A DNA stretch of 63,018 nt, counting the filler, from Salisapilia sapeloensis CBS 127946 (lineage: Eukaryota > Protista > Oomycota), in the NCBI GenBank assembly GCA_023334545.1. It is 9 parts of 9 records of this genome, joined end to end, with 100 filler letters (N's around TTAATTAATTAA, not from the genome) between each part and the next. Parts side by side here need not be neighbours in the genome. Positions count along the whole stretch, not along the records: positions 25,263 to 29,988 come from JAADVB010000655.1; 8 more parts are not named here. The stretch is one strand, 5' to 3'. Positions 1-63,018 of this stretch are shown in pieces. The notes beneath the pieces were generated by a model, which made no database searches, was not told where the DNA came from, and saw only the letters and a list, made by a program, of their open reading frames with translations. Position 1 is the first letter of the stretch. Every line of letters begins with the position of its first letter. The position numbers were made by a program, and so were the translations under genes.

Positions 1-24
1 AGCTCCTTCCTGTCTAAGCACAAC

Positions 25-980
25 CTAGCTTGAAATCGACTGATGCAGAGAACCTTGGACGGTTCTTCGATTGTTCCAGTACGTAGCTCTCGTGAGATTT
101 TGAATGGTTTTCTCAGAATCGAAACTTGTCCAAGACATAACTTCATCCGTTGCAGTTTGACCATACTTACCTATCACGTTCGGACTCGCTCCCCAATCGG
201 CTAACAGTTTCACGATATTTGACCTTCCTACTGCTGCGGTGCGATATAGTGGCGTATTACCATCTTCATCCTGTCTATCTATGTCTGCACCATTTTGTAG
301 TAACAGGTTGATAACCTTCGCACGTCCGCTCTTGGCAACCCAATGAAGTTTAGTTTCGCCATACTAATCCTGTTTATAAACATCGGCACCATTTTCTATC
401 AGCACTTCCATTACTTTCACTTTCCCTCCATCCGCAGCAAGATGAAGTGGAGTACGACCCATTCTGTTTAGTACATGAATGTCCGCTGCATATTGCAAGA
501 GTACGCTTAAAGCTTTCTTTTGTCCAGCTTCAGTAGCATGATGAAGTGGAGCGGTACCATTAAATTCTGCTCATCAACCTCGGCTCCATTGTCTAAAAGC
601 ATCGTTGTAATCTCCACTTCTCCAAATCGGGAAGCAATATGAAGTGGAGTACGGCCCGATTTGTCTACTCTGTAATTGTCCGCTCCATGCTCTAGCAGCA
701 GACTTGCCACCTCCACAAATCCATATTCAGCAGCGATGTGAAGTGAAGTACGACCATAAGCATCCTGAGTATGGACGCCTGATTCATGTTGTAATAACAA
801 CTCTACCACTTTGACACGACCCCCTGACGCTGCCTTTATTAATGGTGACCCCGAAATGCCCTTCTCTTCATCCTTATAATTCACGTTGCCACCTTCCTAA
901 ATCATTGTGCGAATGCCTTCGACATCTCCTGCATACGCGTATTCCAATAATCTCTCGTCCGTGCTTTTAAGCGTAGCCAT
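25..980 (-). pseudogene. Ankyrin-repeat protein pseudogene
   Basis: ATG at 980 (MATLKSTDERLLEYAYAGDVEGIRTMI*EGGNVN), then ankyrin repeats (SPLIKAASGG, TSLHIAAEYG, TPLHIASRFG, TPLHLAADGG, TPLYRTAAVG) running through ORFs 507-884 and 25-213. Disrupted by an in-frame TAG at 897-899, a frameshift near 560 and a TAG at 364-366. The lesions fall inside repeat-coding sequence and no in-phase intron removes the first stop. Confidence 0.85.
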
Positions 981-1894
981 AGCCAGTTCTTATACTCAGA
1001 CGAAATCTCGTGGTAAATTAAGACTTGGACTTTGGACGTAAAATCGAAAAAGAGACTGGCGATAGATTAAGATCCGTTGAGGGAGAGGCGTTCCTTGTAA
1101 TGAGTCATTGGTATGAAAGTACCCTCACTGCAACGATGCAACAAGTTCAAACATTATCATAAAAGAAAGCGCGAAGAACGTAGTGTAAAGGTTTTATGGA
1201 TGGTTAGGCACGGATCAGCATAAGTAGCCGAGAAACGTAGCTCAAAGTAGCCGAAATAAGACCTGTAGGTATCATGAAGGTCTGTGAGTCTTTTGCAAGG
1301 TGAGTAGAGCATAACGCATAATGCAGACAAAAACTCAAGTTGCTTCAAGTAGTCAATGCCTATCAACCCAGTATTGACTTTATGAACTAGTTCAAGGGTG
1401 TTTCCTTAGAATTGGATTCCAATCATGACATTGAGTATCTTCTGGGCTTCTATAGCTGGCAGAGTTGCTTACATTCAATACATGCAAAGATCTGCATTAC
1501 CACAGCTCAAATCACTTTCATTCGACCACTGGCATGAGAAATTTATGCTCCAAAGAACAAGCACAAGCTCTAACGCTATCTACCGCTCCATTCTTTAGCG
1601 TAGTCAGTTAGAGTCTACAACTTGTTCTTTGCATTTTACTAGGTGCTTTGTCTCTTCGTGATTCCAGATGCGTCCTCCCATCAAGCCGAAAGTCTCATGG
1701 AAAACTTCGTTTCGATACTCCCATCGAGAGTCTTTCTCTAAATGTACACCCTCTTCCTACGCTTGGACTCTCTTCTCGAGAACCATCTGCTAGCAGTACG
1801 GGACAAGTGTCTAATCCCGCCTATTGGCACCCTCTAGACCGACCTGATGCGAGTAGGAGAGTCAGCCAGTTGATAATTTGACTGTCGGAGAAGG

Positions 1895-2317
1895 ATGAAG
1901 ACTACGATCTCGCTCATGATTACCCTTGCCGTCGTCCAGACTGCGACGACGTTCGCCCAGGACGAGGGTGTGAACTTTATCTCCACCGGCGGATGGAACA
2001 CTGCCGTGTCGAACGAAGAAGACGTGAAGGCTCGCGTGGAGGACGCGATCGGCGACCCGGCGACCGTTTGGGCAGACGACGTGGCCCAGTACACGAACAG
2101 CTTGTGCCTCACCAAGGTCAAGGACATTGAGCAGCAAGTCGTGGCCGGTATGAAGTACCGTGCCATCGCCGAAGGCTGTGAGGCTGAGCCGGACCGCAGC
2201 GGATACTGCAAGGAAGAGTGTGAAGAGGTGAAGGATTTCAAGGTCGTGACGATGGAGCACCTGTCGGACGCGAATGGCGACGTCGAGGTCGACATCCTGG
2301 AAGTCGAGTTTAACTGA
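1895..2317 (+). CDS. Secreted cystatin-like cysteine protease inhibitor (oomycete EPIC-like)
   Basis: Signal peptide MKTTISLMITLAVVQTATTFA, N-terminal trunk GGW, QxVxG loop (QQVVAG), four Cys, strong codon bias. Confidence 0.85.
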   Translation: MKTTISLMITLAVVQTATTFAQDEGVNFISTGGWNTAVSNEEDVKARVEDAIGDPATVWADDVAQYTNSLCLTKVKDIEQQVVAGMKYRAIAEGCEAEPDRSGYCKEECEEVKDFKVVTMEHLSDANGDVEVDILEVEFN

Positions 2318-3317
2318 TGAACTGAGCTACTTTTGTTTTCTTCCGACGATCTCGTTTGCTACATGTATCCGCTCGTACGTTTCTTCATGTCTCTTTGCTC
2401 GTGATGCGATGGTGGTCGAAAGACATCCGACGCATGGATATGGCTACTCCACTCGAGTAGTAGACGCAATGCATCAGCACTGGCGGGGTACTAGAAAGCA
2501 AATTGTACTGGGCTCTTGTGAGCTGTAGCGTGTTCACCATAGCCTTGTCGAAATATAAAAGGAGTAGGATTGTAGCTAGTCTTTGTACTGAATAGTATAC
2601 AAAGGAGTCCGACCGTAAGTAGAGTTTTTTACGCAAATGAGCATCCAAGAGGTGCGAATTGGATGAGATTCGAATGACTATGACCTACGACAATTGCACA
2701 CGCCTTTTACTTTTGCAACATAGTGCGACGTCGTCTACGAATACAAGCAATCTAGGGTACTGCTCAACTCCCATACACGAGTCAAGCTATACGTCATCTA
2801 TCGTGCAGATCGACCTTCGAAAGCACTCGCCTAAGTCGGTGTACAGGTGCATATGTCTTTAGCTACATTCAGAGAAGACATGGGTACTTAAGAGGGATTG
2901 TACCCAGGTTTTCTTCAGCTCTAGAGACGTGTGCACCCAAGACTTCAATCCCAGTCAGGAGGGAGAGGCATGGAATCCAAGTACCATACAATTCTCCCAA
3001 CAAAGTAAATTTTAGTCGTGTTCTTTAGTAACGTCCACATCCATTCCATCAGGTCTTCCCACACCATATGGGTACATGCTGTCTTCGGCAAGCATCCAAG
3101 TAGGCCTCGTCCTTGCCTACCTCTCCTATCGCTACTAGATGCATGACCATAGCTATTAAATAGACAACTATCCTCGATCTCTACCCAAGTTTCCATTGCT
3201 TTCAACCACCTTGCTACGACTACATCTCTTGTACCCATGATGCTTCTACCGCTACATCGCGCCAGATACCTCCTGTCAAGTCTTCTCGCATTTCAAATCA
3301 TAAAACTCAAGCAGGAG

Positions 3318-5411
3318 ATGACATCGATTTCGCACCGCCGAGACATGCTGCTGGAAGGCGCTCGGACGGGAGACTACGACCTGGTGCATGTCATGCTCTC
3401 CCGTGGCACGTCTGCGAGTTCCTCAGACAAACACGGCTTGTCGGCGCTGCACCACGCCGTCCGGTATGGTGACCGGCGCATCGTGAAAGCGCTGCTAAAG
3501 GAACGAGCCAACGTGGATAGCGTAACGAAAGAATCGGGTCAGACGCCACTCTTTTTCGCCGTGGAGAGGAACGACCTAGATATGATTCGACTGCTGATTA
3601 GCTGCCAAGCGAGCGTCCACGTGCAAGACGCGAGCGACAGAACACCGCTCTTGTACGCTGTCGAACTCGGCAGAACGGATGCGGTCGGGTTGCTCATGCG
3701 TCGCGGCGCCACGGCGTGCGTGCACGACCGTCAGAAACGGTCGGCGCTACGTATCGCCGTGGAGCACGGCCATGCAGATGTCGCAAAGTGCTTGATGAGT
3801 GAAAAGCGCATGGTCCATGAGGTCGGTCCGGACGGCAGGACGCCGCTGGACATTGCCATGATGAAGGGAAACCCCAAGACTATCATGCTCCTGGTTCACA
3901 AGGGCGCTGAGGTCAACCGGACGGACGACCAGGGCCGGACGCCGCTCATGTTCGCGACGGAATACAACAACGTGGCCGCCATGCGTGCGCTCCTGGACCA
4001 CGGCGCGAGTGTCGACGCCACCGACAGCACACGCAAGTACACGAGTCTACATGTAGCAGCCGTAAACGGACACTTGGAGGCCACCAAGCTGCTCGTCAGA
4101 CGTGGCGCACGCATCGACATTGAAGATCGACTCGGGCGCACTGCAGCGATGGTAGCCAACGCGTATGGCCACCAGGGACTGGCGAGTATACTAGAGAACG
4201 GCACAAGCTATCAGTTGTTCGAATTGGCCAAGGCAGGAGACGAGCAAGGCGTCAGAGCGTTGCTGGAGGGAGGCGCGGATGTAAACGCCAGCACGAAGGC
4301 ACAAGAGACTTGTCTGCACGTCGCGAGTGCGTCTGGCCATCCGTTAGTGGTGCAGATGCTCATGGAGCACGGCGCGGACGTGGACGCTTTAACGGCGCAG
4401 AACATGACGCCGCTACTGTACGCCGTCGACAACGGCAAGGCAGAGGCGGCGGCGATGCTGTTACATTTAGGAGCGAACGTGGAAGCGAGGAATGGACGTG
4501 GGTGGACGCCACTGATCATGGCGGCGCACAACCGAGACGCCAGGACGGTGCGTGCGCTGCTGGAAGGCGGTGGTGACGTGAACGGCAGCAGCAGCGAACA
4601 TAACGCTGGGTGGACGGCACTGCTGTTTGCCGCGGCCAAGGGCTGCGTGCCGGTGCTGGAAGTGCTGCTGGAGCACGGCGCGGACGCGGAAGTGCACACT
4701 TCGGATGGATGGACTGGCCTTACGTTTGCCGCTAGCAGAGGCTACGCATCAGCGGTAGCGTTTCTGCTATACAAAGGAGTGCAGGTGGACCCGCCGGCAC
4801 GGCAAGGGTGGACACCACTGCTCTTTGCCGTGGAGAGAGGACACAAGGACGTTGTGAGGTTACTACTGGGCTACGGCGCCAATGCGGAGGTAGTCGACAC
4901 GAGCGGCCAGTCAGCGAGTACAATCGCTCGTCGGAATGGGAGGGAGGATATGCTGGTTCTCCTGCAGCAGCCAGTTCCCGAGGATTGCATCGACATCCTC
5001 GGGACGGACGAGCAGCCGAGCTGGAAGATGTTCGACACGGACTCTCAGTCATTTGATGAGATGGACCGAGGGACGGCCGGTACGTCCATGTCGATGCTAG
5101 ATGAAGCGTTTCGGCAGCATGGTATTCGTCCTAGCGACAGCATTCATAGCGACGCCGATAGTCGTGTAGCTTTACGTAGTGGGTACCTGGACGAAAGCCA
5201 GTCGCCTAGATCTGTCCGCACTGCGTCGGCTGCGACAGACTCGGACCACTCCTTGCGTCACGGCTCTAGCATGTCTAGCATGCCAAGTCAGGACGAGGAG
5301 GACGAGTCAAGTCTCAAGGAAGGCTCGATCCGCTGCCGAACGTGCCGTTCGTCGATCGCGCCAGGCATGCGCTTTTGCGGCATGTGTGGAGACCGAGTGA
5401 AGGTCGTGTAG
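3318..5411 (+). CDS. Ankyrin-repeat protein (about 17 repeats) with C-terminal zinc ribbon
   Basis: Repeated TPLxxA...G units; Ser/Asp-rich tail; C-terminal CRTC...FCGMCG. Start chosen at MTSISH (ORF is open from 3237). Confidence 0.9.
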   Translation: MTSISHRRDMLLEGARTGDYDLVHVMLSRGTSASSSDKHGLSALHHAVRYGDRRIVKALLKERANVDSVTKESGQTPLFFAVERNDLDMIRLLISCQASVHVQDASDRTPLLYAVELGRTDAVGLLMRRGATACVHDRQKRSALRIAVEHGHADVAKCLMSEKRMVHEVGPDGRTPLDIAMMKGNPKTIMLLVHKGAEVNRTDDQGRTPLMFATEYNNVAAMRALLDHGASVDATDSTRKYTSLHVAAVNGHLEATKLLVRRGARIDIEDRLGRTAAMVANAYGHQGLASILENGTSYQLFELAKAGDEQGVRALLEGGADVNASTKAQETCLHVASASGHPLVVQMLMEHGADVDALTAQNMTPLLYAVDNGKAEAAAMLLHLGANVEARNGRGWTPLIMAAHNRDARTVRALLEGGGDVNGSSSEHNAGWTALLFAAAKGCVPVLEVLLEHGADAEVHTSDGWTGLTFAASRGYASAVAFLLYKGVQVDPPARQGWTPLLFAVERGHKDVVRLLLGYGANAEVVDTSGQSASTIARRNGREDMLVLLQQPVPEDCIDILGTDEQPSWKMFDTDSQSFDEMDRGTAGTSMSMLDEAFRQHGIRPSDSIHSDADSRVALRSGYLDESQSPRSVRTASAATDSDHSLRHGSSMSSMPSQDEEDESSLKEGSIRCRTCRSSIAPGMRFCGMCGDRVKVV

Positions 5412-5761
5412 ATGTGTCGGAAAAGTATGAGTGAAAAGGATCAGCGGCGTGGGATATGTCGATACGTTCGTGTGAATACATATAAGATCAAGAAAGTATA
5501 TGAGTTACCAGTGCTTCAAAAGCTTCCTAGTACGTATGTACGACTTAATTATCATGACCAAGAAGTAGCATGGTATGTGCATGTGCTGGAACATTTATAT
5601 TAGATAAATGGCACGCTGCAAAGCGACGCGTATGAAGATATGTGCTAATAGATGGGCAGGTGAGCACGACTGCTGGTACTCGAATAAGAAAATTATTTAT
5701 TAAAGAAAAGAATATATGCAAATTTATTTCGTCTGAGCAATTGGGACGGAGACGGCAGCAG

Positions 5762-7843
5762 ATGAAGTCAGCTCGCCTCCGACCAGCGTCTTCATCGTCC
5801 TGGCAGCGCTCCCTAGCTACCATGAGTGACGTCTGCTCGTCGAGTAAGCACAAGCAGCCGTCGTTCCTCTGGCGACGTGTCCAGGCCGTGGTGGCGCTCG
5901 TGCAAAAATTCCAACGTGGTCCGGAGATCCAGAGCGACTGGAACCTCGTGCTCTGGCGCGTGACATTTCCCATGCTCACGCTCGTGGTGCTCGTCTTCCT
6001 CATCATCCTCGGCCGCTTCGGACAGACCGCGTACCTCTTCGGTGCAGGCAGCGTCTGGTACTTTAGCAGCAGCGTCCTCGTCGTGTATCCGTTTGACCAG
6101 CTTTTCGATGTTTCCCACACGTACACTTCGTTCCAGTCGCCCGGTGGTCTCTGGAGGTTCCTGGCGTGGTACAGCGTCGGTGTCGCGGCAGTCGAGTGGG
6201 CCTTCTCCGCCGTCAATCTCCACTTTTCCTGGATCGTTGGCAATACGCTCTTCGGAGCCGTTTCACTCTTGGTGCTCCCGCTCGCGTGCGCGAGCCACGT
6301 CCGCCAGACGATCCAACGCGGTCGGGAGACTCGAGACGCAGTGACAGTGCCTGCATCGGCTCTGCCGTCCCAGCCGAGCGACTCTGTCGTGGCTAGTGCG
6401 TCGTCCGGACGACCACGATCCAAGCATGAGTTTGTTCTACTAGAGAGTTCGTCCCCTAGAAATAATCAAACGAGAGAGCTGAGCACGAGCGGCTCGTGGC
6501 TCGTGTCCGTCAGCATCATCTCCGTCCTGATCACGTGGGCGCTCATGTGTCTCGCCTACACATCCGTGTCGGACGCCATGTCGCTCTACTGGCTCCTCGT
6601 CTGTGTCCTAGCTGGCTTTGCCTGTGTCCTTGTTCTCTGTGCCCACCCGACGACGCGGTCCAAGGCCGTGGCAGTGGACCACACGATCATCTACGGAACC
6701 GTCCTCGTCCACGTCCCAGTCTACGTCGGCCACCTGTGCCTCGGCCTCTTCACCCTCGCAGACGATTCGAACGACTCGTATCTTAAGTTTGCTGTTTCCT
6801 TGTTGTATTTAGGCTTGATGCAGTGCTACTTTTACCTCGTCACGCGCGTCGTGAACGCCATGGCAGAACCGTTTTCCCACCCCTGTCTCCTCTACCTTAC
6901 TCAGTTGTACTACTACCTCTTCTGGTACTTGCTTGTCGGCACCGATACGCCTATGGACGGTGTCTACTGGGCCATGGTCGTCCTCAATAACATTCACATC
7001 GCTCTCATCAACACTGGCGTCTACGCCGACGTGCGCGACTCAACTCTGACGCTCTGTGCGCCTACCACGTTGTCCCACTTGACCTGTGGCATCGCGACGG
7101 CCGCGTGTCTGAACGATACTCAGCGGCAAAAGTACTTGCCAACGCATGGCCGTGTCCCAGTCGTTCACGTCCAGAAAGGGAATGATGACGCGAGTGCGAC
7201 GGAAGACGAAGGTGGAGCCGAGTATGACAGTGGAGAGGAGCTCGTGAAGACGCTCTTTGGACCACGCAGTCCTCGGCACCAAGCAAGTGCGTCGAAAGCA
7301 CGCGCTTCAAGTCTCCCAGTCGTCCAGACGGAGGCAGATGTTGGAGAGCCTGCCGTCGGCTCCGAGGTGATCACGCCACCGGCCGTCTTCTCTGCAGATC
7401 GCGTCGCGAGAGAACACCTCGGACCTCTCTACTTTCTCATGAAACTCGCCGAGCAGGACAATATGGCCGACACGTCTGCTCTTGTCCTCGTGCCTTCTCT
7501 CCTGACGCTCCAGTCAGCATTCCGAAATCCGTCCGCTGGCTTTGACGTCCTCTTCACGGAAGTCAACACCTGGACGCGATGCATCTGCATGTTCCTCGGA
7601 CGACAGGCCGGTGCATATCTCGCTCGAGAGATCTTTGCCTACAAGCTCCGGTCGCGACTACGTGCGAAAGGGAACCGAGCGGTTGGGTCTCTCGATAGTG
7701 CATCTATTCGTCCGTGGATCCAGCGCCTGATGCTGCAAGACTTCCAGCACCAGTTCTGGTACCTCGTAGTGGTAACGATCGTCGTGACCTTTGCTTGCTT
7801 CTCTCGTGTCGACATGCCACTGCGGTTTGCTTTGAGGACATAA
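5762..7843 (+). CDS. Multipass membrane protein of unknown function
   Basis: About 690 codons from MKSARL with many hydrophobic helices separated by two polar loops; clear coding bias; no recognisable family motif. Confidence 0.75.
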   Translation: MKSARLRPASSSSWQRSLATMSDVCSSSKHKQPSFLWRRVQAVVALVQKFQRGPEIQSDWNLVLWRVTFPMLTLVVLVFLIILGRFGQTAYLFGAGSVWYFSSSVLVVYPFDQLFDVSHTYTSFQSPGGLWRFLAWYSVGVAAVEWAFSAVNLHFSWIVGNTLFGAVSLLVLPLACASHVRQTIQRGRETRDAVTVPASALPSQPSDSVVASASSGRPRSKHEFVLLESSSPRNNQTRELSTSGSWLVSVSIISVLITWALMCLAYTSVSDAMSLYWLLVCVLAGFACVLVLCAHPTTRSKAVAVDHTIIYGTVLVHVPVYVGHLCLGLFTLADDSNDSYLKFAVSLLYLGLMQCYFYLVTRVVNAMAEPFSHPCLLYLTQLYYYLFWYLLVGTDTPMDGVYWAMVVLNNIHIALINTGVYADVRDSTLTLCAPTTLSHLTCGIATAACLNDTQRQKYLPTHGRVPVVHVQKGNDDASATEDEGGAEYDSGEELVKTLFGPRSPRHQASASKARASSLPVVQTEADVGEPAVGSEVITPPAVFSADRVAREHLGPLYFLMKLAEQDNMADTSALVLVPSLLTLQSAFRNPSAGFDVLFTEVNTWTRCICMFLGRQAGAYLAREIFAYKLRSRLRAKGNRAVGSLDSASIRPWIQRLMLQDFQHQFWYLVVVTIVVTFACFSRVDMPLRFALRT

Positions 7844-7886
7844 GTAGAGATGTAGACATATAAATTTATACAAATCTATTTCCATT

Positions 7887-10800
7887 CTAGTTATTAGCTT
7901 CTTCCGGAATCGAGTCTTCTACCTGCACTAGCTCCTTTCGCACCCACCGCCGTCGACGAACGGATCGACCGACGAGCTTACTTAGTCGCTTCTTGAGCCG
8001 TCGCCGGTCTTTGCTCAGGAGCCGGTTGGTGTCTTGGAGGTGGAGAAAGTCTTTCATCCGAGTGGCGTACTGCCACTGGTCTGTCGTGCCAAACTCCCTG
8101 TCGATCGCCCAGTCCGACAGGTCGAAGCAGGCAGTCCCGTCCGTCATGTCGGCGTCCGTGAACCGCGGCGGATCCGTCACGAGCAAGTGGCCAGGTACGG
8201 TCGACCCCCAGCCGCTAAAGACTTGGTAACGTTGGATCTCGTACACGACTTGCTCGTCCATCGGTAGCTCCCGGACTTTGCTTTCGAACGATGAAAAGGA
8301 AGAGAGCGATGCGCTTGGCTCTCGACTCGGCGTCGGGCTGCTCGGCCGGTTGCTCAAGTCACGAGTCGATAGAACGCCGCCGATCTTTTGCATGCTCAGC
8401 GTCACGGGGATGATCAAGTCTCGAATCGGACTCAGGAACCGATCGTCCAAGGCTGCCGTCGAGAAGGCAAAGCCAGTGTAAGCTTCTCCTGATTCCACTG
8501 CATGCGCTTTCTGGAGTGCCTTGGCCTTGGAAGGTGTCAAGACGACGTCTTCTTCGTCCGTTCCGAACTCAAAGTCCCTCGGGTCCTGCGTCAAGTCCGC
8601 CTCGAACGGCTCCAATTCCAACGACGGAGCTTCCCACTTCGCTAACTCTGGATCCGAGCGTTTGCAGTGGAGCTCTTGTAGGATGTGGTAGTACTCTGGC
8701 TCGAACTCTCGCTTGTACGCCTTGTAGACAAAGTCTCTACCGAGACACAAGAGCAGACACAAGTACATGAGGATGTAGAACTCAGGTAGGCAGAATAGAT
8801 AAGGAAAGACAGTGTCCGAGATGGAGATGGGGAGCATGACAGAGGTCACCCACGCAGACAGGTACCACACGAGGAGAGAACCAAACATAGATAGCACCGT
8901 CACAAAGTTCCACGTGACGGTATTGAGCGCTAGCTTAACCCATCCGACGGAGATCATGGCGCAGTATGAGATGCCTCCGCAGATCTCGCGCGAGTAGCCG
9001 TACCCTTGGGAATCAATGTACCCTCCCAGCAAGGCCGGGACGAACGCACAGACGGATGCTTCGTACATAGCTTCGAGGATCCACTCGGTGAAGATCACGA
9101 GGTTGAACTGCTCTCCACGCAATCCAAACGAGTAGAGACTTGGGAACTGTTCTGCGATGCGAGCGGGAACGTCTTGGTCTGACACAGCGACGACTGCGAT
9201 TGGGACTGACGTCCATAAGACGTTATATCCGTTGATCCACATGTTATTGTAGTAGAGCGTCCCGGAGCCGCCGCTCAGCAAGCCGAAGACGTACTCTGCC
9301 ATGTACAACACAATGTTCTTGTACACGATGTAGAGCGTGAGTTTGGCCATCCGACGGTAGTTCCAGCGCCCGTGGACGAGAAGCAGTCTCTTCAGAAACC
9401 GAAACTGAGCGATAGCAAAGTCAGACGAGTTGACGGCCTGCATGCCTTCATGCCCAGAGATGCCGACGCCAATATGCGCCTCCTGGATCATCCCGACATC
9501 ATTCGCGCCGTCTCCGATCGCCAGCGTCCGACATCCACGGACACTCGTCTTGTAGAGCCGAACGACCTGCGCCTTTTGCTTTGGCGACACTCGACAGCAG
9601 ATGACGGTGCTGCACTGCTGCGAGACTTCGAGGAAAAAGTCGCGTAGGGCGGTGCAAGCGAAGATCATCGACAGACTCTGGCCGTCGACGATGAGACTCA
9701 TGCGGTGTTGCTGGTTGGTCTTCTGTCGATCCTGCCGTCGCATGCGTGCGATGATGCACTGCTGGACGAGCATCTCGAAGAGAGAGAAATGCGTCGGAAA
9801 CCTATCGCCCGTGATTGCCAGTCGCTCCATGTCGTTATCGAGCAGTCGGCAGGCAAACGCGATGTTCACCGCCGTCTCCTCCTTGTCTCCCGTCAGGACC
9901 CACAGACGAACACCTGCTCGCGCTAAATCTCCGATCGTATTGCTGACCTTGTCCTGAAGTCGGTCTTCAATAGCCGTGGCTCCAAGCAGCTCCAGTCCAC
10001 TCTCGAGCTCTTCCTCGAGCTCTTCCACCTTCGTCTCTAGTTCCTCTCGATGCCTCGGCTGTCCTTGCAACGCTGCCACTGCCTGTCGGTAGCGCTTTAG
10101 CCATGTAATAAACGTCTCATTCGATATCTCTTTCTGCGCTATCACGAGCGTCCGGAGACCTTCCGTGGCGTACCTTTCCAAGTCATCTTGTGTCGTCTCT
10201 AGTAACGATGCATCACCTTTGGCCAAATCGATGCGAGGGAAGATAGCAGTGTCGGCACCTTTTGTCAGGACCATCACCTTCTTGTCCGGCGTCCGCACCA
10301 CAACAGACATGCGTTTCCGAGCACTCGTGAACTCGATCACTTCCAACAGCTCAAACTCGTGCACGCCTCGACCTCGGCTCGGAGGCATGCGAACGACGAT
10401 AGCACCACTTTTCCGAGCGACGAACGAGTATCCAAAGTAGTTGGCGCCCGACACGAGCGCTAGTTCATCGGGAGATGAAGCGGAGAAGGTTGGCTCAGCG
10501 CCATCGATGACCTGCTCCACGACGACAGAGTGGCAGACAGCCAAGTGCGTTAAGAAGGCATGGATCTTGTCTGCCTGGACGGAATCCTTCTCGCCATTTG
10601 CATCTAGGTAAAAGTCGCCGGTGGGATCCAGGAACCGAACGTTGTCGACGCGGACATCTTCCTCCTCTGCGTCATCTGCCAGGAGGTCTCGGACCGATAG
10701 CTTTTGACCGAGCCGTTGGATCGCATCTCGACCGATTTCGGTCGTTCCTCGGCCGTACGAAATACCATTCACACTCATTTTCCGAAAATTCATTTCGTTT

Positions 10801-12230
10801 GCTGTTAGTGTTCCTGTCTTATCGCTGAATATGTGCGTCACTTGGCCTAGGTCGTCGTTCAGATCGGCGTTCCGGACGAGCGTTCTTGTGTCTGTCACTT
10901 CATCGTAGATGTGGATATCTTGCGTGAGGAAGTACGTTTGGTAGTTCTTCACGATCGCGATTGTAACGTAGAGCGTGATGGGGACAAAGGATGCGATGAG
11001 GATCCAGTAGTAGCCGAGATAGATGAACCACCCGAGGAGGTCATTCCGAAAAGGAGCTTCTCCTCTTGGGTCCCCTAGAAGCAAGTAGGTGGCGGTGGAG
11101 TTGTACGTGGCCACCCAGACGGAGCAGATGATGGCGCCAAGCACACACAGGACAAACAGTATCGCCAAGAGGACGCCGACGCCGTGGTTCACAATGGCCA
11201 GAATCTTACTCTGCTTGGTCGGCATCTCTGTCGACGACTGCGTGATCTTCGTATCTCGACCGGTGTTAAGCACGAGGCCGTAGATGAAAGCAGTGTTGCG
11301 GACGACAGAACCACGGAAGATGACATTCTTCAGGTCCACTGGTATCGTATGGCCTCGATGAGGCTCATACCGACCAGAGAACTTGTTGATGTCGTGGTTG
11401 GGTAGCTCGCAGATGACTCGGCCAGGGAGATTGCTAAGCGAGTGCGGGTTGCTCAGCTGCCCAAAGGTGCATGAGAGCGCTTGTCGGACCTTGAGATTCG
11501 TCTCACCGTCGAGCGACTTGGTTTCCACAAAGCAAATGCCGGTGGGTGCCGTCGGATCTGGTTCAGCGACGGCAATGAGGAGCAAGTCAGCAGGCACCGG
11601 GTCGTAGTTGCAGACCTTGAGGATAGACCCGACGCGGACATCTCGCCAGAAGATTTCTCGAAATGGCGTCGAAAGACCAGCGTTCGGCTCAAATAGTTGC
11701 GTCAGGCGAGCGTTCACTTTCCGGTCGGCCTGGTGCCGAGCGTTGTCTTCGATCGCAGCGAAGAGAGCGTCGATGGAGAGCACCATGAGGAGGACGATCC
11801 ATTGGTACGGAATGCCCCCGGTGGACGAGATTTCCGGGATGACTTGGCCGAGGCCGACGAGGAGAAAGTAAAAGTTGGCGACCTGCGTCAGGCGGTCGTG
11901 GAGGAAGCGAGGGACAAAGTTGAGCAGCGAGTACTTGGCTGTCACGACCGTGTTGTCACAATAAGCAGCGTTCTTCCCAGGAGCATTCAGGTAGACGACA
12001 CGAGAGGTCGCGGCGCTCAGACCCCGTTGCTTGGACGTATTCGCGCCTCTGAGCCTGATCCGACGACGTGCAGCCGGAACTTCTGTCGTTTCCTCGCCAT
12101 CGATGGAGGTGACATCCGCCTGGTCGATCGAAACGTAAGTGGAGATGGACGCATCGCTCCGGACGGATTCAAAGCGCTCGGTGCTGGAGCGATGCCGACC
12201 CCGCCGGGACGAATCCTCCGGGATGTCCAT
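7887..12230 (-). CDS. P4-type ATPase (phospholipid flippase) with C-terminal DysF-like domain
   Basis: DGET, DKTGTLT phosphorylation site, TGDK, GDGAND, TM4 PITL (PISL-type), YKN in TM5. Intronless. Start placed at MDIPED (12230); an upstream ATG exists at 12302. Confidence 0.95.
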   Translation of the reverse strand: MDIPEDSSRRGRHRSSTERFESVRSDASISTYVSIDQADVTSIDGEETTEVPAARRRIRLRGANTSKQRGLSAATSRVVYLNAPGKNAAYCDNTVVTAKYSLLNFVPRFLHDRLTQVANFYFLLVGLGQVIPEISSTGGIPYQWIVLLMVLSIDALFAAIEDNARHQADRKVNARLTQLFEPNAGLSTPFREIFWRDVRVGSILKVCNYDPVPADLLLIAVAEPDPTAPTGICFVETKSLDGETNLKVRQALSCTFGQLSNPHSLSNLPGRVICELPNHDINKFSGRYEPHRGHTIPVDLKNVIFRGSVVRNTAFIYGLVLNTGRDTKITQSSTEMPTKQSKILAIVNHGVGVLLAILFVLCVLGAIICSVWVATYNSTATYLLLGDPRGEAPFRNDLLGWFIYLGYYWILIASFVPITLYVTIAIVKNYQTYFLTQDIHIYDEVTDTRTLVRNADLNDDLGQVTHIFSDKTGTLTANEMNFRKMSVNGISYGRGTTEIGRDAIQRLGQKLSVRDLLADDAEEEDVRVDNVRFLDPTGDFYLDANGEKDSVQADKIHAFLTHLAVCHSVVVEQVIDGAEPTFSASSPDELALVSGANYFGYSFVARKSGAIVVRMPPSRGRGVHEFELLEVIEFTSARKRMSVVVRTPDKKVMVLTKGADTAIFPRIDLAKGDASLLETTQDDLERYATEGLRTLVIAQKEISNETFITWLKRYRQAVAALQGQPRHREELETKVEELEEELESGLELLGATAIEDRLQDKVSNTIGDLARAGVRLWVLTGDKEETAVNIAFACRLLDNDMERLAITGDRFPTHFSLFEMLVQQCIIARMRRQDRQKTNQQHRMSLIVDGQSLSMIFACTALRDFFLEVSQQCSTVICCRVSPKQKAQVVRLYKTSVRGCRTLAIGDGANDVGMIQEAHIGVGISGHEGMQAVNSSDFAIAQFRFLKRLLLVHGRWNYRRMAKLTLYIVYKNIVLYMAEYVFGLLSGGSGTLYYNNMWINGYNVLWTSVPIAVVAVSDQDVPARIAEQFPSLYSFGLRGEQFNLVIFTEWILEAMYEASVCAFVPALLGGYIDSQGYGYSREICGGISYCAMISVGWVKLALNTVTWNFVTVLSMFGSLLVWYLSAWVTSVMLPISISDTVFPYLFCLPEFYILMYLCLLLCLGRDFVYKAYKREFEPEYYHILQELHCKRSDPELAKWEAPSLELEPFEADLTQDPRDFEFGTDEEDVVLTPSKAKALQKAHAVESGEAYTGFAFSTAALDDRFLSPIRDLIIPVTLSMQKIGGVLSTRDLSNRPSSPTPSREPSASLSSFSSFESKVRELPMDEQVVYEIQRYQVFSGWGSTVPGHLLVTDPPRFTDADMTDGTACFDLSDWAIDREFGTTDQWQYATRMKDFLHLQDTNRLLSKDRRRLKKRLSKLVGRSVRRRRWVRKELVQVEDSIPEEANN

Positions 12231-12307
12231 GTAAAGACGCTGGACGAATAACGGAATGCATGAACAAGATGAAGGCAGGAGTTTTACCACAGTCCGTTTC
12301 ATTAGTT

Positions 12308-12739
12308 TCAAAGGTGTTTTTGCATCTTGCTTAGCATGGCTTTTCCGTCCTCCGGCTTGATCATCTCCTGACCGACAGGTAGAGAGAGGAGCTTGTCACC
12401 TTCGAAACGCGGGACGACGTGGATGTGGGCGTGGAACACTGCTTGCCCAGCAGCTTGACCGTTGTTCTGAACCACGTTGACACCATCGCAGCCCGTCGCC
12501 GAGGTTACAGCGTTGATAAGCTTGGGCAGCTCGGCGAAGACGCGGCCGGCGACATCCGCGGGCATGGCGGCGACAGTGGCGTAGCCTGGATCTTTAGGCA
12601 GGAGCAAGGCATGTCCTGGCACCGTTGGGAAGGCGTCGAGGATGGCAAGCACGTGTTCCGTCTCGAAGATCTTGTAACTTGGGATCTCTCCCTTGATGAT
12701 CTTGAGGAAGACGTTCTCCGGGTCGTACTCAACTTGCAT
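12308..12739 (-). CDS. HIT (histidine triad) family nucleotide hydrolase, HINT-like
   Basis: MQVEYDPENVFLKII, FPTVPGHALLLPK, QNNG, HAHIHVVPR histidine triad. Confidence 0.92.
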   Translation of the reverse strand: MQVEYDPENVFLKIIKGEIPSYKIFETEHVLAILDAFPTVPGHALLLPKDPGYATVAAMPADVAGRVFAELPKLINAVTSATGCDGVNVVQNNGQAAGQAVFHAHIHVVPRFEGDKLLSLPVGQEMIKPEDGKAMLSKMQKHL

Positions 12740-12870
12740 TCTCTTGTAGAATTTGTGGCGTCGGCTGATAACGGGGAAGCAAATCTTCAGAAGAAGCACG
12801 TGCGATCCTTCTGCGCCTGATACGAGATCTTGCCAGTCACTTCTTCTTCCTCTTCCCATTATCAACAGCC

Positions 12871-14575
12871 ATGCTCTACAGCGTAGCTGCGAACGAACTA
12901 GAAGGTCTCACCTTGTCGCCGGCGGTATCGCCAAAGGTGTCGCCCGTGGCGTCGCCGTACCGCCCGCGCCACCGACGCCGCAACTCCAAGTTACTAGACG
13001 GAGCTTTCCATCGAGTCGACCCGACACCCCCGGGCTGGGATATATCTCACAAGGCTGATGAGAATTCTCCGCTCATTTCAAAAGCCGATACGTGTGGCGC
13101 CGCCACCAAGGTCCATTATCGGCTCCAGGCCCCCGTCGTCCGCGCGGAGCTCCATGCTCTCTCGTTCCTCGCGACTCAAATGGTAACCTCATTGGTGCAT
13201 GTATCCCAAAGCCAGTGTCTTATTACCAATACGCCTATAGCTAATGTGCGGCTTCCTCGAGTGGATCCCGAGCTTCGTCACGAACGTCTACATCGGTCAT
13301 GTCGACGCCACGAAAAGCAGCGAGTTCCTCGCGGCACGGAGTTTGAGTGGTATTTTCCTCATGCTGTCCGGTTTCGCAGTGAACGTCTCTCTGGCCGCAG
13401 CCATGGACACCCTCTGCGCCCAAGCCGCCGGCGCCGGCAAGCTCCACGAGATGGGCATCTTCTTCCAGACCGGCCTCTTCCTCTTTCTCGTCGCCTTCGT
13501 TCCCGTGACGCTCATGAGTTACTTTTGCGTTGATATATTAGTTCTCCTCGGTCAGCGCCACGACATCTCACTCTTGGCGAGAGACCTCGTCCTGTACACT
13601 CTGCCTTCCTTTCCTTTCTACGCTGTTAACATCCTCCTGTGCCGCATCTTGGAAGGCCAGAACGTCATCCGGCCGCTCATGTACGCCGGCATCGCCTCCA
13701 ACGTCGTGTTTAATTCTCTAAGCTACGTGCTCATGTTCCACACTTCTCTCGGCTACAAGGGCGCGGCCGTGGCGTCCACTGCCCTCGCGGCGTGCTTCAC
13801 CCTCACTCTGTGCACGTACTTTGTCCGCAGTCCGCTCTACAAGCAGCAGTGGACCGGGTGGAAGATCAAAGAGGCTATCCAGATTATGCCAACATTCATC
13901 CGACTGGGTCTCTCCGGTCTTCTGATGACCTTGTCCATCTTCTTCGGCTTTGCTGCCATCGAGCTCCTCGCTGGCTTACTGCCGTCCCCGGACGTTGCCA
14001 TAAGCGCTGATGCAGTGTACGTGAGTTTCCGGTCACTCTGCTACCTCTTTTACGGTGCAGCGTCCAGCGCCACTGCCATTCGCGTCGGGAACGCTCTCGG
14101 CGCGAATGAACCGCATCGAGCGAAAACAACTGCTCTCTTGGGTGTCGGCCTGACTGTCGCCGTCTCGGGCACCAGTTCCATCGTCATGTTCGGCCTGCGG
14201 AACGTGTATCCATACGCATACACGAGCGACGAAGCTGTCGTGTCCGTCGCGTCGTCGCTTCTGGCACTCACGAGTCCGATGCAGATATTTGGCGGCATCT
14301 GCTCCGCCGTCGAAGGCATCTTTCGAGGGTGCGGACACCAAATTCTCGGCGCCAAGCTGAACGTCCTGGCGTTCGTCGTCACGGCCATACCGGTTGGGTA
14401 CTTCTTTGGCTTCGACATGCAAATGGGTCTCGTAGGTCTTTGGATCGGCATCTTCACTGGATTTGTCATCTGCGCCTGCTACGGCATGTACTGGGTGCTG
14501 ACGGTGGATTGGGAAGCCATGGCGTGGGAAGCGCAGGAACGAACGGAAGAAGCAGAGGAAGAAGAATTGTGCTAA
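12871..14575 (+). CDS. MATE family efflux transporter (one intron, 13183-13240)
   Basis: Exon 1 12871-13182 joins in phase 0 via a 58-nt GT..AG intron to LMCGFLEW. MATE motifs DTLCAQAAGA, RVGNALGA, EGIFRGCG, GLVGLWIG. Confidence 0.9.
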
Positions 14576-14655
14576 AGCTTTTCTATTCCAATCGGATTTA
14601 TAACTTTCAAATGCATTCAAAGAGCTCTAGACTAGTCTTCGTCTCGTTATTGTCC

Positions 14656-16287
14656 TTACGCCACCTCCTTTACGTACTCCTCGAAACGGACGACCATCGC
14701 AGATCGAGCCTCGTGAGTCATGATCTCCCAGTCGAGCTGGTACAGCCACACGAGACCGGCGACGGCGTAGATGCACAGGCCGACGATGTGTCCGTACCAC
14801 AGTCCGACGATGCCAAGGTTTCCTTTCATCGCGAAGAGAAGACCAAGCGGCACGCCGACGACGAACAAGAAGGCGAAATTGAAAAGGGCACAAAGGTATT
14901 GTCGGCCACAAGCTCGGAAGATGGCTTGGAGACCGTACGTGAAGCCGATACCAGGCACTACGTACATTGCGGTGTGAACGAGGTAGACGGCCGCGTCTGC
15001 TGCTTCGTCGTTCGGCGTGTAGGCGTATGCATACGGACGTGCAATGAGCGGCATGAGCGCCATACCGAGTACGGCAATGACCAAGCAACTGGTCGTGACC
15101 ATCCTGGAGATGATGAACGCTCGCCGCGCTCTGCCGGCGCCCAAGGCGTTTCCGATACGCACGGCGCCGGCGAGACTGACGCCTGAAAGAGGTTTGAGGA
15201 CCATCCCTACGAGTCCAACGAAAATCGCGTTGGTGCTGATCATGATGTCGGCATGGGGTAGCAGACCCGCAAGGAACGAGATGACTTGAAGACTGATCAT
15301 GGAGAAAAACATCATAAACATGCTGGAGAAGCTGAGCGTGACGAGTGGCTTCATGAGCTCAAAGGCGCGTCTGTGCTGCCATCCCGGCCAGGCGTTTACA
15401 AAAGCCTCGTTCTTGAGGACGAAAGGGATGAGTACGAGACTCTTGATGGTCCAATACAGAGGCACGGCGATGGCGATACCCCAGTAAGATAGAGACGTCT
15501 GGAAACCTAGATAGTAGGCGGTTGTGCCAGCAACTGCCCAGCCGATGGCTGTGCCGATCACATACGGCATCATCAGGTTCTGGGCTTGTAGAGCGCTGCG
15601 GATGGCACAGGCGATAATGGCTGGAGGAAGAACTGCACTCGAGATGAACATGAGTTGGCCGGCGAGATTCGCGATGGTTGGGTCTTGACCCATCGCTTCG
15701 AGTAGTGGTGCGCCCGTGAACATGACGGTGAAGAAGAACGGAAGACAAATTGTGTAGAGGATGAGACCTGCTTGACCGAAGAGCCACAGATCTTCTAGTT
15801 TTCTGGCACCAAAGGCATGCGCCGATTTGGTGTCGACGGCGGACATGATGCCGCCGATGACGCACCCGATGAGCACTTGGACGACCAAGTCCTGCAGCTG
15901 GAAACCAGCCAGGATCTCGGTACTGTGCTCCACATTCGTGTGACCGACCATCATGCCGAGTACCATGCTGGGAAGGAAGTTGACCGCCATGGCGAGCATC
16001 ATAGGCATGGACAAAGACCCGAGAAGCCATGCTTCTTCTCTCATGATGCTCCAGGACGACCACTCCATGTCTGCCCTGGCGGCGACATTTTCCTCGTTCT
16101 CGAGCAGAGCCTCGACAGCACTCACATCGTTGGAATAGCTGGTCGTGCGTGTGGAGCTGACTGGCGATATGAGCGGCGTGTCTTCCGATGCATTCTCTTT
16201 TATGTATTCGTAGACCCGGGTGACGTGCTCGTTCTGCTTTTCGTCCAGCTCGCGTAGTAGATCGTTTGCAGAGCAAGTGACTTCCAT
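14656..16287 (-). CDS. MATE family efflux transporter
   Basis: DTKSAHAFGA, RIGNALGAG, QAIFRACG, GIVGLWYG; convergent with the first MATE gene. Confidence 0.9.
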   Translation of the reverse strand: MEVTCSANDLLRELDEKQNEHVTRVYEYIKENASEDTPLISPVSSTRTTSYSNDVSAVEALLENEENVAARADMEWSSWSIMREEAWLLGSLSMPMMLAMAVNFLPSMVLGMMVGHTNVEHSTEILAGFQLQDLVVQVLIGCVIGGIMSAVDTKSAHAFGARKLEDLWLFGQAGLILYTICLPFFFTVMFTGAPLLEAMGQDPTIANLAGQLMFISSAVLPPAIIACAIRSALQAQNLMMPYVIGTAIGWAVAGTTAYYLGFQTSLSYWGIAIAVPLYWTIKSLVLIPFVLKNEAFVNAWPGWQHRRAFELMKPLVTLSFSSMFMMFFSMISLQVISFLAGLLPHADIMISTNAIFVGLVGMVLKPLSGVSLAGAVRIGNALGAGRARRAFIISRMVTTSCLVIAVLGMALMPLIARPYAYAYTPNDEAADAAVYLVHTAMYVVPGIGFTYGLQAIFRACGRQYLCALFNFAFLFVVGVPLGLLFAMKGNLGIVGLWYGHIVGLCIYAVAGLVWLYQLDWEIMTHEARSAMVVRFEEYVKEVA

Positions 16288-17559
16288 GGACACAGGTTGG
16301 CGAATTTATAAATGACGTCCAGGATCGGCTTGGGCCGGTAGGAATATTATATCACAGATCTGGGGAATTGCGTGCTTTCTTGTTCCAAGATATGAAGTTA
16401 TGAGTTATCCGATGACATCAGCAAGTGTCAATGCAAATAGCATTCCTCCTCCAGGGCACCGAGTACACCATTCTGGACTCTTTTGCGCAGTGCAGTATCG
16501 AATGCAGACTAAGGAAGCCTACTCGAGTGCTTCTGAAGCAGTGCTAGCAGAGTCGTGATGAGCTTCCAGTAGTGATGTTTCTGGACCAGCTGGCGTATCC
16601 ATCGAGGGTTTAAACACGCCCTTTGAGATCTCTTTACAAACGAGCCCATACAGAGCTACAGTCTAAAACCTGTTGAAGATGATAGGACATGTAGAGATGG
16701 ATTGTATCAAAGATAAAAGTTTCTTTGAGAACTCATGCGAAGGGATACACCGACCGCTGCGTGTAGTACGCGGGAATGAGTAGTCTCACACGATATGGAG
16801 CATCACAGAGTATAGTAGGTGTTTGTCTTCGTTTCGTCACGGTGATCCTAGGCTGGTTTCCTCGAAGAGTTTGTAGTCTAGACAACATCGTTCAAGGGCT
16901 TTAGGTCGTAGTTCTTACTTTTGGCAGTACACAGAATAGTTCACAATAAGAGTGTGATATAGGCCTAGCACACAAGAACGGTCGGTTGGCTAGACAAGAT
17001 GATTGTGTCGTTTTGCTATTTAGTTCTATCTTGTCTTGTGGTAACCACCTGACCCCTCTGTAGGAACTCCAACTGTTAAGGTTTCCATTCGGCTTCCTAC
17101 ATCGGTCTTTACGAGTTATATCGTAGTTCATCCTATGTAGAGCAATGCTTTTCGTGGGGACGTATTGAGTACTCCAGCAGGTTGTCCTCTTAACAATCTA
17201 GACTGTGTACTGAGTGTTATAGAATGACTGATTGAAATGTAGCCAGATAGCAATCGGCTCTTTGTCTAAGCGTGACTAATTTCGCTAGTTGTTCTAGCTA
17301 TAGGTGTGATGTTCGCTTGGGTTGGTGTACATGACTCATTATCAGTCCGTACATTCCTCTTGCTTGCGACATGGTAACATAGACAAGAAGAGGACGCCTA
17401 CTAGTATTTTTACGGCCAACATCCACGACAATGACAAACACAGCAAAGCACTTCAAGTCCAAACGTTCCTATACATTGATTCTCTCGTTCCTATAACGAG
17501 CGTCTTCTGTTCTGTCTTCCAAACACTTTCGTATCTATACATCCTCTACGTCCCCACAC

Positions 17560-17730
17560 TTATCGGCGAACAGCCTTGTTCTCGTCCTTTGCGAACAAAG
17601 CGTCGAACTGACGAGACTGGTTGATCGGGTTCTTTTGCAAATTCGCCATGCGGAAGCGGAACTGACGCCACGCACTTCCACGGTCGTCCTCGTGATGCAG
17701 CTCCGACGTACGAGCATTCTTGTTAAAATA
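17560..17730 (-). CDS. 3' fragment of a protein-coding gene cut by an assembly gap
   Basis: Open frame YFNKNARTSELHHEDDRGSAWRQFRFRMANLQKNPINQSRQFDALFAKDENKAVRR* with host-like codon usage, running out of the gap; function unknown. Confidence 0.5.
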   Translation of the reverse strand, partial: YFNKNARTSELHHEDDRGSAWRQFRFRMANLQKNPINQSRQFDALFAKDENKAVRR

Positions 17731-17732
17731 GA

Positions 17733-17832
17733 NNNNNNNNNNNNNNNNNNNNNNNNNNNNNNNNNNNNNNNNNNNNTTAATTAATTAANNNNNNNNNNNN
17801 NNNNNNNNNNNNNNNNNNNNNNNNNNNNNNNN
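17733..17832. other. Assembly gap spacer
   Basis: 44 N + TTAATTAATTAA (stops in all six frames) + 44 N. Confidence 0.99.
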
Positions 17833-19030
17833 AGAAGAGAAAAAGGAGAGCGAAGCGAAAGTATCTTCTATCTCGATCATGGCAGAATTTTCTAAAATTA
17901 AGTCGGACATCACCGAAGGCAGGTGGATAAGCAAGTAGCCATGTCTCTGCTGAGACCGAACGAGTGCACAAAGTCAGGACGGTGACTATATGAATGACAA
18001 AATGCGGATATATATCAAGCATAAGACCAAAATGGGAGCTCAGAGGCGTACCCGTCCTAGGTTACCAGTGTAGCAATCTTTTCAGATCGATTGATAGCAA
18101 AACACTTGCGCATAGACAGCATCCAACACCATTCAGTTTAGCTAAAAGTGAGCGCTTTTAGCCTTCAGACCGCGGACACTAGAGGGTCAGTCGCACGTTG
18201 AAGACACAAGAGCAGGCCGTTTTTCGACGCAGCACTAGCAATCGCTTGCATGATAAAGCCCCTTCTTTGGATCAGGCAATAAGCCTAAGCTAAATTCGCA
18301 ATGGCCATCGGAGCGTCGAAATGCTTTGTGTGCAGCATAGGGACCATAACTTGACACGCTTCAGTATTGAAAGAGACTGCATTATCTTTTGAAAGTTAAG
18401 ACGATTAATCCGTCCACCTAGTAATACGGACCGACCCTAGTTATGGACACCACATCATAACTCAAGACTACTCCTATGTTTAGCATGTGCACCCACTTTG
18501 CTGTTTCCTGCCAATGCTGTGGTTGGTATATGCAGAGGACATGTTATTTGCTCAAGGGAGCGTTTCAGGTAGTTTGATGTCAGCGCTGCCTTCGTTACGA
18601 GCACTCCAAGAAAGGTGGGACTTAATCTTATTCCCTCGGAAGTTACAAAGACCATGTGAGTGGAGAGGAGGTAAACGTGAAGAGACTGGCTTGGTGTCGT
18701 TTCGTGTGCTTATGGTTTGAATTCACTATATGGAGCAGTCGGTTCTTTAAATCTCCTGCGCCTATCAATATCGTTTGTTTCGGTCTAGCCAAAGCAGATC
18801 CCGAACACCATCGTAAGCGGATAATCAGATACCTCCGAAGGATCAACAACATTGTCCAGCTTTCTGTTCAAGGTATGTTACCATATCTAGCTAAACATAA
18901 GCCAAAGGCAACAAAGGGCTGCATATAAAGCACGCAAACAATTTTCCCGCCGCACCGTCACTACCAAAAGAATTGGCACGGCTCATCCTTTTCATTGCCA
19001 CATTAGCACGCTAGTACTATATCCGAGAGC

Positions 19031-20458
19031 ATGACGACGGAGTGGAGCGCATATGCGTATCAAGACTTTCACCTCTCGGAGGAAAGGAAAGCTGATTGCA
19101 AGTACACTGCAATGATACTCATTCATGAAGGGTTTCGAAACTATTAAAAGTTCGATCGCTCCGTACCTCGGAAAGTGGATTGTGAACGCTGGAAACCGAT
19201 CACGTCCTCCAACTATGTGACCATGTACCGTGAGCGGCACCCGTCTCGGCGTGTGGTGAAAGATTCGTGTACGAGCAGTGCGGGCTGTCAAATGCCTCAT
19301 TTCATCGTCGGTAATGGGACAATATCAAGCAATGTGTATGACCTCTTGTTCGGTCTCGTGAACGGCGACGAACCTGCACTTTCGCAAAGTGCCAACTACG
19401 CCGGACACCCAACGACAAATGCCCAGATTTTCTCAACAATCGAGAAGCCGAGTCTGGAGCATCCGTATCGTTGCACTGCTCTCCAATGGCATGTTGGTAG
19501 TCCAAATCTAGCACTCCGAGGAGTTGTCAAGGACCGAGATGTCGTCTACATTCAGGCAAATGGCATTCTGCAAGTCAATAAAGACGAACGCATCGGATAC
19601 TATCTCGCGCATTCAGTCGACTTACCGTCGACTCCTCTACTTGATGGACAAGGCATTATCCGTAGCCGTATATCGACTTGTGTCCTTTTTAAACCCACGT
19701 CGGATGAATTAGTCGAAGTGTTCACTAAAGCATATTACGAGGTGGTTGGAAACAATCTCATCAACTCGATCGCTGCGGTCACACTGGCCAGTACACTCAT
19801 GGACACTTGATCCTCGGCCCATTGTGTGAAGATGAAGAAGCTTTCGTGACTCCTTCAGCGAAAGAATGTGAACAAGAATGACTTGATGGGCTTTATTGGC
19901 AGCGGGAAAGCTCAAAACAAGTCCAACTGTCGGTCTTGCAACAAGAAGTTCGGGCCCTTACGCAAAGCTTACCCGTGCACCTTGTGTGACTCGTCCGTCT
20001 GTAGCAAATGTGTGATTGCTCTGGAGCTACTCGAATTCGGTTCCTGCTTGAAACTAATGGCCAAGAAGGTTCGACTCTGTCTTACTTGCGACCAGTTCAC
20101 AAACCAGGTCAGCTCGTACAAGGTAGCTCGACAGGAAATTCGAGCTGGGCGGTACGAGAAGGAAGGCATTGGATCTACAACCGTTGAGCAGTCTAGAATC
20201 TCGCAATTGTCCGAAGATTCGAGCGATCTAACCGGCAAAGAATCCTGCGCTGGTGAAGTCTACGACTTCGACAATGAGCAACGTAGCCCTCCCACGGAAG
20301 GCTCGCTGAACGCCTACGCCCATTTTACAGCATCTATCAATAACGCTCAAGTTGTAGAGTCCCAAAGAAGATTCTCAGATGAAGACCGTCCTATACGAGG
20401 TGGCCCGGGAAATGAAGCCGAATTGGATACGATGATTGAAAAGTTTGGAGAAGAATAA
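19031..20458 (+). pseudogene. START-like domain + FYVE-like zinc finger gene (oomycete family) with three in-frame stops
   Basis: One frame from ATG 19031 to 20458 with stops TAA 19145-47, TGA 19808-10 and TGA 19847-49. START-like motifs (TMYRER, ALQW, RDVVYI) and 8-Cys CxxC array (CRSC, CTLC, CSKC, CLTC). N-terminus is homologous to the paralogues at 47562 and 49342. Confidence 0.85.
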
Positions 20459-22668
20459 TTTCAGAGCTTTCTCTCAACGATTAAGAGTGTGGCCGGCAGC
20501 TCGCGTGGCTGAAAACGACTGAGCTACGGCTCCGGCATGACGACTCGACTAGTGTGGGATTGCAGGAAGATAAGTAAGATGGTGCTTGAATGACCATAAA
20601 GTTGGTTTAAAATGGAGTTGTCTGTAGTAGGCTTCGTAAGTTTCTCTTCGCATGATACTTTCAACTGTGATGTTTCTTCAGTATTTTCCTTGATAAAACT
20701 TCGAGGTATCTCTTCGTATCATCTTCAAGTACTACTGGCATTTACTTCTGTCACAAAAGTGTCGATGCTGTCACGATTAGACTGAATATCTATTTCTACC
20801 GTCTCTGCTATCACTTATGTTTGATCAATGAAAACAGCGTACGAGCCCCAACTCGATGACATCGAGCAAGTTTATTATAGCTTCAAGACAGTTATATCAG
20901 TGAAGCCGCATTCAGTATTCTAGCACTGGCAATCTAACATTTTCAGATCTTCTGGTAAAAACAAATCCCAACTTACGTGGCAATAAAGGTAAAACGCAGT
21001 GAGTTAAATCAGGTACTTGATACACTGCGAAGTGATGTAAAGCTCAAGTCTAAGAAGAAAAGTTGAGCACGGAATCTTAACTTCTGTCAACGCCAAAGCT
21101 TTTTTGACCCGCAATGTTCGATTGTCTGCGTCATCAAAGTGTGGGCACAATAAACATAATTGCCATTGAGGGAAGAAGACTGAATAGCTTTCTGACCGAG
21201 CAAAACCACTGCCTAGCATGAAATCCCTGCTTCTTCGGGTTAAGCAACAACTACTCGATCCGGATGGATCCCAGCATAGCAAGCCTCTCGGATCGTACCA
21301 CTTAATCTACTGGCTCAACACTTAAAAAATTACAGTAAAACTCGTTAACGTTTGGAGGCGAAGGTCTTAAAACTTTTGAAATGGAAGACGAAGTAGGCTT
21401 CACATAGATACCGGTCTGTACAACCAATTTGTTCGCATGCTTCATGAGTACTTCCAATTCATCATTCAATCTTAAGAACTTGGTCCACTGTTGCCACTGA
21501 ATCCGCCCATTGCTTTTGCAGTTGGTCTTGTACTTTTGGCAAAACCACAGCTCCCTTCTCTGATAAAAGTTTGATAAGACACTGACGAAGTGGTGATTAA
21601 TCGAGTAATCGCTGCAGTAGGATCAAAATTTATAGACCAGTCTATCGGCCTCTGGTCTAGACTTGAGAGCACTGTCTTAAGTTCTATTTGACCAAGGGCA
21701 ACCCACTCAAAGCATTCATCTCAAAAGTCTGACCAAAAGGAGTTGAATAGAGCATATTGAAGCTAGGTTGAATAAAATTAAGACTTATGTGCGATAAATC
21801 AGTCTGCACCTCCAACTTCATAGAGTCACGCACATGAGAGAAGTACAAATTTAAATATACCTTCTAGACGCAGAAGCTAACCTTGGAGGAAGAAACTTAT
21901 ACGAGAAAGCTCTTTAGCATCTTATCGATAACTACGCACCTTCAATTCGAGAGGTACTTAAGCTTTACTTATTCCGAAATTACGACTCATTGATACGAGT
22001 GTGTCAGTAGCTTCTAGATGATCAAATCGGTGGTGATGAACACCTTGCTGGCACACGACGGACCTGTGATTTAAAAAGATCCAATAGAGTCCATGGATAG
22101 ATGGGCCAGATGATGAGTGCAAGATGCCCGTTAAAACGATCTGTAGAAGGACTGCTCTGCATCTCCGTCTTCTACGCTTGTCGGGTTAATCGGTTACACC
22201 GAGCACAGTCGTCGTTGCCAAGTAGTTAATACTTTAATTTTGCAGTCAAAGTAAAGTATGTTGATAAACCTCGTTGTTGGTCAGCACCGCTTACTGACGC
22301 TCTGTTCAAGGATGTGTTTCCCGACGCAAGGTTGAGATCATACCATTTGATGTGATGGCGTCAGTGCCATCCTGATCCGACCAGGGGCTACATATAAATA
22401 CTTAGTGCATGCAGACGCAACTGAAATCGCCTTACGCCATAATACACTCATTAAATTCCCATAGTCTCGATGTGGTTTCTTTTTCGTAACCCAGGTGTAT
22501 TATCAGCTCTGTAGAAATATGGAAACCTTGATGGAGTTCAAGAACACATGCTGCTAAAGGGACAATTCGACTCCTTTACTCTGTATATAGGAGCAAGAAC
22601 TTTAGCAGTCATAATCTAGTCATTTGTCTAAATTTGCTCAACACCAGCAGGCCTTCTTCCTTATCATC

Positions 22669-24354
22669 ATGCTCGTGGTCACGAGCTCTTTCAACACGAT
22701 CTCGAATGCTACGAATGACCTGACCAAGACGCAACTGTCCCTGCTTTTTGCGACACCTTTAGCAATCGGTCTTCTTGTCGCTGTCTATAACAAACCTCGC
22801 ATCACGAATGCTCACGGTTTAGCTGTACATCGACCAGATTCAGCACTGCCAGTGATCGGTAGCACGCTTTCCGTTATGAAGAATCGACATCGGTTCACTG
22901 ACTGGCTACAAGAAGAAAGTGAAAAGATAGATGGTAATCCTTGGGTTTTGGAAATCCTGGGATCTCCACCACTGTTAGTTGTCACGTCTCCTTCGTATTT
23001 CGAAGAAATCCTTCATACGAAAGCGGATATTTTTGATAAAGGAAAAGATTCACAACTGATGCTGCACGATTTATTCGGGAAGGGCATCATCAATTCGGTA
23101 GTCTATTTATAGTAACCTATAAAGTATTCACTAATCTCATGGCACGAGCAGGACGGTCTGGAATGGCAATGGCAACGAAAAACAGCAAGCCATTTATTCT
23201 CCATGCGAATGCTGCGAGATACCATGGAAGCTATCGTCCAAGAAAAGCTGAAAGAATTCTGTCTCATGTTGGACACATACGCTCGATCTGGAAAACAAAT
23301 TAGTCTAAAGGAAAGATTGGTGCACCTCACTGCGGACATCTTTACGAAAATCGGCTTCGGTGTCGAGCTAGGTAGCATCCAAGCGGGTCTTGACGGTAAA
23401 AGCACCGAATTTGTGAGCTCGATCCGATGTATGTCCAGAGTCACGAACCAGCGCCTTACTCAGCCAACATTCTGGTGGCGCTTGCGTCGATTTTTGAGGA
23501 TTGGGGAAGAGAAGGAGTGTGTGAAGAGCCGTGACTATATGAAGAGGTTTCTCACCGACGTCATTCAGCGAGCCATTGAACGTCGCAATAACGCTCTACC
23601 CAACCAGAAGGCTTCTGACTACGACCTCCTGTCCCTCTTTCTGAATTCGAAATACCGGTCTGAAACCAATATCCGAAGTCCTGAAGAGAGCGCTAAGCAA
23701 CTTCGAGACTTTTGCATGAACTTCTTCCTGGGTGGTCAAGGGACGTCCAGTACATCCTTATGCTGGTTTATCGTTCAGATGAATCGTCATCCAGACGTCT
23801 TGGACAAGATAAGAGCAGAGATGCGGGCCAAAGCACCAGCTTTACTTCATGAAAATGCTACAATCCCTACGGCGAAAGACATTGCGTCTTTAACGTACCT
23901 TGAAGCGGCCGTGCGCGAAAACTTGCGCATGAATGCTGTCATTCCATACATGGTTCGACATGTAGAAGAAAGCACGACGCTTCAAGGTGGTGAACAACTT
24001 GATAAAGGGTGTGACGTGCTGATCGGTATGTATCAATCCATGCGCATGGAGGAGCATTGGGGTGAAGACGCGCTGGAGTTTAAGCCTGAGAGATGGTTGG
24101 ACGAATCTGGAAAGTTGCGATCGATGTCTGTATATAAGTTCATTCCATTCTCTGCTGGTGCTCGATTGTGTATTGGAAAGAGCCTCGCGATGATGGAGCT
24201 GAAACACGCGTGTGCGGTGATCTTGAGTAAATTTGACATTTGCATTGAGGAAGATCCGTGGCAAGTCACGTATGAAACAGCGATCGGCCTCACCGTCAAA
24301 GGAAATTTAATGACTACTATTAAAAAAGCGGATCATACCAAAGGAATAGCATAA
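22669..24354 (+). CDS. Cytochrome P450, CYP86/94/704-like (intron 23098-23151)
   Basis: N-terminal membrane anchor, WQWQRK C-helix across a 54-nt GT..AG intron with CTAAT branch site, ExxR (ENLR), PERW, heme motif FSAGARLCIG. INR-like TCATTTG at 22620. Confidence 0.92.
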
Positions 24355-25162
24355 ATGCGGGCCGACTTCTTTGTTGTCAGCGAAAGAGTACGATGACGAT
24401 CATCTTTCATATCCTCTAATCCAATCTAGTAAGCATTTCAGTAAAAAGCACAATCAACATTGCGTTCAGCTTCAGTCCTTCAAGTCCACCATACTTTGTT
24501 GCTGATCCAACAAACATATCGTTATTCCATTTAGCGTGTCTTATCTCTTCATCTTACCGTCACCAATATGATGCCTCATATAGTCTGGACTGTCTTGCAA
24601 AGACTAATCGAGTCCATGCTTAGTAGAGCTAGATTTATCGTGATGCACCCAAGCTTGAGCATCTACGCATGATCCTAGGTGCCACAACCCTCAACTGCCT
24701 AGTTGAGCGCTTGGACTTATACTATGGCTGGCTTGTGACCCAAACAGATTCATCGCACCAAAAGATTGCCATGGAACTTCTCGCTATCATAGTTTGGACA
24801 CTTAGGCTCAATGATTCGACCACATGCTAGTCTCCGCTTTAGTTCAAAATCTAACTGCACTATCAGATGATTCTTGCCGGATCACCCTGCATCCTACGTC
24901 GCCGCAGGTTTTTGCGATCTGCACAAGCAGAAGATCTATACTAGCGGTAACCTAGGACAGATACCTTAAGCACCCTTTCTTGATCTTATCCTTTGTATGG
25001 ATCCCACTTTGTCACATATAATTTCGGGCATTCCATCTGTTGTCGTCTTCAACCACGATCCAAGCAGCAAAGTTTTCGGCCTCTCATTTGCATCGGAGCG
25101 AGGAGAGTGCGACTTTGACAACGTTCGCATCAGTGCAAGGTACCTCCGGCATACTTTAGAAG

Positions 25163-25262
25163 NNNNNNNNNNNNNNNNNNNNNNNNNNNNNNNNNNNNNN
25201 NNNNNNTTAATTAATTAANNNNNNNNNNNNNNNNNNNNNNNNNNNNNNNNNNNNNNNNNNNN
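25163..25262. other. Assembly gap spacer
   Basis: 44 N + TTAATTAATTAA + 44 N. Confidence 0.99.
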
Positions 25263-25263
25263 G

Positions 25264-28200
25264 TTCTGCGTTGACGAGATTCCTGTTCTCGGATGCTATG
25301 TCGGTAAGAACGGATGCCGACCAGACCCCGAGAAGGTGAAGTCGATTTGCGACTGGCCAGTGCCCAAGACACCCAAGCAGCTGCGACAATGGATGGGTCT
25401 TGCGAACTATTTGCATAAGTACGCAAAAGACTATGCCGGGCTCGTGCAGCCGTTGTCACGGCTGCTGAAGAAGGATGTCGAATGGCAATGGGGTGCTCAA
25501 GAGCAGGAGGCCTTCGAAGCGATTAAAAAGCGACTGATGGAAGCGCCAGTGTTGAAGCTTCCGGAGTACGGAAGGCCGTTCCATGTCGTGTGCGATGCAA
25601 GTAATTTCGCGATCGGATGTGCGCTCATGCAAGTAGATGATGATGGACATGAGCGCGTAGTTAGCTATCAATCGCGGCAACTCAAGTCAGCTGAGTTGCG
25701 TTATCCCGTGCATGACAAGGAACTTCTCGCGATGAAATATGCCTTGACGAAGTTCCGCGTTTATCTCCTGGGAGAAGAACGCTTCGTGGTATATACGGAT
25801 CATGCGTCCTTGAGAACGGCCACGAAATCGCCACACCTCAGCGACCGTATGGCACGGTGGCTTTCGTTCTTCTCGCAGTTCAACTTCGTCGTCTTCTACA
25901 AGCCTGGGAAAATGAATGTTATCGCTGACGCCTTGAGTCGACGCCCAGACTACGATCCGAGTGAAGATGAAGCATATGAGAACACTCCATGTCCGAAGTG
26001 TGAGACTGAGGAACTTCGAGCCACCAAAGTGGTTCCGCGTCTGTCACTAACAGACGCCATCAGAGAAGCATACGCAAAAGATGCCTTTTGTTGCGAACTC
26101 ATCGAGTATCTGAGTACACTCGATGCTAGCGCCGAAAAGAAGCTGTCGGCGCGTACACGCGCTCGCCTACATCGCTATTCACTCCAGCGTGAGCTCTTGT
26201 GCTATGCGATCGATGACATGGATACGCCACGCGTCGTTGTGCCGAACGACGCCGATCTGCGTGCACGCATCATACATGAGTACCACGATGCGCCCAGCGG
26301 AGCACATGCTGGACGCGAGAAGACGTTCAATGCATTGGCACGTGACTATTATTGGCCTCATATGTACAAGTGGGTTCGTAAATGGGTACGCTCCTGCGAG
26401 ACATGTCAAAGAGTGAAGCCTGCGCCCGCTTCTCGGGCGCCACTGCAGTCACTTCCGATACCGTCGGATGCATGGAAGTCGGTCAGTATGGACTTCATCT
26501 TCGGCTTGCCACCGGATAAGGCCGGTCGCACGGGCATCCTCGTCTTCGTCGACCGTCTTAGCAAGATGACTCACCTTGCTCCTGTAAAGCAAACGGTTTC
26601 AGCGGAAGAGTCCGCTGGCATCTTCCTGGATACTGTGTTTCGACTTCACGGCATGCCTGAAAGCATCGTGTCGGACCGAGACCCACGGTTTACTGCGTCC
26701 TTCTGGCGTCGGATATTCCGACGCGTCGGTACCAAACTAGACATGTCGACGTCAGCACACCCCGAGACGGACGGGCAAACAGAGCGGGTGAACCGCACTC
26801 TTGGAGATATACTGCGCAGCTATGCCGCGAGCTACACGTCATGGAGCGACATGTTACCCATGGCTGAGTTCGCATTGAATAATGCTGTCCATTCCTCTAC
26901 GGGAGTCACCCCGTTCTACGTCAATTATGCCCGTCACCCACGGACGCCTGCGGCACTTGGAATCGCACCGAGCGCACCCATTGCTTCGTCTGGAGGGGGA
27001 GAGACATCGAACGCCTCGATGTCGTCGTCGAGTCAACACAATAACCGCCTTACAGCGTCGGTAACGAGACCGACGCGAGGACAGGACTCACGGTTTGACG
27101 ATATTGACTCGACAAGAGGTGACAAACCGACGCTAGGACACGCGTCACACGAGAATAATGGAGGCGACTCGCAGGATAGGCCTGTCCGAGAAACGCCCGC
27201 TTCCGCTTGGTCGACAGCACATACTACCGATGATGGTGCTGTGCCATATCAGAGATCATTTCGGGATGTTGTACTTGGTACACCGAAACACGTGGTGTCA
27301 AGTCGACAACATTCGAACAACACGTTGGTCGCAGTCAACCAACGTCAAACACGCAATGAGTCAGGACACGTCATTGCAAGCCATGGGGCAGAGCCCGTCG
27401 CAGAAGAAGAAGACCCGTCAAGGGCGGAACGAGCCGCGGACGCCGTGTTAGAACAACGTCAATCCATACTGCGGTATGTGCGAGATGCAGTCGCAGACGC
27501 AGTGGATAGGCAAAAGGAGCAATCAGATCGGTCCGGCCGACGAAATCACGAGACCTTCCGTCCTGGGGACAAGGTACTGCTGTCCACATCCGAACTTCCG
27601 TCGGACGTTCTGGGCCAGACGGAATCTAAAGTAACTGCGCGGTTCATCGGACCATTCAGAGTAAAAGCACGACAGGGATCGGCATATACTTTAGAGCTGC
27701 CTAAAGGAATACGGCTACACTCGACCTTCTATGTCGGGCGTTTGAAACGCTATCATCCGTCTATGAGCCCTACTTCCTTGATGGAGGATTCGTCGGACCG
27801 TCGCCTCCGACGTCAAAACCCTGCCTCTGCAGTTGAGCACGCAGGTCGCGAAGGTTTTGGTTCGTCGTCAGAATCATGTTCCGGATCTGCTGCCGGTCCT
27901 GCCGGTCCTGAGTCCGACCTTCCTGCAACACCTCCACATCATACAACAGTGTTGCCACGTCATCCGCGTTCTGCAGCGAACGCTCGTCAGTCTCGCGGAA
28001 AAAGCGGGGCACCGGCCCGGTCACAACCGGAGTATCGCTTGCAGTCGGAGGAGCCACCGGCTGATCAGGCGAGCGTCGGCCTTCACCCCGACGCGGCTGG
28101 TCCATGGCAGGAGCGTTTACAACGGAAGAGCGGACAGGCAGAGGTGTCGACGGCGCCGGTGCACTCACCGGCGCGAGAGGTGGCACAGGATTCGGCGGCG

Positions 28201-28803
28201 GAGCCGAAGCAGGCGTCGGTTGACGTACCGGCGCGGGAGGCGGATTCGGTGGATGATTCGGTGCAGCGGCAGCATAGTCGCGGGTCGAAGCGGGGAGATC
28301 GCGTGGTGGTGACTCCCGACTCCCACTATGGTGCGAGCGGCGCTCACGATAATCTCCGTATGGGCGGTAGCGACGATTGCGGCGGTCAGGAGAGCTCGTT
28401 GCCGGCGAATAGTCACGCTCACGATACGCATCGTAAGGAGCACTACGAGCGGGAAGGTCCTCCCGCTCTGGTTGACGCTGCGGGCCATACGCGCTGGGTC
28501 GTTGATCGTATCGTTGACCACTGCGATACTCTCCCGGATAACCGGTCGAGCGGCGGGGGTCGTAAGACCCGCCGCGATAGTCGTCGCGCCTCTCGCGCCA
28601 ATCGTGTTGGCGCTCAACGTAATCGGGATCCCAGCGCTGGTAATACGCGCTTGTATCGGGTCCGCTGGCTTGGCTACTCGGCCAACTCCGATACGTGGGA
28701 GCCTCGGGAGCAGTTGATGGACGACGTTCCGGACGTCGTTGCGGACTACGAGGCTCTCTTGAACGCGTCCGGTGAACCGGACGCCCGTGCCCTGAGTCAG
28801 TAA
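25264..28803 (+). CDS. Gypsy Pol (RT C-terminus, RNase H, integrase, chromodomain), 5'-partial
   Basis: Open from the gap (FCVDEIPVLGCYVGKNGCRPDPEKV). RNase H CDAS/ELLA/YTDH/ADALSR; integrase zinc finger H..H..CETC and DDE (SMDF, SDRD, DGQTERVN); GPF motif; chromodomain YRVRWLGY..DTWEP. No stops. Confidence 0.96.
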   Translation, partial: FCVDEIPVLGCYVGKNGCRPDPEKVKSICDWPVPKTPKQLRQWMGLANYLHKYAKDYAGLVQPLSRLLKKDVEWQWGAQEQEAFEAIKKRLMEAPVLKLPEYGRPFHVVCDASNFAIGCALMQVDDDGHERVVSYQSRQLKSAELRYPVHDKELLAMKYALTKFRVYLLGEERFVVYTDHASLRTATKSPHLSDRMARWLSFFSQFNFVVFYKPGKMNVIADALSRRPDYDPSEDEAYENTPCPKCETEELRATKVVPRLSLTDAIREAYAKDAFCCELIEYLSTLDASAEKKLSARTRARLHRYSLQRELLCYAIDDMDTPRVVVPNDADLRARIIHEYHDAPSGAHAGREKTFNALARDYYWPHMYKWVRKWVRSCETCQRVKPAPASRAPLQSLPIPSDAWKSVSMDFIFGLPPDKAGRTGILVFVDRLSKMTHLAPVKQTVSAEESAGIFLDTVFRLHGMPESIVSDRDPRFTASFWRRIFRRVGTKLDMSTSAHPETDGQTERVNRTLGDILRSYAASYTSWSDMLPMAEFALNNAVHSSTGVTPFYVNYARHPRTPAALGIAPSAPIASSGGGETSNASMSSSSQHNNRLTASVTRPTRGQDSRFDDIDSTRGDKPTLGHASHENNGGDSQDRPVRETPASAWSTAHTTDDGAVPYQRSFRDVVLGTPKHVVSSRQHSNNTLVAVNQRQTRNESGHVIASHGAEPVAEEEDPSRAERAADAVLEQRQSILRYVRDAVADAVDRQKEQSDRSGRRNHETFRPGDKVLLSTSELPSDVLGQTESKVTARFIGPFRVKARQGSAYTLELPKGIRLHSTFYVGRLKRYHPSMSPTSLMEDSSDRRLRRQNPASAVEHAGREGFGSSSESCSGSAAGPAGPESDLPATPPHHTTVLPRHPRSAANARQSRGKSGAPARSQPEYRLQSEEPPADQASVGLHPDAAGPWQERLQRKSGQAEVSTAPVHSPAREVAQDSAAEPKQASVDVPAREADSVDDSVQRQHSRGSKRGDRVVVTPDSHYGASGAHDNLRMGGSDDCGGQESSLPANSHAHDTHRKEHYEREGPPALVDAAGHTRWVVDRIVDHCDTLPDNRSSGGGRKTRRDSRRASRANRVGAQRNRDPSAGNTRLYRVRWLGYSANSDTWEPREQLMDDVPDVVADYEALLNASGEPDARALSQ

Positions 28804-29590
28804 GGGCACGACGCAACCGCAAAACCAGGTCACTCAATTGAGATGAGATCGGGTATCTACGCAGACTATCCTCCCAATCTTCTATCGTGTCAGTCATATT
28901 GACGCTAGCACACACACGACAATCGCCAATCGCGGCCGTGAAGCACGGCCGCCGTTCCTTCACACACACAGCATGTACTCGCTCACGAAGAGATCGCAAC
29001 GAATATCGCTCGTTGTAATGCCTACGATGACGGATGACAGACTCGAAGTCGCGTTCGTGTTGGTATCGCTTGATGAATTCATTCCAAGAGGCGCGCAGAG
29101 CATGATGTGATTTGTCCATCGACTTGCCCTTGCTCTCGCGATATCGAATGAATAGATCCTTCATCTCAGCGAAAGTGAGATTCGTCTTGGTATCACCAAG
29201 CTCATACAACTCGAGCGGATGTAGGCTTCCTTCGGAGTATGTCATTCGCGACCGGTCCTCTCGACAACCGGTCGCCGGCCGAGTGTCTGTCGATGATTGT
29301 TCCATCGTTTTAGACTCATTCGTTGCAACTGGAGCTCCGGAAGACGCCATGGAATCAGTCACAGCCGATTGCTCGGCTGTTGGTATTGCTACTGATCCAG
29401 TCGTCCCTGTGTTATCTTGTGATGGCTCCATAGTCTCTACGAGCACATTCCCGACTGTAGATGAAGGCCCAGCGTCGGCGTTCGGTGCCGATGTTCCCTC
29501 ATCAGTCTGGTTTTCAGCGTCCGCTGGCACGGATGCGTTGTTGCTTTCGGTTTCGTTGTTTGCCGGAGGCTGTGAGCGAGTTTGTACCAT
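27770..29590 (-). CDS. Antisense extra ORF of the retrotransposon (606 aa, unknown function)
   Basis: ATG 29590 to stop 27770. Folded-looking middle domain with an H/C cluster (HAVC-x6-C-x7-CRVC), RS/RE-rich and Pro-rich regions, C-terminal coiled coil. INR+FPR about 65 nt upstream. Confidence 0.75.
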   Translation of the reverse strand: MVQTRSQPPANNETESNNASVPADAENQTDEGTSAPNADAGPSSTVGNVLVETMEPSQDNTGTTGSVAIPTAEQSAVTDSMASSGAPVATNESKTMEQSSTDTRPATGCREDRSRMTYSEGSLHPLELYELGDTKTNLTFAEMKDLFIRYRESKGKSMDKSHHALRASWNEFIKRYQHERDFESVIRHRRHYNERYSLRSLRERVHAVCVKERRPCFTAAIGDCRVCASVNMTDTIEDWEDSLRRYPISSQLSDLVLRLRRALTDSGHGRPVHRTRSREPRSPQRRPERRPSTAPEAPTYRSWPSSQASGPDTSAYYQRWDPDYVERQHDWRERRDDYRGGSYDPRRSTGYPGEYRSGQRYDQRPSAYGPQRQPEREDLPARSAPYDAYRERDYSPATSSPDRRNRRYRPYGDYRERRSHHSGSRESPPRDLPASTRDYAAAAPNHPPNPPPAPVRQPTPASAPPPNPVPPLAPVSAPAPSTPLPVRSSVVNAPAMDQPRRGEGRRSPDQPVAPPTASDTPVVTGPVPRFFRETDERSLQNADDVATLLYDVEVLQEGRTQDRQDRQQIRNMILTTNQNLRDLRAQLQRQGFDVGGDGPTNPPSRK

Positions 29591-29643
29591 GCTGGGCAAA
29601 GGGATGCAAGTTGGATTGCTAGGCGTCCTGTGAGGAAGGAATC

Positions 29644-29659
29644 GAATTAGCGAGTGAAG
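29644..29659 (-). promoter_or_regulatory. INR+FPR core promoter of the antisense ORF
   Basis: Minus strand CTTCACTCGCTAATTC fits TCAYTYB-NNN-WTTY; predicted TSS about 29655. Confidence 0.6.
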
Positions 29660-29831
29660 AGTTTTAGTGTGTGAATTCAATGGTGTGCGTCCGAAAGGTT
29701 CGGACGCGAAGAAGATCAAGGAGGAGTCAGGCGATATCCGCTTTATCTCAGGAAGAGCGATCTGGCGACGTGCGAAACAAGGGCCGACCCCTGATGCGTC
29801 TTCAGATGTGCAATTCGGTGTTTGCAATCTT

Positions 29832-29843
29832 GAGAGGGGGTGG
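29832..29843 (+). other. Polypurine tract
   Basis: GAGAGGGGGTGG directly before TGTAACG. Confidence 0.85.
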
Positions 29844-29988
29844 TGTAACGGGTAGATAACCGTTACTTTAGGCTAGGTTGCTATCTTTTCTTTTGTTACT
29901 GTCTTTCTGGTTTGGTGCATGTTTAGATGACCTACTGCCTTGTCTGATATAAGATATACGTAGTACTTGTAGTCAGAAAGGATGTGTA
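29844..29988 (+). repeat. 3' LTR (partial, runs into gap)
   Basis: Begins TGTAACGGG immediately after the PPT. Confidence 0.85.
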
Positions 29989-30088
29989 NNNNNNNNNNNN
30001 NNNNNNNNNNNNNNNNNNNNNNNNNNNNNNNNTTAATTAATTAANNNNNNNNNNNNNNNNNNNNNNNNNNNNNNNNNNNNNNNNNNNN
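29989..30088. other. Assembly gap spacer
   Basis: 44 N + TTAATTAATTAA + 44 N. Confidence 0.99.
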
Positions 30089-30381
30089 GGCGTCTTTGAA
30101 GGTCGAAAGCCTGCGCTGCTGGACAGTTTGGATCAAGCGTTGGTAACTGCCCCGATGTTCGTCCTGCTGGAAATTTTATTTCCGCTGGGTTATCGTCATG
30201 AGATGTACATGCGTATTCGCAAGCAAGTGAATGTGAATGTGAAACGAAAGAAAGCTTGTATGATAATAGCAATCGGCGTCGCCGTAATAGACAGTTTGAA
30301 CCGCTTTGCAAATGCTTTACCGGATTATAAATGTATTTAATTTCTTTCATGCGTTCCTAACTGTTTCTAGCTCCTGCCATC

Positions 30382-32802
30382 CTATTGCCAAACTACTCGT
30401 CTCATTGCTCTTGCTCCAGCAAAGTCAGCAATTAACTTCACAAGCTCTGCTGGCCATCCTCGCTTTTTGTGAAAGACACTCATCAGTGCTACTTTATGTT
30501 CCGTTTGTAGACCAAAACTACGTATCTCATACTCTAGCATGTACGATCGTTCCTGAAAGTATTTGTCTGATTCCTGCGGCGCATCCAGTCTCAATGTATG
30601 GATCGTGTTGTTGTTCTCGAGCATCCGCCCAATAGCTTCCAATCCACGACGTTCAATCGAATTACCACTCAAATCAAGGGAGCAAAGTGTTTGTGCTCTC
30701 GGATTACCCGTTGGTACTCGAGCAAGAATATTTTGATAGACAAACTTACTACTCGCACGTGGCTCTACTTCGTAGAGTAAGATGCATAGTCGAAGGATGT
30801 CTTTCCGAAAAATCTGATTGCAACTCAAATCCAATCGTGTGGGACAAAAGCTGCCTCTTTCCATTGCATCAAGCAAAGGTGCAATAGATGTAATGTCACA
30901 TCCAGAGATGTTTAACCATCTCAAGCTCGGACAAGAGTTCACTATCGTCGACAAGCAATCTTGAGTAAACGAATTGTCGTGCACATCCAATGCCTCTAGC
31001 TTGTTGCCCACGAGACGTAAGAAGCGGCGTAACCGACGAGGTGTCCAGCTTTCTGGATCGATCATACTGCTCAGATGCAAACTCTTTAGAGGAACTGGCT
31101 GTGATTCCAAATCGAAAACTTTTGGTTTAGTCTGACAAACAGAAACACTGGATGTCCACAGAGGACCATAGCCCGCTATTAATACTAAGATCCATTTTGA
31201 TCCATGGCAGCATACCTGCTCGCACCAGTAGCTTTCTGGTAAAGCCAACTTCTGCACATGTTGGAGACGCTTTGCTTTGGACGACTGTGGTAAGGAAGCG
31301 TACAGTGTTGTACCCTCAAGTAAAAGAACTTCCTTCCTTTCGCTGCTTTGGAAGACGATTCCATCCATATTGGCTACCTTACTCGGGAGTAATGACTTAG
31401 TCGGACTTATCATACCAACGACGCTAGTCATGGCATTCACGTCTTGCCTTGTCAATCGGTTATACGATAGATCTAGATGCGCTACTTTGGATGTCGATTG
31501 CGGATGGAAAAGTGCAAAGGCTAACCATTTCCACGACAAACCCACATCTGCCCGACAACGATTGCACGTGCCATGCAGCGAAAGCTCGCGTACACTAGGT
31601 GAGTAGCTGTAATATATCGCTGAAAATATGGACGCCATGGATCCGTAGCTGAGTACATTGCCATCCAGCTCGAGCTTTTTCGTCTTCGATTGATTTGGCT
31701 GATTAAATGCGGAGTACAAGAGAGCAGCAAAGGGTATTTGGTAAGTCAATGCATCTGCCTCTGACAATGTATTCTTCATTGTAACGCAATCCAATCTTAA
31801 TGCATGGTTTTTTAATAGTGACTCCAGATGCAGTAAATCGGTAGAGCTAATGCCCGGGCGATCAAGATGGACTTGCCACACCTCGTAAAACAAATGAGGC
31901 CATGAACCTCCCACAAGTGGTCCTTTTGCCTTTCGGTGGCTTTGTAGAGAGGTGCATACTCTGGTCGTGTGGTTGGCTACTGCTTCTACTGCATCTCTAA
32001 AGGCTTTGAATGGGTTCGTATCATCTGTCTCCCTACGTATCAATGGATGATCTTTTCCTTTCTGCTCGCAAGTAGTGCTACCACTGTCATCCATCACAAT
32101 AGTCGGAGGCGAGCAGTCTTGTAAATTGGATTGAAAGAACTTGAATGATAATTTGATTAGGACGGGATCTAGTTTGTTGCGCATGAAGAATCGTTCTTCA
32201 AAATACTCCATTGCCTTCTGATACCGAAGCCTCGTGACACCTCTGACATTCCGTCTGGCTGTCAAGAGATGGCTACACAGCGTCATCAACCCAGGCGTCA
32301 CCTTCATGTTCGAAAAGAGCAGTGTGATGATCGGAGGTCGACGATAGTAGTCATCTCGACAGAAGCTCTGTATCAACTGCCGTTTGAGATGACAGTGCTC
32401 AGCTAAAAAGTGGATCCATAGCGGGACTGAGCTTTTGCGTCTCGTGAGGTCGTCTGAGCACTGAAAGTAGTTCGGTGGTGGGTTCGTTGCATTGCCGACC
32501 GTCAATCCAGCTCCTGCGACTGCGCATAGAATCGAAACTGCTTCTAGACGCTTTTGTAGTATGGTCCATTGATCTTCAGAATGTTCAGAGTTGCCCGGAT
32601 TGCAATAGATGACGAGAGAAAGTGGCACTGTCGTGGCAATATCGTCTCCGGAGATACCTCCTCCCATGCTTTGGGTAATATCGTTGGCGACAGTTACATT
32701 GCCGTCCAAATTGGAGCAAATTTTGATTAAATGACTTTCTGCATCACATTTAGGCCATGTACTTGGAGCATCCCAATCTCGGTTTTTTCTCTTTCGACTC
32801 AT
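30382..32802 (-). CDS. RNI-like leucine-rich repeat protein
   Basis: LxxLxLxxN repeats (LELDGN, LDLSYN, LDVHDN, LNISGC, LDLSCN, LDLSGN); long uncharacterised N-terminus. Start at MSRKRK. Confidence 0.8.
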   Translation of the reverse strand: MSRKRKNRDWDAPSTWPKCDAESHLIKICSNLDGNVTVANDITQSMGGGISGDDIATTVPLSLVIYCNPGNSEHSEDQWTILQKRLEAVSILCAVAGAGLTVGNATNPPPNYFQCSDDLTRRKSSVPLWIHFLAEHCHLKRQLIQSFCRDDYYRRPPIITLLFSNMKVTPGLMTLCSHLLTARRNVRGVTRLRYQKAMEYFEERFFMRNKLDPVLIKLSFKFFQSNLQDCSPPTIVMDDSGSTTCEQKGKDHPLIRRETDDTNPFKAFRDAVEAVANHTTRVCTSLQSHRKAKGPLVGGSWPHLFYEVWQVHLDRPGISSTDLLHLESLLKNHALRLDCVTMKNTLSEADALTYQIPFAALLYSAFNQPNQSKTKKLELDGNVLSYGSMASIFSAIYYSYSPSVRELSLHGTCNRCRADVGLSWKWLAFALFHPQSTSKVAHLDLSYNRLTRQDVNAMTSVVGMISPTKSLLPSKVANMDGIVFQSSERKEVLLLEGTTLYASLPQSSKAKRLQHVQKLALPESYWCEQVCCHGSKWILVLIAGYGPLWTSSVSVCQTKPKVFDLESQPVPLKSLHLSSMIDPESWTPRRLRRFLRLVGNKLEALDVHDNSFTQDCLSTIVNSCPSLRWLNISGCDITSIAPLLDAMERGSFCPTRLDLSCNQIFRKDILRLCILLYEVEPRASSKFVYQNILARVPTGNPRAQTLCSLDLSGNSIERRGLEAIGRMLENNNTIHTLRLDAPQESDKYFQERSYMLEYEIRSFGLQTEHKVALMSVFHKKRGWPAELVKLIADFAGARAMRRVVWQ

Positions 32803-33729
32803 CTTGGATTCAATGAACTTCAAATTGGCCGGATGATCTTTCGTGTCTAAAGTAGCTGTCGACTTTTATTTTTAAGTGGATAAAAAGTACGGAATAAAGT
32901 GGTAATTTGTGTTAGCGCACTAATTTGTGGTGTAGACTGTCTAAAATGTACGCGGATGACCAACTGACACGCAACTTTAGAATAAAAACGCTCTTTTGTT
33001 GGCACTCACATTTCCGGTGCTCCATATCATCTTGAAGGGCTTGTGCTCTAGGTGATGGAACTGAAATTACTTTCAGCTTCCGATCTGATCGACGCCAAGT
33101 GACATACCGGTTACCAAGTCGCATTGGAAGTGTTCCTATTAAATAACCGCGCAATCATGAGTATCACTCGTTTTCTGGCGATCAATGTACGAAGACTTAT
33201 GGAGCGATGACGTCATGTCGGCAGAAACATGCTGCGGTATATCCTGATGATCCTTGCGTTTCAACTCGTGCAAGCACACATGAATGTGGTATTTTGTGCG
33301 GATTATTACTTTTCCTTTCAATTTCCAAAGGTACCATCATAATAACAAAGCTCTTTTTTTATCTATGTGGTCTTTGCTTCGGTTTAGAGGCGATCAAGAA
33401 GACAGCGATCAATGCGCCAAGCTCATTCTGAGCATAATAAATCCCCAGCGATCTGTTTAACAAAATGGCATTTTGTAGTTTATATACTCTTTATAAAATT
33501 CCTCATTTAAAGATCTATAAATGTAATTTATGCTAGTAAATACGCACATCTAAAAGTATGAATCAAAAAGATTTCTTACAACATGGCTCCATGACACAAA
33601 ATTAAGAACCGTCCACGTCGCCTGCGTGTCGATTAGGGCTAGGGGTTCCATGAAGCGCGTCGATGGGCCTTCGCCAGCCGCCACCCGATAAAATCCTATT
33701 GCGTCATTCCGAGTCCCGTTCTCGTATCG

Positions 33730-33745
33730 CCTCATTCCTTCATTT
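33730..33745 (+). promoter_or_regulatory. INR+FPR core promoter of acetyl-CoA carboxylase
   Basis: CCTCATTCCTTCATTT matches 15/16 of GCTCATTYBNNNWTTY; predicted TSS is 74 nt before the ATG. Confidence 0.75.
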
Positions 33746-33807
33746 GCCAAGGGCCCGTACAACGGCCATCCGAATCCCCGTTTCCTATATCAAGCCTATC
33801 AACCACT

Positions 33808-36800
33808 ATGGCTGAACCTGGAGCTGACCAGCCAGCCCCTTCGTTCCCGTCCGTCGAAAAGTATGTCGCCGACCGCGGTGGCACCAAGCCCATCAAATCG
33901 ATCCTCATTGCCAACAACGGTATCTCGGCCGTCAAAGCGATTCGAAGTATTCGTAAATGGAGTTACGAAGTGTTCGCTGATGAGCGATTGATCTCCTTTG
34001 TTGTCATGGCCACGCCAGAGGATTTGCGTGCCAACGCCGAGTACATCCGTATGGCCGAACATATCGTCGAAGTGCCTGGCGGAGCGAACAACCACAACTA
34101 CGCCAACGTCGGTCTCATCGTGGATATCGCCGAGCGATTCCAGGTGGACGCCGTTTGGGCTGGATGGGGTCACGCGTCCGAGAACCCTGCGCTGCCGGAC
34201 GCGCTCGACGCCGCTGGCATCGTCTTCATCGGCCCTCCGTCCAAGCCCATGAAAGCTCTTGGAGACAAAATCGGGAGTACTATTATCGCCCAAAGTGCGA
34301 ACGTCCCGACCATTGGCTGGAACGGTGACGGCATTGAAGTCGACTACGCTAAGCAAGGCTCTATCCCGGACGACGTCTACGCGTCTGCTCAGCTTAAGGA
34401 TGGACCTCACTGTCTTGAAGAGTGTAAGCGTATTGGCTTCCCTGTTATGATCAAGGCAAGTGAAGGTGGCGGAGGAAAAGGTATTCGTAAATGCACGGAC
34501 GAATCGCAGGTGCTCAGTGCTTGGGACGCCGTGTGCGGTGAAATTCCAGGCAGTCCCATCTTCGTCATGAAGCTTGCGCCTCAGTCTCGCCATCTTGAAG
34601 TCCAGTTGCTTGCCGATCAATACGGTAACGCCATTGCTCTCAGTGGACGTGACTGCTCCGTCCAGCGTCGTCACCAGAAGATTGTGGAAGAGGGCCCTGT
34701 GCTCGCGCCTTCGCCGGAAACGTGGAACAACATGATGAATGCTGCGACCCGTTTGGCGCGTGAAGTCCAGTACGTCAACGCTGGTACGGTCGAATACTTG
34801 TTCCTGGACTCGGAAGACAAAGAAGAATCCTTCTTCTTCCTGGAGCTTAACCCTCGTCTGCAAGTGGAACACCCCGTCACGGAAATGATTACGAACGTGA
34901 ACTTACCTGCCGCTCAATTGCAAGTGGCCATGGGTATCCCTCTCCACCGTATCCCCAGTGTCCGTCATCTGTACAACAAGGAAGAGTTCGGCACGGAAGA
35001 AATTGACTTCTTGACGGAGCACCAGCGACCTCCTCACGGCCACGTCATTGCCGCTCGTATCACGGCAGAAGACCCGAACGCTGGTTTCCAGCCGACGAGT
35101 GGTGCGATCAAGGAGCTCAATTTCCGTAGTGCTCCGGATGTGTGGGGATACTTCTCTGTCGACTCGTCTGGTCAAGTCCACGAGTTTGCGGACTCTCAGA
35201 TCGGTCACTTGTTCTCCTGGAGTCACTCGCGTGACCGCGCTCGTAAGAACATGGTGCTTGCGCTCAAGGAGCTTTCCATTCGTGGTGACATCCACACCAC
35301 AGTCGAGTACATTGTGACGATGATGGAGTCTGATGACTTCAAGTACAACCGCATCCACACCGGATGGCTCGATGAGCGTATCGCTAGACACAAGGAAGTC
35401 CGCTTGCACGGTCGTCCGAACCCACTCATGGTCGTGCTTGTCGGCGCTGTCTGCCAAGCTTTCCAGTCCTCCAACGCGAGACAACAAGAGTACGTCTCTC
35501 AGTTGGAGCGTGGTCAAGTGCCCGGCAAAGACTTGTTGGCTCAGAGCGAAGACTTGGAACTCATCTACGAAGGCATCAAGTACAACCTGACTGCTGCTCG
35601 CAGTGGTCCAATCCACTTTACGCTCTTCTGCAACGGTTCGTACGTGCAAGTGGAAGTCCGTACGCTATCCGATGGAGGATTCCTCGTTCTTCTGAACGGC
35701 AAATCCCACGTGGCCTACGCTACCAAGGAAGCGCAGGGACTGCGTCTTGTCGTCGATGGCAACACGTGCGTCTTCACCAAGGAGTACGACCCCACTCGTC
35801 TTGTCACGCACACAGCCGGTAAGCTCGCTCGCTACCTTGTTGAGGATGGTGCTCGTCTCCGTCGCAACACGCCGTTCGCTGAGCTTGAAGTGATGAAAAT
35901 GTACATGCCGATGCTGACGCCAGAGGACGGTTCCATCCACTTTGTCAAGTCGGAAGGTGCCGTGCTTGCTCCTGGTGACTGCATCGCCACCATGGAATTG
36001 GACGATCCTTCTTGCGTGAAGAAGTCTGACGTGTACGAAGGAAAGCTTCCTCAGCCGGAAGAATCGCAGCGTGACGCTGAAAAGCCACTCGTCAAGTGGC
36101 GTCAGGCGCTCGCTATGCTACGCACGGTGATGGAAGGTTACGTCGTGCCGAACGATCGCATCTCGTCTGCTGTCCAGGACCTCTTCTCGGCTTTGGAGAA
36201 CCCGCAGCTACCTGCGGAAGAGCTTCGTGCGTCGCTATCGTCTCTTTCTGGCCGTATCCCGCTCGAAGTCTTCGAGCAGATGACGGAAAAGATCGAGCGT
36301 TTCCGCCACTTGCCCAAGGACGATACGTCTACCTTTGACACGAACGAGGTGCTCAAGGTCTTGGACGACTACAAGAATAGTCTTGACGGCGACCGTGCTG
36401 CTGCTGACTTTGACGCGAGTGTCTCGACGCTCCGTGATGTCGCTGAAAAGTACAAGGACGGCTGGCGCTCGGCTCTTGAGGCCGTGTTGTCGGACCTCGT
36501 GAGCGAGTACTTCCAGGCCGAGTCCGCGTACTCTCGTGCTGGTAACTTGGAAGACATCATCCTGAGCTTGCGTGCGCAGTACGCGAGTGACTTAAACACG
36601 GTGTACTCTATCGCTCGTTCGCACGAAGCCTTGAAGACTAAGAACGACGTCCTGTTGCAGCTGTTGAACCACGTTGCCAGCAAGACCGGCAAGCGTGGCA
36701 TGTCCACTCGTCTCCAGGCTCTGCTCGAGGATCTTGCCAACCTCGGCGCCAACGCCTACTCTCGCGTTGCGCTTGAAGCTCGTCAACTGCTTATCACGAG

Positions 36801-39800
36801 CAAGACTCCTACGTACCGTGATCGTTTGGAGCAGGTGGAGCAAATGGTGCGTGACTTGGTCAAGTCTGGTGAACGCACGGACTTGTCGACGCAGTTCCAA
36901 GACTTGTTGGACCACTCGCAGCCGCTATTCGATCTGTTGATCTCGCTTTTGGACCACGAAGATGTGAGCATCCGCGACATGGCGCTCGAGCTTTATATCC
37001 GCCGTGTCTACCGCTCGTACGCGATCGAAGCGATGGAGTCTCGAACGGAAGGTGAGCTTCTCGCGAAGAAGTTCGAATTCCGAAGTCCTGCCAGCGATGC
37101 CTTCTCCGTCGGCGTTGCTCCTGCTGAAAGTTACGACGATCTCGCCAACCTGCTGCGTCGTAGCAACAGCAGCACCACGAGCCTTTCCGAAAGTCAGTCT
37201 GACGATGAAAGCAACAAGCCTTCCAAGGTATCTTCCGACAGTGTGCGTCATGGTGCCATCGTCCGCTTCCCGACCATGGAAGCTACCAAGAGCAACTTTA
37301 AGCAAGTGCTCGGCATGTTCCCGGAAGCGCAGCCTTCGCTCTCCATGGCCAAGAACCCTCCGATCCACGTTCTCCACATCATTCTGCTCGACGAAAGCAG
37401 CGATGAACCTTCCTTGATCGAAAAGGCCAAAGCCTTCCTCAAGGAGTCCGCGAGTGACCTGCGCTCGCACGGCATCCGTCGCGTCACCTTTGCTGTGCGC
37501 TCGAGGCAGATCACTGAGAGCGGTGTTGCTGCCGAGAGCTTCCAGTACCCGGGCATCTACACGTTCCCAAGCCGACTGGAGTTCAGCGAAGACAAGATTG
37601 TGCGTCACATTGAGGCGCCACTCGCCTACAAGCTCGAGCTGCGTCGTCTACGTGACTACCGTGTCACGCCGCTGTCTTCGGACAACAAGAATGTGCACTT
37701 GTACCTCGCTCGCACGAAGGAATCGGCTATGTCTCCGGAATCCCTCCAGCGTCTATTTGTCCGTGCTGTTGTCCGTACGCTCGACCGTGCTGGCGATGAC
37801 ATCTCTCACTCGCAGTACGATGCGTACCCTGGTCCGGAGAGACTTCTCGTAGATGCTATGAACGCATTGGAGCTGGCATTGGGCAGCGAACGTGTCCAGT
37901 CCACTGGACTCGAGACCAAGAACAACCATGTCTTCTTGAACGTCCTGCCGGAAGCCATTGTCGACCCGCAGTACCTCGAAGGTGTGATCCGCATCATGGC
38001 TTCTCGATACGCCGAGCGTCTGGCGCAGCTTAAGGTCGGTCAAGTGGAGCTCAAGATCAATGCTCGCTTCACTAAGGACTCTGCTTCCATCCCTGTTCGT
38101 CTCATTGCTAGCAACCCCACGGGTTACGTCATGCGTGTGGAGGCGTACGTTGAGACGGCGGGTGCGGAAGAACCGATCTTGACGTCCATTGGTGGCGAGA
38201 CCCATGGTGAGCTCGATGGCATGCCCGTCAGCACGCCATACCCAGTGTCGTTCCCGTTCTCTCGCAAGCGTGAGATGGCGCAGCGCATGTCCAACGCCGT
38301 GTACGTGTACGACTTCTTGGAGCTGATTGAGCACTCTCTCGTTCGTTCTTGGCGCCACTACGTCCGCCAACGCGTCAAGAGCGGAGATCAGACTGCTTCC
38401 GTCCCGAGTGTCGTCCTCGAACCGAAGGAGCTCATTCTCAATGAAAACGAGGATGGCGTCGAGGTCACGGAACGTGCTCGTGGTGAGAACAAGATCGGCA
38501 TGGTCGCATGGCTGCTCAAGCTGTACACGCCCGAGTTCCCTCGTGGACGTGAGATCGTGATCATCGCGAACGATATCACGTTCAAGGCTGGTAGTTTCGG
38601 TACCCGCGAAGACCGCCTCTTCGAATTGGCTTCCAAGCTTGCTCGTGAAAAGGGTGTGCCGCGTCTCTTCTTCTCTGCCAACGCCGGTGCTCGTATCGGC
38701 ATGGCGGAGTCCATCAAGCCGCTGTTCAAGGTGTGCTGGAAGGACGCTACGGACCCACTCAAGGGCTTCGAGTACCTCTACTTGACCCCAGAGGACTACG
38801 CCAAGGCTTCTGCCGAAGAAGCTGTCAAGGCCAAGCGTATCACCACGAACGATGGTGAGGAGCGATACATGCTCACCGACGTCATCGGTAAGGAAGAGGA
38901 TCTTGGTGTCGAATGTCTCAGAGGCAGTGGTACCATCGCTGGTGAAACTTCGCGTGCTTACCAGGACATCTTCACGCTGACGTACGCGTGTGGTCGTAGT
39001 GTCGGTATCGGTGCTTACCTTGTGCGTCTTGGACACCGTACGGTACAGAATGAGACGCACTCGCCTATTATCTTGACGGGTCACCAAGCCTTGAACAAGC
39101 TCATGGGTCGTGCCGTCTACACTTCCAACGATCAGTTGGGAGGTATCAAGATCATGCACACAAACGGTGTCACGCACGTCAAGGCGAAGAACCACATGCA
39201 CGGCATCCACTCCATCCTCGAGTGGCTGTCGTTCGTCCCGGCCGTTCGCCGTGGTCCGCTTCCGATTCGTGACATTGCTGGTCTCGACGAAGTCGAACGC
39301 CCTGTCAGCTTCTACCCGGAGGGCAAGAACACGCAGTACGACCCGCGTGAGTTGCTCAACGGTAAGGTCGACGAGACGACTGGCGAATGGATCTCTGGAT
39401 TCATGGACAAGGATTCCTTCTGTGAGTCGCTCGATGGATGGGCTCGCAGTGTCGTCACTGGTCGCGCTCGTCTTGGTGGCATCCCGTGTGGTGTTGTCAT
39501 CACGGAAGTGCGCTCGGCCGAGAAGGTCGTGCCAGCTGACCCTGCCGCTCCTGCCACGCAAGAGAACTTGGTCCAGCAAGCAGGTCAAGTGTGGTTCCCG
39601 GACTCTGCCCACAAGACTGCGACTGCGATCAAGGACTTGAAGGGAGAGGACCTGCCGCTATTCATCTTCGCCAACTGGCGTGGATTCTCCGGTGGCCAGC
39701 GTGACATGTTCGACGAAGTGCTCAAGTTCGGTGCGGCCATTGTCGATGGACTTGCCAGCTTCGAGCAGCCCGTATTCGTGTACATTCCGCCATTTGCTGA

Positions 39801-40611
39801 GCTGCGTGGTGGTGCGTGGGCCGTCGTGGACCCCACCATCAACAGCGAGATCATGGAAATGTACGCTGATCCGGCTGGTCGTGGTGGTGTGCTCGAGCCT
39901 GCTGGTCTCATTGAGATCAAATACCGTAAGAAGCAGCTGCTTGAGACCATGCACCGCCTTGATGCCAAGGTCATGTCGCTCGACCAGCAGCTCCAGGCTG
40001 TTAACAGTGACGATGAGGCCGAGAAGCTTCGTCTCAAGGACGAGATCAAGAAGCGTGAAGATGCCCTCTTGCCAGTGTACGTCCAGGTGGCCACGGAGTT
40101 CGCCGACTTGCACGACACGCCAGGCCGCATGAAGGCCAAGCACTGCATCCGCGAAGTCGTCGAGTGGCGCAACTCGCGTACGTACTTCTACTGGCGTCTC
40201 AAGCGTCGTCTCGAGGAGTTCTCGCTTCGTCGGGAGCTTGTCGCTCGCAGCTCAGCGCACATCGGCTTCCAAGAGGCTGAAACCTACTTGCAGGCTTGGT
40301 TCACGGAAGCCGTGAACGGAGGTCGTGTCTCGCGCGAGAACAACGTGTCCGTGGCTGAGCTCTGGAGCACGAAGGACCGTGACGTGCTTCTCTGGTTCGC
40401 TAGCGACAAGGACGCTATCCGTGAGCGCATTGAAGCTTTGGGTCGTGAGAAGTTGGCCGCTCAAGTTGTGGAACTTGGTCGTACGGACCCGAAGGCTGCT
40501 GTCGCTGGTATCCTCGAGTTGCTGCCTCAGCTTAGCGAGAAGGACCGCGAGGAAGCCTTGTCTACGTTGCGTCGTGGCTCCATCTTCCACCGAAGTAACA
40601 GCTCGGCCTAA
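33808..40611 (+). CDS. ACC1: Acetyl-CoA carboxylase, multidomain eukaryotic type (2267 aa)
   Basis: Biotin carboxylase (ILIANNG, GGGGKG, RDCSVQRRHQK, ELNPRLQVEHP), biotinylation site EVMKM, carboxyltransferase (ANDITF, GARIG, ANWRGFSGGQ). Intronless. Confidence 0.99.
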   Translation: MAEPGADQPAPSFPSVEKYVADRGGTKPIKSILIANNGISAVKAIRSIRKWSYEVFADERLISFVVMATPEDLRANAEYIRMAEHIVEVPGGANNHNYANVGLIVDIAERFQVDAVWAGWGHASENPALPDALDAAGIVFIGPPSKPMKALGDKIGSTIIAQSANVPTIGWNGDGIEVDYAKQGSIPDDVYASAQLKDGPHCLEECKRIGFPVMIKASEGGGGKGIRKCTDESQVLSAWDAVCGEIPGSPIFVMKLAPQSRHLEVQLLADQYGNAIALSGRDCSVQRRHQKIVEEGPVLAPSPETWNNMMNAATRLAREVQYVNAGTVEYLFLDSEDKEESFFFLELNPRLQVEHPVTEMITNVNLPAAQLQVAMGIPLHRIPSVRHLYNKEEFGTEEIDFLTEHQRPPHGHVIAARITAEDPNAGFQPTSGAIKELNFRSAPDVWGYFSVDSSGQVHEFADSQIGHLFSWSHSRDRARKNMVLALKELSIRGDIHTTVEYIVTMMESDDFKYNRIHTGWLDERIARHKEVRLHGRPNPLMVVLVGAVCQAFQSSNARQQEYVSQLERGQVPGKDLLAQSEDLELIYEGIKYNLTAARSGPIHFTLFCNGSYVQVEVRTLSDGGFLVLLNGKSHVAYATKEAQGLRLVVDGNTCVFTKEYDPTRLVTHTAGKLARYLVEDGARLRRNTPFAELEVMKMYMPMLTPEDGSIHFVKSEGAVLAPGDCIATMELDDPSCVKKSDVYEGKLPQPEESQRDAEKPLVKWRQALAMLRTVMEGYVVPNDRISSAVQDLFSALENPQLPAEELRASLSSLSGRIPLEVFEQMTEKIERFRHLPKDDTSTFDTNEVLKVLDDYKNSLDGDRAAADFDASVSTLRDVAEKYKDGWRSALEAVLSDLVSEYFQAESAYSRAGNLEDIILSLRAQYASDLNTVYSIARSHEALKTKNDVLLQLLNHVASKTGKRGMSTRLQALLEDLANLGANAYSRVALEARQLLITSKTPTYRDRLEQVEQMVRDLVKSGERTDLSTQFQDLLDHSQPLFDLLISLLDHEDVSIRDMALELYIRRVYRSYAIEAMESRTEGELLAKKFEFRSPASDAFSVGVAPAESYDDLANLLRRSNSSTTSLSESQSDDESNKPSKVSSDSVRHGAIVRFPTMEATKSNFKQVLGMFPEAQPSLSMAKNPPIHVLHIILLDESSDEPSLIEKAKAFLKESASDLRSHGIRRVTFAVRSRQITESGVAAESFQYPGIYTFPSRLEFSEDKIVRHIEAPLAYKLELRRLRDYRVTPLSSDNKNVHLYLARTKESAMSPESLQRLFVRAVVRTLDRAGDDISHSQYDAYPGPERLLVDAMNALELALGSERVQSTGLETKNNHVFLNVLPEAIVDPQYLEGVIRIMASRYAERLAQLKVGQVELKINARFTKDSASIPVRLIASNPTGYVMRVEAYVETAGAEEPILTSIGGETHGELDGMPVSTPYPVSFPFSRKREMAQRMSNAVYVYDFLELIEHSLVRSWRHYVRQRVKSGDQTASVPSVVLEPKELILNENEDGVEVTERARGENKIGMVAWLLKLYTPEFPRGREIVIIANDITFKAGSFGTREDRLFELASKLAREKGVPRLFFSANAGARIGMAESIKPLFKVCWKDATDPLKGFEYLYLTPEDYAKASAEEAVKAKRITTNDGEERYMLTDVIGKEEDLGVECLRGSGTIAGETSRAYQDIFTLTYACGRSVGIGAYLVRLGHRTVQNETHSPIILTGHQALNKLMGRAVYTSNDQLGGIKIMHTNGVTHVKAKNHMHGIHSILEWLSFVPAVRRGPLPIRDIAGLDEVERPVSFYPEGKNTQYDPRELLNGKVDETTGEWISGFMDKDSFCESLDGWARSVVTGRARLGGIPCGVVITEVRSAEKVVPADPAAPATQENLVQQAGQVWFPDSAHKTATAIKDLKGEDLPLFIFANWRGFSGGQRDMFDEVLKFGAAIVDGLASFEQPVFVYIPPFAELRGGAWAVVDPTINSEIMEMYADPAGRGGVLEPAGLIEIKYRKKQLLETMHRLDAKVMSLDQQLQAVNSDDEAEKLRLKDEIKKREDALLPVYVQVATEFADLHDTPGRMKAKHCIREVVEWRNSRTYFYWRLKRRLEEFSLRRELVARSSAHIGFQEAETYLQAWFTEAVNGGRVSRENNVSVAELWSTKDRDVLLWFASDKDAIRERIEALGREKLAAQVVELGRTDPKAAVAGILELLPQLSEKDREEALSTLRRGSIFHRSNSSA

Positions 40612-40999
40612 GACATGATGGACGTAGGACTTGCAGGGAAATCTTTCAGTTAGGTGTTTGGCAAATCAAGAATGCAATTTCCATTTAGGTAATTTTCACA
40701 TTTGTGTTTCGGTGCAACCTTTAAGGCAACTTGTCATTGCGTTCTGCTCGTATGGAAAACTATTTTGCTTGCTTGTCATCAATCAGCAGTACATGAGCAT
40801 ATTTACTTCAATGAGAATACGGTGATAATGGACAGTCTTCTTTGCCATCGCATCAACGTTTCGACTACATCATTGCCAAGATTTAAATGACAGCATCTTT
40901 GGCTATCACTTCTTCGTCTACTAGCATGCAACCAGGACAGTAGGAAGGCAGAAAGAACTAGGGTAATTAATGGAGCATGCATTTGCCTTTCATTCACAG

Positions 41000-43418
41000 C
41001 TAGTTGGAGCCCATGCTCTGACTGCTTCGATACTTTTCCAACGCTTCTTCGTATCCTGGCGGACACGACATGGAGCGTTCTAGACCTGCCAAGTCCGAAA
41101 CGGACTTGTCGGACTTGGTTAAGAAACTAATGTCATGGTCAGCTGTGATCATCGCAGGTGGACCGTGCGGTGTCGTATCGATCATCTTTTCCTTCTCTTC
41201 ATCCTTCTGCGTCGACGAGTGCGACTCGTCATTACGTGCAGCCTGTTCCTCCGCAGCGTTGGACATGGATGTCGATCGCGATATCGCTTTCGCATCTGAA
41301 TCGCCTTCTGTATGTTGCTCCCCCGTCGCGTCATTCGATGATGTCGGTGGAGACGCCAGCATATCTTGCTGACCACGCGAACGCATGTACTCGAACCAGT
41401 CAATCTTCTTATGACTCACGAGCGGGCCCAAGTAGTCGTGATACTTGTGTACGAACGTTCGAATGTCTTTCTGGAGCTCAGCACGTTGCTTTGGAAGTTT
41501 ATCCTGGATCGCACGATACTTTGGAAGCAATCGATAGAACAACGGACGCACGGTCTTGAGCTCGATCATACCGGCTTCCACCGATCGGATACCAAAGACA
41601 GAGAACAACGGGAAGGAACAGAAGAGGAGGAAGATGGAGCTCCAGTACCAGTCGGTGAGGAAAGCTGCTAGGATCAAGTAGAGTGCCCACAAGACCGGCA
41701 CAGCGACCATGGAGAAGGTGATCTTTTTACTCAAAACCACATCCTTTCCTTCCAGCTTGACCTTGGACCCTTCCAACGCTTTCTTCTGCTCCGCATTCGC
41801 AACGTATCTCGCCATGAGACCCACAGGTGCATTCAACACGAACAACGGGATACTTGCAAGTAAAAAGATGAGTAGACCGTAGAGAGCAGAGCCAAGTACG
41901 TCATGGATGGACCACCATGCGATGAACGGGACTTGATGGTCGCGCAGCCCCATGAGATTCAGCGACTGATCATAGTCATCCACCTGCCTTTCTAGCTTTG
42001 CTAAATCGTCAGAAGCTTCTGGGATAGTGCTGAGGATTTTGTATCCTTCGGCAAAGCGACGGTTGAGGTCCTGCGTCTCCTCTGCAGTGAGCCTCACTCC
42101 AGATCGTTGGAAGAGCCTTCGAGCGGACATGACAAGACGCAGGACGTGGTAATTAGGAGCTGTCACAATGACACTGCGCATACCTTCTTCCACGCGATGC
42201 AAAAATTCGTTACAAGCCGATCGTTGGTCCTCTTCATACTTTTTCACTAGTTCATCATCCACCGTTAACGGAGTTCCGAATTCAACGGTGACGCGTCCAC
42301 GGAAGCGATGGCCACGGAAGTAGTTTAGTCCGACAGGAACGACGTGAGCGTTGATGTTGTGCTTGGCTTTTACACCCAACGCCATGACGGCGACACCAGC
42401 TTTCAACGGGAGCAAGTCGGTACGATCGTGAGAGCCACCTTCAGGGAAGATACCGATGCATTGACCTCGTTGCAAGTGCTGATAGACTTTGGCAAACGTC
42501 ACAGACTGGTCCACTTTCTTGAACACACCAAAGTCAACAAGAGATGTGACGACGTTATCGTCTGCATCTCGAAGCGGAGCAGACGTAATAATCTGCGTGT
42601 CGTCAATGACTTTTACAACTTTAACGGGTGAGCCACTATCCTTGACGGTTTTACCGGACAGACGGATTTGATCACCGCTCTCGAGCTGCGATGTGAACTT
42701 TGTGTCTTGGCCGATGACACAGTTCTCAGATTCGTTCGAGTCGTCTGCGTTTTTGACTTTACCGACACCAGAGACGACACTGTCCTGCGGGCGCACGACT
42801 GGGATGCATCCCATGATTCGACTGAGGTCACCAATCACTGGTTTGTGGTACGATTTCTCGGCAATGAGGAAACCAAGCTACACATAATCTCTACTTTTAG
42901 GCTGTTGTTCGTATAATAGAATGTTGACAATTGGATACCTTTCGAGGAGCAGTCATGAGTACTACTAGTCCATCCACGAACTGATTGCGATGGTTACCTA
43001 GGTACTTATGAGCAAAGATGTTTTAATCAGAGTGAGTATGAAGACATTGTACCTGTGAAGATGACAGGTCCATCCCGAGGAACATTTTCCAGACCGACAA
43101 CTTCGATACTTTTGAACGAAATGCTTAGTATCGAGTGCAAGTACACTCGAATGCTCCGATAGATCGCTTCATGCAGATGCGTCCAGAGCAGTCCGAGCAT
43201 AGTGGCGAGGTAGACAAGTCCCCACCAGTATGACTCCATGCCGATGAACCCACTGATAGCTTTAATAGGACTAGAGACATCGCGTGAGATGACGTGACGA
43301 TCTATATCTTGTATAAATATCTGAAAATGTACTTGAGCGAGTCGACCGAGAGCGCCATGAGCACAAGTAACGCGACGAATTGCGCCCACACATCGTTGAG
43401 CATCTCCGTCGTACGCAT
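41000..43418 (-). CDS. Glycerol-3-phosphate/DHAP sn-1 acyltransferase (yeast Sct1/Gpt2 type), 4 exons
   Basis: Exons 43333-43418, 43053-43270, 42939-42997 and 41000-42877, with GT..AG introns of 62, 55 and 61 nt in consistent phase. HxxxxD motif NHRNQFVDG and IFPEGGSHDR. Confidence 0.9.
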
Positions 43419-44818
43419 GGTGTACTCTTCTTCGCTTCTAACGCGGGTACAAAGAGAGAGCTTGAGCTTGATCCGGTCGCTTCTTTTTCGGTTGTGAGGT
43501 GGCGGAACCGCGAGTGCCAATTAGACTTGGTTCTTGTATGCCGAAGTGATTGACACTCAAATCACTATGACTTAGATACTTGACGCGAGCATGTGGAATC
43601 TAGCATTTGATTAGGGAAGTAAGCGTTTCGTAATATCCTGGTGGTATCTATTAGATTCAAAGAAGACGATGGAGTTTACATGCGTTAGGTAGATGAGGTG
43701 TTTACGCTAATGAGATTAGCCGTGAGGATGGAGTATATGAGAATGAGGGTACTTTGGAGATACACGATTGATGTGATAGATAATAGCTACATCTTTATCG
43801 ATTTGAATGTTGGGGAGCACCAAAAGAAAGTAACTGAGACAAAACTAGTCAGGACAGACATATAACTTGAAGGACGCTAGCATGTCTCGTGCACGGAATT
43901 GTATGTTTGGAGGGTATCTTTCATTTCTCTACAATATATAGCTAGATGGGATGGGCGTAAGTATCCAGGACAAGGATAGCGTTACCTTGCTATACAATGG
44001 ATGTAACTCATCAGTCGGCATATAAACTCCACGCGTGCATCCATAGCGTTTGCGTATGAATACATCGAGAGGAATGCAGACTGGAAAGATGAGGATCAAC
44101 AGTTTTTGCGTGTGCATCAATTAAGCTCGCTATTCGATATCGAAATGGGCATTGCAGACAGGTATGGATATGTATATCTTGACCCTAGGCTCGTTAATAA
44201 TACTAAGACAGTTCAGGAATAATTGGCAAAGTTTAAGGTATCGGTTTCTCTTTTGTCAAAAGTTAAGGTGTAGGCATCATGTGAGTACTTACCCAGCTTC
44301 CGCAATGGGCTTATACCTCGTGGGAAGGATGCACTGGACCCACAAAGTTGCAATTGATGTTAAATATACCACCGAAATGCGAATACGATTGCCGATTCGG
44401 CCACATGAAGAAAATATCATGCCAAATTACCGGTAATGCGACTTTTTTGTAACCGTTGGAAAACTTCAAGTATGATGTGGGGTCAAGCGACTTCGCGCTC
44501 TTCGTTACCACTACCAACACTAATTCCATCTGACTGCTAAGGAGTCCATCCGCCTAGGAAACATACATCAAATTTAGTGTTGGATGCTGTTTTAGAATTT
44601 CGTGCTGTCCTGATGATTTGCTTCTGCATGCGCCCATTTACTTTCCTGTCGTGATGATGATTGCTTTGCACAAAAGAAAAGCTACTTGATTGAAGGAAAC
44701 GTTTTGAGTAGTCTGATAACTTTGCGAGTTACGTTATCAGGAGCTCAAGAATAGTGCGATCGATCTTGTTCCCTTGCAAGTTACAAAGACGCTGGTAATT
44801 AGAGGACTGGAGGACATA

Positions 44819-44918
44819 NNNNNNNNNNNNNNNNNNNNNNNNNNNNNNNNNNNNNNNNNNNNTTAATTAATTAANNNNNNNNNNNNNNNNNNNNNNNNNN
44901 NNNNNNNNNNNNNNNNNN
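44819..44918. other. Assembly gap spacer
   Basis: 44 N + TTAATTAATTAA + 44 N. Confidence 0.99.
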
Positions 44919-45661
44919 CAACACGGATGATGTATAGGGCGATATGTATTTCCAACGGAGGTGGATATCTGTGACAGCTCTACGGGTTTCCATCTTCCTT
45001 GTGAGGGATGCTGCGGACGACGAAGCATTTGCCGACTTTAGAAACAGTCATGGCGGCCCAACACAGACCCACATTCCATCGCACAGCTTCGAGAGAAGAT
45101 GGGTACGTGGCTTGACTCGGAGGTAACCCAGATGGCCGTGTCTCAATTGATCAGTATCTTTGTCTACGGTGTACCTATGTCCTTTCTTGCGCCAGCAAAT
45201 CCAACCCCGTGCCCATGTGCCGCGTGTCTAGTGCGTGGTGAATCACAACGAATACTAGTGTACCCGTACCTGGACATCGTGTCCTTTGTGAACTTTTGGA
45301 TTTTAGGTGGAACTACGCATAATGACGTCCTCGCCTGGACGCTAGCTTCACCACAATATCTCTGTTCATCAAGCGCAGCCATACGTGACGGCTTTGCTTA
45401 TCCACGCAACACCTCGTCTCCCAGTGCCGACGCGAGTGGAAGCGACTTGATATTACTTCGACTTCAGAGTATCCGGCACTAGAGCGTTTGAACCCACGTG
45501 CTCGACCATGTGGGAAATCAATCATGTGAAGCGAACCCAGAGCAGCAAGATAGTATCCACGAAAGCTCACGAATGCCGCAGCTCCTGACTCACTTTCCAA
45601 TCGGCAAGCTCCTCCACAAGCTACCCACCAGCGAACACTTTCCCACACTCCTCAACTCAAG

Positions 45662-45856
45662 ATGACCTCTCCTGCCAAGCGCCAGACTTCCCCCATGACC
45701 GCGGCCGAGGCCGTCTGTGTGTGGGCCATCCACTGCACGCAAGTCATCTTCCCAGGAATGAACGCGTACCTTGAGCATGACTATTCGGACCTAGGCAACA
45801 TCGCGCCCGAGCTGTACGCCGCATCAGCCAAGCGGAGCAAGGCCGGCGACTATTAG
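45662..45856 (+). CDS. 64-aa microprotein, unknown family (paralogue of 46622-46888)
   Basis: INR CTCACTTTC at 45589, C/A-rich leader of about 70 nt, strong C-ending codon bias, shared FPxM/DYSxL motif. Confidence 0.7.
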   Translation: MTSPAKRQTSPMTAAEAVCVWAIHCTQVIFPGMNAYLEHDYSDLGNIAPELYAASAKRSKAGDY

Positions 45857-46621
45857 ATGGGAGCACGGACGTGTCCACCGCCTCGAAAAGTGAAGATTTG
45901 AGGGAGGTGGAACTCTGGATTGATAGCTATCGCCTCGGTGCAGCGAACGTAAGCTGCTAGGGAACGAATATTGCATTTATAATTACAATACATATCCTTT
46001 AACGCTCGAGATGCCTGTCTCCGTCGTACGAACGAGCTTGGTCTGCGTGAAAGTATCTTTGCTATAATCGAATGGACACATGTATACCAGAATGTGGTGG
46101 TAACGTCGACGTATGCATCAAAACTGAGGACAGCGATCGTGGCTTTGCTGCTTCGAACATGCAGATGTGAAACAGTTGAACATGTCGTCCATAGGAAATA
46201 CTGGCCCTTTGATGACAAACCTCGCCGAGCTGCGTGACGTCGCGGATCCGATTGATTCGAGATTAAAGTGCACGTCAGCGTCTCTATGTCACGGGCACGT
46301 TGGACATGTGACACGGGCACGTTCGGATCGCCTGATAGCAACCTCTGGAGATGCGCACATGAGGATGGAAGTATGTATACGAGCTGCCTTCCGGTTGCAC
46401 CTGTAATCGGTCTGCTCGCGTACCAGTATTGCATCGCCTCTGGCGGATATTTCTCAAATTCTCTCGCCGGACACGAACACGTTTCTATTTGCCCTGCTTA
46501 CGTAGACACTTTGGGCTCTAGATGTACTCGACGTGTCTTCCGGCCTCCGGAGCTCATTCTCCAAAAGAACTCAACACTACCAAGTAACCACCAAACAAGA
46601 CCAAGAGTCATCTCCTACCCC

Positions 46622-46888
46622 ATGAGCAGCAACCTGCTAAAGTCTGTACTCTACGCCTCCATGCAAGCTGGCGACAGTGCCCTCGGCCAGATCTGCAACG
46701 CCGGCGTCTACGTCGTTGACCACGCCTTCCCATCGATGCACAATTGTGTTTCGTTCGACTACTCTGGGCTCACGCACCTGAGCAGTCCGATCATGCCCGA
46801 GACGGCGGCCGTGTCCGATCACCACCAGACGCACCTGACGGTCAACGTACCCAAGTCGGTGTCGACGAGCTTCCCGCCTGCTGCGTAG
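46622..46888 (+). CDS. 88-aa microprotein, unknown family (paralogue of 45662-45856)
   Basis: INR GCTCATTCT at 46552, C/A-rich leader of about 66 nt, strong codon bias. MSSNLLKS...FPSM...DYSGL...FPPAA*. Confidence 0.7.
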   Translation: MSSNLLKSVLYASMQAGDSALGQICNAGVYVVDHAFPSMHNCVSFDYSGLTHLSSPIMPETAAVSDHHQTHLTVNVPKSVSTSFPPAA

Positions 46889-47022
46889 CTCCTGAGCGTG
46901 CACCAGCGTATTTAGATGTGTGCATTGAACGAGAATAAACTAGTCCATTGAAAGAAACAAACTTGTCTTGACCTTGTTGTATCTTGAGGCTTCGTTCGAG
47001 ACTCCAGAGACATACGCAGCCA

Positions 47023-47199
47023 TCAGCCCGCTGCGACTCCGTCCACCTCGAACGCCAGCACGTTCGACTGCACCGTCTCCCCCTCCGCCGTCTGAGCTCG
47101 CATCTGGAACGTGTGTCGACCAGGCGCCAGCTCGTCCATCTTGACCAGACCCTCCACCAAATCGTCATACGAGTACTCCAAATTTCCATCGAACACACA
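47023..47199 (-). CDS. 3' fragment of a gene cut by a gap (beta-strand-rich C-terminus)
   Basis: CVFDGNLEYSYDDLVEGLVKMDELAPGRHTFQMRAQTAEGETVQSNVLAFEVDGVAAG* with strong codon bias. Confidence 0.6.
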   Translation of the reverse strand, partial: CVFDGNLEYSYDDLVEGLVKMDELAPGRHTFQMRAQTAEGETVQSNVLAFEVDGVAAG

Positions 47200-47201
47200 C
47201 A

Positions 47202-47301
47202 NNNNNNNNNNNNNNNNNNNNNNNNNNNNNNNNNNNNNNNNNNNNTTAATTAATTAANNNNNNNNNNNNNNNNNNNNNNNNNNNNNNNNNNNNNNNNNNN
47301 N
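47202..47301. other. Assembly gap spacer
   Basis: 44 N + TTAATTAATTAA + 44 N. Confidence 0.99.
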
Positions 47302-47562
47302 TTGACAGCCCGTACTGCTCGTATACGAATCTTTCACTACACGCCGAGATGGGTGCCGCTCGCGATACATGGTCACATTGTCGTATGACTTGATCGCTTT
47401 CCAACGTCTACGATCAAATCCGCGGGGTATGGACTGATCAAACTTTTGATAATGCCGAAGCGCTTCGTGGACCAATATCATCGCGATGCGCTTGCAATCA
47501 GCTTTCCTTTCTTCTGAGAGGTGAAAGCCCTCATACGCATCTGCTGTCCACTGCGTACTCAT
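47302..47562 (-). CDS. START-FYVE family paralogue, 5' part (cut by gap)
   Basis: MSTQWTADAYEGFHLSEERKADCK... homologous to the gene at 19031. Confidence 0.8.
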
Positions 47563-49341
47563 GGGCGTGTAGTTCGGATCAGCGTGCTAATTTAAAAATG
47601 GCATGGAAGCAGTGTCAAAGTCTTGAGTGGAGACGATGCTGCGGGAAAACGCGCTTGCGTGTCTCATAAGTCGCTCCTTCTGCCCCGTTGGTTGACTTAC
47701 GCTAGCTACTGCATCGTACCTCGGACAGAAAAGTGGCCAATGTAGCTAAAGCTCGTATACTTGTGCAGGTTTAATCGGTATCTTATTTGTATCTGCTCTT
47801 ACAGACTCGGGAAAACGATGTTCGTTATTGTTGGTTTACGTATAGCATTGTTCGACTTGACTATCTTACTTTACATATACCATTGGCCCAAAAGAAACTC
47901 ATCAAATTGTTCCGAAAGGCATAAATACACTGCCAATAGTATTCAGGAAAATTGGAAAATAAGGTATTGGAGACGATGACTCCAGATGACGGGCAAATGG
48001 CATCCACCATGCCAGCCACAAGATGCTCTCTATTTCTTCAATTGCAGTTTTATTTTGAAGTTGTTGCAAAGGATGGAGGTTTATTAAGCTAACCTACATA
48101 GATACCGTCAATTGGAAGTTTCTGTGTACCTTTCGAGGACAGCAAAAAATGCATCCCATCTTGTAATCATTGCGTAAAGGATTGACCCAGATGACGAGCA
48201 AACGATTTACATCTTACCGATCACTTTGTGCTCTCCTCTTCAACAGTGGCGGCCGTCTTTGTAACCTCCGAGGGAAATGAACCTATTGCTATATGACAAA
48301 ACAGGAGTAAATAGTGCCGTTTGCAACTAGATTACTGGTAATACAGTGCTTTCGGCTCTAGTGGAAACCTAGAGCCTCCTGGTCACGGATAACCACTTCA
48401 GGCTCCTCTCCAAAGTTTGGCACGCCGGTTGCATCGTACTCGTGGCCCAGTGTTGGAAACAGCGCAATGAGTGTCTGTATACCACACATGACTGGAACGG
48501 GCGAGGCGGGAGTCACTCTGTTTGGCACACCATGATTAACCAACTAGAAGCCACCGGCCGTAGCCCACGCTGGAACCGACAGTACCCAGTATATGGAACG
48601 ATGTACAGGGACATTATTTATCAAAACCGCTTTAGCGGGCGGGTCCGCCAAGGCTCTAAAGAGATCATACTAACTAAATAAACTCTTTGTCACAAAAAAA
48701 TCCTAAACTGAGGTCTGGTCCAGTGAGTTGGCAATCACGATGGCTGTAGAATCCTTCACCTATATTCAGTTGCTAAGAAGAAGAGTCCGTCCGGCTTAGA
48801 CGCTATTACTGCTAATACCATTATGTACGCGCGATTAGTTATTTTCATACCATTTCTAGCATTGAGATTGTACAAGTGTCAAGTAAATTTAGGCAGACCA
48901 ACAACACACTCATCCACTATTGAGAGCTTGAGAAGAGTGGTATTTGATCCTATTCCCTCTCATATTACAAAGATGACTGCACTTGAAGAACAGAAGAGCA
49001 TTGAGTAACCGCCACGATGGAATGTTGTGTCCTCGTTATCGGAGATTATCATCTTCAGTACTCCATAGCGCGAGCTTCCTGCGTGTCATCTGCACGATTT
49101 GCCCAAGTACCATTTAGGTAAACACAGAATTAAGTTAAAACTGCGCCTTCGAGTATTCTGAATATATTTTGTTTTTAGCAAAGTATGTTCCAATACCCAG
49201 CGTAGCGCAAATCGCAAACGACAGAGGGCAGTATACAAGGCACGCCAGAAATGTTTCCCGTCGCATCGTCTACACCTAAGCTATTTACAGCCTACCTTCA
49301 TGTCATTTTCAAAACTCTACACTATCAACAACTTCGATTTC

Positions 49342-49602
49342 ATGAGTACGCAGTGGACAGCAGATGCGTATGAGGGCTTTCACCTCTCAGAAGAAAGGAA
49401 AGCTGATTGCAAGCGCATCGCGATGATATTGGTCCACGAAGCGCTTCGAAATTTCCAAGAATTTGATCAGTCCATACCCCGCGGATTTGATCGTAGACGT
49501 TGGAAAGCGATCAAGTCATACGACAATGTGACCATGTATCGCGAGCGGCACCCATCTCGGCGTGTAGTGAAAGATTCGTATACGAGCAGTACGGGCTGTC
49601 AA
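49342..49602 (+). CDS. START-FYVE family paralogue, 5' part (cut by gap)
   Basis: Near-identical inverted copy of 47302-47562. Confidence 0.8.
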
Positions 49603-49702
49603 NNNNNNNNNNNNNNNNNNNNNNNNNNNNNNNNNNNNNNNNNNNNTTAATTAATTAANNNNNNNNNNNNNNNNNNNNNNNNNNNNNNNNNNNNNNNNNN
49701 NN
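49603..49702. other. Assembly gap spacer
   Basis: 44 N + TTAATTAATTAA + 44 N. Confidence 0.99.
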
Positions 49703-49720
49703 AATAGATGCTCATGACGA

Positions 49721-50805
49721 TTATAAGCCCATGCGTTGCTTTACTTGTTGCAAGGTGTCGACGGCCATGGCGCCAGCTTTCTCTGCGCCGTCTTCGAGGA
49801 CGCGGTCGATGTGCGCAGGGTCGGCCTGGAGCTCTCGGATGCGCTGTCCGATGGGCGCCAGTCTGTGCAGAGTGTTAGACGGTGGGTGCTTGTGGATGAG
49901 TACGGGAGCTACCTGTCGATGACGGCGTCGGCCACGTCTCGCTTGAACGCTCCCGTCTGCTTGTCCTGGTTCGTGTGGACGAGAGCGTCGATCGGAGTGG
50001 ACGTGACGGCGCTGTAGATGGACAAGAGGTTGGCGATGCCGGGACGCTCGGCCCGGTCGAACCAGATACCCGACGCAGAGTCCGTCTGGGCCTTCATGAT
50101 CTTCTGGCGGATGGCGTCGGCGTCGTCCGACAGCATGATGCGGCTCATGTCGGACGCGTCGCTCTTGCTCATCTTCTTCGTCGGGTCCCTGAGGCTCATG
50201 ATGCGGACGAGGCCATGGTCTTCGTCCTCCACGGGCTGCGGCATCGGAAACAGGTCGGTCTCGAACCTCGAATTGAAGCCGGACGCAATGTCCCGAGCCA
50301 GCTCCAGGTGCTGCTGCTGGTCCTCACCCACCGGAATGCGCTGCGCTCGATACAGGAGGATGTCTGCAGCCATGAGGACGGGGTACGCCAGCAGCCCGAG
50401 ACTGCTGTTGCCGGCTTCCTGCTTCTGCGCCTTATCCTTGAACTGTGTCATGCGCTGCAGCCGACCTAGAGGCGTGAGGCACGACAAGAGCCACATGAGC
50501 TCGGCGTGCTGCGGCACATGGGATTGCCGAAACAGGATGCTGCGGTCCGGATCGATTCCCAACGCCAGCAAGGAGGCTGCCGACGCACGACACTGGTCCG
50601 GAAAGGAAGACGCGTCCCACGGCATGGTCAGCGCATGGAGGTCGACGACCGAGTAGAGGCGGTCGCCAGGAGACTGCTGGAGCTCCACCCAGTTCGCCAA
50701 CGCGCCGCAGTAGTTGCCGAGGTGCGGCACGCCCGTGGGCTGGATGCCGCTCAACACGCGCCTCGACGCCGCGGTCGTGATGGACGCGACCGACTGCTTG
50801 GTCAT
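49721..50805 (-). CDS. WARS2: Tryptophanyl-tRNA synthetase, mitochondrial/bacterial type (intron 49863-49912)
   Basis: SGIQPTG, HLGN (HIGH), VPVGEDQ-like IPVGEDQ, KMSKS. A 50-nt GT..AG intron restores the C-terminus LAPIGQRIRELQADPAHIDRVL...MGL*. Confidence 0.95.
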
Positions 50806-51330
50806 CACTCGGATCGACTGCTCTCGTGGCTGGTAGCCAAGTAGTTTCCGCCAATTAGATCCGCAGATTCACAGCTATCGGCCGTGTCGGGCCTTTGTAT
50901 GGACACTGCCTCGCGTACTGCTCGCGACATTTGCTCTGGCTGCTGCCTCGTCGTACGACCCCTTCACCTTAATGCAGCCGAAGCCAGGACACGAGCAGGG
51001 GTGCGGGTATCTTGCGCGACGAACGACGCGGCGGAGATCTTGAGCAGCCAAGTTCCGCCCCAGGGAGCCTGGGCATCGACCCAAGCCGATTCCGCAAGGA
51101 GGCCAGTAGGTCGACGGTTTTTCCACCGCAGTGGACTCGAAACGGCTCCTTCTCCTCGTGGCATTCGGAATGACGCCAGTCTGTTTTGTCGTCGGCGTAC
51201 CGAACAAGTCGACGTACCCAAAACCTTCGGGATGCGACAGCAGGCACTTGCATTCGATGGCTTCGGCTGGCTGACGGTCGTCTTTTAGACTGATATAAAG
51301 TATGGACGGCAATCCACACCCTTCCGACGA

Positions 51331-51346
51331 CCTCATTCCTCAATTT
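51331..51346 (+). promoter_or_regulatory. INR+FPR core promoter
   Basis: CCTCATTCCTCAATTT, 15/16 match to GCTCATTYBNNNWTTY. Confidence 0.7.
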
Positions 51347-51375
51347 GCCGTCCGCTGCCCACCCAAACGTTGAAC

Positions 51376-51552
51376 ATGCCATCTCCAGCCACCGCCAAGA
51401 CCAGTGCGCCGGCCGGGTCCAGTCCGCCCGAGACGCAGCGCCAGAACAACTTCGAGGTCGACCTGCTCAAGTCTGCGTGGCTGCGACGAGAGCGCGACCT
51501 GCACGCCGCCGACATGCAGTCGACGTCCAGCACCATCAACAGTCAGAACTGA
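51376..51552 (+). CDS. 58-aa microprotein, unknown function
   Basis: ATG about 40 nt after the INR+FPR; strong codon bias; MPSPATAK...FEVDLLKSAWLRRERD... Confidence 0.55.
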   Translation: MPSPATAKTSAPAGSSPPETQRQNNFEVDLLKSAWLRRERDLHAADMQSTSSTINSQN

Positions 51553-51694
51553 GTCGTCGACGGGATGCACGCGACCGAATGCGTCCTAGTCGAACGCCAC
51601 CGAGCATCGTATGAGCGGTAGGATTAACCCGAAAGCCCAACGGGCGACCAAGTGCTGGTCGTCCGCTGCCGACAGCCTCGACGGTCTGGCAAGC

Positions 51695-51794
51695 NNNNNN
51701 NNNNNNNNNNNNNNNNNNNNNNNNNNNNNNNNNNNNNNTTAATTAATTAANNNNNNNNNNNNNNNNNNNNNNNNNNNNNNNNNNNNNNNNNNNN
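51695..51794. other. Assembly gap spacer
   Basis: 44 N + TTAATTAATTAA + 44 N. Confidence 0.99.
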
Positions 51795-52843
51795 CCTTCG
51801 CTCTTGAGCTTGTTCCGATCGTACCAGTTGATCAGCTTTAGGCCTAACATTTGATGCATCGTACCTGCTTTCACATGAAAGAATCGTCGCATAAATGCCC
51901 TTCGATTCTCTTGAACTCCGGGGCCATCCTGAATGAGGTCCTGGATGGTGAAGTTGCTGGTGACAAGGACAGTGGTGTTAGTGATCTGGGGTGTCTTGTA
52001 CTTTTGATCGACAGCGAATCCCGCTTCATCGCACAGTGTCTTGACAAAGTTGATGCTAAGCTTATCCAACGCATCGTGGTCGAGATCTTCAAGCATAACA
52101 TGCGTATGCACCTTGGGATTGTACAGATCGAAGAAACGATTGTACAGATTCTTCTTATAGTAGGCTGGATAGATGTACGCGAGGAGCTGCGTCTTACCTT
52201 CACCGGCAAATCCGTGTAGCCAGATATGTGGATGTCCCTTGTTACCAGCGTGTGGCTTTGTTTGATCAAGCATGGCTTTAATTCGCTCTCCATAGATCAA
52301 GTAGTTTCGTGGGAACTTGTGGAAGGCTTCTTGTTCTCGTCCTCCTTCGATGTCGGATTTGATTTCGACAATGATTTCGTCGATTTTTCGCTTTTTCTCT
52401 TCTTCCGAGGCTTTAGTAATTGTGCCTCCTTTGTCTTGTGGAAGATCTCCAGCCTCAAAGATAACTCGTTCGTTGTTGTTGACTTTGCTGAACTCTTTCG
52501 TGTGGTGATCGCGCCATCCGGAGTAAGGGAGATCTCGGTTCCTCGGCACAAGATAATAACCGTTTCCAGCTTTGACACCCCAATTTTTAAGCAGGGCTGA
52601 TTTGCTTGTTCGGTTGTTGAGGATGGCTGCAACGTGGATGTGTCGGACTTCGTAGTCGTCTTGGAATGGCTTGGTTCCGATCTCAACACCTCCGATAAGA
52701 ATGTATCGAAACTTTCCGGCATCGTTTTCTCGCTTGATGGAGGAGACAATGTTGTTGAGGGCCTCGTCGGTTTGGACGTTGAATCGTGCATCCCACTCGC
52801 GGTCTTGTGCTCTGAAGGATACCGTGCGTTGTGCGTTGAACAT
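51795..52843 (-). CDS. CRESS-DNA-virus-like Rep (HUH endonuclease + superfamily 3 helicase), 3'-partial; probable endogenous viral element
   Basis: Motif I-like WDARFN (aa 17-22), HUH motif HIHV (68-71), Walker A GFAGEGKT (211-218), Walker B VMLED, B' VDQKY, motif C VTSN, arginine finger AFMRRF. No stops or frameshifts in 349 codons. Confidence 0.9.
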
Positions 52844-52846
52844 GGC

Positions 52847-52862
52847 AAATTGCCGAATGAAC
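52847..52862 (-). promoter_or_regulatory. INR+FPR core promoter of the Rep gene
   Basis: Minus strand GTTCATTCGGCAATTT (15/16 match), followed by GCC-ATG. Confidence 0.7.
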
Positions 52863-52964
52863 TGACACTGGCAAGAGCTTTTGAATGGTGCATCTCATGC
52901 GTCTAGAAGTGCGATGTGCGTTGAGATATTGCAGGATACTTTTTTGCGATCTTGTTGACACGTT

Positions 52965-53198
52965 TGTGACCCTTCAGACATTACGTACCCATAAGTCATG
53001 CGATCTTTTGACTAAAATTAGTCACTGATTGAACCATATGTGTTACTACGCGATATTTCACAAGGATGTTTCTGAACATGCATTCCGAGTAGGAATGATT
53101 GCCTGAATGATGGTATGAATGTATGTATGATTAGACCTCGGACTAATCTGGTCGGACCAGGTTACACATCTGATCCCCTTTCCTATTGGATCGTTACA
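52965..53198. repeat. Possible LTR or element terminus upstream of Rep
   Basis: Starts TGTGAC and ends CGTTACA exactly at the contig edge; CGTTACA is the reverse complement of the TGTAACG LTR start at 29844. Several short inverted repeats lie inside. Confidence 0.35.
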
Positions 53199-53298
53199 NN
53201 NNNNNNNNNNNNNNNNNNNNNNNNNNNNNNNNNNNNNNNNNNTTAATTAATTAANNNNNNNNNNNNNNNNNNNNNNNNNNNNNNNNNNNNNNNNNNNN
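53199..53298. other. Assembly gap spacer
   Basis: 44 N + TTAATTAATTAA + 44 N. Confidence 0.99.
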
Positions 53299-54489
53299 GG
53301 AGTATAGCTGTACTTCTACGGCAACCAGTTCCAGTCAGATACACATCAAGAGGCTGAACAGCGTGCCACGAAACATAGGATACTGCCAACCCCTTTTGCA
53401 TGAATTGCCTTGAATATATAAACCTAGACCGTGTTCGGACTGACTACCGACTCGGCATAATTGCGGATACATCTATTGTAATTCTATTCATGATGATCGA
53501 ATTGGGCAATTCCGCGTACGCTGAGAATAGCCGATTTCATTTACCACTTGCCATTGGAAACCTAACGTGATTCTTCAAGACAACTTTTCCACCAATATAG
53601 GAATATATAAGCAAGTGATCATTCATCTTTAGTAAAACGATAGGGAGAGGTCTTCAAGAAGACTCTAAGGCACGCCTGGGTCTCGAGATGTGCAAATTTG
53701 AAAAAGCGCGCAAAAGACTAGGTAAGCTTTTTGCTTTACTGCGCTATTGAGCTCTTCGCTATTATTTCGGAGCAGGCGAGGTACAGTGTTGGACGGAATA
53801 ACTAGGTGATACTTGTGACTCGCACTGTACAACGTCCCACTGAAATGGCGAAGAGCTCAGTGTTGCAAATAAATCGAATGCGACTTCAACCTAAATGGCT
53901 TCTGAGGATACGCTCGACGCTATGACCCGCCAAAGCTTGGCTGAAGAGCGAACGATACACGTGGATAGAAAAGGAAAGGTAGAGAGCGATGTAAGCATAG
54001 GATGTGCCGCCAAAGACTTCAATGATTCCTATTCTGGGTTTTGCGAGTTTGGTCATGATGCCTATTACCCGCTCAATATTACCCGCTTTTCTGCTCAACA
54101 TACACAGCGTTTCTATTCTTGTTTACTTTTAATATTCTGCCAGGTTGACTTTTAGACACAGTGGAAACTGCTCTCGAATAATACCATGATTTCTCATCAT
54201 CTTTCATTATGACCATGATATATGGAGAATGATGAGAAAATGGACAGGAAATTTTCAAACCGCGTTGATCATGCGTCTGATAAGCTGCGAAGGTCTAGCT
54301 AGATTAAGTTTCTAGCTTCATCTCTTTCTAAATCTATGCAGCAAGAACAATATTTGTCATAAGTCCTGAGTCGGTAATAGAGATTTTTAAACTTCACAGA
54401 AATGAAACGGATATGGGATGCGTAAGACTGGCACAGTCATGCGACTCTAAGATTGTGAAGAATTTGCATTCTCCATTCCCTCTTTAAGT

Positions 54490-57058
54490 ATGGCAGCTCC
54501 AGCATTTCAAAAGCAGACGACGTTAAAGAAGACAGGATGGAGTGAGCACCGGTATGAAGACTTACTCCAGCAGATTGTTCAGTTAAACGCTGACCTCGAG
54601 AAAACGGCAGCATACAGTCAAACGATGCAAGAGGAACGTGATGAGACTCTCAAGTTAAACGGGCAAGTACGGAATTTTATGCTGTGTTGAAAGCTACAAA
54701 TCGATTTTCACTCTTACACTGTGCTAGTTGAAAGAAGAGGTTACCAAAGTTCACGAGCGATGTGAAAAGCTACAACTAATCCTCATGCAGCAAACGGAGC
54801 AAAAGGTTTGTATTAATATCGTTCTGTGGCCTACGTATGGATGACTAAGACGACTATAGATCGAGACAGATAAGCAACATGAAGAGTTGATTGCCAAGTG
54901 GAAGAAACAGCTTCATGCGAAGACAAAAGCATTTACAGAGTTGCAAAAGAAGTTAGCTCCACCGCGAGATTTAGAGCAGCTTCGATTACAGATTCAAGAT
55001 GAAGTGGAAGAGCCTCATCAGCGGAAAGTTGCTGCTTTGCAAGAGCAAGTAGAACGGCACCGACAGGAAGCTTTTAGCATGAGGAGAGAGTACGAGCTTT
55101 TAAAGACTAGCTATGAGCAAATGACCGTCAACCAAGTACGTTTTTTTCGTCCCATGCAAGTCGAAACTCTTCTATAGCTATAGCACGTAGACGCACGAAT
55201 TGTCAAGTCTTCAAAACTCATATGAAGCAAAGGTGGATGCATTGAAAGGACAAGTTAATAACCTTTCGGAAGAACTTGATAGTGTGTACGATGAAGACGT
55301 AGTGAAAAAGTTGCGAAGTGAAAAGCAATCAATGAAAATAGAACAAGAGATACTGCGTAAGGAAGTACAGGTAAGTAGTCTTGCTGTCTCTGTATGACTA
55401 GAATAAAATGTTTCTATCGGGTAATATTAAATACAGAGTATTCGTGCGGAGATGAAAGGTGTACTGGAGGATACGGCAAAAGAGAAGCATAGGCAAGAGA
55501 TGGAGTGGAATGATCTTAGTGCTTTAAATGCCAAGTTAGAACTGGACGTTAAGGAGCTACAGCGAAGTCTTACAAAAGCTCAGCAAGAGTGCCAAAAGCT
55601 GCAAGCTGCATACACCAAGTGTCAAAGTAATTTCGACTTGCTTTCGAATGAGTTAGAAGAAACCAAGGACCAGCTTCGACTAAAGGAGAAGGAGGTCGAA
55701 GACACTACACGCAGTCATGACTCTCGGTATTTATCGTTTAATATGCTACTATATACCGTGTTTTGAATTTGCGTTGTAGGTTGCAGAAAGAGATAGAGGA
55801 AAGGGAGGAAGAGAAAGCTACCTTCCAGGTACAGTATACTTGACCATTCTAGGAATAAAACCAGTGCTAAAGAGATTGTGTGCGCCGAGTAGGAGAAAGA
55901 GGATAAGCTGAGATATAGTCTCCAGCAAAGCGAAGAGCTGGCGGAAGCGTATCGTCAAAAGCTATCCAAAGCTTCTTCCGAGGATTATGAAGACCAGAGC
56001 GTAGCTAGACTTCAGCAGAAAGAGGATCAAATTCGAAAGCTACAAGGACAGATTAATGTCCAAGAGAATGAAATCCGGAAGAACGATCATGAATTTAAGG
56101 AGCGTCGAGAGAAATTGGAGAGTGAAATCTGTCAATTGAGCACTGATAAATCTGGTTTACTCTCAGAACTGGAAACTACAAAAGAGGAAGCGCAGACATG
56201 GAAAGCGAAGTTCAACACAGCTAGTGCATCGGTGGGGAAAATCATTAGAATTGTCTCAAGGCATATATAGTAACTGCTTTGCGTTTATAGCTGACAAAGA
56301 CGAAGGGTGAGCTACAGACATTAAAGACACGCCTTCAGCATGTGCAGGCTGAATGGAGTCAGCTCCAAATCCAACACAAGTAAGTGACCTGGTATTTCTT
56401 ACCTTTGCTTTCTAGTAACAGCATGTACAGGTCATCCTTAGAGGATTATGAGAGCATCAAAGCTCAGCTACAAGACAGTCAAGCGCAGGTACATTTGCAT
56501 ACAACGAAGCAAATGAAATAGAATCTAAGGCGAATGCATACTAACGGTAGGTATCATCACTCGAGTCAGAGTATGCAGAGCTACAGGAAAGAGTAGAAAA
56601 TGAAAGAGACGAGTACAACATCATGGTCGCTGACTTACGAGTAAGTGCAACCCCCACCACTTATCTTTCCAGCTCGCTCATCAAGATGCTTTATCAGCAC
56701 AAGCTATCCTCTCGAGAAGGTAGCTATCGCTCCCAAGTCAAACGTCTCAAGAAAGACACGACCGAAGCATTAACAAAAGCTTTAAAGCAGCTCACGAAAG
56801 CTCAAAAGGTAGTAATTAACCTTTTTCCATCCGATTCTCGATACTCACAACATGTAACAGAAAGCAGAAGCATATAAACGCAAGTGTGTGGAGGTCCATG
56901 GTCAGCTCAAGACGCTTTCAAATGAACACGTGGATGGAGAGGCGACGGTAGCTGAGCTCCAGCGACAGCACACGGCTGAAGTCGAAAGCCTGCTACAACA
57001 ACTTGGTGATCTCGAGACCGACAAGACTGAACTACTTCAGAAACGATGGCAACAATGA
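54490..57058 (+). CDS. CEP83: Multi-exon coiled-coil centriolar distal appendage protein, CEP83/CCDC41-like
   Basis: About a dozen short GT..AG introns (first donor 54667). All coiled coil. The segment DLEQLRLQIQDEVEEPHQRKVAALQEQVERHR..LRREYELLK resembles the conserved CEP83 core as recalled, not searched. Stop TGA 57056-58. Confidence 0.7.
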
Positions 57059-57068
57059 ATGTTTTTCT

Positions 57069-59138
57069 TTATGCTGCCTGTTCCTCTCGCATGATCTCTT
57101 CTAGATGGTCGTACGTGTACAAGGAAGACGTGTGTCCGTCACTCCAGGACACTGCAAATGCGTAATTTCCCTACAAACGTTTCTGTGAGACTATGAAGGA
57201 ATAAGATGTGGTTGATGTCAAGTACCTTGCGTTCGACACTTTCGGGACGAATGTCGTTGTCGATCGTCTCTGGATCCAATTTCTACATGACCATTAGTCT
57301 CCTATATAGCTGCACCTGTATGGTAAATTTGTACCTGTTGACCAGTGAATTCATCAATGCACTGCGCACATCGACACCTAGATCATTACTCTTTTACTAC
57401 TACATCTTGTTATGTTTTTAAGGAGCCAAGTACCTCGCTCGAAGGTCGGCTGCATGGACAATGACTTCCGCAGCTTCGTTGCGAGAGTACTTGCGTAGGA
57501 CAATAGCTTTCCGAGTCGTGTCGTACAAGAGTTCTGGAGCTTCCTTGGCTTGCTGTTTTTGAACAAACACTTCCTTGGCGACCTGTAGATCACTTGTATT
57601 AGATACAAACGAGGTGGATGGAATTTATAGTCCTACAGCTTTTGCTAGTTCCGTGTACGTCGTTACTTGCTCCGTATCGTCATTCGACAGGACGTATGGA
57701 CTAATGATGTATATAAGAAACAAAGTAGGGAAAAGGACAGTGAGGATGCTACCGTCCAGAGTCCGCAGTTGCGCTAAAGGTGTCCGAGATGGGGAGCTGG
57801 AAGATGTTGGATAGCGAGTACTTTTCCACTAGTTCATCCGTATGTCCTTTGCCTAGACATTCACTACGATTTAGTACATTCCTAGCGTCTAGATCTTTAT
57901 AATTAGTACCGAAAGGATAGTGGCGATGACCATGGACGCAGTCAAAGTACGACATGTTCTCCACGACTGCTGTCGTCGGTACCTACGTCTGTATGAGCAA
58001 TTGCATACTGAACGAGCGATGGATGCAGTACTTTTAGGTCGTTGAACATGGAAATGCCCTTCTCCACGTCCACAAAACTCAATCTCTGAGGCGTCGTTAC
58101 GACGACTGCGCCTGCCATCGGCAGTTGTTGAGATAAGGAGATCTGGATGTCGCCTGTTCCAGGTGGCATGTCCACCACCAGGTAATCCAATTCACCCCAA
58201 CGAGTGCCTAGAACTAGTTGATCTACTAATTTGGAGACCATCGATCCTCGCATGACTGCTGCTCCGACACCTAAGGAAGCCATGGAATGGTTAATACGCT
58301 GCTACTGTGTCTAGCGTAGAGAACATACCACCAGCTCCAGGAGCAGCGTGTTGGTTGACGAATCCAAAGGACATGCACTTGACTCCTTCGTACTCGAGTG
58401 GTTCAATGAGATGAGGGTCTTCCGCGGAATATCGGATGGACTTATCGGAAGGTGAGACCATGGTCGGGAGTGACGGACCGTAGATGTCTGCGTCTAACAG
58501 ACCGACTTTGGCACCCATTTTGGACAATCTAACATGTACGTGAGTTATGTTGATTAAAAAAAGTGGATAGGACGTACGTATAGGCGAGGTTGACAGCGAC
58601 GGTGGATTTACCCACGCCACCTTTGCAGCTGGAGACGGCGAGGACATCGCCGACGTTAGCGAGGGCAGATAAGCGACTGACGTGGGTGTTGCGAGGTCGT
58701 GGGAAGGAGATGTCGATGTTGGCTTCTTTGAACCAGTCGCATGTCGCCAGCTTTGTCTGCGCTTGTTCCTTCCACTGCATCATCCAAGGTGTCAGTACCA
58801 GAAAGTAGAGAGGACGTCATAAGAGGAATATACGTTGTCTGCAAGATGGTGCAATGCTGGACTCGGTGCCTCTAGTCGGAATTGCACCTTACCACTGGAT
58901 GCATCTACTTGCAAGTCCTATAAATGCATTTAATGATTGATATAGAAGCTGCGTCAATATGCGAGAACGAAATGCCTACTTTCACACGTCCTAACGACAC
59001 GATATCACTCATGCCAATATCATCCGATATCGTTCTCAATGCATTCATTGCTTGGGACTCCATTTCAGCAGCTTTACGCACTGAAAAAGCTCGAGAAAGC
59101 CATGAAGCTCGTGGACGTAGCCATCGATTGGCGAGCAT
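57069..59138 (-). CDS. HCF101: HCF101-like Mrp/NBP35 Fe-S cluster scaffold ATPase, multi-exon, with mitochondrial-type presequence
   Basis: Deviant Walker A SCKGGVGKST, DADIYGPS, DYLVVDMPPGTGD, VTTPQ, ENMSYFDC. N-terminal DUF59-like region and C-terminal DUF971-like region (CRCAQCIDEFTG...GNYAFAVSWSDGH). N-terminus MLANRWLRPRASWLSRAFS. Confidence 0.88.
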
Positions 59139-59307
59139 TTTGATTAGTGTCCGATGATGTGGTCTTATTATCCGGGTCACATACAACTTCCTAATAAGCG
59201 TATCCGGATAAATATCTTGAAACGTCGCGGCTTGATATGCGGTGGCTAAGAGATGATCAAAGTATACTTTATTTAAGTTAAAAGTTTTTTAACAATCGAA
59301 TGCTCGT

Positions 59308-60385
59308 TTAACGATTTTCCTGATATGCAACGAAGCCGATGAGGTCTTGTAGCGGTTCGAGTACTTTTCGAATGTAGTTAACGGTCGGCTCCATCTCGCG
59401 TCCACAGAATCGAAGGATGCAGCCTGTATCGCCTAGTGGACTGCATGCCGCTAGTACTTGCTGGTTGATCGCATCTAAACGTCCTTGTGGTGTGATGTCG
59501 TTTGCATGTTGTAAAGCTTTTCGTTGGTTGGATGCGATGAGGGAAGATGCAAGTGGCTGGAAGAGCTCTCCAACGAGTACGACGATGCCAAAGACATGCA
59601 TACCGACCATTCGAGATCTCAAACTTGTGCTTTCCTCATCTAAATTAATCTTCAGATTGTGTCTACATGCAGCTAGTGGACATATGCACCTCGGAGTATA
59701 ACACGATCATGTAGTAGTTTCTGCCCGTCTAGAAAGATTTCGTTCCAACTTTCGTACTCGTCTAGTAGCCAACTCTCATGCTCTTCCTCCCGTTGGAAAT
59801 CATGGAGAGAGTAAGTACGTTGTCGACCACTACTTGCCCAATCAACAAGCACTAGATTCGCGTTCTTGTCGAGGCGGAACGTTTGTCGTTGCTTATACTT
59901 GGATTGCCGAAAGCACGTGACAGGGTCTGGGAGAAAAGCAAGCGTTGCATTCGCTTGGATCGTCAAATCATACGTTTGTGAGGCAGACAAAGTACTGATG
60001 GAACGAAACACTTTGGTCGTTGCTTGGGTACATAATACGACTGAATAGCATACGGTTCGTCAGCACGTTCAAAGAAACAAGGTGATGTAGCAGGATACCC
60101 TTCGTGTCAGGATGTAGCACGACGTCAATCGTGACTGTATCCCCTCCTACGAGTCCACCACCATAGCCTAGCATGTACTATACAAAAAACGACATGAAAT
60201 GGGCGATGAGGAAAATGGCGATGATAGACGAAGCAGCCTACTGTGACAATCGTGTCGAATTGCGCACGGATAGAAGCACGAGGGTGGAGGAACTTGAGAG
60301 GGTATGTAGCGAAAACGTACGTGGCAGTCGTGGCGCCGCCAACGATTTCATACGTGAGCTTCCCCTCCGCCGCTGCGGCACGCAT
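59308..60385 (-). CDS. ureD: Urease accessory protein UreD, multi-exon
   Basis: TYPLKFLHP, YGGGLVGGD, TQATTKVFR, LAFLPDPVTCF, LVDWASSGR. Confidence 0.9.
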
Positions 60386-60943
60386 ATTGCGATTATCAGG
60401 TCGTGTCACGAGGTTGTGTTATTGTACCTTGGTTGTACCACATCAACCCTTTTGAAAAAATGACGAAATACAGACTCATGTCTACGTAGGATGCGCTAGC
60501 TGAAGTTCTTTAACTTACGAACACGACTGGTCTGCTTGCACGTCTTCTACTTCCATGCACGACGAGATCTTTCCCATCCTCCAAGCAGCAAGTTCAAGAT
60601 GATGACATCAACTCCTATTTAATGGATATCAAGAAGCTGCGTCGTTGTGGCTTTACACAAGCATTTAAGGGTAACAAAATCGTTGTATGACGTTTAAGCA
60701 AAGGTACATGTGAATGGGTAGGAAGTCAAAAGACAAAATCGTAGCCAATATACCGACATTCATTTACTATGTGCACATCCTAAATGCCTAAAACACATCT
60801 TTCGGTATACGAATAATAGGTTCAAAAACTGTTCCTCGAACATGTCATCGCGTGCAATTACTAATGATGCAGTAATCATCGCCTGTGACTTCGGAAGCTG
60901 CTCTCTAGCGACGCACACAATTGCTTCCTTCGTGCTCGCGATC

Positions 60944-62473
60944 ATGGAGGCCCACGATCAATCACAACACAATTCGCTCCCGTCGACAGCAGGCACAAAG
61001 ATGCTCGATAAAGCTGAAATCAGTAGCGACCTGCAGTCGCTCCAGAATCAAATGGAGGAACTATTGGCGGTCACGAAAGCCCACGCGTCCTATTCCAGCA
61101 AATCCCGGGAAGAGCTCGAGCACCAAGTGTCCGTATTGGAGCAAAAGCTTAATGCAATGACGCAGGAACGTAATTACTGGCGACGACAATGTGAAGAGCT
61201 AACGCAAAAGCATGAAAAGAGTATTGAGAAGGAGCTTCAGTGTGTCAAGAGCAGACCTCGTCGACGAACTAATTCGGAGCTTTTATTGCTCACCACAGCA
61301 TTGGGGTCGACACGCAAGTCCATGACATCCTCCACAGTCGATGAAGGCTCGAGCGAAAGCTCCTCCTCTTCGAATGGTGATGATGTAAACATTTCTAGGT
61401 CCTCCTTCCGCCTCCTCCAGTGCTCCGATGAGCAATGTGAAGTCTTTACGCCCATGCATCGTAGCATCCAGACTCGTCACCGGTCTCAGAATAACGTTCA
61501 GTTTATGTGGGAAGAAGCTCCTTCGCGCGTTTTGATCGTCAAGAAGCCAAACGTCCATCGCGTGACGAACCAGCTCATTCGCATCGCCAATTGGTTCGTA
61601 CAGGAAAAAGGCATGAGCGTCGTCGTCGAGCCACAGGTCGACAATGAAGTAAAGGGACGAGTGGATGGTGTCGAGACGTGGGAAGGAGAACGGGAGTGGA
61701 AGGAGATGCAGATGAGCATCGACTTTGTCGTCAGTCTCGGAGGCGACGGTACGGTCTTGTGGGTGTCCCAGCTCTTTAATGAGAACGCTCCACCCATCCT
61801 GAGCTTTGCCATGGGCAGTCTCGGCTTCCTCACGCCGTTTGCCATCGAAGACGACGTCCAGCACCTCACGGGTATGATCGAAGGTGGCTTTAATCTCACC
61901 CTCCGATCTCGTCTCGTGGGTGAAGTCTATCGCTCGAATGGTGACCAAGTGTCTTTGCTAGAGACCAACCACGCTTTGAATGAGATCGTGATCGATCGAG
62001 GACCGTCCGGTGCGCTCGTGGACCTCACGTGCTACTGCGACGGACTGGAAGTCACGAAGATTGCAGCGGATGGCATCATCCTCGCAACACCCACGGGCTC
62101 TACGGCGTATTCGCTGTCGGCAGGAGGATCCATCACCCATCCGTCCGTGCCGACGATGCTCTTTACGCCTATCTGCCCTCACACTCTGTCCTTCCGACCG
62201 CTCTTGTTTCATGATAGTGCTACGTTAAAGATCGAGTTTCCGCTTACGAGTCGAGCTGAGAGTGCGTACGTGAGTTTCGATGGGAAGAAACGAGTGCTAT
62301 TGTATCGAGGAGACTATGTGCTAGTGAAAGTGAGCTCGTATCCTTTGCCATCGGTTTGCCGAGTAGATGAAAATCAAGATTGGTTTGATAGCATCTCGAC
62401 CAACTTGAGTTGGAATCAACGAAGGCAGCAAAAGCCATGGAGTTTGGAAGGAGAGTACGTGCGAGAAGAGTAG
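60944..62473 (+). CDS. NADK: NAD kinase with N-terminal coiled coil
   Basis: GGDGT, NE, DGIILATPTGSTAYSLSAGG, PICPHTLSFRP. Start at MEAHDQ (ORF is open from 60842). Confidence 0.93.
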   Translation: MEAHDQSQHNSLPSTAGTKMLDKAEISSDLQSLQNQMEELLAVTKAHASYSSKSREELEHQVSVLEQKLNAMTQERNYWRRQCEELTQKHEKSIEKELQCVKSRPRRRTNSELLLLTTALGSTRKSMTSSTVDEGSSESSSSSNGDDVNISRSSFRLLQCSDEQCEVFTPMHRSIQTRHRSQNNVQFMWEEAPSRVLIVKKPNVHRVTNQLIRIANWFVQEKGMSVVVEPQVDNEVKGRVDGVETWEGEREWKEMQMSIDFVVSLGGDGTVLWVSQLFNENAPPILSFAMGSLGFLTPFAIEDDVQHLTGMIEGGFNLTLRSRLVGEVYRSNGDQVSLLETNHALNEIVIDRGPSGALVDLTCYCDGLEVTKIAADGIILATPTGSTAYSLSAGGSITHPSVPTMLFTPICPHTLSFRPLLFHDSATLKIEFPLTSRAESAYVSFDGKKRVLLYRGDYVLVKVSSYPLPSVCRVDENQDWFDSISTNLSWNQRRQQKPWSLEGEYVREE

Positions 62474-63018
62474 AGCATTGATTATCAAGTACTGAATACA
62501 TAAGTTGGCAACATTTTTATCATGACAAAAGAAGTTAAAAGTAAGTGTGAATGACTTATTATGAAGGAAGATCAACGTTTTCATATAGCAACGCATCGAA
62601 ATGCTTCTAGTTGTCATGCTGAGCTTGATCATTTCCTTTTATAAACATTGTTCCTTAAGCAGTCCGATGTTCATTTTATTCTTTGTCCAACGCAAGAAAT
62701 CATATCATGAAGACTTAAACCATGCTTGCTCCTCATCTCTTATGAATAATGGTAAGACCTTTTATGAGTCACATTTGGTCCCGAGTTAGATAGAGACAAG
62801 TGATTGTCGTTCGGCAGTAGTCAGGTATATTATTGGAAATGTCCCTTGTGGAGAGGAATAACTGCACGTGTACATGCAGTCGTTAGCCGTCAGCATCTTT
62901 CCATCGCAATCTCTTTGAGGTTGATGGCACCTAGTCTACTTTTTCGATGTATGGAAATCGAGTCGAACGCACCCAGCTCGAGCTTAAGCTCATTGTGCTT
63001 TTTGCCATCGACTACTCA

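Follow-up and report, generated by a model that had tools for sequence, protein, structure and literature searches.

Gypsy elements account for much of the DNA in Phytophthora genomes and shape the gene-sparse regions in which effector genes evolve. Among plant elements, Grande, RIRE2, Retand, and PvRetro13 are of the Tat/Retand type. They carry an antisense ORF, aORF-3R, between pol and the 3' LTR, as described for Grande gene23 (maize), RIRE2 (rice), Retand (Silene), and PvRetro13 ORF2 (Phaseolus) (PMC7264820). The brtn gene of Boty-like Gypsy elements in the filamentous plant pathogens Botrytis cinerea and Sclerotinia (Zhao et al. 2011, cited in PMC7264820) is a further case of an extra gene that lies antisense at the 3' end of its element. 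HTLV is known to have an antisense promoter at its 3' LTR (PMC7264820). Oomycete LTR elements have so far been described by their gag and pol domains only (PMC5348765). Among them are the oomycete Ty3/Gypsy groups Chronos and Archon, in which pol ends with a chromodomain; that paper contains no occurrence of antisense or additional ORFs (Ustyantsev et al. 2017; PMC5348765).

In the present study, we analyzed an element of Salisapilia sapeloensis CBS 127946. It lies in the piece from JAADVB010000655.1, which covers positions 25,263-29,988 of the window (the whole analyzed stretch of 63,018 nucleotides). The minus strand of this element contains a gene between the integrase region of pol and the 3' LTR. 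The sequence-only reading had compared this gene with the antisense extra ORFs of plants, and the comparison is apt as an analogy (PMC7264820). The place and orientation are the same. Like aORF-3R, the oomycete gene is antisense to gag-pol and no one-off transduction; its ATG lies 253 nt inside the LTR edge, it reads toward pol, and it was present in 9/9 related loci. The two also share their spread over copies and related families, a lack of database similarity, and an obscure function with a suspected nuclear or regulatory role; PvRetro13 ORF2 is likewise coiled-coil-like (PMC7264820). However, the hosts of the present gene are oomycetes, its element bears a chromodomain, and half of the gene is overprinted on pol in a conserved phase, whereas the plant ORFs have been described between pol and the LTR (PMC7264820). 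An exhaustive phmmer search and a profile search returned oomycete or unnamed environmental proteins only, with no named homologue from a plant. Since no fungal protein was among the homologues, the oomycete gene appears to have been acquired independently of brtn.

The similarity to HBZ of HTLV-1, which is also encoded antisense at the 3' end of a retroelement, is transcribed from the 3' LTR, and has a C-terminal helical dimerization region, is an analogy of layout only. HBZ is a bZIP protein, whereas the oomycete protein shows no homology to it and no bZIP or other match in Pfam at E≤0.1, and its C-terminal helix is not preceded by a recognizable basic region in the AlphaFold model. Chronos differs in possessing a second RNase H of the archaeal/plant type (PMC5348765); the pol piece in the window has the Gypsy RNase H only. 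Membership in Chronos was rejected on the basis of a Pfam search, which gave no RVT_3 or RNase_H match between RNase H and integrase.

The element and its antisense ORF

The pol ORF of the Ty3/Gypsy element (25336-28803, plus strand; stop codon 28801-28803) has lost its 5' end at the piece edge and comprises 1155 codons with no stops or frameshifts inside the piece. Pfam placed its domains in the order RNase H (aa 52-182; 25489-25881; RT_RNaseH/RT_RNaseH_2, E 3e-33), integrase zinc-binding and catalytic core (aa 305-476; 26248-26763; Integrase_H2C2, E 1e-22, and rve, E 4e-8), integrase C-terminal SH3_Tf2-1 (aa 744-807; 27565-27756; E 6e-12), a long linker, and a chromodomain at the C terminus (aa 1105-1139; 28648-28752; Chromo, E 4e-8), all on the plus strand. 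The linker (27757-28647, plus strand; approximately 297 codons; GC 0.62-0.67) had no match in Pfam, and a tblastn comparison of pol aa 813-1033 with the relatives also gave no match. Judging from its domain content, the element is a chromodomain-bearing Ty3/Gypsy element and chromovirus-like in that integrase and chromodomain occur in one ORF; the RT domain is outside the piece. The nearest database pol sequences are only approximately 65% identical and belong to oomycete Gypsy polyproteins with RVT_1, rve, SH3_Tf2-1, and Chromo domains. A polypurine tract-like run, read directly from the sequence (29832-29843, plus strand), adjoins a TG-initiated 3' LTR that begins with TGTAACGGG and is cut by the piece edge (29844-29988, plus strand). 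The LTR call in the window is based on the start of the 3' copy; the same terminus was found in L008, L010, and L011, and L010 has the same arrangement of polypurine tract and LTR.

On the minus strand, the reading frame stays open from 29872 to 27773; its first in-frame ATG is at 29590 and its stop codon at 27770-27772. The antisense gene (27770-29590, minus strand) thus has 606 codons plus a stop and is intact, without internal stops or frameshifts; the coordinates and length given for it in the sequence-only reading were reproduced. Since the antisense stop codon lies at 27770-27772 and the pol stop codon at 28801-28803, the two genes overlap over 27770-28803. This 1034-nt segment is the end of pol and includes the linker between integrase and chromodomain as well as the chromodomain. 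The N-terminal half of the antisense gene, with its folded domain, is within the otherwise non-coding spacer between pol and the LTR. The C-terminal half is overprinted on the chromodomain and the linker, which is entirely opposite it, and reaches as far as the edge of the integrase SH3 domain. The antisense stop codon is 14 nt past the end of SH3_Tf2-1, and this juxtaposition is repeated in two related loci (L001 and L005).

In the overlap, codon position 1 of pol is opposite codon position 1 of the antisense gene. Only 0.09% of 20000 codon shuffles of the overlapped pol segment left this phase free of stops (mean 6.1 stops), and over the 811 upstream codons of pol the same phase contains 28 stops. 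Outside pol, 0/5000 shuffles reached the 356 open codons. The 606-codon antisense ORF is real and did not arise by chance. A non-coding ORF opposite pol might be proposed because the overlap is GC-rich (0.62-0.67), which makes stop codons rarer. However, the shuffles, the homologues in other genera, dN/dS values below 1, and a fold predicted with high confidence all contradict this proposal, to which we attach practically no weight.

Conservation among oomycetes

An exhaustive phmmer search of 1.84 billion representative proteins identified 28 representative homologues at E<1e-3 (best 5e-16). A profile search added 29 homologues with E values reaching 1e-91, resulting in a family of approximately 57 proteins. 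Every named member is a hypothetical protein of an oomycete (Phytophthora spp., Peronospora, Nothophytophthora, or Pythium insidiosum), and the rest are unnamed environmental proteins. PITG_13482 of P. infestans and KAG1702106.1 of P. capsici are true homologues that are annotated as hypothetical only, with no annotation of a retroelement context; none of the papers searched mentions PITG_13482.

In 9/9 related loci, the antisense gene is at the 3' end of pol, with place, orientation, and overlap phase all unchanged. The homologues of P. capsici, Pythium insidiosum, P. fragariae, and P. rubi (two copies) are antisense at the 3' end of pol and contain the pol stop codon in the identical phase. 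The stretch EAPTYRSW of the antisense protein (28682-28705, minus strand) is the antisense shadow of the chromodomain stretch D-T-W-E-P; the relatives share an AP(T/M/V)Y shadow, and the overlap phase is therefore conserved. Five of the nine loci were found via annotated intact proteins, which biases this part of the sample toward open ORFs; the pol genes of these five are broken. Three others were chosen by pol similarity alone. These three contigs have intact gag and pol, and each contains an ATG-initiated antisense ORF that holds the folded domain (E 1e-60 to 1e-65).

In Nothophytophthora (L003), the homologue is located among ordinary host genes with pol absent within 9 kb. This arrangement might suggest that the window copy captured a host gene fragment once by transduction, or that a host gene lies beside a truncated element. 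However, the opposite strand of L003 retains a weak chromodomain relic at the expected place and the chromodomain shadow motif is kept, which indicates that L003 is the decayed 3' remnant of an element. At the remaining eight related loci, the gene lies inside elements at the identical position and phase, and none of the family members was seen free of an element with the features of a host gene. We consider a host origin of this kind to be extremely unlikely.

Selection on the antisense gene

Between genera, the antisense family diverges faster than pol (approximately 30% vs. 60% identity), and Cys, His, Trp, and Arg columns are conserved across genera at this level of identity. In the non-overlapping folded domain of Phytophthora copies, dN/dS was 0.37 (dS about 0.24, Fisher p about 0.001), and a second Phytophthora comparison gave about 0.29 (dS about 1.3, p about 1e-8). 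For the two relatives most similar to each other, dN/dS was about 0.9, the value expected for dead copies, but this comparison is uninformative. These estimates support purifying selection on the antisense gene in the Phytophthora relatives; they concern the relatives rather than the window copy because the nearest pol is only approximately 65% identical.

These values also bear on the possibility that the antisense RNA is the functional product, pairing with approximately 1 kb of genomic RNA for silencing or self-limitation, and that the protein is incidental. Complementarity of the transcript to pol would extend over 1034 nt, and regulatory antisense RNAs have been discussed for other retroelements (PMC7264820). 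However, the constraint on the non-overlapping domain is at the protein level (dN/dS 0.29-0.37), and the confidently predicted fold is accompanied by conserved Cys, His, Trp, and Arg columns. Moreover, 600 codons open in 9/9 loci are unexpected for an RNA-only role. We regard this explanation as improbable, while the RNA may have a role alongside the protein.

Architecture of the antisense protein

AlphaFold reproduced the layout of the protein claimed in the sequence-only reading, giving a disordered head, a folded helical domain at about residues 130-268, a disordered Pro/Arg/Ser tract, and a single C-terminal helix. The head (aa 1-126; 29213-29590, minus strand) is acidic (pI 4.1), disordered, and rich in Ser, Thr, and Ala. 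Its length varies among the relatives, and it is missing in L007-L009. It is followed by a conserved domain of approximately 140 residues (aa 127-268; 28787-29212, minus strand) that defines the family, with phmmer matches at query positions 120-280, and lies outside pol except for its final six codons (28787-28803). The structure prediction proposed for this Cys/His domain gave an all-helical fold of eight helices with an AlphaFold pLDDT of about 90-97. No PDB match was obtained by sequence or fold, nor was a relative found in BFVD or Pfam.

The domain is basic (pI 9.2). R149, R151, K156, W169, and R202 are invariant or near-invariant in the family, and a basic motif is conserved. A zinc site had been proposed for this region. 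Column conservation supports a putative metal-binding cluster, H206-x9-C216-x7-C224-x2-C227 (28910-28975, minus strand), in which position 206 is His in 13/28 and Cys in 13/28 members (either in 26/28), while C216, C224, and C227 are present in 25/28, 23/25, and 20/25, respectively. C209, in contrast, is not conserved. The idea of a candidate zinc-binding domain is thus broadly borne out by four Cys/His ligands at fixed spacing; neither the window protein nor its 28 relatives matched a known zinc-finger family in Pfam.

The middle region (aa 269-529; 28004-28786, minus strand), which is encoded opposite the pol tail, chromodomain, and linker, is disordered in the AlphaFold model and rich in Pro, Arg, and Ser by composition (pI 10.4, 17% Arg). 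The protein ends with a 60-residue helix (aa 530-589; 27824-28003, minus strand; pLDDT 73-96) that is a candidate coiled coil. The a/d positions of this helix are 59% hydrophobic vs. 33% overall, which is a modest heptad signal, and the earlier suggestion of a C-terminal coiled coil agrees broadly with the prediction of a single long helix with heptad bias. The disordered Arg/Ser/Pro-rich tract and this helix are shared with the relatives, as are the basic motif and the H/C-C-C-C tetrad. The basic C-terminal tail of some relatives is weak in the window protein.

This architecture also bears on a role as a structural, env-like, or movement-type particle protein. Extra ORFs after pol are env-like in some LTR elements (PMC7264820), and the long helix could serve in assembly. 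However, the antisense orientation means that the protein is not translatable from genomic RNA. An N-terminal hydrophobic signal or long hydrophobic segment was not found in the translation, AlphaFold gives only the soluble helical domain and one amphipathic helix, and disordered, highly charged sequence makes up over half of the protein. A particle protein is, in our view, very unlikely.

Leader and transcription start

The leader from the 3' LTR edge to the antisense ATG (29591-29843, minus strand; 253 nt) is ATG-free in every frame. ATG-free leaders of at least 114 nt were present in 10/10 loci (the window and the nine related loci). In the window, L008, and L010, they spanned the whole distance between the start codon and the LTR edge. 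The ATG-free leader is the one feature that hints at separate expression of the antisense gene, with the good context of its start codon (A at -3, G at +4) as a further hint.

An INR+FPR core promoter of its own had also been claimed for this gene, and this claim was not supported. The match sought was to the published 16-nt definition YCAYTYY-NN-MWTTTNC (PMC3599244), at about 50-100 nt from the start codon. The actual block (29642-29657, minus strand) has three mismatches to this definition, and sites of this quality occur in the piece at chance frequency (22 vs. 18.4 ± 4.2 expected). The 398 nt that precede the antisense ATG on its strand contained no exact INR or FPR.

Possible function

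The proposal of an accessory gene dedicated to an oomycete chromodomain Gypsy element is supported by a family of approximately 57 proteins, the same phase in 9/9 loci, and purifying selection in Phytophthora. The reading that we favor, with moderate confidence, is that it represents a genuine third gene of a chromodomain Ty3/Gypsy lineage in peronosporalean and pythialean oomycetes and encodes a probably nucleic-acid-binding and self-associating accessory protein from an antisense transcript. This separate transcript would begin either close to the inner 3' LTR edge or within the ATG-free leader of 250 nt. Its product would be modular, with a variable, acidic, disordered head followed by a novel helical domain, then a disordered tract rich in Arg, Ser, and Pro, and finally a long helix at the C terminus. 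The helical domain would combine the conserved basic motif with the putative H/C-C-C-C metal site, and the C-terminal helix may allow self-association. We propose that the protein is a nucleic-acid-binding, probably nuclear factor whose target is the RNA, DNA, or transcription of its own element, a suggestion drawn solely from composition and conserved residues. Such a role would be similar to that of the antisense accessory genes of the plant elements Grande, RIRE2, and Retand, of Botrytis Boty, or of HBZ in HTLV-1. As a side effect, the antisense transcript would be complementary to approximately 1 kb of genomic RNA.

The protein may instead counter host genome defense, either RNA silencing or chromatin repression, without a direct role in replication. 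Its basic, Arg/Ser-rich, and putatively nucleic-acid-binding architecture, the confinement of the family to oomycete elements, and its faster divergence than pol between genera are consistent with this role. However, the protein is not similar to any known suppressor or known domain, and the same evidence fits the regulator role of the favored accessory gene equally well. We consider this explanation to be rather unlikely. An extended form of the accessory-gene reading is possible and is offered tentatively. The gene would have been kept since before the Pythium-Phytophthora split, with a metal-binding helical fold not seen before, a C-terminal half created by overprinting of the pol linker between integrase and chromodomain, and an antisense promoter at the 3' LTR, and its product would regulate the element or host silencing.

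Implications for oomycete retroelements

If the favored reading is correct, dozens of oomycete "hypothetical proteins" would be recognized as retroelement genes, and the regulation or silencing evasion of oomycete Gypsy elements would become accessible through them. The extended form, if true, would make this the first accessory gene reported from stramenopile retroelements and a naturally occurring, long-lived case of antisense dual coding in a eukaryotic mobile element. At the level of sequence similarity, the comparison shows that Gypsy elements of plants, fungi, and oomycetes appear to have gained their antisense accessory genes independently, which points to a common selective need.

The favored reading would also supply studies of overprinting with a clean case of antisense overlapping genes in which the two frames alternate in dominance. 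In frame-wise identity, the antisense frame was more conserved than the pol frame in the folded domain and the C-terminal helix, the latter as observed in P0015 vs. P0006, and the pol frame was more conserved than the antisense frame across the chromodomain.

The antisense ORF and its element

Positions 25,263–29,988 of the window (JAADVB010000655.1) contain the 3' half of a chromodomain-bearing Ty3/Gypsy element. On the plus strand, pol is unbroken from the left edge of this piece (25336) to a stop codon at 28801–28803, with no stops or frameshifts. In this frame, Pfam identified RNase H (pol residues 52–182), the integrase zinc domain and catalytic core (residues 305–476), a Tf2-type SH3 domain (residues 744–807, ending at 27756), and a chromodomain (residues 1105–1139, 28648–28752). 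The SH3 domain and chromodomain are separated by a linker of ~297 residues without a Pfam match. A purine run (29832–29843, plus strand) directly precedes the start of the 3' LTR (TGTAACGGG, from 29844), which is cut by the edge of the piece. A second RNase H, the defining trait of the oomycete 'Chronos' group, was not found by Pfam in this pol.

On the minus strand, an open frame runs from 29872 to 27773. Its first ATG, at 29590, gives an ORF of 606 codons with a stop codon at 27770–27772. The ORF overlaps pol at 27770–28803 (1034 nt), covering the linker, chromodomain, and pol tail, and stops 14 nt short of the SH3 domain. The antisense phase was stop-free in only 0.09% of 20000 shuffles of the pol codons (mean, 6.1 stops), and the same phase contains 28 stops across the 811 pol codons further upstream. 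None of 5000 shuffles matched the 356 open codons that lie beyond pol. The open frame, its ATG, and the shuffle tests thus confirmed the 606-codon ORF that had been proposed from the sequence only. It is not explained by chance, and a chance ORF is not a serious alternative.

We also noted several compositional features. The GC content is 0.62–0.67 at 27813–28712, exactly over the dual-coding overlap, and 0.50–0.57 elsewhere in the piece; this increase is consistent with stop avoidance in two frames. An imperfect direct repeat (28137–28243; 2 × 47 nt, 70% identical, 60 nt apart) is present inside the overlap and corresponds to the pol linker and the Pro-rich tract of the antisense protein, which suggests that a local duplication was behind the growth of this region. 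Upstream in pol, the ~267 residues between the integrase core and SH3 domain (26764–27564, plus strand) form an unusually long stretch that is rich in Ser, Gly, and Thr, has no Pfam match, and was aligned by some relatives only (query coverage of the pol matches, 70–79% versus ~48%).

A family of oomycete proteins

An exhaustive phmmer search with residues 1–290 against 1.84 billion representatives identified 28 proteins at E<1e-3, nine of which were at E<1e-10. All of the matches cover query residues ~120–280, and a profile built from them found 29 further members. The named members are all oomycete 'hypothetical proteins', from Phytophthora infestans (PITG_13482), P. capsici, P. fragariae, P. 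rubi, P. ramorum, P. palmivora, P. nicotianae, P. cactorum, P. idaei, and P. oleae, and, outside this genus, from Peronospora belbahrii, Nothophytophthora sp., and Pythium insidiosum. A word-indexed protein search with the same residues gave no match because it relies on exact 5-mers, which such divergent relatives do not share. No relative was confirmed by scanning metagenome loci with the N-terminal 290 residues, an exact look-up of the 606-residue protein found no record, and Pfam returned only coiled-coil noise for the antisense protein and its 28 relatives.

Position and phase in related loci

The homologue is followed by pol on the opposite strand in P. capsici (L001), Pythium insidiosum (L002), P. 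fragariae (L004), and two P. rubi loci (L005 and L006); protease and gag genes also follow in L004. The pol stop codon lies inside the homologue in all five loci, with overlaps of 194–704 nt, and the phase is that of the window, with pol codon position 1 opposite antisense codon position 1. The EAPTY stretch of the antisense protein (28682–28705) is the antisense translation of the conserved D-T-W-E-P stretch of the chromodomain, and AP(T/M/V)Y recurs in many family members, which provides an independent read-out of the phase.

In these five loci, the antisense ORF is intact while pol is broken, by a minimum of one frame change and three internal stops in L001, four frame changes and one stop in L002, one of each in L004, and two of each in both L005 and L006. 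The intact antisense ORFs reflect the discovery of these loci as annotated proteins, and their presence beside a broken pol may be due to ascertainment alone. To remove this bias, three loci, L007 from a Logan assembly and L008 and L009 from ENA, were chosen solely by the closeness of their pol to that of the window. Gag and pol are intact in each of them, and each carries an ATG-initiated antisense ORF (437, 345, and 345 residues, respectively) that matched the family profile at E values of 1e-60 to 1e-65 and overlaps pol by ~600–1000 nt.

The ninth locus, from Nothophytophthora (L003), has no pol and is situated among host genes (NDK, PH, and SET domain genes), an arrangement that raises the possibility of a captured host gene. 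Its family member P0002 (9001–10662, plus strand, 553 residues) has an unrelated C-terminal half and faces a 436-codon ORF (9550–10860, minus strand). However, the shadow motif of the chromodomain is still present in this locus, together with a weak chromodomain relic on the opposite strand, which ruled out L003 as the host progenitor of the gene. L003 is probably a decayed 3' fragment of an element that was merged into a gene model, and we do not regard capture from a host as a serious alternative.

The antisense gene is present in nine of nine related loci. Its overprinting on the pol linker and chromodomain keeps a fixed phase across elements ranging from at least Pythium sensu lato to Phytophthora and the downy mildews.

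Other mobile sequences were observed in the P. rubi loci. A second, different Gypsy element adjoins the copy in L005 (236–5365, minus strand) and is Chronos-like, with an additional RNase H of the RVT_3 type and a weak chromodomain match; the antisense-domain profile gave no match in this element, the 3' end of which is cut by the locus edge. In L006, a DDE_Tnp_4 transposase gene (4628–5468, plus strand) within the pol region represents a nested DNA transposon insertion. Moreover, the LTR terminus (TGTAAC...) and adjoining purine tract are common to the window (29844–29852), L008, and two short Logan contigs in which the gene is present (L010 and L011). Since the antisense proteins of the environmental or Logan contigs sharing this terminus are only ~30% identical, the LTR end and polypurine tract are more conserved than the accessory protein.

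Selection on the antisense frame

dN/dS ratios (Nei-Gojobori) were calculated on the folded domain outside pol and refer to copies of relatives, not to the element of the window; a pol database search for copies of the same family gave a best match of ~65% identity, none being close to the window's element, so that a within-family estimate was not possible. The near-identical copies of P. fragariae and P. rubi differ by four synonymous and 11 non-synonymous changes (dN/dS 0.86, dS 0.04, not significant by Fisher's test), as expected for dead copies. Between two subfamilies, dN/dS was 0.37 (dS ~0.24, Fisher p ~0.001), and against the P. capsici copy it was ~0.29 (Fisher p ~1e-8) at a dS of ~1.3, which is near saturation.

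The P. fragariae and P. capsici copies were also compared in both frames. In the folded domain, identity was higher in the antisense frame (0.40–0.63) than in the pol frame (0.17–0.40); in the chromodomain, the pol frame was the more conserved (0.52–0.67 versus 0.33–0.38); and in the C-terminal helix, the antisense frame was again ahead (0.64 versus 0.32). Therefore, the antisense gene and pol alternate as the constrained frame along the element, and the pol linker looks like a passenger.

The presence of the gene in all nine loci, its fixed phase, and dN/dS ratios of 0.29–0.37 in relatives support the earlier proposal of an accessory gene of the retroelement. We concluded that it is a conserved, selected, and element-borne gene. 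Its antisense RNA would also be complementary to 1 kb of the genomic RNA; a function of the RNA only was weighed against the selection on the protein-coding frame and is not seriously in play.

Predicted structure of the protein

AlphaFold with the family alignment predicted eight helices at residues ~130–268 (pLDDT ~90–97). Residues 1–126 are disordered, acidic (pI 4.1), and rich in Ser, Thr, and Ala. Residues 269–529 are also disordered and contain 20% Pro, 17% Arg, and 11% Ser (pI 10.4). Residues 530–589 form one long helix (pLDDT 73–96), in which 59% of the a/d positions are hydrophobic versus 33% overall. The Arg/Ser-rich tract and C-terminal helix are common to many relatives and some have a short basic tail, whereas the long acidic head is lineage-specific and absent from L007–L009.

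Foldseek searches with the high-confidence domain model gave no match in the PDB (best E value, 3; TM ≤0.27) and a best E value of 0.39 in BFVD, which was treated as no match. The family profile did not match PDB sequences or Pfam. The domain is thus predicted to have a novel fold.

In the family alignment, W169 is invariant, R151, K156, L165, and L201 are each conserved in 27 of 28 members, and F147, R149, S168, and R202 are also strongly conserved. At position 206, 13 of the 28 have His and another 13 have Cys, and C216, C224, and C227 are found in 25/28, 23/25, and 20/25, respectively. Metal sites are usually marked by such a His/Cys swap combined with three regularly spaced Cys. The Zn site put forward in the sequence-only reading was retained as a putative site at these four positions; C209, present in 12 of 28, is not conserved and was removed from it.

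We propose a modular protein that combines a basic, metal-binding helical domain with an Arg/Ser-rich tract and a self-associating helix. It would most likely bind nucleic acid and serve the element in an accessory or regulatory role. Among alternative functions of the protein, an antagonist of host defence is the only one that we consider to be seriously open; a structural protein was also weighed and is not a serious candidate.

Expression signals

The oomycete core promoter has been defined by INR (YCAYTYY) and FPR (MWTTTNC), which form a 16-nt block when spaced 2 nt apart (PMC3599244). The sequence-only reading assigned the gene an INR+FPR promoter of its own; this site (29642–29657, minus strand, ~65 nt before the ATG) has three mismatches to the block. 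Sites matching equally well occur 22 times in the piece versus 18.4 ± 4.2 expected, and there is no exact INR or FPR within 398 nt upstream of the ATG in the window. For these reasons, the promoter assignment is unsupported. Scans for exact INR, FPR, and DPEP upstream of the gene in the window and six relatives revealed single INR matches at variable distances (seven in 2.8 kb versus ~2.7 expected), which are not persuasive.

The start codon is flanked by A at −3 and G at +4, and the 253 nt between it and the LTR edge are free of ATG in all frames. In 10 of 10 loci, at least 114 nt separate the start codon from the next ATG upstream, and in L008 and L010, the ATG-free stretch also extends all the way to the LTR edge. 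In random sequence, ATG occurs approximately once per 64 nt. These features are indirect signs that would fit a 5' leader read by scanning and transcription starting close to the inner edge of the LTR, and we presume that a separate antisense transcript is made from the gene. The short contigs L010 and L011 were ruled out as transcripts; they start in the LTR, end in pol, and lack a poly(A) tail, and as genomic fragments they provide no evidence of expression. Upstream of the ATG, the antisense frame stays open for a further 94 codons (29591–29872, minus strand), crossing the polypurine tract and reaching ~29 nt into the LTR. This extension lacks an in-frame ATG and may either be due to chance or point to a start that is spliced or lies further upstream.

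Comparison with known antisense genes

The main survey of oomycete Gypsy elements makes no mention of antisense or additional ORFs (PMC5348765), and the open-access literature that we searched contained no description of the antisense gene and no mention of PITG_13482. The plant elements Grande, RIRE2, Retand, and PvRetro13 and the fungal element Boty carry additional antisense ORFs between pol and the 3' LTR (PMC7264820). By analogy, the oomycete gene appears to be of the same kind, and its layout also resembles that of HBZ of HTLV-1. Since no plant or fungal homologue and no bZIP were found, it is placed outside the protein families of these antisense ORFs and HBZ. The oomycete gene also differs from them in its host clade, in the chromodomain-type element that carries it, and in its long, phase-conserved overlap with pol.

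Follow-up and report, generated by a model that had tools for sequence, protein, structure and literature searches.

Results

Positions 51795-53198 of the window (the whole 63,018-nt stretch of DNA that was analysed) are one 1404-nt piece, taken from JAADVB010001161.1 of the Salisapilia sapeloensis CBS 127946 assembly (GCA_023334545.1). What adjoins this piece on either side is artificial filler, and the flanking gaps, read in the original prediction as a sign of multi-copy sequence, are therefore unusable for that purpose. The piece carries the first 349 codons of a Rep gene (51795..52843, minus strand, from ORF translation). The ATG lies at 52843 and the minus-strand frame is open to 51795 without a stop, in agreement with the predicted run of 349 uninterrupted codons. 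Since the edge of the piece cuts the frame at its 3' end and full-length relatives are 385-392 aa long, the ORF is short by about 41 C-terminal codons. All the features described below are on the minus strand unless stated otherwise.

Seven Rep motifs had been quoted for this ORF, and all of them are present in Rep in the order given: WDARFN (residues 17-22), HIHV (68-71), GFAGEGKT (211-218), VMLED (249-253), VDQKY (278-282), VTSN (294-297) and AFMRRF (316-321). Six of these were verified letter by letter on the DNA, and VDQKY was taken from the translation. The description of this set as "full" does not hold, as motif III (YxxK) is missing from the list.

The remaining part of the piece, upstream of the Rep ATG (52844..53198), is non-coding and aligns to positions 1006-1359 of a metagenome contig, L001, with 9 differences in 354 nt. 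In L001 these ~355 nt are part of a ~600-nt intergenic region between Rep and a leftward ORF. The 355-nt region folds no better than its shuffles (z 0.15) and shows no origin-like hairpin, and a search for repeats within the 1404-nt piece returned only short chance-like pairs, none notable. Two ORFs on the plus strand, 122 and 124 aa long and antisense to Rep, were considered and set aside, having neither a Pfam match nor other support.

The N-terminal domain of Rep (residues ~12-135; 52439..52810) was assigned as an HUH-fold domain of the endonuclease type on the basis of AF2 secondary structure and Foldseek. In the AF2 model of Rep (pLDDT 86.7), its elements follow the order beta-alpha-beta-beta-alpha-beta-alpha-beta. 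Foldseek matched the domain to the N-terminal domains of the PCV2 and duck circovirus Reps (TMt 0.77-0.82, rmsd 2.5-3.4), and the Rep model also matched full-length CRESS Reps. A profile of the N-terminal domain found nothing relevant among PDB sequences, and the HUH fold thus rests on the predicted structure. The motif I-like strand WDARFN (52778..52795), recognised from the translation and column counts, contains W17, D18, R20 and N22, which are conserved in 120-121 of 121 close relatives. Motif II, H-I-H (residues 68-70; 52634..52642), is the HUH metal-binding pair according to the column counts, and its strand is the central one of an HUH/RRM-like fold that matches circovirus Rep domains (TM ~0.8). 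H68 and H70 are invariant in the 121 close relatives and are retained in 45/48 and 41/48 distant relatives, respectively; E54 is likewise conserved in 121/121 close relatives.

At the canonical position of motif III (residues 113-116; 52496..52507), located using MAFFT columns, Pfam and hhalign, the sequence is H-H-T-K instead of YxxK, with His in place of the nucleophilic Tyr. The MAFFT column of this Tyr holds His in all 121 close relatives and in 28 of the 48 distant ones, while 16 of the 48 have Tyr. Pfam Viral_Rep matches in three distant relatives (P0262, P0266 and P0268) stop at the motif III column, and hhalign of alignments A2 and A5 paired Y136..K139 of P0262 with H113..K116 (prob 100%). 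In the AF2 model, the HHTK segment sits at the end of helix 107-114. Y107, Y96/Y97 and Y47 were each tried as a relocated nucleophile and rejected, as none is invariant across the His-113 group; no other N-terminal Tyr outside the motif III column is invariant in that group either.

The N-terminal domain is followed by a helical linker or oligomerisation region (residues ~145-196; 52256..52411), delimited from helices 147-195 of the AF2 model, and from the linker onward the family profile aligns to residues 112-281 of PCV2 Rep (7lar). The SF3 helicase domain (residues ~200-335; 51839..52246) was assigned by comparing the family profile with the PDB (PCV2 Rep helicase, E 3e-13; AAV Rep40/68, E 1e-6) and from column counts. 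It contains Walker A (GFAGEGKT, 52190-52213), Walker B (VMLED, 52085-52099), motif C (VTSN, 51953-51964) and the Arg finger region (AFMRRF, 51881-51898), and within these all 121 close relatives keep each of G211, G214, G216, K217, E252, D253, S296, N297, R319 and R320. Searches of Pfam and PHROGs with the single Rep protein gave sub-threshold helicase matches at most: Parvo_NS1 and RNA_helicase were weak and below cut-off for this Rep, and above it for some relatives, with Parvo_NS1 scoring 15.5 bits against a curated cut-off of 20 and matching the helicase part alone. The predicted fusion of an HUH-fold domain with an SF3 helicase of the Cressdnaviricota type is thus borne out by the AF2 model, Foldseek and the PCV2 profile match. 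So is its distinctness from Helitrons and Replitrons, since the helicase is of the SF3 type and complete relatives, among those listed or fetched, are on contigs of 4.4 kb or less.

The ORF scan also revealed a candidate overprinted ORF of 198 aa in the +1 frame of Rep (52297..52893, minus strand). Its ATG precedes that of Rep by 50 nt; Ser/Thr make up 33% and Lys/Arg 15% of its product, which has no Pfam match. In most relatives, the N-terminal half of Rep is likewise overlapped by a Ser/Thr-rich +1 ORF. Among 39 distinct relatives, 34 have a comparable ATG-started +1 ORF of 132-251 aa, and the synonymous sites of Rep vary less in the half that is overlapped (1.27 vs 1.73 bits, p 0.001). The open +1 frame of the piece itself was not significant against a codon-shuffle null (70/300), for which reason this ORF stays a candidate and not a proven gene. 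The Ser/Thr-rich ORF, overprinted and conserved, may represent an accessory gene that has gone unrecognised.

The closest relative of the locus is the aforementioned L001, a contig of 4138 nt, to which the entire 1404-nt piece aligns without gaps at 97.4% identity. Its Rep (P0001, 390 aa) is 97% identical to that of the piece. The order in L001 is a leftward small ORF, the ~600-nt intergenic region, Rep, a capsid gene and a small ORF. The capsid homologue is a 411-aa ORF starting 25 nt past the Rep stop; it matches the ORFs that occupy the capsid position in 22 other loci (E 5e-34 with their profile) and corresponds to the capsid body, without the PLA2 segment. The leftward ORF (213 aa) and the 3' ORF (100 aa) show no similarity to the counterpart ORFs of other loci. 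L001 has no terminal repeat and is probably incomplete at its ends. Judged from L001, a complete genome of the lineage of the piece would measure at least 4.1 kb.

Comparison of the two sequences gave a dN/dS of 0.31, with no indel or stop, and the non-synonymous changes were below the neutral expectation (p 0.002). Rep is under purifying selection. The divergence from L001 is mosaic, with one identical block of 478 nt and 3.9% divergence elsewhere (p ~1.5e-5), which could be due to recombination or to collapsed copies.

A total of 1085 Rep homologues were found at E <= 1e-3 (best E 1e-231), and with more than 1000 homologues at this threshold the Rep ORF is far beyond chance. Identities and contig sizes given here rest on the best 120 of the 1085. 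Among these listed matches from a collection of 5.8 billion clusters, only P0001, on one contig, exceeds 67% identity to the Rep of the piece, and the others are 57-67% identical. All 120 are on contigs of at most 4367 nt, and 31 of 31 metagenome loci are no longer than 4178 nt despite the 10-kb flanks requested. Complete relatives, among those listed or fetched, show one conserved gene order. Most relatives of at least 3 kb have inverted repeats (30-186 nt) or palindromes (104-214 nt) at their termini. The capsid family profile matches the PLA2 region of parvovirus VP1 (E 9e-17), and the Pfam PLA2 family PF08398 is found in 6 of 12 family capsids.

The relatives are also found in unrelated data. 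Whole-contig relatives of 3952 and 3279 nt are inside two unrelated bacterial MAGs, and an identical 3292-nt contig of one lineage (P0094) recurs, being indexed in 131 blocks of read-archive assemblies, as would be expected of DNA carried in reagents. IMG/VR contained no exact match to 32-mers of the piece. One further locus, L048, was examined as a eukaryotic endogenous viral element (EVE) and rejected: its neighbour genes look bacterial (DUF4340, RpoZ/Rpb6 family), and it is either unexplained or chimeric.

The top BFVD match of the Rep model is the Rep of "Grus japonensis parvoviridae sp." (49% identity), with CRESS Reps next, and the PDB matches are the Reps of vientovirus, PCV2 and AAV. 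By similarity, Rep groups with more than 1000 Reps of Oomyviridae-like architecture.

Discussion

Oomyviridae, formerly known as NIH-CQV or "parvovirus-like hybrid virus", is a family of the 2025 ICTV taxonomy with the genera Nicoomyvirus, Avoomyvirus and Swoomyvirus; it is placed in Cressdnaviricota by Rep phylogeny, and not in Parvoviridae (PMC12451638). Its definition, the linear genome and the Grus japonensis and NIH-CQV exemplars are given in the same work and its supplement, and its predicted hosts are stramenopiles, oomycetes among them (PMC12451638). A member is expected to have a jelly-roll capsid gene downstream of Rep, with PLA2 in the case of the founding member; the combination of a PLA2-containing capsid and a circovirus-like Rep has been described (PMC13426907). 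Both the family and endogenous copies of it in oomycetes have thus already been described (PMC12451638; bioRxiv 10.64898/2026.04.22.720165).

We consider that the piece is probably an incompletely assembled fragment, the front third, of a small linear ssDNA oomyvirus genome, comprising ~355 nt that precede Rep and 349 of its ~390 codons, from the first onward. Its placement in Oomyviridae (order Lineavirales, class Arfiviricetes, phylum Cressdnaviricota) is based on shared architecture, the BFVD match and the literature. The statement that there is no capsid gene is correct for the 1404 nt and fails as a trait of the element: L001 carries a capsid homologue after Rep, whereas the contig of the piece breaks off inside Rep, before a capsid gene could be reached.

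As to how this DNA came to be in the assembly, it is most likely non-integrated viral DNA in the sequenced preparation, originating from the oomycete culture or from extraction reagents. No host flank is present, all 1404 nt being collinear with the viral contig L001. That the sequenced oomycete carried an unintegrated oomyvirus of a divergent lineage is a doubtful reading on present evidence; if true, it would be the first direct link of a living host to a non-endogenous member of the family, which is otherwise known from metagenomes, reagent contamination and decayed insertions. The other form of non-integrated viral DNA, a reagent-borne contaminant from a silica column or another consumable, present at low depth and with no biological link to the oomycete, is possible, if far from established. 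PHV/oomyvirus sequences have been obtained from many commercial kit membranes and from blanks (PMC13141889; PMC4279886; PMC4541070), and their origin in spin columns is documented (PMC13141889; PMC4541070). The stand-alone relative contigs in unrelated bacterial MAGs and the P0094 lineage, which recurs identically and is indexed in 131 blocks of read-archive assemblies, fit such an origin, and low read depth would yield just such a fragment, 1.4 kb of a ~4-kb genome with a break inside a gene. However, the lineage is rare, with P0001 the sole other sequence above 67% Rep identity among the matches listed from the 5.8-billion-cluster collection, and it has no exact 32-mer match in IMG/VR, whereas known kit lineages recur widely. 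Moreover, since stramenopiles are the predicted hosts, its presence in the assembly of an oomycete cannot be taken as a neutral coincidence.

A recent EVE, that is, a young intact oomyvirus insertion, possibly multi-copy, at whose repeat boundaries the assembly broke, appears unlikely. Oomyvirus-like EVEs with Rep and CP are reported in Phytophthora, Aphanomyces and Pythium (bioRxiv 10.64898/2026.04.22.720165), and a multi-copy endogenous element would likewise assemble into a short contig breaking inside the element. The mosaic identity with L001 is compatible with collapsed paralogous copies. A Rep-like copy of the same Rep family (P0130, 57% identical over residues 4-195; 55-57% over the N-terminal half) is present in a 76.7-kb PacBio host contig of Pythium insidiosum Pi-S (BBXB02000151.1). 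This confirmed EVE, however, is truncated and broken up among several frames, with no detectable capsid. The Rep ORF of the piece, in contrast, is unbroken and evolves under purifying selection; no host sequence flanks it, and all 1404 nt are collinear with a free-standing relative at 97% identity. A nucleotide identity of 97.4% to a complete gene set from an environmental metagenome is more easily explained by a circulating virus.

The other two options of the original prediction, a rolling-circle mobile element lacking a capsid and a domesticated host gene, are now very improbable. The intact ORF and the lack of a capsid gene on the piece would agree with them, but the piece ends inside Rep, and the near-identical 4.1-kb contig carries a capsid gene 25 nt past the Rep stop. 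No complete Rep homologue, among those listed or fetched, is on a contig longer than 4.4 kb, whereas a host gene, or a transposon family embedded in genomes, would show the reverse. The relatives give no support for circles either: their genomes are linear, with inverted repeats as termini, and the upstream region of the piece is without an origin-like hairpin.

Sequences of Oomyviridae, a family created only recently, contaminate virome studies, and its true hosts are so far a matter of prediction. Finding an intact Rep under selection in the assembly of an oomycete could help settle the question of the host, provided that reads tie the DNA to the organism rather than to the kit. If the sequence is a contaminant, it is an entry for contamination blacklists and is to be removed from the assembly.

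Regarding replication, Rep might bind the terminal hairpins via its HUH-fold domain and unwind the DNA as an SF3 hexamer, and copying of the genome would then resemble the parvovirus-style rolling hairpin rather than the rolling circle. The nicking step of this scheme is hypothetical, as the canonical catalytic Tyr is absent and its position is taken by His. This replacement may point to a cutting chemistry that departs from that of classical HUH enzymes and is linked to the linearity of the genome. All of the core family shares it, and it is relevant to the way in which a Rep of the Cressdnaviricota type came to serve a linear, hairpin-ended genome.

In comparison with known systems, the piece shares with Oomyviridae a Rep of ~390 aa that combines an HUH-fold domain with an SF3 helicase. 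Through its relatives it also shares co-oriented Rep and capsid genes, the capsid often with a parvovirus-type PLA2 N-terminus, a genome of 3.3-4.2 kb with inverted or hairpin termini, its linearity being read from the relatives, and recurrence across unrelated sequencing data sets. It differs in that its Rep is at most 67% identical to all but one metagenome contig among the matches listed, and that L001 has a capsid without PLA2, an intergenic region ahead of Rep that is unusually long at ~600 nt, and two small ORFs, one leftward and one 3', for which no similarity to the ORFs of other members was detected.

With Parvoviridae, Rep shares an SF3 helicase, as found in NS1 and in AAV Rep68 and Rep40, and a weak Parvo_NS1 similarity. 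Parvoviruses and the oomyvirus relatives also have in common a linear ssDNA genome with terminal hairpins and, in many members of the oomyvirus family, a PLA2-bearing capsid. In contrast to NS1 proteins, Rep stays below the curated Parvo_NS1 cut-off and its N-terminus has no sequence match. The Reps of Circoviridae and Redondoviridae (PCV2 7lar, 5xor and 6wdz; vientovirus 9pqq) have the same domain order and both folds, the helicase matching at the profile level (E 3e-13) and the N-terminal domain at TM ~0.8, although the latter has no sequence-level match and has His at the position of the motif III Tyr. Motif II is HxH in this Rep, compared with HxQ in the three distant relatives that Pfam Viral_Rep matches (P0262, P0266 and P0268). 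Circular genomes with a nonanucleotide stem-loop set these families apart from oomyviruses, whose genomes are linear. No origin stem-loop was found upstream of Rep here, the fold having a z of 0.15, and the relatives are linear. The helicase itself is nearer to that of circovirus Rep than to that of AAV Rep (E 3e-13 vs 1e-6).

A truncated Rep gene belonging to a large family

The 1404-nt contig at positions 51795–53198 of the window (0 N) carries on its minus strand a frame that is open for 349 codons, from an ATG at 52843 to the contig edge at 51795, as originally predicted. No stop codon is reached before 51795, and the contig end truncates the gene; since full-length relatives are 385–392 aa long, the window's Rep is missing approximately 41 C-terminal residues. 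All seven motifs named in the original prediction were found in the claimed order: WDARFN (residues 17–22), HIHV (68–71), GFAGEGKT (211–218), VMLED (249–253), VDQKY (278–282), VTSN (294–297), and AFMRRF (316–321). Six of them were verified on DNA, and VDQKY was taken from the translation. The 355-nt region upstream of Rep (52844–53198) had unremarkable secondary structure (z 0.15) and no repeats of any meaning. Plus-strand ORFs antisense to Rep were rejected as genes for want of support.

Among 5.8 billion protein clusters searched, 1085 Rep homologues were retrieved. The best of them, P0001 (390 aa), is 97% identical to the window's Rep, with the remaining homologues among the matches listed being 57–67% identical. 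HMMER, run exhaustively against 1.84 billion cluster representatives, gave 328 clusters at E ≤ 1e-3. Judged by these sequence comparisons, the window's Rep is a genuine gene that is conserved across a large family.

The relatives reside on small contigs: all 120 Rep homologues listed, of the 1085, came from contigs of at most 4367 nt, and all 31 JGI metagenome loci were whole contigs of at most 4178 nt despite the 10-kb flanks requested. Whole-contig relatives were also present in two unrelated bacterial MAGs (3952 and 3279 nt) and, once, in IMG/VR (3753 nt). The 3292-nt contig encoding the homologue P0094 was found in identical form in different read-archive runs (loci L002–L007) and is indexed in 131 blocks of read-archive assemblies, a pattern expected of a reagent-borne sequence. 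One JGI metagenome contig, L048 (1–2899), carries at its edge an N-terminal Rep fragment (64% identical, residues 16–155); a 441-aa ORF without a Pfam match comes next, and then bacterial-looking genes (RpoZ/Rpb6 family, DUF4340). Either this contig is a chimera of the assembly or the Rep fragment has an unexpected setting.

Predicted fold of Rep

An AlphaFold2 model of Rep, built with a 27-sequence alignment, had a mean pLDDT of 86.7. In this model, residues 13–132 form the beta-alpha-beta-beta-alpha-beta-alpha-beta pattern of an HUH domain, residues 147–195 a helical linker, and residues 206–325 a P-loop domain. Foldseek matched the model in the PDB to the N-terminal domains of circovirus Reps (5xor, 6wdz, 7kii/7kij; TMt 0.77–0.82, rmsd 2.5–3.4) and further to the PCV2 Rep ATPase domain, a full-length vientovirus Rep, AAV Rep68, and AAV Rep40. 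The best match in BFVD was a Rep fragment annotated as 'Grus japonensis parvoviridae sp.' (E 7e-28 at 49% identity), followed by full-length CRESS-DNA virus Reps. At the level of sequence profiles, the family matched PCV2 Rep (E 3e-13) and AAV Rep (E 1e-6), the Pfam models Parvo_NS1 and RNA_helicase stayed under cut-off for the window's Rep, and the profile of the N-terminal domain had no match among PDB sequences; by sequence, only the helicase part is recognizable. The modeled structure nevertheless supports an HUH fold at the N-terminus, and the reading of the protein as an HUH endonuclease joined to an SF3 helicase was right.

Genome layout and termini of the relatives

The closest relative of the contig is L001, a 4138-nt metagenome contig encoding P0001, to which it aligns over its full length and without gaps (L001 positions 1006–2408, 97.4% identity). 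L001 contains a leftward 213-aa ORF (115–756), an intergenic region of ~600 nt, the 390-aa Rep, a 411-aa ORF (2557–3792) that begins 25 nt past the Rep stop, and a 100-aa 3′ ORF (3798–4100). The 411-aa ORF is homologous to the same-position ORF in 22 other loci (tblastn E ~1e-15) and matches a profile of eleven same-position proteins (E 5e-34); the profile of this capsid family in turn matches the PLA2-bearing N-terminus of parvovirus VP1 (E 9e-17). Pfam PF08398 was detected in 6 of 12 capsid family members; L001's own capsid is missing the PLA2 segment that these six carry. The 213-aa and 100-aa ORFs of L001 had no detectable similarity to same-position ORFs of other members. Every relative examined has the same layout, in which a small leftward ORF is followed by Rep, a capsid ORF of 389–641 aa, and another small ORF. 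The original prediction of a Rep with no capsid gene therefore holds for the 1404-nt contig and not for the element, as the capsid homologue 3′ of Rep in the near-identical L001 means that the absence reflects where the contig stops. As aligned to its relatives, the contig is a fragment of a ~4-kb genome that does have a capsid gene.

Most relatives' contigs of at least 3 kb end in inverted repeats of 30–186 nt, and many have terminal self-palindromes of 104–214 nt, i.e. hairpins at both ends; these relatives are linear genomes. The 30-nt inverted repeats in read-archive contigs are probably repeats shortened by the assembler. L001, which lacks a terminal repeat, is probably incomplete, and the window's contig includes neither genome terminus. 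In L011 (a 4367-nt contig) the left end is duplicated head-to-head, with a 123-aa leftward ORF present twice in opposite orientations (515–886 and 1111–1482), a junction such as a replicative dimer, or assembly across the terminal repeat, would give. L022, unlike the others, has a 127-nt direct terminal repeat (1–127 and 3739–3865) and no terminal inverted repeat, which may have arisen in assembly or may reflect a circular or concatemeric molecule.

A candidate overprinted ORF

A +1-frame ORF of 198 codons (52893 to 52297, minus strand) covers the N-terminal half of Rep, its ATG lying 50 nt upstream of the Rep ATG, and encodes a product rich in Ser/Thr and Lys/Arg. ATG-started +1 ORFs of 132–251 codons, ending 415–589 nt into Rep, were found in 34 of 39 distinct relatives, with products containing 18–34% Ser/Thr and ~10–19% Lys/Arg; no long open stretch was seen in the +2 frame. 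Conserved four-fold codons varied less at the third position in the overlapped part (1.27 bits versus 1.73, p 0.001). Against a null of shuffled synonymous codons, the +1 frame stood out clearly in 9 of 39 genes (0/300) and marginally in most of the rest, the +1 openness of the window's own gene being unexceptional (70/300). The shuffling shows that the Rep protein sequence by itself accounts for much of the openness, and we regard the ORF as a candidate overprinted gene, not a finding.

Histidine at the motif III nucleophile column

The 121 close relatives all keep Walker A, Walker B, motif C, and the arginine finger unchanged, along with E54, H68, and H70 of the HUH-fold domain. In canonical CRESS Reps, motif III (YxxK) holds the nucleophilic Tyr. 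In the window's Rep this column (52496–52507, residues 113–116) reads HHTK (H113-H114-T-K116), with His in place of the catalytic Tyr. The same column is His in all 121 close relatives, and among 48 distant cluster representatives it is His in 28 and Tyr in 16. Two comparisons anchor the alignment here: in three distant relatives the Pfam Viral_Rep match stops exactly at this column, and a profile-profile alignment places Y136..K139 of the homologue P0262 onto H113..K116 (probability 100%, E 2e-52). No other N-terminal-domain Tyr is invariant across the His group (Y97 in 142/149, Y47 in 139/149, Y96 in 133/149, Y107 in 128/149). The family literature that we found, the ICTV proposal aside, does not mention the substitution, which may be known.

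By homology, Rep would assemble as an SF3 hexameric helicase, and its HUH-fold domain would recognize and process terminal hairpins, with replication resembling parvoviral rolling-hairpin copying and not the rolling-circle mode of circoviruses. With His at the nucleophile column, the nicking step is in real doubt.

Provenance of the contig

The contig is probably non-integrated viral DNA, for which an oomycete association and a reagent origin are about equally plausible. A reagent-borne contaminant or a rare episome would be of low abundance, in agreement with a contig that is a mere 1.4 kb long and ends within a gene. Two results speak against a common kit lineage: in the whole collection only P0001/L001 is close to the contig, and exact 32-mers of the contig have no match in IMG/VR. 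The original prediction had also entertained a capsid-less element or a domesticated gene. Both readings fail and are very improbable, in view of the capsid homologue of L001.

A recent endogenous copy in the oomycete is rather unlikely. The contig and L001 share an identical block of 478 nt (51843–52320, 100%), and all 36 differences fall outside it, in the remaining 925 aligned nt (3.9%); a clean block of this length has p ~1.5e-5 under an even spread of differences. Such uneven divergence points to recombination, collapsed copies, or chimeric assembly, and is compatible with several copies and likewise with recombination. Against decay, the Rep has no stop or indel, and the two Rep genes differ by 12.5 synonymous and 14.5 non-synonymous changes (dN/dS 0.31), the latter fewer than neutrality predicts (p 0.002). 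By contrast, the endogenous Rep copy in Pythium insidiosum is a decayed insertion. Its protein, the cluster representative P0130 (222 aa), is 57% identical over residues 4–195, and its locus lies near the end of the 76.7-kb contig BBXB02000151.1 in GCA_001029375.2, a PacBio assembly of strain Pi-S (PMC10576409). The Rep-like region, which sits in an 11-kb stretch with a G+C content of only 41%, is truncated and broken up among several reading frames, with no similarity to a capsid detected at the locus.

Comparison with the Oomyviridae

The parvovirus/circovirus 'hybrid' of 2013 (NIH-CQV / PHV) and its many metagenomic relatives became the family Oomyviridae (ICTV 2025), comprising 3 genera and 38 species, with stramenopiles as likely hosts. 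The family belongs to Arfiviricetes, Cressdnaviricota, where a new order was made for it, Lineavirales, whose name refers to the linear genome (PMC12451638). Its exemplars include NIH-CQV and several Grus japonensis records, and its defining pair is a PLA2-containing capsid and a circovirus-like Rep (PMC13426907; PMC4419787). Oomyvirus sequences are well-documented contaminants of silica spin columns, and many commercial kits were found in 2026 to carry them in their membranes (PMC13141889; PMC4279886; PMC4541070). Endogenous copies with Rep and CP genes have been reported from the genomes of Phytophthora, Aphanomyces, and Pythium, as have transcripts from Plasmopara and Aphanomyces; isolation of an oomyvirus from an oomycete has yet to be achieved (bioRxiv 10.64898/2026.04.22.720165). 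Both the family and its oomycete link were already in the literature, and the contig adds a truncated genome fragment. The Rep type of the contig agrees with published descriptions of the Oomyviridae, and so do, among its relatives, the PLA2 capsid, the linear ends, the genome size, and the recurrence across unrelated data sets, which makes a strong, if not formally closed, case for membership.
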